Part shown: positions 1-43,949 of the stretch, one piece after another | Layout of the letters: every line of letters begins with the position of its first letter | Numbering within the stretch: the stretch's first letter is position 1 | Assembly (NCBI RefSeq): GCF_001194135.2 | Contig: NC_068996.1 | Coordinates: forward strand, 48,750,771 to 48,794,719 | Source of the DNA: Octopus bimaculoides | Taxonomy: Eukaryota | Length of the DNA stretch: 43,949 bases | Direction of reading: 5' to 3' | Translations under genes and position numbers: made by a program | The notes under the pieces: model-generated | Databases searched by the model: none | What the model saw: the letters and a program-made list of their open reading frames with translations, nothing else | Told to the model about the DNA's origin: nothing

Positions 1-243
1 TTCACCTTACTGGCAGCATCTCTGTACATGGCTCGCACAGCTCTCACTAACCATTCTTCTATCCCAAGTTTCCTCATTGACCACCAGATAAGGGATCGGG
101 GGACCCTGTCAAAGGCTTTCTCCATGTCAACGAAAGCCAGGTACAGAGGTTTATCCTTAGCTAGGTATTTCTCCTGCAGCCGTCTCACTAGAAATATGGC
201 ATCAGTGGTGCTTTTACCTGGCACGAACCCAAACTGCATCTCA
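1..243 (-). mobile_element. RTE-clade LINE, reverse transcriptase fragment (runs off the window start)
   Basis: Minus strand reads EMQFGFVPGKSTTDAIFLVRRLQEKYLAKDKPLYLAFVDMEKAFDRVPRSLIWWSMRKLG, containing the QFGF and FVDxEKAFD RT motifs. Confidence 0.93.
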
Positions 244-253
244 TATATATATA

Positions 254-637
254 GGCGCAGGTGTGGCTGTATGGTAAGAAGCTTGCTTCCCAATCACACA
301 TGGGCAATTGTCTTCCACTTGGGCCAACCAAAGCCTTGTGAGTGGATTTGGTAGATGGAAACTGAAAGAAGCCCATTGTTTGTGTGTATATATATGTATG
401 TATATATGTATACATTTATGTATGTATTTGTGTGTCTGTGTTTGTCACTCCACCATCACTTGACAACTGCTGTTGGTGTATTTATGTCCCCGTAACTTAG
501 CAGTTCAGTAAAAGATATCGATAGAATAAGTACTACGCTTACAAAGAATATGTCCTGGGTTCGATTTGTTCGACTAAAGGTGGTGCTCCAGCATGGTCGC
601 AGTCAATTGACTGAAACAAATGAAAGAATAAAAGAAC
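254..637 (+). mobile_element. tRNA-headed SINE, family A (head ggcgcaggtgtggctgt..., tail ...gactgaaacaagtaaaaga)
   Basis: Same head, internal (TA/TG)n and 3' block recur more than 10 times in the window. Confidence 0.85.
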
Positions 638-651
638 AAAGGAATATTTGT

Positions 652-782
652 AAATTAATAGAAATCCAGAGAACAGAGATTTACATATCCTGGTTTTATT
701 ATACAGTTAATCACAAGATGTGATTAACTGTATAATAAAACCAGGATATATAAATCTCTTTTCTCCGGATTTTTATTAATTT
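652..782. repeat. Near-perfect palindrome, 64-bp arms with 3-nt loop
   Basis: 652-715 is the reverse complement of 719-782 with 4 mismatches; loop aga. Confidence 0.95.
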
Positions 783-1084
783 TTTTATTTCTTCTCTGCC
801 GACATTATACAGTCTCTATAAAGACATTTGGATTTACCAAAGTGAAGATTTACCAAGTATCGTGAAATCAACTAACTGGTGTTCAAATACATTCACTGAG
901 CCAGCATTGTTAGCCGATAAAATCAAGCATGGTACCCACTAGGGTTATATACCCCACTTAACCAATTTTGGAAATTTACCTTTATATATATATATATATA
1001 TATGTAAATACATGTGTGTGTGCGTGTGCGTGCGCATGTGTGTGTATGTGTGCGTAAGTGTGTGCGCGCATATGTGTGTATGTG

Positions 1085-1290
1085 TGTGTGTGTTTGTGCG
1101 TGTGTGTATCTGTGCTTGTCCCCCCACCACTACTTGACAACTGGTGTTGTTGTGTTTATATCCCCATCGCCTAGCGGTTCAGCAAAGAGTCTGATAAAAT
1201 AAACGCCAGGCTTAAAGTTCTGGACTCAGCTCTCCAAGGTGGTGCCCCAGCATGATCGGAATCTGATAACTGAAATGAACAAGATATATT
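1085..1290 (+). mobile_element. SINE family A, 3' half preceded by (TG)n
   Basis: cttgacaactggtgttg...ggtggtgccccagcatg...actgaaa block shared with other copies. Confidence 0.75.
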
Positions 1291-1822
1291 AGATACAATA
1301 CATCCTGGACCACAGTAATGCAAAGTGTCTGCTGCTATTTTCTAGGTGAGATTCGTAGGGAGATTTCACTGATATTTCCACCAGCTTGTGTGACTTTGTA
1401 GAAGCAGAGCTGACCTTATTTGCTTGTAGAAAAATGGACTTAGTATGGATGGTGTGAAAGAAGGAGAGAAGAAATAAAATGTGATACAAAGATTAATGTT
1501 CTAGAATCTAAGCAAGACATTTTGAATATGCTAGTAAGATTTCTATGTGTCTTATTTCTGTCCAGTCCATTAAATGCAATTTGTACTTTACCTGTCAAAA
1601 GACATACCTAGATAAATAAAAATAGTATAGAAAAAGGTTTATGAGGGAGATTTTGTTGCATTTTCTAGTAGATAGAGAGATTATATAGAAAATACCACAC
1701 AGGGTCACATAAATGCAGGAATGAAATTTGCCTAGTGGGGTATAAACTCAGATCTAAAATTTATTACAGACAAGATTGATTTTTTTTTCAATCTCAATTT
1801 CAAAATAAATACAGTTATATTA

Positions 1823-2240
1823 ATCATCATCATCATCATCATCATCATCGTTTAACGTCCGCTTTCCATGCTAGCATGGGTTGGACGGTTTGACTGAGGA
1901 CTGGTGAACCAGATGGCTACACCAGCCTCCAATCTGATTTGGCAGAGTTTCTACAGCTGGATGCCCTTCCTAACACCAACCACTCAGAGAATGTAGTGGG
2001 TGCTTTTATGTGCCACCGGTACGAAGGCCGGTCAGGAGGTACTGGCAATGGCCACGCTCAAAATGGTGTATTTTACGTGCCACCTGCACAGGAGCCAGTC
2101 CAGCGGTACTGGCAATAGTCTCGCTCAAATGTCCTTTCACGTGCCACCGGTACAAGTGCCAGGAAGGCGATGTTGCTAACGATCACGCTCAAATGGTGTT
2201 ATTTACGTGCCACCAGCATGGAAGCCAGACAGCTGCTCTG
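1823..2240 (-). mobile_element. 5'-truncated RTE LINE 3' end with (GAT)n tail
   Basis: (cat)n-cgtttaacgtccgctttccatg signature shared with eight other loci; the copy at 34575-34980 joins this sequence to an RTE ORF2 C-terminus. Confidence 0.85.
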
Positions 2241-2924
2241 GCAACGATCACGCTGTATGTATGAATCAAATGCATGAATCAAATCATAATAATCCAAAAA
2301 TGGTAAAGTGATGTTTCAAATCAGTCCAAAAAAATTTCAGCTCTTGTTTGTTTTGTCAATGAAGTTTCTTCGATTGTGCCACCACCGTCCACCTTCTCTG
2401 CACCAAAAATTTTAGTGGATGCATGTTGCCAAACTAGTGCTGAGTATGCTAGAATCTGGTAATTACAAGTAAGAATGAGTATTGCTGAAGAGACCCAATA
2501 AAGCTGAAATATGCCCTGCATGTCACTGCACTTACCAAGATTAAACTCATCTAAACCACACATCCACAATCTGCTTTTAATTAGGATTTTAGGGTTGTCT
2601 CCCTTGCCTTTCTTTACAACTACTGTTTATTCTATTCACACACAAAGGGTGTAATTTTTATTGATCACAACCTTTACATATTCCTATTCACTTTCACACT
2701 CCTACTTAATAAATTATTCTTTTCTCTACAACACAATTGAATCTACTTTTATCATTATTCAGTGAACACTCTACCTCTTACTACCTCTTCCTTCTTCTTT
2801 TCTTTTTAATCATTCGCTTTTTTTTTAACCATAGTTTTATGAATTATTTTTTTTGGTTAGTTTTTTTTATTGCTCTGCTTGTTTTTTTTATATCTACCTT
2901 GTTATCTCATAATTTTCATTCACA

Positions 2925-3113
<189 letters not shown>

Positions 3114-3118
3114 CCAGA

Positions 3119-3179
3119 AAGTTATCATTGGTTTCATATCTATTATTGCTCTTAGAAATAGAGGCACTTCATCAGACTT
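3119..3179 (-). ncRNA. Hammerhead-ribozyme-like motif (type I, minimal), Penelope-associated
   Basis: Minus strand: aagt-CTGATGA-[33 nt containing tctatt/aataga stem]-GAAA-ccaatgat-a-actt; 4-bp stem I aagt/actt; about 190 bp downstream of the Penelope GIY-YIG end. Confidence 0.55.
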
Positions 3180-3372
3180 GCTAGCCAAAAGTACATAACC
3201 TCTCTATTAATGAAAGTAAGAATACAATCTTGGTCAGCATTATGGTGAAAAAAATCCCTGAAATAAAATTCTTTGAAGCAAAAGTCTTTTCTGAGAGAAA
3301 CAGAGTTATCTTCCTTTGAACGGTTCCAGTTGTGTCAGAAAACGACAAGTTTATGTACTTTACCATTCACTA

Positions 3373-4630
3373 ATCAGCAAGGAGGGAAGCCCATGTCTCC
3401 AACATGAATTTTCTATCATGAGGGCAACAACTAAATATTTCACTATTTGAATTTAAGAAGATCTCCAGATTAAGTGAATTTGTTAGGATCCTTGCCCTCT
3501 TGGCTAAGCAAAGTTTGCATTGTCTGCTTCCATTGAGGTAGTAAAGTCTATGCTGTTTCAGAAGCTTCCAGTTGATCCTGTATGGCATTCCTTCTTTTAA
3601 ATGCCATATGTTGTTGACCAAAGACATTACATTATACCTCTCAGAGATATTAAAAGAGGACCTATGGATATTTAATCCCAACTTTAAAAAGCCCTCTGTT
3701 GATCCAATGTATTTTGGTGTATGTGTCCTTACATTGTTGATGCTACTGCTGCTGTTTCTGCAAGACACTACCTCTCTCTCATTAACCATGGCCAAGGAGT
3801 TTCATCAACCACTTACTGGGTACTCACTGTTAATCTTACATAACCACCCTACCTCTTACTGGGGCTTAGGGATATCCACTAAAAATTTTTACACTGGGCA
3901 CACAGCTGAATGAGACCCTTAAGTCGTGTCTATTAAATAGCCATCAGTGCCAATGGGATTGCATGAAATATTTATCTATTAATCTTAGAAAGATCCTTCC
4001 AATGCAGGATTTGACACTGAGTGAAAAGGGTGCAACAAAATTTCCCTCATAAACCTCTTGTTTTTCTATATTATTTATCATACTTTATTTATCTAGGTAT
4101 GTCTTTTGATAGGTGAAGTACAAATTGCATTTAATGGACTGGACAGAAATAACAAAGAACCCCGTGGTGGTACTTTCTTTTGTGGATTTTAGATCCTGGT
4201 ATTTAGGAGATGTGGTCCTTAAACACATTGGCTGCCAAACCATCATTGTAATAGGGGGCTGCAGTGTCAAAAATGTCCTTATTCAAGTATAGGTTCAATA
4301 TCTTGGCATACATTATTTTATATCCCTCTCGCTAATGTCAGTAAGCTCTCTAGTGAACAAAAGCACCCTAACTAGTAACCCTTTTGATATAGATGAATAA
4401 AAATACACTGTATCAAATTGGGGGAATCTTGTCCCACCTCTACTTTGATTTGTCTAAGTAACTTCATTGGTATTATGTCATTAGGAGAGATTGTGTACCC
4501 TCGTTATGTCATTGTTAATCTTTCTCAAAATATACTTACTCAACGACCTATTTTCTGATTTATCTGCGTTAAACAGGAAGCACTTGGGGTTGGAGATAAA
4601 GTTCGCTTGGTGATCTTTGACGATAGTAAA
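3373..4630 (-). mobile_element. Penelope-like element (RT + GIY-YIG), decayed and internally deleted
   Basis: Minus strand gives FTIVKDHQANFISNPKC, QFDTVYFYSSISK, FDTAAPYYNDGL, PFSLSVKSCIGRIFLRLIDKYF...LFNRHDLRVSFSC and KYIGSTEG...CKLC...SCCPH, colinear with the copy at 22.7-24.1 kb. Confidence 0.88.
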
Positions 4631-5244
4631 AGCATATACATACATGCATAGATACATACGTTCTTTTAAATNNNNNNNNNNNNNNNNNNNNNNNNNNNNN
4701 NNNNNNNNNNNNNNNNNNNNNNNNNNNNNNNNNNNNNNNNNNNNNNNNNNNNNNNNNNNNNNNNNNNNNNNNNNNNNNNNNNNNNNNNNNNNNNNNNNNN
4801 NNNNNNNNNNNNTATATATATATATATATATATATGTATTTAATGTTAGATAATTTCTTTTTAGGTCAGCACTTATCTTGTTGACCTTTTGTCAAACACC
4901 TCTAAATCAGATACAGTGCATCTAAGATTATGTTTTATATGTACTTCTATTTGTTTTTAAGAGCCCAGAGTATGATTCAAGGGAGACTTAGCTGTTCTTT
5001 ATAGCAGGTTGAGGATTACACGGAAAAAGCCTTTTCTCTCTCTGTCTCTCTACCCCCCTCTTTCTGTCTTCTCTTTCTTGTTTTTATATGTCTTTTTGCT
5101 TAGTCCTATGTCAGTTCTGATTGCGTACATCAACATTCAGAGATTAAATTCAGGTTATCATATTTCATATGGTGCATGAAATATAATGCTTAATTGTTTG
5201 CAGCTATGCATATAATGAGAAGAAAAAGCAGAAAATAAGTGACT

Positions 5245-5400
5245 GTATGGTAAGAAGCTTGCTTCCCAGCCACATGGTTCAGAGTTCAAGTCCCACTGCA
5301 TGGCACTTTGGACAAGTGTCGTCTTTTATTGTAGCCTTAGGCTGACCAAAGCCTTGTGAGTGGATATGGTAGACTGAAAATGAACGAAGCCTATCATATA
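5245..5400 (+). mobile_element. SINE family A head fragment
   Basis: gtatggtaagaagcttgcttcccagccacatggttcagagttcaagtccc head. Confidence 0.8.
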
Positions 5401-5409
5401 TATATATAT

Positions 5410-5870
5410 CAAGTCTGATCTTTCTTTCTTGGTTCGGCTGTCGTCCATGCAACATCGATATTCTTCCCTCTGCCTGTGAAATCTTATGTCCCTGACGTAA
5501 GGCTTTACTTCCACACACGCCAGCTTAATTTAATTCATCCTTAGTTGAAAGACACCTGTTGTTATGTCTTGTTATTTGTATTTGTGTAACATTTCTGTTT
5601 TTTTTTTTCCGTCGTTGTTTTCATATACATTCGCTGCTTTCTTCCGAGGAATCTAATGCTTTTAGCTTAGTTTTTCTTTGGGGCTGGCCAGATTGGAGCA
5701 ATCTTGAGTATGGTTAGCCAAAATTGTAAAGATAATCTGGAACTCGGCTGAGGAAAGAAAAGTCTGAACGACCTATCCTTGTTTTCTTTGTATCGTCTAT
5801 CTGGGTGTTTTGTCATTCCTTTTTTGTATCACCTGTCTGGATGTTTTGCGTTCTTGTCCCATTTTGTATA
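5410..5870. mobile_element. Unclassified repeat-like segment bounded by (TA)n on both sides
   Basis: CpG-retaining block flanked by TA runs at about 5396-5409 and 5866-5877; single copy in the window, so classification is unsupported. Confidence 0.3.
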
Positions 5871-5878
5871 TATATATT

Positions 5879-6420
5879 GTCATCATCGTCGTCGTCGTTT
5901 AACGTCCGCTTTCCATGCTAGCATGGGTTGGACGATTTGACTGAGGACTGGTGAAACCAGATGGCTACACCAGGCTCCAATCTGATTTGGCAGTGTTTCT
6001 ACAGCTGGATGCCCTTTCTAACGCCAACCACTCCGAGANNNNNNNNNNNNNNNNNNNNNNNNNNNNNNNNNNNNNNNNNNNNNNNNNNNNNNNNNNNNNN
6101 NNNCTCATGTGTCACCTGCACAAGAGCCAGTCCAGGGGCACCAGCAACGATCCCGCTCGAAAATCCCACAACAACCCCACACAAGAGCCAGTTCAGGAGC
6201 ACCGGCAACGATCTCGCTCGAAGAAATTTCATGTGTCACCAGCACAAGAACCAGTCCAGGGGCACTGGCAATGATCTCGCTCGAAAAACCTCATGTGTCA
6301 CCCGCACAAGAGCCAGCCCAGGGGCACCGGCAACGATCTCGCTCGGAGAAATTTCATGTGTCACCCGCACATGAGCCAGTCCAGGGGCACTGGCAACAAT
6401 CTCGCTCGAAAGATTTCATA
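5879..6420 (-). mobile_element. RTE 3' end containing a tandem array of about 62-bp units
   Basis: (cat/cgt)n-gtttaacgtccgctttcc signature, then about 5 units of catgtgtcacc.gcacaagagccagtccaggggcac.ggcaacgatctcgctcg at 6104-6415. Confidence 0.85.
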
Positions 6421-7025
6421 ATATATATATATATACATATATATATATAGAATAGTGGTACAACAAGGAAATAGCAGTCAATAATTTTACGATGCTATAG
6501 TAAAGCTTCACTATTCTGGCAAAGATGTGTGAGGGCAGTGAACATAAAAAATTTCGTCTTACTTCTAGGAAGAACGTTAGATAAATGGACAAACCAGAAG
6601 TGGATGATCTAGTACCTTGGTCTCTTCAAATACATTTGTTATCGTAAATTTGATTAGTCTTCTTCAGCTAGATTTACCTGAACAATATATCAAATGTTAC
6701 TATATCAGTGCCAGTATACTCGCCTGAATGCCTATTATGCAAAGGAGTCGTAAGTCTAAAACGTTGCTTTTTCAGAAAACATTAAAATAGTTTTACCATT
6801 CCATAGAAAAACCGTTGTACTACACTTTGATGATTTTTGATATCTTGGCATCTGAAGCAGTTGGAGATACGATAGTTTGACCAAAAGAACTGGCTATTGC
6901 AAGCAAAAATAAATATTGAAAAATGTGCATTTGGCCAAATTTGGACATGCGACAGTTTAACATAATACCAATGATATATATGTGTGTGTGACTCTGTGTG
7001 TGTGTGACTCTGTGTGTGTGTGACT

Positions 7026-7068
<43 letters not shown>

Positions 7069-7084
7069 TGTCTGTCTGTCTATC

Positions 7085-7309
7085 TGTCTGTGTGTGTGTC
7101 TTTGTGGTCTGTTTGGCCCCCACCACTGCTTGACAACCGGTGTTGGTGTGTTTATGTCCCTGTAAATTAGTAGTTTCAGTAAAAGCTATCAATAGAATAA
7201 TTACTAGGCTTAAAAGTATCCTGGGGTTGATTTGCTTGACAAAAACCCTTTAAAGCAGTGCTCCAGCATGGCCACAGTCAATTGACTGAAACAAGTAAAA
7301 GATAAAAGA

Positions 7310-7347
<38 letters not shown>

Positions 7348-7500
7348 TTTGTCTGTGATTGTGCTTCACCATGGTTCGACAACTGGTGTTAGTGTATTTA
7401 CATCCCTGTAACTTAGCGGTTTAGCAAAAGAGACTAATACAATAAGTACTAGGCTTTAAAAAACGAAAAATATTCGGGTCAATTCATTTAACAGTCATCA
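7085..7500 (+). mobile_element. Two SINE family A 3' fragments with flanking (TG)n/(GA)n
   Basis: cttgacaaccggtgttggtgtgtttatgtccctgtaa block at about 7129 and a diverged copy at about 7375. Confidence 0.75.
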
Positions 7501-7626
7501 CTGAGGCATACATTGTATTACTTAGCCATACTGTTTTCAAACAACCAGTTTTAATAACCAATGGGGAACCAACAGATAAAATCAACTGCAATGGATCTAT
7601 AATGATGTATACTTTGATTAATAAAT

Positions 7627-7817
7627 ACGCCGGGCGAAATGCTAAGTGGTATTTCGTCTGTCTTTACATTCTGAGTTCAAATTCTGCCGAGGTCGACTTT
7701 GCCTTTCATCCTTTCGAGTTCGATGAATTAAGTACCAGTTGCGTACTGAGGTCGGCCTAATCGACTGGCTCCCCACTCCCCATAAATTTCGGGCCTTGTG
7801 CCTAGAGTAGAAAAGAA
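7627..7817 (+). mobile_element. tRNA-headed SINE family C (Meta-domain-like)
   Basis: ttctgagttcaaattctgccgaggtcgactttgcctttcatcctttcg...gat.aattaagtacc recurs at about 29.7, 32.0, 33.4 and 36.0 kb; the domain name is from memory. Confidence 0.78.
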
Positions 7818-7858
7818 TATATATATATATATATATATATATACATGTGTATAAATGT

Positions 7859-7896
<38 letters not shown>

Positions 7897-8010
7897 TTTA
7901 CATTGTAAATTATACACATATTATATTATACACATATAAAGCTTGAAACACGTGTACCGCGGAATCCTTTGTAGTTTTGTTGTTATTTTTTGGATTTACA
8001 ATTTATATAT

Positions 8011-8053
<43 letters not shown>

Positions 8054-8564
8054 GGCAGGCAGACAGATTGATAGATAAGATATAAATATATGTACCTACA
8101 GACATGATGGCTGCAAACTCGTGTTCAAGTATTGTCATTGCCTGATTGAAAGTCTCACATGCAAAGACAACGACCAGCCATTTTTGTGCTATGTCATACT
8201 TTTTTTTCAAGCGAGGGGAAAGGATTTGCCCAGATCCAATCCCATTCTCTGAACATGGACAACATAAACTCGAAAAGAAGAACTAGTCTACATCATTGAA
8301 TGTTGTCAGTGTCGCAGATTTTCTCACAGTTTCCTTCTCTTAGAGAGATGTTGTGACAACAACAGAGGAGCCCTCCCACTCCCAGTGGGTCAACTGTGCA
8401 CCTGGACACCAATCCAGGTATTTCCATGTCCCTGCACATACATACATGCTTACATGCACATATACACATATTGTTGGATGGCAATTGACTGCTCATAAGC
8501 TCTTCTGCCCTTTGTACATTCATAAATGCATAACAAATGTAACATACATACATACATAGGCAAC

Positions 8565-9470
8565 CCAATGAAGCTGCACAAAGAACATCCTCTCAGTGCA
8601 GCAAATTAGCTCCTGGGTAAGACTCAAGCAGTCAAGACTCTACTCCCCAGAATGAAAGCAGGAAAGACATGCTGCAGTTTACATTTGAAATATCCTGGAA
8701 GAGCTAATCCCAAACTTTGGCATTGAAAGTTATAGTAGCACCAGAATAGAGGAATCTAGGATATTTACCACCCCTCCATGGACAATAGCTGCCCCAAGGA
8801 CAATTACCCCTGAGGACAACAGATGATGATTTAAAACTTCTTGNNNNNNNNNNNNNNNNNNNNNNNNNNNNNNNNNNNNNNNNNNNNNNNNNNNNNNNNN
8901 NNNNNNNNNNNNNNNNNNNNNNNNNNNNNNNNNNNNNNNNNNNNNNNNNNNNNNNNNNNNNNNNNNNNNNNNNNNNNNNNNNNNNNNNNNNNNNNNNNNN
9001 NNNNNNNNNNNNNNNNNNNNNNNNNNNNNNNNNNNNNNNNNNNNNNNNNNNNNNNGCCCCAAGGACAATTACCCCTGAGGACAACAGATGATGATTTAAA
9101 ACTTCTTGATATATTGGAGAGGGGGTAATTGTCCTAGGGGGTAGTTGTTCAGGGTGGGGGTGGTAATTGTCCTGATACAGAACAGAGAGCTTATTGTATA
9201 ATATTAAAGATCCCACACTTGCCATCTGAACAGAGGACTAGATATTGCAATAGATTGGAAATCAAGGGTTCACAGTCCTTCGGTATCCTGTTGCAGGGTT
9301 TGGGAGTCTTATTTAGGGTAGATGTACATGTCTTCAAAACAAAACTGGATCTCCTACTGTCAAGAAGCCTGGATGAACCAACTTCACAGCAGGAAACACA
9401 AAAGAGATCAACAGAGTCAGAATCCTTCATTCACCAAATGCCAACTATTAAGGGTGGATTAACTTAGACG
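8565..9470 (+). mobile_element. CR1/L2-group LINE ORF2 C-terminal fragment, interrupted by a MITE
   Basis: SSWVRLKQSRLYSPE*KQERHAAVYI*NILEELIPNFGIESY...YCIILKIPHLPSEQRTRYCNRL...VDVHVFKTKLDLLL...DEPT fits the C-terminal RLK-LYSLERRRER...KxKLD pattern of this LINE group. Confidence 0.75.
8752..9178. mobile_element. Inverted-repeat MITE with 9-bp TSD (Mutator/Foldback-like)
   Basis: Reiterated ggacaattacc on the left and ggtaattgtcc on the right; flanks agaatagag (8743-8751) and agaacagag (9179-9187). Confidence 0.7.
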
Positions 9471-9612
9471 TAGCTAAAGCAATTGGTGGTACCCCAACAT
9501 GACCTCAACTCTCAAGCTGAAGCTAAAATAAGGGTAAGGGTGTAAAACAGTACATACATATATATGGATAGATATGTGCACACACACACATACACAAAAA
9601 CGCACACGCACG

Positions 9613-9644
<32 letters not shown>

Positions 9645-9779
9645 CATACATAGAGAGACAGATAGACAGACAGACAAACAGACAATGAATAATCAAACAA
9701 AAAAGGCCAAATAGTTGTTTAGCTCTGATCAATGTAGATCATTGGTTAGAAAACTTTCCAGCTGTGACCATCACTTCTT

Positions 9780-10143
9780 TACATAAGTTAGTGTGTAAGT
9801 GTATATGTGTGTTTGTGTGTGTATACATACTCACACATACATACATACATATATTACATACATACATACGTACATACATATATGCATACATACATACATA
9901 CACACGCATACATAGATACAAACATGCATGCATACATACATACATATATTCATACATACATACACACACATATACACACACACATACACCCACATACACA
10001 AACACATACATACATACATACACACATACATACATACACACATACATACATACAAACATACACACATACATACATACAAACATATATACATGCATACATA
10101 CAAACATATATACATACATACACACATACATACATACACGCAT

Positions 10144-10176
<33 letters not shown>

Positions 10177-10260
10177 TACACATACACACACACACACACA
10201 TATACATACATACATACATACATACATACATACATACCTGCATACATACATACATACATA
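9780..10260. repeat. Long (TACA)n/(CA)n microsatellite
   Basis: Directly visible, about 480 bp. Confidence 0.97.
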
Positions 10261-10261
10261 G

Positions 10262-10520
10262 CTCGGGGCTGAATACCACTGCATTGAACCAAAGATCCTG
10301 CCATCTCTTTCCAGATTAAGGACCCAATACTTTGACAACTTAGAGTTGAAAAGGTCACAACTTTCCAAAACCTTACTGAAAGGCCCCTGAAATCTACAAG
10401 GTGTAGATGTGGACGTGTTCAAAAAACAAATCGTCTGATTTTTATCTAATATACCTGATGAACTCACATCACAACAACAAATGCAAAGAAGGGCAGCTCT
10501 GTCCATTTCACTATTTCAAG
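10262..10520 (+). mobile_element. Second CR1/L2-group LINE C-terminal fragment
   Basis: HCIEPKILPSLSRLRTQYFDNL...GVDVDVFKKQI...IPDELTSQQQMQRRAA, homologous to 9200-9470. Confidence 0.75.
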
Positions 10521-10684
10521 AGGACCGATTCCAGAGACAGACTGGGAAATGAGTCCAAAATATAACAAGCACTAGTGCTAATAGCAGTGCCCCAGTATGG
10601 CCACCACCTCTGACTAAAACTGATAATAGAATTATAGAATGATAGAACAATTTATGTATGTATGTATGTATGTATGTGTGTGAG

Positions 10685-10831
10685 AATAAGCTTGCTTCCC
10701 AGCCTCATGCACATGGTTCCAGGTTCAATCCCACTGCATGGCTCCTTGGGCAAGTGTCTTTAACTATAGCCTCAGGCTGATCAAAGCCTTGTGAGGGGAC
10801 TTGATAGACAGAAACTAAAAGAAGCCCATCT

Positions 10832-10883
<52 letters not shown>

Positions 10884-11150
10884 TGTATGTATGTATGTAT
10901 GTATGTATATATATTTGTGTGTATCTTTGTGTTCGCGTTTGTCCCCCCACCCCACCGTCACTTGACAACAGATGTTTGTGTGTTTACGTCCCCGTAAATT
11001 AGCGGTTCGGCAAAAGAAACAATCAAATAAGTACTAGGGTTTTAAAAAAAAAAAGTCCTGGGAATCGATTTGCTTCACTAAAACCCTTCAAGGTGGTGCT
11101 CCAGCACGGTCGCAGTCAAATGACTGAAACAAGTAAAAAACAAAAAAAGA
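10685..11150 (+). mobile_element. SINE family A, near full length
   Basis: Head, internal (TATG)n and 3' block present. Confidence 0.85.
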
Positions 11151-11199
11151 AAAAAGAAAAAAAAGGATATAAATATAAATGAGAACATGAGCATGTTTC

Positions 11200-11494
11200 T
11201 GTGTGTGTGTGGGCGGTTACCAATTCCATTTGCAGGCGATTGTTTCGTCTGCTAGCCAGGTATTGTCCCTCGCCTTTAAGTAGGACCATAATACAAATTT
11301 CCTAGTGAGTGGGATAGCTGTAAAACCGCTCGAAGCAAACAAGGGAAACAACCAGATAGTTACTTCTACTGCCATCTTATATTAAACTTGTTGGTTCCAA
11401 TCTTTGGACTCTAGAAATAATGACAGCGATTGACTCCATACATTAATAGTTTTGCTTCTCTTTTTTGAAAAAGAAAAAAGAAAAAAAGAAGACA
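11200..11494 (+). promoter_or_regulatory. Probable promoter/5' UTR of the SDR gene
   Basis: Non-repetitive sequence immediately 5' of the ATG; A at -3 (gacaATG). No TSS can be placed from sequence alone. Confidence 0.35.
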
Positions 11495-11719
11495 ATGCTA
11501 CAGTTTATATTGTTAGCTGGAACGACAGCTATTAATGTTGCCTATTTTATTATTGGTTCCTGGTTTTTAGCTGTTAAAGTGGTTTTTATATTATTCCGAA
11601 GAGCTTTACTCCCCACCAGTCTGAAAGCTATTGAGAATGATATTATACTTATTACGGGTGGTGGAAAAGGACTAGGCCGGCAAATAGCTTTGGAGTTCGC
11701 AAAATATAAGCCTAAATTG
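11495..11719 (+). CDS. SDR16C-family short-chain dehydrogenase/reductase (DHRS3/RDH10/SDR16C5-like), coding exon 1
   Basis: MLQFILLAG...hydrophobic anchor...ENDIILITGGGKGLGRQIALEFAKYKPKL; TGxxxGxG motif; donor gtgagt at 11720. Confidence 0.93.
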
Positions 11720-11892
11720 GTGAGTTCTCCTTCTCTCACACACTATACTTCGTTGCTTGTTACACTTTTTCTCTCATTCTTCCTTTGCAAATCTGAGACT
11801 TAAAACCGAGTTTCGTTTTCTATTTCTTTCTCTCGCTCTCACTTCAGCAACTTTTTGTAAAATACATATTTAAAACTGAATCTCTTCTTTCT

Positions 11893-11923
<31 letters not shown>

Positions 11924-12944
11924 NNNNNNNNNNNNNNNNNNNNNNNNNNNNNNNNNNNNNNNNNNNNNNNNNNNNNNNNNNNNNNNNNNNNNNNNNNNNN
12001 NNNNNNNNNNNNNNNNNNNNNNNNNNNNNNNNNNNNNNNNNNNNNNNNNNNNNNNNNNNNNNNNNNNNNNNNNNNNNNNNNNNNNNNNNNNNNNNNNNNN
12101 NNNNNNNNNNNNNNNNNNNNNNNNNNNNNNNNNNNNNNNNNNNNNNNNNNNNNNNNNNNNNNNNNNNNNNNNNNNNNNNNNNNNNNNNNNNNNNNNNNNN
12201 NNNNNNNNNNNNNNNNNNNNNNNNNNNNNNNNNNNNNNNNNNNNNNNNNNNNNNNNNNNNNNNNNNNNNNNNNNNNNNNNNNNNNNNNNNNNNNNNNNNN
12301 NNNNNNNNNNNNNNNNNNNNNNNNNNNNNNNNNNNNNNNNNNNNNNNNNNNGTCGCTTTTTTTTTTTTAAAGAAATACATGAAAACAAACAAATAAAACA
12401 AACTGCTAATTCTGTCGGATTTTCCGACTTTCCGTTGTCGAGCTCAACGAACATATTTGAAAAGCTCATTAAAAAAAAAACACCTATTAAAAACCAATAT
12501 GGAAAATCATATAAAATGGAAAATCATATAAAATACATGTGAAAATAAATACAAACCATTTATAAAACAAATATAAGCAAATCTTTTGTTTTTCGTTAAA
12601 TGTTTTTTCGTGTTACGTATTTTTTTCGAGTAGAGTCGTATGTGTTGCAACCAATTCCCAATGTAAGTTGAGATATATGCTGTAGAGATAATAACATATA
12701 AAAGAAGAAGAAAAAAGGAAATAGCTTGTCCCAACAATATTTGCCTTGCTCCAGGCAACCTAAGTATACTACATCACTGATCGATGGAACGCTTTGAGAA
12801 ATTAATGGAAAAATCCTATCACAAAGCGAGTATTAAACATACTCAGTGTAGTGTACCTGGGTAGTTTTAAATGGTTGATATCTGTTAATGTAACAATCGT
12901 AGTGAGGGGTGGTCGGGTGTGGAGGCTAATAACTGCTATTAGGT

Positions 12945-13130
12945 TATGGGCTGTGTGGTAATAAATTTACTTCCCATCCACATGGCTTTGGGTTCGGATC
13001 CACTGCTTGGCACCCTTGCGGTAAGTGTCTTCTACTTATAACCCCCGGTCAGTCCTACCAAAGACTTGTGAGAGGATTTAATAGACAGAAACTCAAGCGT
13101 ATGTGTGTGTGTGTGTATGTGTGCTCGCGA
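12945..13130 (+). mobile_element. SINE family A head fragment
   Basis: gggctgtgtggta...cttccca.ccacatgg...gggttcg head. Confidence 0.75.
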
Positions 13131-13281
13131 CGCACGAAAATCTCAGACCTTGAGTCACTCTGTTACCTCTGCTAAATATAAATATATATATATATTATAT
13201 ATATGTATATATATGGATCAATAAACAGTATATATTTTTGAAAATGACTCAGCATTTTATAACAAGTCTGGGTGCCCTCAG

Positions 13282-13324
13282 GCTATCTATCTATCTATCT
13301 CTATCTATCCATCCATCAGTCAAT

Positions 13325-13357
<33 letters not shown>

Positions 13358-13482
13358 CNNNNNNNNNNNNNNNNNNNNNNNNNNNNNNNNNNNNNNNNNN
13401 NNNNNNNNNNNNNNNNNNNNNNNNNNNNNNNNNNNNNNNGCTATCTATCTATCTATCTCTATCTATCCATCCATCAGTCAAT

Positions 13483-13515
<33 letters not shown>

Positions 13516-13608
13516 CCTAGCTAGCTAGATAGATAGATAGATAAGATAAATAGATAGACAGATAGATAAGATAAATAGATAGATAGATAGATAAGATAGA
13601 TAGATTAT
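13282..13608. repeat. (CTAT)n followed by inverted (ATAG)n microsatellite, spanning a gap
   Basis: ctatctatctacctagctagctagatagatagatag inversion point at about 13520. Confidence 0.9.
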
Positions 13609-13904
13609 GCAAGGCAACTCAGGAATTCAGGTTTAAAATATGGTGAAGTGAGTATTGAGTCTTAGACATGTTTTAACCTTATTAAATCTTGTTAGTGAAA
13701 CATAGTCAAACAATTACTGCAGATTTCAAAAGGACCGGAGAAACACAGGGGTTTTGCGAATGAACACTAAGTGGGGCTACAACTTGAGAATTATAACATC
13801 CAGGTGTTTTATTATTGTCACTTGGGGCTGAGTTATTTTATTATTGTCACCCAGGGTCATGGGCTGACATACTTAACACCAAAAAATGTTAATTAAAATT
13901 TTAC

Positions 13905-14300
13905 AGGCTTGGCTGTATGGTAAGAAGTTTGCTTCCCAACCACATGGTTCTGGATTCAATTCCACTGTTTGGCACCTTAAGCAAGTGTCATCTACTATTG
14001 TCTTGGACCGACCAAAAGTTTGTGAGTTGATTTGGAAACCAAAGCAAACCTTGTGTGTGTGTATAGATCTATGTGCATGTGTCCTTGTGTTGGTCTCCAC
14101 TATCACTTAATAACTGGTGTTATTTCATTTACATTCCCATAAATTAGCAGTTCAGCAAAAGAGATTGATAGATTAAGCATCAGGCTTTAAAAAAAATAGG
14201 TACTGGGGTCAATTTGTGTTCAACTAAAAAGCCCACAAGGCATTACCCCAGCATGGCTGCTGTCCAATGATTGAAGCAAGTAAAAGATAAAAGATAGAAA
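13905..14300 (+). mobile_element. SINE family A, near full length
   Basis: Head and 3' block as in other copies. Confidence 0.85.
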
Positions 14301-14402
14301 TGAGAAGCAATTACTTATCATAATGACTAATTCTGTTCAAGAAAGGCAAGGGAGGGAATCCCTGATTTTAAATTAATTAAAAATAGAATACAGTAGGGTG
14401 TG

Positions 14403-14975
14403 ATCATCATTATCATCATCGTTTAACGTTCGCTTTCCATGCTGGCATGGGTTAGACAATTTGACTGAGGACTGGTGAACCGGATGGCTACACCAGGCTC
14501 CAATCTGATTTGGCAGAGTTTCTACAGCTGGATGCCCTTCCTAACGCCAACCACTCCGAGAGTGTAGTGGGTGCTTTTACGTGCCACTGGCATGAGGGCC
14601 AGTCACACAGTACTGGCAACGGCCATGCTCAAAAAGGTGTTTTTTACGTGCCACCTGCACGGGAGCCAGTCCAGCGGCACTGGCAACGACCTCGCTCGAA
14701 TGATTTTCTAACATGCCACTACCACAAGTGCTAGAAGGTGACGCCGGTAACAATTATGCTCAAATGGTGCTATTTACGAGCCACTAGCACAGAAGCCATG
14801 AACACCCTCGGACAATGCTGTTGGTGCTCCACTGGCACAGGTGCCAGTCATCGAGTATGGTTCAATTACGATTTCGATTCCAATTTCACTTGCCCCATCA
14901 GGTCTTCACAAGCAGAGTTTAGTGTTCAATGAAGGAGAGGTTGGCATGGGTGCCAGTCGTCGGATTCGGTTCGAT
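14403..14975 (-). mobile_element. RTE LINE 3' end
   Basis: (cat)n-cgtttaacgttcgctttccatgc signature. Confidence 0.82.
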
Positions 14976-15789
14976 TTCGATTTCAGATTTCAACTGCCTA
15001 AAATAATGTACTGGATTTTTGTGAAGGAATACTTGGTTCAGTTATAACTTAGGAGTTGTAATGCTACTCAGGTAACACAAAAATACCTTGGTGATATTAT
15101 AAACTGGGGTTGGGTGTATAAATAATAACAAAGGGTGCATGCTAACATAGTACAGTAACAACTCTGGTGGATATATTTCAACCTTATTTGACCTCTTCAG
15201 GGAAGTACAGCCTAACTGGTTCCATATGGACATCAACCATATTGAATACATAATATGCAGACATGTCTCAAATTACATCAATAATTGGTTCCAAGACATA
15301 CAACTTACTTCAAAAATTGACAAAACATAAAAGCATTTTAATAAATTTATTTGCTTATGTCTGTTTTAATAAACGGTTTTACTCTTTTACTTGTGTCAGT
15401 CATTTAACTGCGGTCATGCAGGAGCAACGTACATATTTGTACATGTACTTTATTTGATTGTATACTTCAGTAATTGTTTTTAAATGTTAATGTTTTTTAG
15501 CTTTCATGCTTTTAAATATGTTTGCCGAGACGAATATAAAGTCGGATAAATCAACTGAAGATGCGGTTTATTTTTTTCCACTAATTTCTTTTAAAAAATT
15601 ACATGAATTCACGAAAAAGTCATACCTCAAAATGTCACAAGTTGAAGTATGCTTCTACATCATATTTAAAATATTCTATGTTTGAGTTATTGTTGTTGCT
15701 TAACACCAGATCGACATTCATTAAAATATTGGTGCTTTGGTTAATTAATTATTTCATACTATTTATTTACCCATCTCTTCCCAACCAAT

Positions 15790-16030
15790 TAAGAGGAACG
15801 TCATATAAAATGAAAGACAAGGTGTCTCATACTGAAATCCTCCTGAGAGCAGGGATCTCTAGCGCTGAAACCAGCATCTTTTGTCGTTTTCTCCACTGGG
15901 TTCGTCATGTGATTCAGATGCCAGGTAACTGGCTCCCAAAGATGGTCTGCTTCAATGAGACTGAGACTGGAAATAGGCGTCATGGACAACTAAAGCTTCA
16001 TTTTCAGAATAATCTTTCGAGCTCATTGCT
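15790..16030 (+). mobile_element. RTE-clade LINE ORF2 C-terminal fragment (distinct subfamily)
   Basis: KDKVSHTEILLRAGISS...FLHWVRHVIQMPGNWLPKMVCFNETETGNRRHGQLKLHFQ matches the RTE LRWxGHVxRM..R.PK...G.R..GRP pattern. Confidence 0.8.
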
Positions 16031-16508
16031 TTGACCCTTTGGTGCCAACCCTCTGTAGACTGTCCCTGATTTTATGATACAAACTTCCCGCTTTCAGGTG
16101 ATTTAAATTAAAATCTTCCATCAAGATTAATTGAAACAAAAGTAATGTATTCCATCAGATATTACAACAAAAGAGTTGGAGTGTTCTAAATTTAAACCTT
16201 CTTCCATCTAAATTCCTTGTTAATTAATATTTCAAATGCCAGCTTAATAATGACAAAATTATTTTACTAAATTCTTCATTATTTTCAAGAGGAATCATTG
16301 AAACAAAAGCAGTGTATTTCAACAGAAACATGGTAATTATTAAAAGGGTTTAAAGTGATCTAAATTAAAACCTTCCATCAAAGTTTCATGCTAATTTATG
16401 TTCCAAAAGACCAGGTAAATAATAGCAAAGTTATTTTACTTTTTTTTTTGGTATTAACTGGAACAAAGACAGTGTATTTTTACAGAAATATAATAACAAA
16501 AGGGTTAA
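16031..16508. mobile_element. piggyBac-type MITE (second family), partly duplicated right end
   Basis: Starts ttga-cccttt; two right ends aaaagggttt(aa) at about 16350 and aaagggttaa at 16508. Confidence 0.5.
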
Positions 16509-16655
16509 ACAGTCTATAAACATACACAGTAAATAAATGGCAAGGAAGTAAGAAATGCAATGTTTTAACTCAAAACTGCGTGATACCAAATTATGTAATT
16601 TAAAATATTCCAAATGTGAATCCTTTGCTTAGAAAATATATATAAAAAAAAAAAC

Positions 16656-17100
16656 GATAAAGTGGTGGTATGTTTTCAACTTAATGTGACAGTCCCATGA
16701 AAGGGAAGAATACTACTGCTATTTAGCCCTAGGGCTGCCCTAGGGCTAAATAGCAGTAGCATTCTTCCCTTTCATGTGACTGTTACATTAACCCATTACC
16801 TACCAGTGATCTCATATGAGATCACTTAAAAATTACAAATTTCGTAATTATTTGTCAATATTTACATATATCTAACCTTTTTGCTATATCTACTAGGTAT
16901 ATTTCTCTGATATTCAAATGAGGTTTGCTAATTTTTCACCCAATTTCTAGCTTATTTCTATTTAAAATGTTATTTTGATCATTCCAGCGTGTTTCTAAGG
17001 CTGTTTTATGCTAGAAATCAAAGTTTCATAAAAAAAGAATTCCAGTTAATAGAATTATGGGAGGTAATGGGTTAAGTTGATAAGATGCCACCACTTTATC
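16656..17100. repeat. 80-bp-arm palindrome split by a MITE insertion
   Basis: 16656-16735 pairs with 16737-16791 plus 17076-17100 at 74/80 once the MITE is removed; centre gccctagggc-t-gccctagggc. Confidence 0.93.
16788..17075. mobile_element. piggyBac-type MITE with TTAA target-site duplication
   Basis: ttaa-cccattacctacc ... gggaggtaatggg-ttaa (13-bp TIR, 1 mismatch). Confidence 0.88.
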
Positions 17101-17635
17101 ATATTGCTACTGTATAAATCTCTCTGAGAGATTTTAAAAATCTATTATTTCTAAAATAAAATGAGTAGCTATTAAAGAGGGTGGAATATAGCAAACACTA
17201 CTATTTTACAGATCATACAGCAAAATAAGCATTAAGCGAGTCAAGAAGAAAGCTTTTATGTGGTTAGAAATAGCTGCCAAATCTTCTTCAAATCATATGC
17301 ATATTGTTTTAAACATAAAGGAAAGGACATGTTAGGTATTGTAGTCTTAGATATTCCTTAAAAACATAGGATAATCCTAGCTAGCATGTTCAGTCAGGAT
17401 TGACCTGGTGTTAAGCAATGATTAGAACTAAAACAAACTTTTATCTTTGTATGGAAGTGGTTATAGTATATTTTGCTAGTGAGGTCATATAGGCTGAAAC
17501 ATGTTCAGGATTATCTTTTCACTGTTAAAGGTCAGGTTCATGCCCCAACTGAATTAAAGTTTTAATAACTTTGAATTTAATTCAAAGTAATTAAAAATGC
17601 AATAAGTTAAGACAATGTCTCACCTTTCTACATAG

Positions 17636-18013
17636 GTGCAGGCATGGCCATGTGATAAGAAATTTGCTTCCAACCACATGGTTCTGGGTTCAACCCACTG
17701 CATGACATCTTGGGCAAGCATCCTAGCCTTGGGCCAACTAAAGTCTTACAAGTAATTCTGGAAGATGGAAACTGAAAGAAGCCCTTCTATGTGTGTGTGT
17801 GCATGTCTCTTTCCATGACCACAGCTTGACAACTGATATTGGTTTGCTTATGCCCCTGTAACTTAGAAGTTCAGCAAAAGAAAACCAATTAAATAAATAC
17901 CAGACTTCAAAAAAAAATAGTACTGGTATTGATTTGTTCAACTAAAACCCTTCAAGGTGGTGCCCCAGCATGGCCACAGTCCAGTCACTGAAACAAGTAA
18001 AAGATAAAAGATA
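17636..18013 (+). mobile_element. SINE family A whose 3' end seeds a tandem array
   Basis: Head aggtgcaggcatggccatgtg at about 17636; 3' block is unit 1 of the array. Confidence 0.85.
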
Positions 18014-19077
18014 TACTGGTATTGATTTGTTCAACTAAAATCCTTCAAGGTGGTGCCCCAGCATGGCCATAGTCCAAAGATTGAAACAAGTAAAAGATAA
18101 AAGATATACTGGGATTGATTTGTTCAACTAAAACCCTTCGAGGTGGTGCTCCAGCATGGCCACAGTCCAATGACTGAAACAAGTAAAAGATAAAGGATAT
18201 ACTGGGATTGATTTGTTCAACTAAAACCCATCAAGGTGGTGCTCAGCATGGCCACAATCCAATGAGTGAAACAAGTAAAAGATAAAAGTTATATTGGGAT
18301 TGATTTGTTCAACTAAAACCCTTCAGGTGGTGCCCCAGCATGGCCACAGTGCAATGACTGAAACAAGTAAAAGATAAAAGATATATTGGGATTGATTTGT
18401 TCAACTAAAACCCTCCAAGGTGGTGCCCCAGCATGGCCACAGTCGAATGAGTGAAACAAGTAAAAGATAAAAGATATACTGGGATTGATTTGTTCAACTA
18501 AAACCCTTCAAGGTGGTGCCCCAGCATGGCCACAGTCCAATGACTGAAACAAGTAAAAGATAAAAGATATAGTGGGATTGATTTGTTCAACTAAAACCCT
18601 TCAAGGTAGTGCCCCAGCATGGCCACAGTCCAATGACTGAAACAAGTAAAAGATAAAAGCNNNNNNNNNNNNNNNNNNNNNNNNNNNNNNNNNNNNNNNN
18701 NNNNNNNNNNNNNNNNNNNNNNNNNNNNNNNNNNNNNNNNNNNNNNNNNNNNNNNNNNNNNNNNNNNNNNNNNNNNNNNNNNNNTAAAAGATAAAAGATA
18801 TACTGGGATTGATTTGTTCAACTAAAACCCTTCAAGATGGTGCCCCAGCATGGCCACAGTCCAATGACTGAAACAAGTAAAAGATAAAAGATATACTGGG
18901 ATTGATTTGTTCAACTAAAACCCTTCAAGGTGGTGCCCCAGCATGGCCACAGTCCAATGACTGAAACAAGTAAAAGATAAAAGATATAGTGGGATTGATT
19001 TGTTCAACTAAAACCCTTCAAGGTAGTGCCCCAGCATGGCCACAGTCCAATGACTGAAACAAGTAAAAGATAAAAGC
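17921..19077 (+). repeat. 93-bp tandem array derived from the SINE A 3' end
   Basis: Unit starts at 17921, 18014, 18107, 18200, 18292, 18384, 18477, 18570, [gap], 18801, 18894, 18987. Confidence 0.96.
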
Positions 19078-19235
19078 TGAATGTAATTCTTATCATCTTT
19101 GGAACAAGTTTGGTCTTTTTTATCTTGGTCGTTACTAGAGTTTATATTATCCCTACAACCCAAAGAGTTAAAGCAACAATTTTATCCACTGGCAGGTCTA
19201 ACCAAGCTGGGTAACTCTGAAACAGTGGATCTGAC

Positions 19236-19513
19236 CAATGGTTCTCCACTGGGATCCATATTATCATTAGGGGTTTGTAGAACACTTGAGGGTCCACGTA
19301 AGATTTTGTCGTTAGAATTTATGTGCAATAAACAGGTTATTCTTTTAGAATGCACAAAATTTTTTAACAATTTTTCTTTTATACAATTCTCAATTAATAT
19401 TTAATTATAAAAATATAATAGGATTTTTTAAACATTGAATGGCTATGAGGGTTCCAGTAGAGTACAATAGGGATGAAAGGGGTCCATAGGCAGAAAATGG
19501 TTGAGAAAAACTG
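19236..19513. mobile_element. hAT (Charlie-like) MITE, diverged
   Basis: caatggttctcca ... aaaatggttgagaaaaactg resembles CAGTGGTTCTCAA/TTGAGAACCACTG ends; subterminal ggggtccata motifs. Confidence 0.55.
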
Positions 19514-20214
19514 GATTAAACTTAATAAGAATCACCAGCAGAAGCCTTAGAAAACAGGACGTCAGATGTAGAGTTTTGGCCGTGGAATCAATTAATCAAT
19601 GGGGGAAACATGGAGAATGTAGGAAGAAGGGAATTGTATTGATGGTATTGATAAGGTCACCTAGTTCTGAAAGTGAACCATTGTTAGCATCTATAGGATT
19701 GGTGTTCTTGAATTTCAATCAACAGACAAAAGAAAATATAATTTTGGTTAATTGTAGGTATGGATATGAATTTGCAGTAAGGAGTTTGCTGTCTGGGTTC
19801 AGTGCCACTGCTTGGCACCTTGACTAAATGTCTTCTACTGTAGCCCTCGGCCAACCAAAGTCTTGTGAGTGGTTTTGGTAGAGAGTAACTGAAAGAAGCT
19901 CATTGTATGTATGTATGTATGTATGTATTATATGTATATCTATCTATCTATCTATATATATNNNNNNNNNNNNNNNNNNNNNNNNNNNNNNNNNNNNNNN
20001 NNNNNNNNNNNNNNNNNNNNNNNNNNNNNNNNNNNNNNNNNNNNNNNNNNNNNNNNNNNNNNNNNNNNNNNNNNNNNNNNNNNNNNNNNNNNNNNTATAT
20101 ATAAATATATATATAAATAAATATATATAAATGTACTATTATATAAATAAATATATATAAATGTACTATTATATATATAAATATATAGAAATGAATCTAT
20201 ATAAATATACATAT

Positions 20215-21237
20215 ATGTATATAAATGGAAGGGACTTTGGTACTCGGCAAGCTATCCTGCAGGAATTTCCAGTTGCCCTCTAAACCACAAGTTTGTAGCT
20301 GCTCCTCCCTATCATCAAATTTCTCAATTAGGATGTCCCTAAATCTCTGACCATTTGAAGGGTCCTTAAGCTTCCAAATCCTTCTTTTCCAGATTGATCT
20401 GCTTCTGGGCATCCTTCTGGCCTGGAATCTAAAGTCGCTAATGACTAGTCTATGTTGGGAGGTACATTCTTCACCAGGGAGGGTCTTTGTATTTAAGAGC
20501 AACCATGCATCCCGCTGTCTGGTGTGAATGAAGTCAATCTGGCTTACAGAGTCACCTGATTGATAGGCTATCAAGTGGCTGGTTGATTTCCTGAAGTTGA
20601 TGTTGCAGATCAATAGGTTACTTGCATTGCAGAACTCCAGTAGCCTTGTTCTCTCTTTGTTTTGAGAACCCATTCTATGGCCCCCAGGAACACCATGGAA
20701 GATACCAGGCTGCTGTCCGACAGGCCCATTAAAATCTCCAGCCACAAAGATGAGATCATTGTCACTCATCTTGACGGTAGCCTGCAGAAGAGCATCATAA
20801 AAGTGGTCCTTCTGTTCATTTAGTAGGCCCGCTTGTGTAGCATAGACAGATATAATTGTAGCTATATTATTCTGCAAGACTAGCCTGAGCTTAAGTACTC
20901 TATCATCCACTCTGACTACCTCCATAACATTATCCACCCATTTCTCAGCAAGAAGTATGCCCACACCACCCACTCCGTTACTGTTACCTTCCCACAAGAT
21001 TTTGTACCTATGTGTCTTGCCTGTGAGGAATCTGACTGAAGCTCCTCTCCATCTAACCTCATGGATACAACACACATCAACACACCTCCGTTCAAGCATC
21101 TCTACAATCTCGTTAGATCTACATTTCAGTGTGCCAACTCTGAAAACTTGGAAAGGGATGTGGGAGGGAGCATGGGAAGGAGAGATGTTATTCAGCACCC
21201 AAAAAGGAGCTTTCCATGATCGTTTGATACCAGACAT
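20215..21237 (-). mobile_element. RTE LINE ORF2 AP-endonuclease (EEP) domain fragment, uninterrupted frame
   Basis: VGTLKCRSNEIVEML, CIHEVRW, GVGILL, SVYATQ, AGDFNGPVG, QIDF, SQHRLV motifs in ORF 20197-21237. Confidence 0.93.
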
Positions 21238-21422
21238 ATCATAACAGTTGCTCTCGCTCTTAACCTATCATCATTCAAACAAGTTAAAATTGTTGCCTCT
21301 ACTGGGGAGCGAGAGTAAGGCAAGCACTGTAAATATAAGCATTACTGCAGCGGCAAATATAGATATAAATATACCGATGTAAAATTAAGTAAATAAATGG
21401 GCTGCTGTTTGGTTTTAGTCCC

Positions 21423-21472
<50 letters not shown>

Positions 21473-22049
21473 CATACATACATACACACACATATATATA
21501 TACACACACACACATTTATATATACACATACATATGCATATGCACGCGCATATATATATCTATATACATATATATATATATAGAGAGAGAAAAANNNNNN
21601 NNNNNNNNNNNNNNNNNNNNNNNNNNNNNNNNNNNNNNNNNNNNNNNNNNNNNNNNNNNNNNNNNNNNNNNNNNNNNNNNNNNNNNNNNNNNNNNNNNNN
21701 NNNNNNNNNNNNNNNNNNNNNNNNNNNNNNNNNNNNNNNNNNNNNNNNNNNNNNNNNNNNNNNNNNNNNNNNNNNNNNNNNNNNNNNNNNNNNNNNNNNN
21801 NNNNNNNNNNNNNNNNNNNNNNNNNNNNNNNNNNNNNNNNNNNNNNNNNNNNNNNNNNNNNNNNNNNNNNNNNNNNNNNNNNNNNNNNNNNNNNNNNNNN
21901 NNNNNNNNNNNNNNNNNNNNNNNNNNNNNNNNNNNNNNNNNNNNNNNNNNNNNNNNNNNNNNNNNNNNNNNNNNNNNNNNNNNNNNNNNNNNAAATATAT
22001 ATATATATATATATATACTTTATTTAAAAGCAGCAGAAATATAACAAAA

Positions 22050-22085
22050 AAGTGTTACTCAGATTTTCACATTCCCGTTCATGCA
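22050..22085 (-). ncRNA. Degenerate hammerhead half-motif
   Basis: Minus strand: tgcaTGA-acgggaatgt-GAAA-atctgagt-A; stem II acg/tgt with ggaa loop; CUGA box and stem I damaged. Confidence 0.4.
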
Positions 22086-22152
22086 TATTACTCTACCTCT
22101 GGTATTTGAGTACTCTTTTTACCACCTTGTTGCACATTTATGTGCTTACTCT

Positions 22153-22193
<41 letters not shown>

Positions 22194-22245
22194 TAAATAG
22201 AGGATTATTTATATATGTTATAATTCAGAACAAACTGTAAAAGGT

Positions 22246-22319
22246 TGTCATTATAGTACTCTGAGTTTTGCATGTCGGAGCGGAGAGCTACGATGCATTC
22301 TCGTTGGCGATTAATGGCA
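22246..22319 (-). ncRNA. Degenerate type I hammerhead in the Penelope 3' region
   Basis: Minus strand: tgccattaatcg-ccaacga-gaatgcatcgtagc tctcc gctccgacatgc-aaaa-ctcagagt-A-ctataatgaca; stems I, II and III traceable, both core boxes mutated. Confidence 0.45.
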
Positions 22320-22654
22320 ACAGATACTATGAAAAACTGTTGAATAAAAGGGAAGTTACACCCGCACATATACAAACATGTATGTCCGTATAAATGAAGG
22401 AGATGTGCGCATGAAAGTCGCACTTATGCACCAGACACAGTCTTACACTCATATACATACATATACACATACACACATGTACGCATGCACACACATATAC
22501 ATATAAAATATATACATATATGTACGTGTACTCTCACATGTACACATTCACACAATTAAAAAGGAAAAAGAGAAACAATGAAAAAATATATATAAAAATT
22601 TAAAAGAAAGTTAAGACATATGGGAGTCTTGTGCAGGAACAGAGTAAAAATGTG

Positions 22655-24085
22655 GATTCTAGCCATGATCTTGTGGGTCCCTAAACCATAACAGGTATTT
22701 TGTCACATGTGGACATGATCCAAAGAGTTTAGTTCTTGAATTTAGACATGTAGAGTGGTCCAAGGAACTTTTGCAGAAGAGCCATCTTTCCATATTACAA
22801 AGACCGCACTTGCCACAATTGTTGGTATAAGGTTTATACTTGGCTAAGATCTTCCAGTAAATCCTATAGCTGACACCTTGTTCTTTTAAGAACCATATAT
22901 AACTGGATAATTTAGTAGTTTTTCATTTATTCCAGTGTCTGAAGCTTAAGGTGTGATTGTTGAACCTTACTTTGAAATTTCCCTCTGTGAGAGACCCACA
23001 TATCTCTTGGATGAATCTGTGTTATTAGCATTCATAGAATTTATGATGGCTTCATAAATAATGTCTTCGGTCATACAGGCTCCATTTAGCGGACACAAGT
23101 CTTTATCCCTGCAGGAACAGCTGGCTCCGTGTTACTGTTTTGCATTGTGTGTAATTATGTTTTTAAAGTTTGGGGTTGAACTAAAACTAATTTTTAGGTT
23201 TTTCCTATTAAAGAGTTTCCTATATTTATGATGCATTGGAAAATGTCTATCTATAAACGACAAGAAATATTTACCTTTATTAAGGGTCACTTCAGGGGAG
23301 TAAGGGGTGTGTGAACCAGATAATTTTCCTGTGTCTATGTTTTCTTTTCTTTATTTCTGGCCTAACAGTAAGTGTGTAGTCTATTTCCTCTTTAAATCCA
23401 CTAGCTTTAAGGGCATTGTTATATATTGGGACAGCATTATTAAATATGTTTATAATGGAGGAGGGGCTAGAAATTCTACAAATATTAACTAAATTCTTAA
23501 ACACTATGAGGGTGGGGGTTACAGGAACCTACATTAATGTAATTGAGTCTATCGTTGGGCTTTCTATAGGGTTAGTAAATATTCTTTTGTAAATCTAAAG
23601 ATACATCAAGGAAATTGACAACCGTCAAGTCAGCATCTATTGTTATGCTAATATCGAATGTTTTCATAAGATGGATATTATCCTTCCCAAACTGATCTTG
23701 CGCTGGTCCATTGATATTCATAGTTAAAGCCAGAGCATCATCCTTATAAATAGTGAAATATACACCAGGAAAAGCTTTCCCTAACGTGTCAAGCAGGAAT
23801 AGCCCAATGAGATCGCATATGCCTGTTCCATCATATGACCCCATGCTCACATCAAAAGAACCCTCTGAGTCTGCTGTCTTGACCCACTTTGCGTTCTCAT
23901 TGAAGTGTAAGGTCTTTCTAGCAGGGAAGATTGTATCCTTATCTTGTTCACTAATCTCTGTAAAATCGCTTGCGAAAGTGAGGGCTTTATCTAGAAGTTT
24001 TCTAGAAATAGATGCATAGAAATCTACAATATTAGATTGTGTAAATTTTGCTTTATTCTTATTTCTAATTGTTTTAAACCAGTCA
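22655..24085 (-). mobile_element. Penelope-like element (RT + GIY-YIG), decayed
   Basis: NIVDFYASIS, MGSYDGTGICDLIG, YKDDAL, VNFLDVSLDL, then RKIIWF, IDRHFP..KYRKLFNR, CSC..KDLCPLNGAC, IIYEA...RYVG (GIY-YIG). Confidence 0.93.
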
Positions 24086-24365
24086 ACAACTTCTATATAT
24101 GTATGTATATGTGTGTGTTTGTTTGTGTCTCTCCTGATATTAGATAATAGTTGTAAAATGATTGACACTGCCATACAAACAATGTCATTTATTTCCAATA
24201 TTCTGTGGAAACAGGTCTAGTTATAGGGGAATATTACCTTGCTTCGAATCAAGTTGAAAGTTGGCACCACGAAGGGCATCTGACCTAGAAATCTGCCACA
24301 ACCTCCATCTGACGCATGCAAGTATGGAAAAGTGGACATTAAAATAATGATGATAATGATGATGC
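24085..24365 (+). mobile_element. SINE family B 3' part (RTE-type (GAT)n tail)
   Basis: Matches the 3' half of the copy at 27105-27548; ends ggaaaagtggacattaaaat-(gat)n. Confidence 0.7.
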
Positions 24366-24390
24366 TGACATTGTCCCTAGCAGCATTACA

Positions 24391-24620
24391 TGATCCCTTT
24401 TGCATTCACAGATTATTCTGTCAAATGCAATGCTTATCTATTAACATTGTTTTGAATTAATCGTACATTATCTTGTAGCTTTGAGATTTCAATGATCTGA
24501 CTGTTTGTTCTTAGTTTAACATTGCAAGGTAGGTGTGAGAGGCCAGATCTCGACAGTCTGAACATAAAACAGGTAGAATATTTGAGCCAGATATGGCCAG
24601 TTTAAATGCTAAAGGGCTAA
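24391..24620. mobile_element. piggyBac-type MITE family 1 (reverse orientation)
   Basis: cccttttgcatt ... aatgctaaaggg ends; internal sequence shared with 25167, 32858, 33081, 40295 and 40529. Confidence 0.8.
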
Positions 24621-24811
24621 ATTGTGACCCCCTACATTAAGAGAGTGTTAACCCTCTCTTAACTATGTCTTTCATGCACCAAGAATCCTTGAGTATTTCA
24701 TCCCCACCATATTGTTCTTAATTTATAATATTACTCTGTGTTTCATTCACTAAAACCATATTTATGAAAGTAACGCAGGAGTGGGCATAAGACTTTCATT
24801 AAATGACAGGA

Positions 24812-25137
24812 TAGAGACCCCCCTTTGGTCATGAATGACCATGGAATTGCACCTAGAGAATTCCCCTCCAAGGCACAAATCTGGGCAAGATTGTTTATGA
24901 AAGACCAGCAGTCAGCCACGCATACAAGCCTTCTCCTTTCCATGCCACTGATGTTATCCAAGGGAAAGATAAAGGCCAATACAGCTTGGCACCAATGACA
25001 TCACAACTCATTTCTACAGCTGAGTGAACTGGAGCAACGTGAAATAAAGTGTCTTGCTCAAGAATATAGCATACAGCCCAGTCTGAGAATTGAACTCACT
25101 ACCTCATGATTGTGAGCCTGACTCTAACCATTGTACC
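24812..25137 (-). mobile_element. CORE-like tRNA SINE (family D)
   Basis: Minus strand has ttgagcaagacactttatttcacgttgctccagttcactcagctgtagaaatgag (CORE-like); recurs at 27.6, 33.5 and 38.9 kb. Confidence 0.78.
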
Positions 25138-25166
25138 ATGTTGGTAGAATAACTCTTCATCATCAT

Positions 25167-25385
25167 TTAATCCTTTAGTATTTAAGCCACCCTTATCTGG
25201 CCTACATATTTTCCCTGTTTATGCTCAAGCTAGCCAGATCTGGCCTCTTACACCTACCCTACAATATCATTTCTAAAGTAAAGAGTCACATCATTGAAAT
25301 CATAAAGCTACAAGACCATGCATGAGTAATTCAAAATAATGTAAATATTACATTTGATAGAGTAATCTGAATGTTAAAAGGTTAA
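25167..25385. mobile_element. piggyBac-type MITE family 1 inserted in an RTE 3' terminus
   Basis: catcatcat[TTAA tcctttagtatt...aatgttaaaagg TTAA]cgtctgtttttcatg. Confidence 0.85.
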
Positions 25386-25514
25386 CGTCTGTTTTTCATG
25401 TTGGCATGGGTTGGACAGTTTGACAGGAACCAGCAAAGGGCCAGGAACCACACTAGGCTCCATTCTCTGTTTTGGCATGGTTTCTACAGCTGGATGCCCC
25501 AGGCAAGTAATAAG

Positions 25515-26090
25515 TTCAAAACGGAAGCCAAGTGCCATTATTGAATTCTTGATGAATAAGGGCTGCAAACTGCCCCATGTCTCTCGTCCACAGTAAGCTA
25601 CAGGTTGCTGTTGAGGAGATAACACCTTTAACAAAAGCAATGTGCACAGATGGATGAAAAAGATGGAAAAAGGGAAACCAGCTTTGAAGACAAATCACAC
25701 AGTGGAAAACTATCAACTGTGTCCACTGACTTTCACTGATGGGTGAATGAAGTGGATCATGCGGACTGGCAAGTCACAGTCTGTGAGCTTGATTCACAAC
25801 TAGAGTATGGTTACAATGCATTACAAAAGATGGTGAAAGAATTTGGATATTAGAAATTATGTGCAAAATGAGTTCTTTGGCAGCTGACATCTGTTTTGAG
25901 GAGAGAAAAATAGAAGGTTCCTTTGATCTGCTGAAAGTGTTTGTTGCCAATGAAAACATGTTTTTTTTTTTTTTACTCCAACATAGTGCAAAGGAAATGA
26001 AGCATGGGTAATTCTTTATGATCTGCAAATGAAGATTCAGGCCATGGAATGGTGCCACACTATGTCACCAAGAGCCAGCAATCAACACAG
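25515..26090 (+). mobile_element. Mariner transposase relic
   Basis: AIIEFLMNKGCK, NKSNVHRWMKK and frameshifted remnants of LEDKxxSG, KLCAKWV.xQLT and MEWCH..SP. Confidence 0.82.
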
Positions 26091-26343
26091 AAAGGTGCTC
26101 TAACCACCTGTCCAGTTGAACTGTCCCCAGTCTTCAAAGACAATGATTTGATGACATAGACGGTTGAAGGTCATGAATAAGTTGAGTCCTGCAGTGCACA
26201 CCTGAATATTTTCAAAAAGAATTCAGGTGTTGGATTTATTAATGGAACAAATGCATCATTTGTGATGCAGATTATGTTGGATAGTGGCACTTATGAATAG
26301 AGGAAGAGGTATTCTACTAACATGTGCAATTTGAAAGATCTGT

Positions 26344-26875
26344 CATCATCATCATCATCATCATTGTTTAACGTCCGCTTTCCATGCTAGCATGGGTTGG
26401 ACGATTTGACTGAGGACTGGTGAAACCAGATGGCAACACCAGGCTCCAATCTGATTTGGCAGAATTTTTACAGCTGGATGCCCTTCCTAACGCCAACCAC
26501 TCCGAGAGTGTAGTGGGTGCTTTTATGTGTCACCAGCACGAAGGCCAGTCAGGCGGTACTGGCAATGACCATGCTCAAAATGGTGTATTTTATGTGCCAC
26601 CCACACAAGAGCCAGTCCAGGGGCACTGGCAACGATCTCGCTTGAAAATCCTACGAAGGCCAGTCAGGCGGTACTGGCAACGGCCACGCTCAAAATGGTG
26701 CATCTTATGTGCCACCCGCACAAGAGACAGTCCAGGGGCATATTTCCAAAGGTCTCAGTCACCTTTGGAAATGTGCTGTGCGTGAGAAGACCCGGCAAGC
26801 CAAGTGAGATCGTTGCCAGTGCCCCTGGACTGGCGCTTGTGCGGGTGGCACATAAGATGCACCATTTTGAACGTG
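26344..26875 (-). mobile_element. RTE 3' end with a fold-back inverted duplication at its 5' end
   Basis: (cat)n signature at 26344; arms 26685-26753 and 26761-26875 are inverted. Confidence 0.85.
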
Positions 26876-27104
26876 AACCTTTGTGTGTATGCATGTGTCT
26901 AGATGGATGGATGGGTAGGTAGGTAGTTAGGCAGGCAGGCAGGCAGATAAATAGATCAATAGACAGACAGACAGATAGGTAGGTAGTTAGGTAGATAGGT
27001 AGGTAGGTAAGTATGTAGGCAGGCAGATAAATAGATCAATAGACAGACAGATAGATAGATAGATAGATAAGTATGTAGGCAGGCAGATAGATATATACAT
27101 GAAT

Positions 27105-27548
27105 GTATGGTTAAGAAATTCACTTCCCAACAACATGGTTATGGGTTCAGTCCTGCTGCATGGAATCTTGGACAAGTACCTTCTACTATTGCTCCAGGTC
27201 AACCAAAACCTTGTGAGTGGATTTAATTAACAGAAACTGAAAGAAGCCTGTCATATATGTGTGCAAGTGTGTGTGTATACATGCATGCATGTGAGCGTGT
27301 TAGCATCTCCTTGCCTTGAAATCATATGGTAGCTGTAAATAAGTGTTATTGTTATGCAAGTGGTATCCTTCATTTCCAATCTTCTATGAAAACTAGTCTG
27401 GCTGTGAGGAAATATTGCATTGCTTGGAAACAGGTGAGAGATTGGTAACAGGAAGGGTATCTAGCTGTAAAATATCTTCCTATAAACTCCGTCCAATCCA
27501 TGCAATCAGGGAAAAGTGGACATTAAAACATCAAAACAATGATGATAA
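27105..27548 (+). mobile_element. SINE family B: family A head with an RTE-like tail
   Basis: Head identical in type to family A, but 3' end is ggaagggtatc...gggaaaagtggacattaaaac...(gat)n. Confidence 0.75.
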
Positions 27549-27554
27549 TAATAT

Positions 27555-27893
27555 AAGGACCCCTGTCGGTCATGAATGACCGTGGGATTGCACCTAGAAA
27601 GTTCCCTACCTAGGCACAAGTCTGGCCAAGGTTGTTTATGGAGGACCAGTAGTTATTTATGCATACCAGTCTTCCCTCTCCACACCACTGATGTTATCCG
27701 AGGGAAAGGCAAAGGGGCTGATACAGCATGGCACCTGTGATGTCACAACTCATTTCTACAGCTGAGTGAACTGGAGCAATGTGAAATAAAGTGTCTTACT
27801 CAAGAACACAACACACAGCCTGGTCTGGGAATCGAACTCACTACCTCATGATTGTGAGGTCAATGCTCTAACCACTGAGCTATGCGCTTTCAC
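27555..27893 (-). mobile_element. CORE-like tRNA SINE (family D), full length
   Basis: Homologous to 24812-25137; tRNA-like head at the right end. Confidence 0.8.
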
Positions 27894-27907
27894 CATATGT
27901 ATATATA

Positions 27908-28825
27908 TATATGAGGAGATACCCAAAAGAAACCAGAATTTTGCAATATTATTTTATTCACTTAGTTTTACACATTTACACTTTTATCGTCTTCAAAGTA
28001 TCATCCATTTGAAGCAATACATCAGTCCAGATGCGTTTTCCACTGTTTGAAGCAGTCCCAGAACTCTTGTGAAGTGATTCCTTTTAACACCTCCATTGTT
28101 TTTTTTTCTTCACCTCTTCCATGTCTACAAATTCCGTAGTACCAGCTTTTGTCAGCAGTGATTACCTTTGAAAAAAAATGTCTGGATCAATTTCCAACTG
28201 TTCTTTCAGTTCACAACATACATTCAGTCATGACTGCTTTTGATCTTCCATGAGTAAGTGAGGCACAAATTTTGCTGCAACTTTTTTTCATTTTCAATTC
28301 CTCGCTCAAAATTCGTTGGCTGGTGCTCCAGGAAACAAAAGTCATATCGATAAATTTGTCAATTGTTTGGTGATGGTCCTCCATGATCAGTTTGTGAATT
28401 TTCCTGATGTTTTCATTCGTTTGGGAGGTCAATGGTCACCCTAAACAAGGTTGGTCTTCAAGCAACAAGTGACCATTCCTAAAGCATGAAAACCTCTTGT
28501 AAACTTACGTTTTGCTCATGGTAGTGTCCTTGTAAACTGTTTGAAACGTGACAACTGTTTCGGCTGTCGTTTTCCCCAGCATAAAACAGATTTTCATGGT
28601 AGCATGCTGTTCCTTCATTTCAGTCATTGCAAAATTGATGAACAGCGAAGCACTACAAAACAAAGATCCACCATGTGGCAGTATGATTCCACCTGATGCC
28701 ACTGGTTGGCAGACTGATGCCTAAGGATCACATTAAGTGGATTCTAGTGGTGGAAGCCTGAACTACAATGGTCTTGTCCCACAGAGAACATTTTTGGTTA
28801 CTCTTGGGTACTTCCTTAACATCAG
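27908..28825 (-). mobile_element. Internally deleted mariner element with diverged TIRs
   Basis: MKEQHATMKICFMLGKTTAETV..., LLEDQPCLG, ILSEELKMKKVAAKFVPHLL; ends gaggagatacccaaaagaaacc and ggttactcttgggtacttcctt. Confidence 0.85.
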
Positions 28826-28829
28826 CAAA

Positions 28830-29122
28830 ATCAAAACCAAATCAAATGTAAATTGTAGTTGTGAGTCTTGTGCCGGTAGCACATAAAAAGCACCATCCGA
28901 ACGTGGCTGATGCCAGCTCCTCTGCTCCCTATGCCAGTGGCACATAAAAAGCACCCACTACACTCTCAGAGTGGTTGGCATTAGGAAGGGCATCCAGCTG
29001 TAGAAACACTGCCAGATTAGATCGGGGCCTGGTGCAGCCTCCTCGCTTCCCAGACCCCAGTCGAACCATCCAACCCATGCCAGCATGGAAAGTGGACGTT
29101 AAACGATGATGATGATGATGAT
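28830..29122 (+). mobile_element. RTE LINE 3' end
   Basis: Ends catggaaagtggacgttaaac-(gat)n. Confidence 0.82.
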
Positions 29123-29123
29123 A

Positions 29124-29154
<31 letters not shown>

Positions 29155-29653
29155 CACACACTAATGTTGAACAGTGAGAATGGGTGCTGTATACCACATT
29201 GATAAATAAATATTCTTTATTTGTGAATTAACAAGGCTCCCAATAGTTTCATGTACCGAGTAATCTTCTATAGATTATCAAGTCTCCCATGATCTGTATA
29301 TTTATTTATCCTCAAATCCCATGCTGTCATGTGTAACTTTGTGTATTCTCATCCAAATGGAGATGAGTACCAATGTTCTCATGTTGAGATTCCTCTTTAT
29401 GTGAATCTATTAATGGCTTTGTTAATCCCAAATAAAGTGTATACATACATTAATGATTTTACTGCTAACCCTAAGAAGTTGGTTATGATTGAGCAGATAG
29501 ATCTATAATCAAAAAGTATTGATTCTTTTTAACCTATCAAAAGTACTGTTGAATTCACATATCCGATATACAGTAAAATTGGTGCAGTTCACAACTATAG
29601 ACAAGCAGAGCGCTGTTATGTTATAACTGCTCCCGCTGCCTATAATACAATAT

Positions 29654-29887
29654 AAGGTGGAAAGCTAGTAGAATCTTAACCATGCTGAGTAAAATGCTTA
29701 GTGCAATTTTGTCCATCTTTATGTCCCAAGTTCAAATTACACCTAGGACAACTTTGCCTTTCATTTTTTTTGGGGGGGTGGGGTGATCGATAAAATAAGT
29801 ACCAGTTGAGGACTGAGGACTGGGGGTTGATGTAATCAAATAAGCCCCACCCCTGGAATTGCTGGCCTTGTGCCAAATTCTGAAACT
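29654..29887 (+). mobile_element. SINE family C
   Basis: ttcaaatt...actttgcctttcat...gatcgataaaataagtaccagttg. Confidence 0.72.
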
Positions 29888-30205
29888 AACATCATATCAA
29901 GAAAGCTGTTTTGTGTCAAATTCTATGGTTCTCTATTAAGAAACATGATTCCACCCCAGTGTAATTTCTTGTTACCGGAAGTTATTTCTCATTTTTATTT
30001 TTTATGTTCTTTAATTTGTTTTAGCTGTTATTACCAAGGCCATGCTGGAGCACCACATTCCTATATGTTTTCATTTAAGTTTTCTTTTTCTTTTGTTTTA
30101 TATCCACGTGGAAGATCCCCACTTGATTCTCTATGTTTATAATATACATTTAATTACGTACATAACAAAAATTTTGTTCTTTTATTTTTTTCGTCTTCTG
30201 AACAG

Positions 30206-30328
30206 ATAATACTGTGGGGCCGCCACGTAGAGTCACTCTCCCAGACCAGTACAGAAGTGTGTGCACTGGGAACCCCTTGTGTTTACATGCAATGTGATGT
30301 CAGCATCAAAGAAGATATCAACAAACAG
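30206..30328 (+). CDS. SDR16C-family dehydrogenase/reductase, coding exon 2 (not in ORF track)
   Basis: Pyrimidine tract plus aacag acceptor; IILWGRHVESLSQTSTEVCALGTPCVYMQCDVSIKEDINKQ (41 aa, cf. DHRS3 IVLWGRTEKCL...CDV); donor gtattc; phase 0 at both ends. Confidence 0.92.
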
Positions 30329-30642
30329 GTATTCTTTCATTCTGTCGTTCTTTTATTCTTTTACTGCTTTCAATTATTGGTCTGCTGATATGGTGATGAT
30401 CCGCATTCGAAGATTTTAATCAGTTATATCAACATCAGCACTTTTCCTTGTACATATGTTACCGTCTTCATGAGGGAAAAGTGGTAAATCAACCTTGGCA
30501 TAAAGGGATAATTAAAATGTTTTTTTGTTTTTGTTCCTCTCACTCACATTCATACATATCTGATGACCTCCCTAAACAATTTTGTCTACAAAATTTTACT
30601 TGTAACATTTTGATTGACCCAGAACTATAGAACTTAAACAAG

Positions 30643-30679
<37 letters not shown>

Positions 30680-30764
30680 CCTATCAATAATGGTTTGATA
30701 AGTGCCAATGCAGAAACCTCTCAGCCCTTGAATCACCCTGTAACTTCTGCCGATTATTAATAAA

Positions 30765-30798
<34 letters not shown>

Positions 30799-31414
30799 AT
30801 TCCACAGCATGTCTTTCCCCTTTCACTCACTGTACATGCATATTCAAGGTGTTTGAGCTAAATTTGACAGTTTGCCTAAAAGGAAAAAAAAAACACAATA
30901 CCCCATCCCAAATAAAAGTATTTAAAGTTTTTCATTAACATTGTCAATGTTTTAACATTACACAAGTTGGACAATTTGTTGAGGCAGATTTTCTACACCC
31001 TGAAGCCCTTTCTTTCACCAATCCTCACCTGTTTCCAAGTAAAGGTAATATTTCTTCAAGATCAGACAGTTTTTCTCAAAAGATTGGAACAACTATCATG
31101 CAATGCCAAGGCAAGAACATGCACACAATCACACATGCGTGCACACACGCACACACACACACACACATACACACAATCACGCACACACACACACACACAC
31201 ACATACACATACTCACACATGCACACACACACACTCACACACACACACACAATCACACATGCATGCATGCACACGCACATGTTTCAATGATGCATGGTGA
31301 TTCTTGTATTGGTGGTGCTGCCCCCAAATTTCAAAGCAGGGTTTATCAAAAGTTTTCCAATAAGATTTGCGATTAAATCAATTAGTAAGATTAATATTTA
31401 TAACGAATTTGACA

Positions 31415-31652
31415 TTTTCGATGGTTGCGCAACACACACCTTGTGCATGTGGCAGACACTGGTGTCATGCAAATGGCACCCATGCCGGTGGCACATAAAA
31501 ACAACCATTACACTTTTGGAGTCATTGGCATTAGGAAGGGCATCCAGCCGTAGGAACCATGCCAAATCAGACTGGAGTCTGGTGCAGTTCCCCAGACCCT
31601 CCAACCCATGCCTGCAAGGAAAACAGACGTTAAATGATGATGATGATGATGA
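31415..31652 (+). mobile_element. RTE LINE 3' end
   Basis: ggcattaggaagggcatccagc...cagacgttaaat-(gat)n. Confidence 0.78.
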
Positions 31653-31679
31653 TATGTTTATTTATGTATAGAATGGACT

Positions 31680-31835
31680 TCTTTCAATTTCTGTTTACTA
31701 AATCTGCTCACAAGGCTTTGATTGGCCCAGGGCTATAGTAGAAGATACTTGGCCAAGATTCCACAAAGTGGGGTTGAACCCATAACCCTGTGTGGTAGAA
31801 AGCAAACTTTTTACCACCACAACCATCCCTGCACC
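31680..31835 (-). mobile_element. SINE family A head fragment
   Basis: Reverse complement of the family A head. Confidence 0.72.
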
Positions 31836-31944
31836 TATACGGAAAATATATCTAAACAAATTTAGAAGACATAAATTTCCCAACATTTGAGTTACAGCAC
31901 GTGTTTACTTTACAAATTCATGTGTTATCTATCACTAACATATT

Positions 31945-32145
31945 GATTTCAAATTCTGACACAAGGCCAGCAGTATCAAGGGTGGTGGTGGGTAAATCGA
32001 TTTCATTGACCCCAGTGCTCAACTAGTACTTCTTTTATCAACTCTGAAAGAGATGAAAGGCAAAGTTGACCTTGGCAGAGTTTGAACTCAGAATGTAAAA
32101 TTAGTTGAAATGCCACTAAGCGTTTTGTCTGATGTACTAAAACTT
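31945..32145 (-). mobile_element. SINE family C
   Basis: gatgaaaggcaaagttgaccttggcagagtttgaactcagaatgta. Confidence 0.75.
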
Positions 32146-32857
32146 CTGCTACCTTATCTCTCACTAACATATTAATGAAATATTGTTAATATTCTCATTT
32201 AAATATAAATAGATAATTATGGCATTATTGATCAAATTGGTAATCTTGAGCCATAAAAAAATTTCATGCAGTTATCAGGCATGTTGGAAATGAAAGAGTT
32301 AATTACCCAACAACATTGAAAATGTTGATTTACAAAGAAATAACGGCTGTGCTTGAACTGCAGGATCTGAAATCTGTATGGGTTTTGTGGCCAAAATGAA
32401 AAACTACACAATGTCTTCCCATAAAACGCTTCTTAAACAGAATTATTATGTTGGAGTTCTGCCAACTCCGCTTACATACATGTCCTAGTCTGTAACCCCT
32501 TAGCAGTTGTGGTGAAATAAATTCCAAAGGCATAAACTCATTGTTACCAAGATTTAGGAAATATTCATTTAGTCACTCGTCCATATTCTTTGAATATATC
32601 AGTCTTATATTGTTGATTTTCAGCTAGAAATGTGACCAATATATCAGACTGAATGTTTCCTCTCTGCTGTCATAGCTTTATGATAAATGCTCAGAGCTAA
32701 AACGTAAACTGACAAACTGGCAAAAGGTTTAGCCTTTTTAGAGCATCAGATATATCAATTTATAATAAAAGAACTGAGGTTAACAAAGAGGAAATGAGCT
32801 TTCAAAGAAATGATAAAATTTTCATGTTTGTTAGAATTTTGAAACAATTCCAGCATT

Positions 32858-33296
32858 TCTTCTCTTTAGCATTTAAATCAGCCATATCCAGCTTAAATAC
32901 CCTACCTGTTTTGTGTTCAAACAGGCCAGATCTGGCACCTCATACCCACTCTGTTATGTCATTCTAAAAATATACAAAATATACCCCATTCGAATTACAA
33001 AACTAAGAGATAATGCCTGATTAATTCAAAACAATGTCAATAAATATTACATTTGACAGAATAATCTGAATGCTAAAGAGTTGATCTTTTAACATTCAAA
33101 CTAGCCATATCCAGCCCTGTTGAATGTTAAAACCAGCCAGATCCAGCCTCTCACACCTACCCTACATTATTATTCTAATAATAAACAATCACTTCATCAA
33201 GATCTCATAGTTATAAAGATAATGTATAATTAATTCAAAACAATGAGAATAAATAAGAATTACATTTGACAGAATATTTGAATGCTAAAGGGTTAA
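32858..33296. mobile_element. Head-to-tail pair of piggyBac-type MITEs (family 1)
   Basis: Two units of about 220 bp joined at tgctaaagag-ttga-tcttttaacatt (33081-33084); right end aatgctaaaggg-ttaa. Confidence 0.82.
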
Positions 33297-33319
33297 ATTA
33301 TGGCCAAAGTAAAGGGAAT

Positions 33320-33685
33320 AAATTGGCAGAATTATTAGAGTCTTCATGTTCTGAGATCAAATGCCACTGTGTTTGACTTTGCCTTTCATACTTTTGAGAC
33401 CAATAATGTTTAAGTACCAATCGAGGTTAGTAGACTGGCAAGCAGTCATCCATGCATACCAGCCTCCCCTCTCCATGCCACCAGTGTTACCCAAGAGAAA
33501 GGCAAAGGGATCGATACAGTTTGGCACCAGTGATGTCACAACTCATTTCTACAGCTGAGTTAACTGGAGCAATATGAAATAAAGTGTCTTGCTCAAGAAC
33601 ACAACACACAGCCTGGTCTGGGAATTGAACTCATTACCTCATGATTATGAGCCTGATGTTCTAATCACTGAGCCATGCACCTGAA
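33320..33685. mobile_element. SINE family C fragment (+) abutting a CORE-like family D fragment (-)
   Basis: ctttgcctttcat...aagtacc at about 33380-33420, then catttctacagctgagt...cttgctcaagaacac. Confidence 0.72.
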
Positions 33686-33999
33686 ATTAACATTTCCTGT
33701 CTTTTTCTGGGGTCAGCCATTAAAATACCAGAAACGGTAAAACTTTGCTGTATATGCTCTACTGCTTTATGTTCTCAGCTCACGTGTCATGGCACAGGAG
33801 CCGAGCTGCTGCAGTGGCTTTTGGATGTCGTTGGTGGCACAGCAAAGGGAAATTTGCTGCATGGGTTACTGCTGGGATTCTTTGAGAAGAAACGAAATCA
33901 TGCTCAAGCATATATCCTGGAGAGGAACTTCCCTGGTGGAGACACTCGGGAAGTTCCTGACTGAACATCATATAAACAGGTAACGGAATCCTTATTGAG

Positions 34000-34180
34000 T
34001 ACAGTGAATCATAATCATCACCACCACCATCATCACCACCACCATCACCATCATCACCATCATCATCATCATCATCATTATCATCTTCACCATCATCATC
34101 ATCATAATCATCGTCACCATCATCATCATCACCGTCATCATCACCATCATCATCACCATCATCATCATCATCACCATCAC

Positions 34181-34211
<31 letters not shown>

Positions 34212-34235
34212 CCATCATCATTATCATCACCATCA

Positions 34236-34286
<51 letters not shown>

Positions 34287-34560
34287 CACCATTTAACATC
34301 CATTGTCCATGCTGGCATGGGTTGGATGGTTTGACCGGGCTGGTAAACTGGAAGACTGCACCAGACTCTAGTCTGATTTGGCCTGGTTTTCTACGGCTGG
34401 ATGCCCTTCCTAACGCCAGAAGTGTAATGGGAGCCTTTATGTGCCACCAGTATGGGTGCCATTTACATGACACCAGTATCTGCCACGACTGCCATTTTGC
34501 TCAGCTTGATGGGTCTTCTTCTCAAGTACAACATAATGCCAAAGGCCTCAGTCATTGTGA
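34000..34560 (-). mobile_element. RTE 3' end with a (CAT/CAC)n tail of about 280 bp
   Basis: Trinucleotide tract 34010-34290 runs directly into catttaacatccattgtccatgctggcatggg. Confidence 0.85.
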
Positions 34561-34573
34561 CATACATATATAT

Positions 34574-34574
<1 letters not shown>

Positions 34575-34608
<34 letters not shown>

Positions 34609-34980
34609 TTAATGTCTGTTTTCCATGGGTTAGATTACTTGACAGGAGCTGGCAAGGCCAGTGGCCACACCAGGTCCCATAGTCACTTTCGGCCTGGTTT
34701 CTACAACTGGATGTCCTTCCTAATGCAAACCACTTTACAGAGTGTACCAGGTGCTTTTTACATGGCACCAACACCAGTGATTTTTACATGGCACCTTGGT
34801 TTTCCGAAATAACTACTGTTGTGCTGGGTATGTCTTCTCAAGTACAGCAATGCACCCCATATTTCAGTCCTCTGTCATCTCATTTGTAAGGCTCAACATT
34901 TTGAGATCAGCCTTCAGTACTCTGTCCCATGCCTATCTGGGTCTCCCTTTTTGACAACTTCCCTCCACTTATTTAAATAC
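34575..34980 (-). mobile_element. RTE 3' end including the ORF2 C-terminus
   Basis: (cat)n, 3' UTR, then a frameshifted remnant of the G.C.RGRP.KTW...LK.DL...L.K ORF2 end at 34830-34975. Confidence 0.72.
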
Positions 34981-35194
34981 TTGAAAGTAATATTAAGAAT
35001 CTGAAAAAAAAAAAAAAGATCAAAGGGCAGGGTTATCATTTTGCCTATATTTCTTTCCAAATATTCTATATTAAAGCAAAAATTTTATTATGCCTGTTTG
35101 TTCCATTTTTGTTTCTTTCATTTTTATTCTTTGTTCCTGCTGAAGCACAGTCTTGCATTTATTGTCAATAAAAACAGGACTACCTTTTAATGGA

Positions 35195-35565
35195 AGTAAT
35201 TATATTATTACTTTCAGTTGTGTTTGTTTGTTTGTCCCTGGATAAGGTATCTCAAGTACCACTGGGTGAATTCGGATGAAACTTTCAGGGATGTTTGGCC
35301 TCATGACTGGCATGAACTGATTAGATTTTGGGATCAATCCAGTACCGGACCAGGATTCTGGATTATTTTTCTTTTTTTTTTTTACTTAACTTTTGAGAGC
35401 AGTCGGGTTCATTTTTAGTTTCATTTTCATTTAGGTTCATTCTCATTTGTGAGAGCAGTTGAGTTTATTTCAGATATTCTCATTTAAAAAATCATCTCCA
35501 GCTAATCGTTGAGAGGTCGTTAGTGTTGCCTTGGCAGAGGTTTGAGCTCTCTGAGTGATCTTGTA
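35195..35565 (+). mobile_element. Helentron/DINE-1-type non-autonomous element
   Basis: (gttt)n, atctc...actggg.gaattcggatgaaactt, gattagattttgggatc and 3' ccttggcagaggtttgagctctctgagtg; architecture recognised from memory; 5' subTIR not seen. Confidence 0.55.
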
Positions 35566-35947
35566 TTATATATTATTTTTATGTGAGAAGTAATAAAATT
35601 TATCAACAAGTATGAATATATCTTACATAAAATATTCAACACAGTTACGAACAACTGACACCAATACAGTCCTTACAGCTAATCCTTGTGGACAACTTTA
35701 CAGCCTGACGTGTTAAACTAACTGATACACACGCACAGTCTCGTGCTAGGTTTTTTTCTATCCCAAGTGAGCAGGTATTGATTTTTTTGCAGCCAGTTGA
35801 CACATTGATCTGAGTTAAAATAGGGCAGCATTGAATAAGTTATACGTGCAACTTTGTAACTTGAAAGATGAAGACAGAAGACCTTACCTATTTAGTTGTG
35901 TTTGTGTGTTGCATATATTATTATTATTGTTGTTGTTGTTGTTGCTG

Positions 35948-36125
35948 TTAAGGCAATGAGCTGGCAGAATCATTAGCACACCAGGCAAAATGCTTAGCAG
36001 AATATTTCGTCTGCTGCTACATTCTGAGTTCAAATTCCGTCAAGGTTGACTTTGCCTTTCATCCTTTCGAGGTCGATAAATTAAGTACCAGTTATGTTTT
36101 GGGGTCGATGTAATCGACTTAACAC
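35948..36125 (+). mobile_element. SINE family C
   Basis: taaggcaatgagctggcagaatc...ctttgcctttcatcctttcgaggtcgataaattaagtacc. Confidence 0.82.
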
Positions 36126-36479
36126 CATTGTCTGTCCTCAGCACCAGTTGTCAAGTGGTGGTGAGGGGACAAATACAGACCCAAAGATATACATTCATAT
36201 ATACATTCATATATATAGTGATGCTATCTGTGGGATTCTCAGCTTTTTTAGCTGCTATTTCTGAACTTCGGTATATGGTGAAGCAAATATTTGCTGATCC
36301 CTTAATTATGTTTATAAATATATATGAGCTTTTAAATAAGTTCTCCACCAATAATGGTGCTTTCATACTGATGGGCTTGGTAAAAATTATTAATTATTAA
36401 TTGTTGATTTATTAATGAATTAATAAATTGATAATCCTTTACCCTTTTAATTTATATATATATATATACATATATACAT

Positions 36480-36794
36480 ATATGTGACAGGCTCCTTTCA
36501 GTTTTCCATCTATCAAATCCAGTCTCGAGGTTCTGGTCGGCCTGAGGCTACAGTAGAAGACACTTGCCGAAGGTGNNNNNNNNNNNNNNNNNNNNNNNNN
36601 NNNNNNNNNNNNNNNNNNNNNNNNNNNNNNNNNNNNNNNNNNNNNNNNNNNNNNNNNNNNNNNNNNNNNNNNNNNNNNNNNNNNNNNNNNNNNNNNNNNN
36701 NNNNNNNNNNNNNNNNNNNNNNNNNNNNNNNNNNNNNNNNNNNNNNNNNNNNNNNNNNNNNNNNNNNNNNNNNNNNNNNNNNNNNNNNNNNNNN

Positions 36795-36864
<70 letters not shown>

Positions 36865-37357
36865 CCACCTCTTGACAACCAGAGTTGGTGTGTTTACATC
36901 CCTGTTACCTAGTGGTTCAGCAAAAGGAGAGAGACCCACAGGATAAATACCAGGCTTAAAGAAAAAAAGTATAATTTGTCTTTTATTTATTTTAGTCATT
37001 GGACTGTGGCAATGCTGGGGCAATGCTTTGAAGAATTTTTTTAGCTGAATGAATCAACCGCAATAGTTTTTTTTCTTTTTTATGCCTGGTTCTCATTCTA
37101 TTGGTTTCTTTTGCTAAACTGCTAAGTTACGGGGACATAAACACACCAACACCAGTTGTCAAGCAGTGGTGAACAACAAACACAGAGACAAAGGCACATA
37201 TGTGATGGGCTTCTTCCAGTTTCCTTCTACCAAATCCACTCACAAGACTTTGGTCAGTCCAAGGCTATAGTAGAAAACACTTGTCCCAAGGTTCCACACG
37301 ATGGGACTGAAACTGAAGCCATGTGGTTGGGAAGCAAATTTCTTACCACACAGCCAC
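36480..37357. mobile_element. Cluster of SINE family A copies in both orientations around a gap
   Basis: Minus head 36480-36575, plus 3' part 36863-36960, full minus copy about 36975-37357. Confidence 0.78.
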
Positions 37358-37419
37358 ATAGCTACGTAATATGTTCATCTCTGTTCTAAAAAAGGAAGCA
37401 AAAACATATTTTTTCAGAT

Positions 37420-38260
37420 AATCCATCTATCTTCACCCACAATTTTTTGGAGACTACTGATCGTATCCAATCTCTCGGTCTACTCCCAGGTCTCCTGCTT
37501 GTTAAAAAATCCATCTTAGAACATAGATGAATATGTTACGTAGCTATACAGCTTTTAGCAAGATGTGGCTGTGTGGTAAGAAATTTGCTTCCCAACCACA
37601 TGGCTTCAGTTTCAGTCCCATTGTGTGTAACCTTGGGACAAGTGTTTTCTACTATAGCCTTGGACTGACCAAAGTCTTGTTAAAAAATCCATCTTGTAAC
37701 TCATTTTTGTGACATTCTAATCACACATGTTCGTAGTACTGGAGCTGTGACCTCTCACTGCAGAGCTGTAATGGTTCAACCTGGAGAAATTCCTTGATCT
37801 CCAAGCTGTACATCATGTAGAGAAACACTACTCTGGAGATCCTTTGGAAGAACGCTCTCTCAGCTGCTTATATTTGTGATCATACTTTTTCAGTCATTAC
37901 CCATCATTCATGGTCATAGATGAGGATAAACATGGAAACCAAATTGAAGGTATCAAATTTGGATTTTTTTCACCAATTTCTTCTCTTCTGAAGATTGATT
38001 ATAGGATCTGGCCTATTACAGTGTCATCACCTGCAATTCTAGCATCCAATTCGGCCTTCTGCCTTCTCTTCATTTGTGAATGCAACACCAAGACACTTAA
38101 ACTTCTCCACTTGTATCAATGATGTTCCACTAACATAAACACTGGACTGGGAAAGCTTTTTTAAAAGGACCAATGTCTTAGTTTTCGCAACAATAATTCT
38201 CATTCCTTTCTTGCAGCATTCAGCAGTAAGCCCATTCAGTGCATGCAGATAATGTAAATG
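37420..38260 (-). mobile_element. RTE-clade LINE ORF2 C-terminal fragment
   Basis: MRIIVAKTKTLV...QVEKFKCLGVAFT, WVMTEK, QVEPLQL..ERSQLQYY and SRRPGSRPRDW. Confidence 0.85.
37516..37680 (+). repeat. Inverted local copy of 37242-37389, flanked by a 20-bp direct repeat
   Basis: 143/148 identity plus a 17-nt indel; cttgttaaaaaatccatctt at 37498-37517 and 37676-37695. Confidence 0.93.
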
Positions 38261-38284
38261 AAAATTTATTAAATCTTGTTTGTG

Positions 38285-38327
<43 letters not shown>

Positions 38328-38481
38328 ATTCTGTCTTTAATAACATAGCAAGCATTCTTGTTAAAAAGGAAGGGATTTTCTGGCCTCTATGTTTATAATA
38401 ATTGTAGGTATTCTTTACATTTCGTTTGGTCTAATTCATGGTAAAAATGAAATTTTCATCTCATGTGAATTTCCACTGCAG

Positions 38482-38622
38482 GCTAATGAAATAAAACGCC
38501 AACATGGAGCTGTTACCATTCTTGTGAACAATGCTGGAATATTGGCCCCGGGGAATTTTCTGGAAGTTGAAGATGAGAAAATTGAGCAGATTTTCAAAGT
38601 TAACATGTTGGCTCATTTTAGG
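38482..38622 (+). CDS. SDR16C-family dehydrogenase/reductase, coding exon 3
   Basis: Acceptor ttccactgcag; ANEIKRQHGAVTILVNNAGILAPGNFLEVEDEKIEQIFKVNMLAHFR (NNAG motif); donor gtaagt at 38623. Confidence 0.93.
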
Positions 38623-38829
38623 GTAAGTTTTGTTTTTTACTTTGACTATTTTCTATCAGTGGACAGTGACCTTGCTAGGTACCATCCTACAGTGACCTAG
38701 CTAGAGTACCATTCTACCATATTTTATGTTTTACTTTTATTAATTGGGCTAAAACACAATTTCTTTTGAATAGTAAAACAAGGGTGCTATCTAATTATTT
38801 AATACAATTGCATGTTGCTGATGTCATAA

Positions 38830-39100
38830 GAATCATGAGGTAGTGAGTTCAATTCTCAGACTGGGCTGTGTGTTGTGTTCTTGAGCAAGACACTTTATTT
38901 CATGTTGCTCCACTCCACTCATCTGTAGAAATGAGATGCAATGTCACTAGTGCCAAGCTGTATCAGCCTTTGCCTTTCCCTTGGATAACATTGATGGCAT
39001 AGAGAGGGGAGGCTGATGTATGTGCATGCGACTGCTGGTCTTCCATGAAAAACCTTGCCCGGACTTGGGCCTCAGATGGGAACTTTCTAGGTGCAATTTC
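38830..39100 (+). mobile_element. CORE-like tRNA SINE (family D)
   Basis: ttcttgagcaagacactttatttcatgttgctcc...ctgtagaaatgag. Confidence 0.78.
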
Positions 39101-39309
39101 TTTCTTCTCACAGTAGTGAGAAGAAAGAAATTGGTTTACGTGAAGTGGCTGGAAAGTTTTGCACAGCCATTTTTGGTGGTAATCTTGCATCTTCCCTTCT
39201 CATTCAGAACCCCTACTACAAAATATAATGATTCAGTATGGAAATGACTCCAACAGGGCGAATGTTTCATCAGCAAAAAATACAATGTGAAACATCTACT
39301 TATAAGTCA

Positions 39310-39589
39310 GTGTAATTGTGTGTTTGATGTATATGTGATGCATGTGCGTGTGCTTGTGTGTGTAAACATGGACAAAGCACAGGCAAAGCCAAGTAGTTAA
39401 GAACTTCATTTTACGATCATGAAATCTTGGGTTCAAATCCACTGTGTGATAACTATGGCAAGTACCTTTTATCATAAACTTAACTACTTGACTTTGCCTG
39501 TGCTTTGTCCATGATTACACACACAAGCAGACGCACATATATCAGACATACACACATGCATCACATATACATCAAACCCACAATTGCAC
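39310..39589. repeat. Inverted repeat, 92-bp arms with 77-bp spacer
   Basis: 39310-39401 versus 39479-39589: 87/92 plus a 19-nt indel. Confidence 0.92.
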
Positions 39590-40060
39590 ACATATGTCTA
39601 ATAGATACATTAAATGTACACGCATTCACATGCATCAGACATGCAGACATGAATCAGACACATATGCACATATGTCTAACTTGTGCATTAAACACACATG
39701 AAACACAAATGCATACATCCAACATGCACACACAAACAGCCAACATGCACATGCAAACATCCAACATGGACATGCTAACATCCAACATGCACACGCAAAC
39801 ATCAAACATCCAACATGCACACACAAACATCAAACACACACAAACATCAAACATCAAATACACACAAACATCAAACACACACAAACATCAAACATGCAAA
39901 CATCCAACACACACATGCACATACATTTAACAAGCATGCATACATATATCAAACATGCAGATACACACACATGCCCATCAAATACACACACACACATCAA
40001 ACACACATTCATCAAGCACAAACACACCAAACACAGAAAGCACACACATATACACCAGAA
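39590..40060. repeat. Degenerate CA-rich simple repeat (acatcaa/acacac)
   Basis: Directly visible. Confidence 0.85.
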
Positions 40061-40294
40061 TTCCCACATTCTGCTACCCATACACATACCCAAGGATTGA
40101 ACTCTCTTCACTGTTACCTTCACTTAGAACTTCTTTCTTTAGATTATCTCTCTCAGTATCTGCTCTTTGCTCTCAAAGTCTGAGTCCATCTTCATTTTCA
40201 CTCAAACATTCTCTTTTTCAAATGAAACAGAAATCTGCTGAAATTTTCGGTCAGAAGCTCCCCTTCTCATCTACCCACATTTGTTCTTGTATGT

Positions 40295-40850
40295 TTATTC
40301 CCTTTAGTATTTAAAGTGGCCATATATCTGGCCCAAGAGTTCTACCTTGTTTTATGTTCAAACTTGACAGATCTGGCCTCTCACACCTACCCTACAATGT
40401 CATTCTAAAAACATAAACAATCACACTGTTGAAATCTCACAGGTACAGGATAATGCATGATTAATGCAAAACAATGTGAATAAATAAACATTACCTTTGA
40501 CAGAGAAATCTGGATATCAAAGGGTGGACCCATTAGCATTTAACCCAGCCATGTCCAGTCCAAATATTCTACTTGATTTACGTTCAAACTGCTCATATCT
40601 AGTCTCTCTACCTGTTTTTGGTTAAAACTGACCAGATTTAATTTCTCACACCTATCCTACTATGCTGTATCTTCAATGCTACTTTTGGTAGTTCCTGGTA
40701 TAAGTCAGCATTTGTTATATGTCTCTTCCAGGAGACATTGAGTGCCATTCTAAGCATCCTTATATAACAACCGTCCAACAGCTTCTTCAATGCTTAAGTG
40801 ATTTAATAGGCATTACATTTGACAGAATAATCTGAAAGCTAAAGGATTAA
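40295..40850. mobile_element. Second head-to-tail pair of piggyBac-type MITEs (family 1)
   Basis: ccctttagtattt start, junction aaggg-tgga-cccattagcatt at about 40525, end gctaaagga-ttaa at 40850. Confidence 0.72.
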
Positions 40851-41029
40851 ATTTTCCTCTGTGTCCCCCACCCCCACTCCTGACCCCATATTCTTCCTTT
40901 TATCTTTCATACAACACTCATAACTAACTCCGCTAATCTAGATAACAGCAGCCTTCCATTTAAATCACATTTTACTGTCTTAAAAAAAAAAGAGGGACAT
41001 TTTGAATAATTTAATCCCAATCCAGTATA

Positions 41030-41466
41030 TGATTCTTCATCTTAATTGTTTTAGTCATTGGACTACGGCCATGCTGCGGCACTACCTTGATGGGTTTAGT
41101 CAAATGATTTGACCCCAGTGCCTTTATGTTTAAGCCTGGTTCTTATTCTATCAGTTTCCTTTATGCCAAACCACTAAGTTACAGGGATGCAAATAATACA
41201 ATACCAACTGTCAAGCAGTAAAGGATGGGGAATCAAACAAACAAACACACACACACACATGCATGCGCATGCATGCACACACACACACATACATATATTT
41301 GACAGTTTTCCACAGTTTCCATCTACCAAATTCATTAACAAGTTCTTGGTCAGCCTAGGGCCTTAGTGGGAGACACTTGCCCAAGGTACAATGGAGTGGG
41401 ATTGAACCTAAAACTCTGTGGTTGCAAAGCAAGCTTCTTAACCACACAGCCATGCACTGCACCTAT
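41030..41466 (-). mobile_element. SINE family A, full length
   Basis: Reverse complement of the family A head and tail. Confidence 0.8.
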
Positions 41467-41495
41467 ATGAAAATAAACAATAAAAAGTAGTAGTA

Positions 41496-41536
<41 letters not shown>

Positions 41537-41542
41537 AATAAA

Positions 41543-42105
41543 TGCCCTGACGCAATAGCAGGCAGTGGCTCTCATGGCTTCTGATCTTAATTGATTGGAA
41601 GTGTTATCATGTACATTGTATTATTTTGGTATAAAAGATGGGTTACAGCAAATATTCTGCTTAATACCACAGATTTGCTTGTCAGTTGTTTGACCTTAAC
41701 CAGTTGAGCATGTCCCTTGGTGGCTGACGATATGTGCATCTCTGATCATGAGCAGAAGTAGTGGGGGAGCATCATAGCCATGTGTTGAGAGGGATTCTTT
41801 GGGGTTTGAATAATTCACCTTTGGAAACATGGGTGTTTTGCTCAACATCCTTAAACAAACCTTATTCAGGGACCTTTTGAGCGGGATGGGCTACTCGACC
41901 TGAAGAAAATTCTAACTGGGCCCCACCTGCGAGATCATGCGCTGTTTATCTTGATATGAGATCACCATGTACCACATATATGGTTGTGATGCATATGCCT
42001 GGTGTACCCTTATCAGACAGGTAGTCATGATAAGTGTATTGGGCTTTGTATATTTTACCCCAGTTTAACTTTGATGGCATGCACTGCTCTCCCACTCAAT
42101 TATAA
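41543..42105. mobile_element. Unclassified element of about 560 bp with (TAA)n at both ends
   Basis: (taa)n/(taaa)n at 41495-41542 and attataataat at about 42099-42110; no convincing ORF. Confidence 0.4.
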
Positions 42106-42149
42106 TAATACTCTCTTTTATTGGCCACAAGGACTGAGCATAAAACAAA

Positions 42150-42855
42150 TAGGGACAATACAATACAAGAGACAAGTGGGATGTTAAACAATGCTGTGTA
42201 TACAATAAGCAACAAAAAACAAATAACAAAATAATTAAACAATAAAAATTCCCCAAAAGTAGGGGAGTCCCTGACAGGGACAACCACTGAACCCCACACA
42301 ACCTGGTTATCCCAGCCACCAGGTGCACTTCGGCAGGCACCTCTCTCCTTAATTCCTCTGGTTTACAAATGAAAGTTCAGAGTAGGCCCATTCACACAGG
42401 CCATCCTCACCACATAAACCCACCTTTCAACAAATTTAGTGGGGAGCCGAACTTCCCTCTCCACCCCCATATTCCTTTTCAAGTAGAACTTGAAAAAGTT
42501 GATGAGGGCTTGGCTGAAGAGGAAAGTATCTGTCTTCAGTCCTTTCAGTCTCATCCAGCACACCACCTCCTTCACCATAGCCACCAGACAGAGGGAAACT
42601 GCCTTTCCTTTTCAGCCTAAGGAAGGCAAAGGAGCGATCTTCACGATGGACTCGGTTGGTTACCATATCCATCCTACACATGATAACAGATGTTTGACAA
42701 AGCTCCACAAGTCAGTAATGCACGGACATTGGATGAGTATGTGCAGGGCAGTTTCATTGCCATGCGCACACCTCAGACGAGTCCGTCTGACAGTATTTCC
42801 ATGTCTGTAGAGCTTGTTTCAAACTGGCAGATCTCTCTGGTAGCATTGTTAGGCC
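42150..42855 (-). mobile_element. L1/Tx1-type LINE ORF2 C-terminus and 3' UTR
   Basis: LRCAHGNETALHILIQCPCITDLW (zinc-knuckle remnant) then MVKEVVCWMRLKG...FVERW. Confidence 0.72.
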
Positions 42856-42857
42856 AG

Positions 42858-43545
42858 GTAGGAAAACAAACCACCGCCAGTACTAGAAAATGACTCCATC
42901 TCACTCCTTTGGAACTTTGTCATTCAAACTGACGGAAAGATAGATGCAAATATGCCAGGCATTATATTGAAGAACTTGAGACAAAAATCATGCCTCCTCA
43001 TCAATATGACTGTCCCAATTGACATAAATGTATCTGTCAAGACCTATCAAAAACTGAACAAGTATAATGATCTTGAAATAGAAATTGGCTAAATGTAGAA
43101 CCTAAAGACTAAAACAATACCTGCTGCCATAGGTGTCCTAGGAATGATAGCAAAAGGGACTGATTGCTACCTAGCTCAGATACCAGGAAATCCAAAAATG
43201 TAAGAAATTCAAAAAGTAGTGCTAATGGGAACTGCCCATATCCTACGTAAAATATTTTAATCTGTAAATAATGTTAAAATACTTTTAAATGTACAGAACA
43301 ACAAATACCTTTTACTGTCATCTTAACATCAGACTATCATCTTAAAATCAAATTACTTTTGAAACAAATTTCTAATTTACTTATGTTTTGACAGACATTC
43401 TCTGGAACAATACTATGTGCAAAACCAAAAATATGGCGCCCTAGTCATAACATCAACTTGAACTTCTAGGTTTTATTGTCTCTTGAGGTCTCTGGATGAG
43501 ACATGGAGTCAACTTGTACAAATACAAAGCAAAAGTCAAACATAT
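42858..43545 (+). mobile_element. R4/Dong-type (RLE) LINE, 5'-truncated, with (TAA)n tail
   Basis: NKPPPVLEND...LLWNFVIQTDGKIDANMPGI...CLLINMTVP...KLNKYNDL...IGVLG...IQKVVLMGTAHILRK. Confidence 0.85.
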
Positions 43546-43598
43546 AATAATAAAATTAATAATAATAATAATAATAATAATGATAATAATAATAATAA

Positions 43599-43949
43599 TG
43601 TGCAGTCTGCTTGCGCCTACAGAGTATCTCAACAGGCATGATAGAGCTGCACAATATATTCACTGGGTAATATGCAAAAACCTGGACTAGCCCCATGATA
43701 AAAACTGGTGGGAACACAAACCACCCCCAGTACTTGAAAATGATCACATTGCATTCCTCTGGAACTTCACCATTCAAGCTGACAGAAAGATAGACGCAAA
43801 TCGGCCAGACATCATACTGAAAGACTTCAGACAAAAATCATGCCTCCTCATTGATATGACTGTCCCAATCGATATAAACGTATCTGTCAAGACCTACCAA
43901 AAACTGAGCAAATATAAAGATCTTGAAATAGAAATTAGCAAAATGTGGA
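43599..43949 (+). mobile_element. Second R4/Dong-type LINE copy (runs off the window end)
   Basis: CSLLAPTEYLNRHD..A..IHW, WEHKP, LWNF.IQ.DRKIDANRPDI, IDMTVP, KLSKYKDL (PD-(D/E)xK nuclease). Confidence 0.9.

What the first reader, a model, noticed from the sequence alone, without database searches (positions are those of the whole stretch)
37242..37695. Inverted templated insertion of a neighbouring SINE/flank junction with a 20-bp target duplication
37516-37680 is an inverted copy of 37242-37389 (5 mismatches, one 17-nt indel). It includes about 30 bp of non-SINE flank (ttagaac...gtagctat), so it was copied from the local chromosome and not retrotransposed from a SINE master. It sits in an RTE relic between exact 20-bp direct repeats (cttgttaaaaaatccatctt), with cttgt microhomology at the right junction and tt at the left. 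This is a clean out-and-back template switch producing a hairpin with arms of about 150 bp in SDR intron 2, 800 bp upstream of exon 3.
Basis: partly seen in the sequence, partly recalled or inferred. Interest (0 to 1): 0.7.

Follow-up and report, generated by a model that had tools for sequence, protein, structure and literature searches.

The report
Local inverted copy of SINE head
A 158-165 bp piece of octopus intron DNA (the head of a SINE repeat plus its unique neighbouring bases) was copied backwards into a spot 126 bp away. It is a real but ordinary example of fold-back/template-switch mutation, and it leaves a long hairpin-forming inverted repeat with no sign of function so far.

Summary
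37516-37680 is the reverse complement of 37242-37389, with 5 mismatches and one 17-nt extra block in the right arm. The right arm lies between exact 20-bp direct repeats (37498-37517 and 37676-37695) inside a decayed LINE reverse-transcriptase relic. That relic sits in an intron about 800 bp upstream of a short-chain dehydrogenase exon.

- The 32-nt non-SINE flank is single-copy genome-wide. One unbranched 260-nt unitig at unique depth is seen in five individuals, even at 80% likeness.
- Contigs span both junctions, the right one in only one run.

The two arms share 18 differences from the SINE consensus and have 1 private difference each. Other SINE copies carry a different 5' leader.

The best explanation is one DNA-templated fold-back (four-point order 3-2-4-1). 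It was primed on 2 nt (tt) and returned on 5 nt (cttgt), 20 nt behind the departure point.

I could not exclude a retroelement nick or reverse transcriptase copying a local RNA. I also could not find an empty allele, explain the 17-nt block, or detect any RNA coverage or editing.

This is a new member of a known kind, large for its class. Interest is low to moderate.

The parts
36972..37358 (-). Full-length tRNA-derived SINE copy 'L'. Its head lies at 37242-37358 and its 3' tail near 36972. The usual 5' leader TATAGGTGCAGGC is missing.
   Evidence: blastn of this copy against the window finds about 12 other copies at 65-79% identity. The 5' and 3' end comparisons are.
37242..37389 (-). Source segment (left arm): SINE head 37242-37358 plus 31-32 nt of non-SINE flank, 37359-37389.
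   Evidence: define the arm. Searches show the flank is unique in the genome.
37390..37497 (-). Spacer, which forms the hairpin loop together with the left 20-mer. It is the tail of the LINE ORF2 relic (RRPGSRPRDWIRSVVSKKLWVKIDGLSE) and is single-copy.
   Evidence: tblastn of homologues reaches about 37413. The stretch is unique at 80% likeness.
37498..37517 (+). Left copy of the 20-bp duplicated target, CTTGTTAAAAAATCCATCTT.
   Evidence: family D4.
37516..37547 (+). Inverted copy of the non-SINE flank, with 3 mismatches to the source. Its first two bases (tt) overlap the left 20-mer.
   Evidence: pair I3.
37548..37564 (+). 17-nt block ACAGCTTTTAGCAAGAT, present only in the right arm and bounded by AT..AT. 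Its origin is unknown.
   Evidence: One search shows the indel. One search finds no other copy in the window with up to 3 mismatches.
37565..37680 (+). Inverted copy of the SINE head, with 2 mismatches to the source. It stops at ...CCAAAGTCTTGT, and its last 5 nt (cttgt) overlap the right 20-mer.
   Evidence: pair I1.
37676..37695 (+). Right copy of the 20-bp duplicated target.
   Evidence: family D4. An X1 contig runs 37657-37765 with 0 mismatches.
37696..38280 (-). Remainder of the LINE reverse-transcriptase C-terminal relic, which carries several stops and frameshifts.
   Evidence: Six-frame translation. Homologues at E=5e-35 to 1e-9, one of them with RVT_1. tblastn.
38482..38622 (+). Host-gene exon (short-chain dehydrogenase/reductase, ...TILVNNAGI...), preceded by AG and followed by GTAAGT.
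   Evidence: for the sequence; for adh_short at E=1e-9.

Best explanation
The right arm is a secondary, DNA-templated, inverted duplication of the adjacent L SINE head and its 5' flank, made in one local template-switch (fold-back) event.

Inferred sequence of steps:
1. A 3' DNA end finishing in ...AAAAAATCCATCTT (37517) left its template. It was either a nascent strand at a stalled fork or the 3' tail of a staggered break.
2. It folded back about 126 nt and paired its terminal TT with AA at 37388-37389.
3. It was extended leftwards along the same or the sister strand for about 150 nt, to about 37242-37247. This writes the reverse complement of the flank plus the SINE head.
4. The new 3' end ...CTTGT then re-annealed to CTTGT at 37498-37502, which is 20 nt behind the departure point. 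Normal synthesis or ligation resumed, so the 20-mer is present twice.

In four-point notation the order is 3-2-4-1.

What is shown: the anatomy, the local origin, the uniqueness and both junctions. What is inferred: DNA rather than RNA as the template, and the order of steps.

The product is a 148/165-nt near-perfect inverted repeat with a 126-nt loop. It would fold as a long dsRNA hairpin in the host pre-mRNA (-287 kcal/mol). No function is indicated.
For: - Anatomy and microhomologies.
- Shared history of the arms: 18 shared derived SINE states against 1 private each.
- Different 5' sequence elsewhere: the other window copies and thousands of genomic copies have a different 5' leader and diverge from both arms at the same base.
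- Single-copy flank and loop: one 260-nt unbranched unitig (37331-37590) at unique depth (56/11.7/55/46.8, and about 5 in X1 as two contigs) in five individuals. Nothing else in the genome matches at 88% or 80% likeness.
- No empty-allele branch at the left 20-mer, since the unitig is unbranched with k=31 greater than 20.
- Right junction: present in X1 contigs at unique depth.
- Pre-event state: LINE paralogues read ...AAAAA(T/C)CCATCTT|GTGATT... with one 20-mer-like motif. Protein homologues align across the reconstructed empty site.
- Proximity: 126 bp between source and copy is what a fold-back predicts and what a trans-acting process does not.
- Literature: fold-back templated inversions of 2 to about 150 bp, with 0-5 bp capture microhomology, are documented at yeast DSBs (PMC11724301). 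Four-point events with point 4 before point 1 are documented in apes (PMC7954356).
- Mismatch pattern: 3/32 mismatches in the first-copied flank against 2/116 later (Fisher p=0.07), plus the 17-nt block. This fits error-prone initiation but is only suggestive.
Against: - No empty allele or outgroup state was obtained, so the insertion polarity rests on anatomy and paralogues.
- The 17-nt block is not explained by a single clean switch.
- At about 150 nt of copied tract, the event is at or above the upper end of reported short-range events. The largest was 59 bp in PMC8794818 and about 150 bp in PMC11724301.
- A 20-bp duplication is also the classic footprint of staggered LINE-endonuclease nicks.
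- A weak candidate target duplication for L (TCCTTTTTT / TACTTTTTT, 8/9) would place the flank inside L's own insertion unit. Both arms would then start at the same base, which an RNA template with a fixed 5' end would explain better.
- The right junction is seen only in X1 contigs.
Confidence: 0.7

Rival explanations
1. Retroelement-initiated event. A LINE endonuclease made nicks staggered by 20 nt in the LINE relic. One 3'-OH was then extended by reverse transcriptase on a local RNA. The RNA was either the host pre-mRNA, primed TT on the A6 run at 37388-37393, or a minus-strand transcript through L, primed ACAAG on CUUGU. The other end was joined by microhomology. The product is identical to the one observed.
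For: - The 20-bp duplication lies within the range typical of TPRT; 12-18 bp is quoted for L1 in PMC11702581.
- That paper also reports templated insertions and other alterations at ORF2p-induced breaks.
- Both junction microhomologies fit priming or 5'-end joining.
- The left junction falls at the edge of an A6 run.
- The possible L target duplication would give L and R the same 5' end.
Against: - A trans RNA has no reason to land 126 bp from its source in a genome of roughly 2-3 Gb.
- There is no 3' tail or A tail next to the duplication.
- The nick sites (AACAAG|CAGGAG or ATCTT|GTAAC) do not resemble a T-rich/A EN motif, although the specificity of the octopus LINE is unknown.
- The 5 mismatches show no A>G excess.
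- No transcription of this stretch was detected.
Confidence: 0.13
2. Two independent retrotranspositions of a SINE subfamily or master whose transcript carries a 30-50-nt 5' leader (5' transduction). They happened to land 126 bp apart in opposite orientation.
For: - Both arms begin at the same base (TTAGAAC).
- There is a weak candidate target duplication for L immediately outside that base.
Against: - No third copy of the leader exists in the contigs of five individuals at 80-88% likeness.
- The R-specific and L-specific 82-nt unitigs are at about 1.4-1.5x unique depth, not multi-copy.
- R lacks the SINE 3' tail that LINE-mediated insertion needs.
- Chance adjacency of the only two copies is of order 1e-6.
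Confidence: 0.02
3. Assembly artefact or polymorphic mis-join. The inverted copy, or at least its right junction, does not exist in most genomes.
For: - The window comes from a gapped scaffold, with N runs up to 36794 and at 21595-21993.
- The right-junction words are held only by X1 contigs and are absent from X2, X3 and X4 contigs and from 0.7x raw-read samples of X19 and X20.
Against: - The left junction and the interior of R are in independent Illumina unitigs of five samples at unique depth.
- An X1 unitig spans 37657-37905 exactly.
- X5, X7 and X13 come from the same animal as X1 and also lack the words. That points to graph simplification next to extremely high-copy SINE k-mers, with depth above 200,000 at 37650-37674, rather than to true absence.
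- The expected raw-read count was only about 1-2.
Confidence: 0.04
4. Two unrelated SINE insertions that were later homogenised by gene conversion.
For: Inverted repeats 200 bp apart can undergo gene conversion.
Against: - Conversion would replace sequence, not insert it.
- The shared tract includes non-SINE flank and ends exactly at a 20-bp duplication.
- R has no SINE body or tail.
Confidence: 0.02

Closest known systems
Short-range template-switch mutations (four-point model; Loytynoja & Goldman 2017; Walker et al. 2021, PMC7954356; Monttinen & Loytynoja 2022, PMC8794818)
   Same: A reverse-complement copy of nearby sequence is inserted in a single event and creates a perfect or near-perfect hairpin stem de novo. 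Events with return point 4 upstream of departure point 1 are described, and these duplicate the interval between them.
   Different: The copied tract of about 150-165 nt is several-fold longer than typical reported events (tens of bases; largest 59 bp in PMC8794818). There is a 17-nt unexplained block. The ancestral state is inferred rather than observed.
Fold-back (snap-back) templated inverted insertions at double-strand breaks (Pol delta + NHEJ/alt-EJ in yeast, PMC11724301; Pol theta-type templated insertions from general knowledge)
   Same: A 3' end folds back on short inverted microhomology with a loop of tens of nucleotides. It is extended and unwound, then captured by the other end with 0-5 bp of microhomology. 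Sizes up to about 150 bp are reported.
   Different: Here the loop is 126 nt and the priming microhomology is only 2 nt. A 20-bp duplication requires either a staggered break with 3' overhangs or re-annealing behind the break. No genetic data exist for cephalopods.
LINE-mediated SINE retrotransposition (TPRT), including twin priming and 5' transduction
   Same: The insert is flanked by a 20-bp target duplication and has microhomology at its junctions. It lies in a genome rich in active-looking SINE/LINE families.
   Different: There is no 3' tail. The insert is 3'-truncated rather than 5'-truncated. It carries unique flanking DNA from a source 126 bp away. It is not adjacent to a co-inserted 3' segment, as twin priming requires.
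Inverted SINE pairs as ADAR substrates (e.g. PMC5625713)
   Same: Two inverted SINE-derived arms in one intron are predicted to fold into a long, nearly perfect dsRNA. Octopus bimaculoides is reported there to have an exceptionally high density of such structures and of hyper-editing.
   Different: The pair arose by local duplication, not by two insertions, so it is far more perfect (97%) than ordinary pairs in the window (65-85%). No RNA coverage or editing was seen here.

Membership tests
Short-range template-switch mutation (four-point model) | The inserted segment is the reverse complement of a nearby segment (2->3). | tested here: met
   148 nt against 165 nt, with 5 mismatches and one indel. 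Source and copy are 126 bp apart.
Short-range template-switch mutation (four-point model) | The three fragments L->1, 2->3 and 4->R explain the whole derived sequence with nothing left over. | tested here: inconclusive
   Everything is explained except the 17-nt block 37548-37564. That block may be a later deletion in L or an extra step in the event.
Short-range template-switch mutation (four-point model) | The ancestral (pre-event) sequence is observed in an outgroup or sister lineage. | not testable with these tools
   Contigs of other species match only LINE or SINE paralogues, and no empty allele was seen in five individuals. The pre-event state is inferred from LINE paralogues and protein colinearity.
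Fold-back templated insertion at a DSB | There is microhomology at the priming site and at capture by the second end. | tested here: met
   tt (2 nt) and cttgt (5 nt). The chance of at least 5 nt at a random junction is about 0.001.
Fold-back templated insertion at a DSB | Dependence on Pol delta/Pol theta and on end-joining factors. | not testable with these tools
   This needs genetics or an induced-break assay.
LINE-mediated SINE retrotransposition (TPRT) | Target-site duplication flanking the insert. | tested here: met
   20/20 exact.
LINE-mediated SINE retrotransposition (TPRT) | The insert ends in the SINE/LINE 3' tail next to the 3' duplication. | tested here: not met
   R stops at SINE position about 180 of about 446. 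The 3' ~270 nt are absent.
LINE-mediated SINE retrotransposition (TPRT) | The insert corresponds to the family consensus or a multi-copy subfamily, and its 5' end is at or inside the SINE. | tested here: not met
   There are 32-49 nt of non-SINE sequence upstream of the SINE head. That sequence is unique in the genome.
Twin-priming inversion | The inverted 5' segment directly abuts the 3' segment inside a single pair of target duplications. | tested here: not met
   L and R are separated by 126 bp of LINE target DNA, and only R is bracketed by the 20-mer.
MITE / foldback DNA transposon | Terminal inverted repeats with a target duplication flanking the whole element, and multiple copies in the genome. 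| tested here: not met
   The 20-mer brackets only one arm. The left arm continues into a full SINE. The unit is single-copy.

The most novel reading that the evidence does not exclude
The 20-bp duplication is the footprint of a LINE endonuclease. Aborted or misdirected retrotransposition at such staggered nicks was resolved by fold-back DNA synthesis or by reverse transcription of the nascent local transcript. On this reading the process is a recurrent source of near-perfect local inverted duplications in octopus. It would then contribute to the species' exceptional load of long dsRNA and hyper-editing substrates.
Probability: 0.12. Interest if true: 0.55.

Novelty: new member of a known kind. 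Interest (0 to 1): 0.3.

Why it matters
The locus is a well-documented natural example of a large (about 150 nt) single-step template-switch or fold-back insertion in a cephalopod germ line. It shows how a near-perfect 150-bp-stem hairpin can appear in an intron in one mutation, without two transposon insertions.

If events like this are common, they could help explain why Octopus bimaculoides has so many long, nearly perfect dsRNA structures (PMC5625713). By itself the locus shows no evidence of expression, editing or any effect on the neighbouring SDR exon. Its value is therefore as a mutational-mechanism specimen, not as a functional element.

Tried and rejected
- RNA evidence. Three 2026 RNA-seq runs (X27-X29, about 6% of each read) gave zero reads on the unique parts 37369-37557 and 37684-37725. 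Every laid read was a partial hit from another SINE copy. Editing and splicing effects could therefore not be assessed.
- Empty allele or orthologue. Contigs of four other species (X12, X14, X16, X17) at 80% likeness matched only SINE heads and a 32-nt LINE piece. Five individuals of the same species show no branch at the left 20-mer.
- Is the flank part of the LINE tail?
  - Paralogues could not be aligned to 37359-37500 even at 80%.
  - tblastn with homologues proves LINE coding sequence only down to about 37413.
  - An in-frame 'NRDEH' in the flank resembles the DRxxW tail motif, but the spacing is off by 3-6 residues. This test is inconclusive.
- Pfam on my stitched LINE translation gave no hit. 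The relic's identity came instead from a homologue search and from RVT_1 in homologue P0008.
- Source of the 17-nt block. Nothing else in the window matches it with up to 3 mismatches on either strand.
- ARAGORN finds no tRNA in 36900-37800. The tRNA-like A and B boxes of the SINE head are my reading of the sequence only.
- Target duplications of other SINE copies, meant to calibrate LINE-typical lengths, are too decayed to use.
- The first read-laying run failed because the stretch included (GT)n.
- Rejected readings: gene conversion, twin priming, MITE, an independent SINE insertion, and R as the source of L. The reasons are given under the rival explanations and the membership tests.

Full report
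**Observation**

Reading 36900-38100 and running repeat finder confirm the structure.
- 37242-37359 pairs with 37563-37680 (118 nt, 98% complementary).
- 37358-37389 pairs with 37516-37547 (32 nt, 91%).
- A MAFFT alignment of the reverse-complemented left arm with the right arm shows 5 mismatches. It also shows one 17-nt block (ACAGCTTTTAGCAAGAT, 37548-37564) that is present only in the right arm.
- The 20-mer CTTGTTAAAAAATCCATCTT is exact at 37498-37517 and 37676-37695.
- Homology to the left arm overlaps the left 20-mer by tt and the right 20-mer by cttgt.
- In the whole window this is the only spaced inverted repeat above 85% identity. The apparent 224-nt one at 21569-22017 is an N run.

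**What the pieces are**

- Left arm. It is the head of a full-length tRNA-derived SINE on the minus strand (about 36972-37358).
  - blastn finds about a dozen other copies in the window, all only 65-79% identical to it.
  - Those copies carry the leader ...TATAGGTGCAGGC immediately upstream of RTGGCTGTGTGG.
  - Loose-end consensuses from tens of thousands of genomic and transcript SINE fragments show the same leader.
  - They diverge from the left arm at 37356-37358 and from the right arm at 37564-37566.
  - The 32 nt TTAGAAC...GTAGCTAT are therefore not part of the SINE family.
- Host DNA. It is a decayed LINE ORF2 C-terminus on the minus strand.
  - Six-frame translation shows ...VEKFKCLGVAFT...YDHE*WVMTEK...ERSQLQYYEHV...RRPGSRPRDWIRSV....
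  - A stitched translation finds homologues at E=5e-35 to 1e-9. One of them carries RVT_1.
  - tblastn places coding homology down to about 37413.
  - I did not verify that the LINE belongs to the RTE clade.
- Host gene. The exon at 38482-38622 on the + strand encodes ...TILVNNAGI... and hits adh_short at E=1e-9. The structure therefore lies in an intron about 800 bp upstream of that exon.

**Is the right arm a copy of the left arm or a member of a subfamily?**

Three lines of evidence bear on this.
1. Shared substitutions. Over the SINE head the two arms share 18 differences from the consensus of nine other window copies, and each has 1 private difference.
2. Copy number.
   - Logan contigs of DNA runs from five individuals of the species (X1-X4, X6) each contain a single unbranched unitig covering 37331-37590. 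In the 5x run X1 it is two overlapping contigs.
   - Its depth is the unique depth: 56.4, 11.7, 55 and 46.8, against 53.9 for a neighbouring 569-nt unique unitig.
   - Nothing else in those assemblies matches 37340-37580 at 88% or 37359-37500 at 80%.
   - The arm-specific 82-nt unitigs are at about 1.4-1.5x unique depth.
It was tested and is not met.
3. Not a normal SINE insertion. The right arm stops at SINE position about 180 of 446, directly against the duplicated 20-mer, and lacks the 3' tail.

**Pre-event state**

No empty allele was found.
- The left-junction unitig is unbranched although k=31 exceeds the 20-nt repeat. The sampled animals therefore carry the insertion on both haplotypes.
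- Contigs from other species do not reach the orthologous intron.
- LINE paralogues in this and other species read ...AAAAATCATCTTGTGATTCT and ...AAAAACCCATCTTGTGATTGTTT, which is one 20-mer-like motif followed by GTRAYT.
- Protein homologues align colinearly across the locus once the insert and one 20-mer are removed.

**Junction support**

- The left junction is in five samples.
- The right junction is in one X1 unitig (37657-37905, 0 mismatches, unique depth).
- The right junction is missing from X2-X4 contigs and from 0.7x raw-read samples of X19 and X20.
- The word index finds the right-junction words only in X1, and not in X5, X7 or X13, which come from the same animal.
- The missing piece would be an unitig of about 85 nt wedged between SINE k-mers of depth above 200,000 and a moderately repeated LINE segment.
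- I therefore attribute the absence to assembly-graph simplification. This remains unproven and is listed as a rival.

**Mechanism**

The product is exactly what one fold-back or out-and-back switch gives.
1. A 3' end at 37517 pairs its TT with AA at 37388-37389.
2. It copies leftwards to about 37242.
3. It returns on CTTGT to 37498, which duplicates 37498-37517.

This is order 3-2-4-1 in the four-point model. Such events, including ones with point 4 before point 1, are documented (PMC7954356). Fold-back templated inversions of 2 to about 150 bp with 0-5 bp capture microhomology are documented at yeast breaks (PMC11724301).

- The distance of only 126 bp between source and copy is the strongest argument for a cis DNA mechanism.
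- Mismatches are enriched in the first-copied 32 nt (3/32 against 2/116, p=0.07). Together with the 17-nt block at that boundary, this hints at sloppy initiation but is not significant.
- Arm divergence is 3.4%, so the event is not recent. Zero changes in the 20-mers is expected at that divergence (P=0.5).

**Rival that cannot be excluded**

Staggered LINE-endonuclease nicks give 12-18-bp duplications for L1, and templated insertions are reported at ORF2p breaks (PMC11702581). Such nicks could be followed by fold-back synthesis or by reverse transcription of a local RNA, and the product would be the same.

A weak 8/9 T-rich match (TCCTTTTTT / TACTTTTTT) brackets the L SINE plus its flank. If it is real, both arms would share an RNA-like 5' end. 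Against this:
- LINE coding homology runs to within 24 nt of the flank, and homologues continue for at least 20 more codons.
- There is no tail, no EN-like motif and no A>G bias.
- No transcription was detected.

**Consequences**

As RNA, 37230-37700 folds into one long hairpin (-286.9 kcal/mol, z=-27). Octopus is known for abundant long dsRNA and hyper-editing (PMC5625713). The three RNA runs available gave no reads on the unique parts of this intron, so editing or splicing effects remain untested.

**Verdict**

This is a large but otherwise ordinary member of the template-switch/fold-back class of structural mutation, fixed in the sampled animals, with no evidence of function. Interest is 0.3.

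Noticed in passing
window 17912-18659 and 18785-19076: A 93-bp-period tandem array (8.1 + 3.1 copies, 93-98% matches) whose unit is the 3' part of the same SINE family (...CCCCAGCATGGCCACAGTCCAATGACTGAAACAAGTAAAAGAT). It directly follows a full SINE copy at 17645-18008, so this looks like a SINE tail amplified into a satellite.
   Followed up: partly
window <=36600-36794 and 21595-21993: Assembly gaps (N runs). The first ends only about 450 bp upstream of the left arm. The second produces spurious 224-nt 'inverted repeats' in the repeat finder.
   Followed up: yes
window 36834-36968: An older SINE fragment on the + strand, 73-75% identical to L. It lies tail-to-tail with L and is cut off at its internal A-rich stretch exactly where L's 3' end begins. 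The missing 3' about 95 nt are on neither side of L nor beyond the LINE relic, so L's own insertion history is unclear: deletion, or a co-inserted LINE+SINE unit.
   Followed up: partly
window 36795-36863 and 38277-38326: (GT)n microsatellites lie on both sides of the SINE/LINE block.
   Followed up: no
window 37681-37735: The words of the right-junction stretch are in Logan contigs of only one run (X1). They are not in three other runs of the same animal or in high-coverage runs of other animals. The cause is probably contig-graph simplification next to very high-copy SINE k-mers.
   Followed up: partly
window 37420-37428 versus 37508-37516 / 37686-37694: The 9-nt direct repeat AATCCATCT occurs in the loop and again inside the duplicated 20-mer (family D3). 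Any relevance to strand re-annealing is unknown.
   Followed up: no
window 37390-38280 (LINE relic): The closest protein relatives in the database are unnamed ORF fragments from metagenome or ENA contigs and 'uncharacterised proteins' of the sea spider Pycnogonum litorale (37-47% identity). No cephalopod entries were returned.
   Followed up: no
window 9900-10260 versus 10831-10942: Many overlapping 75-85% inverted matches, which look like complementary short-period repeats next to a SINE copy at 10661-11144.
   Followed up: no
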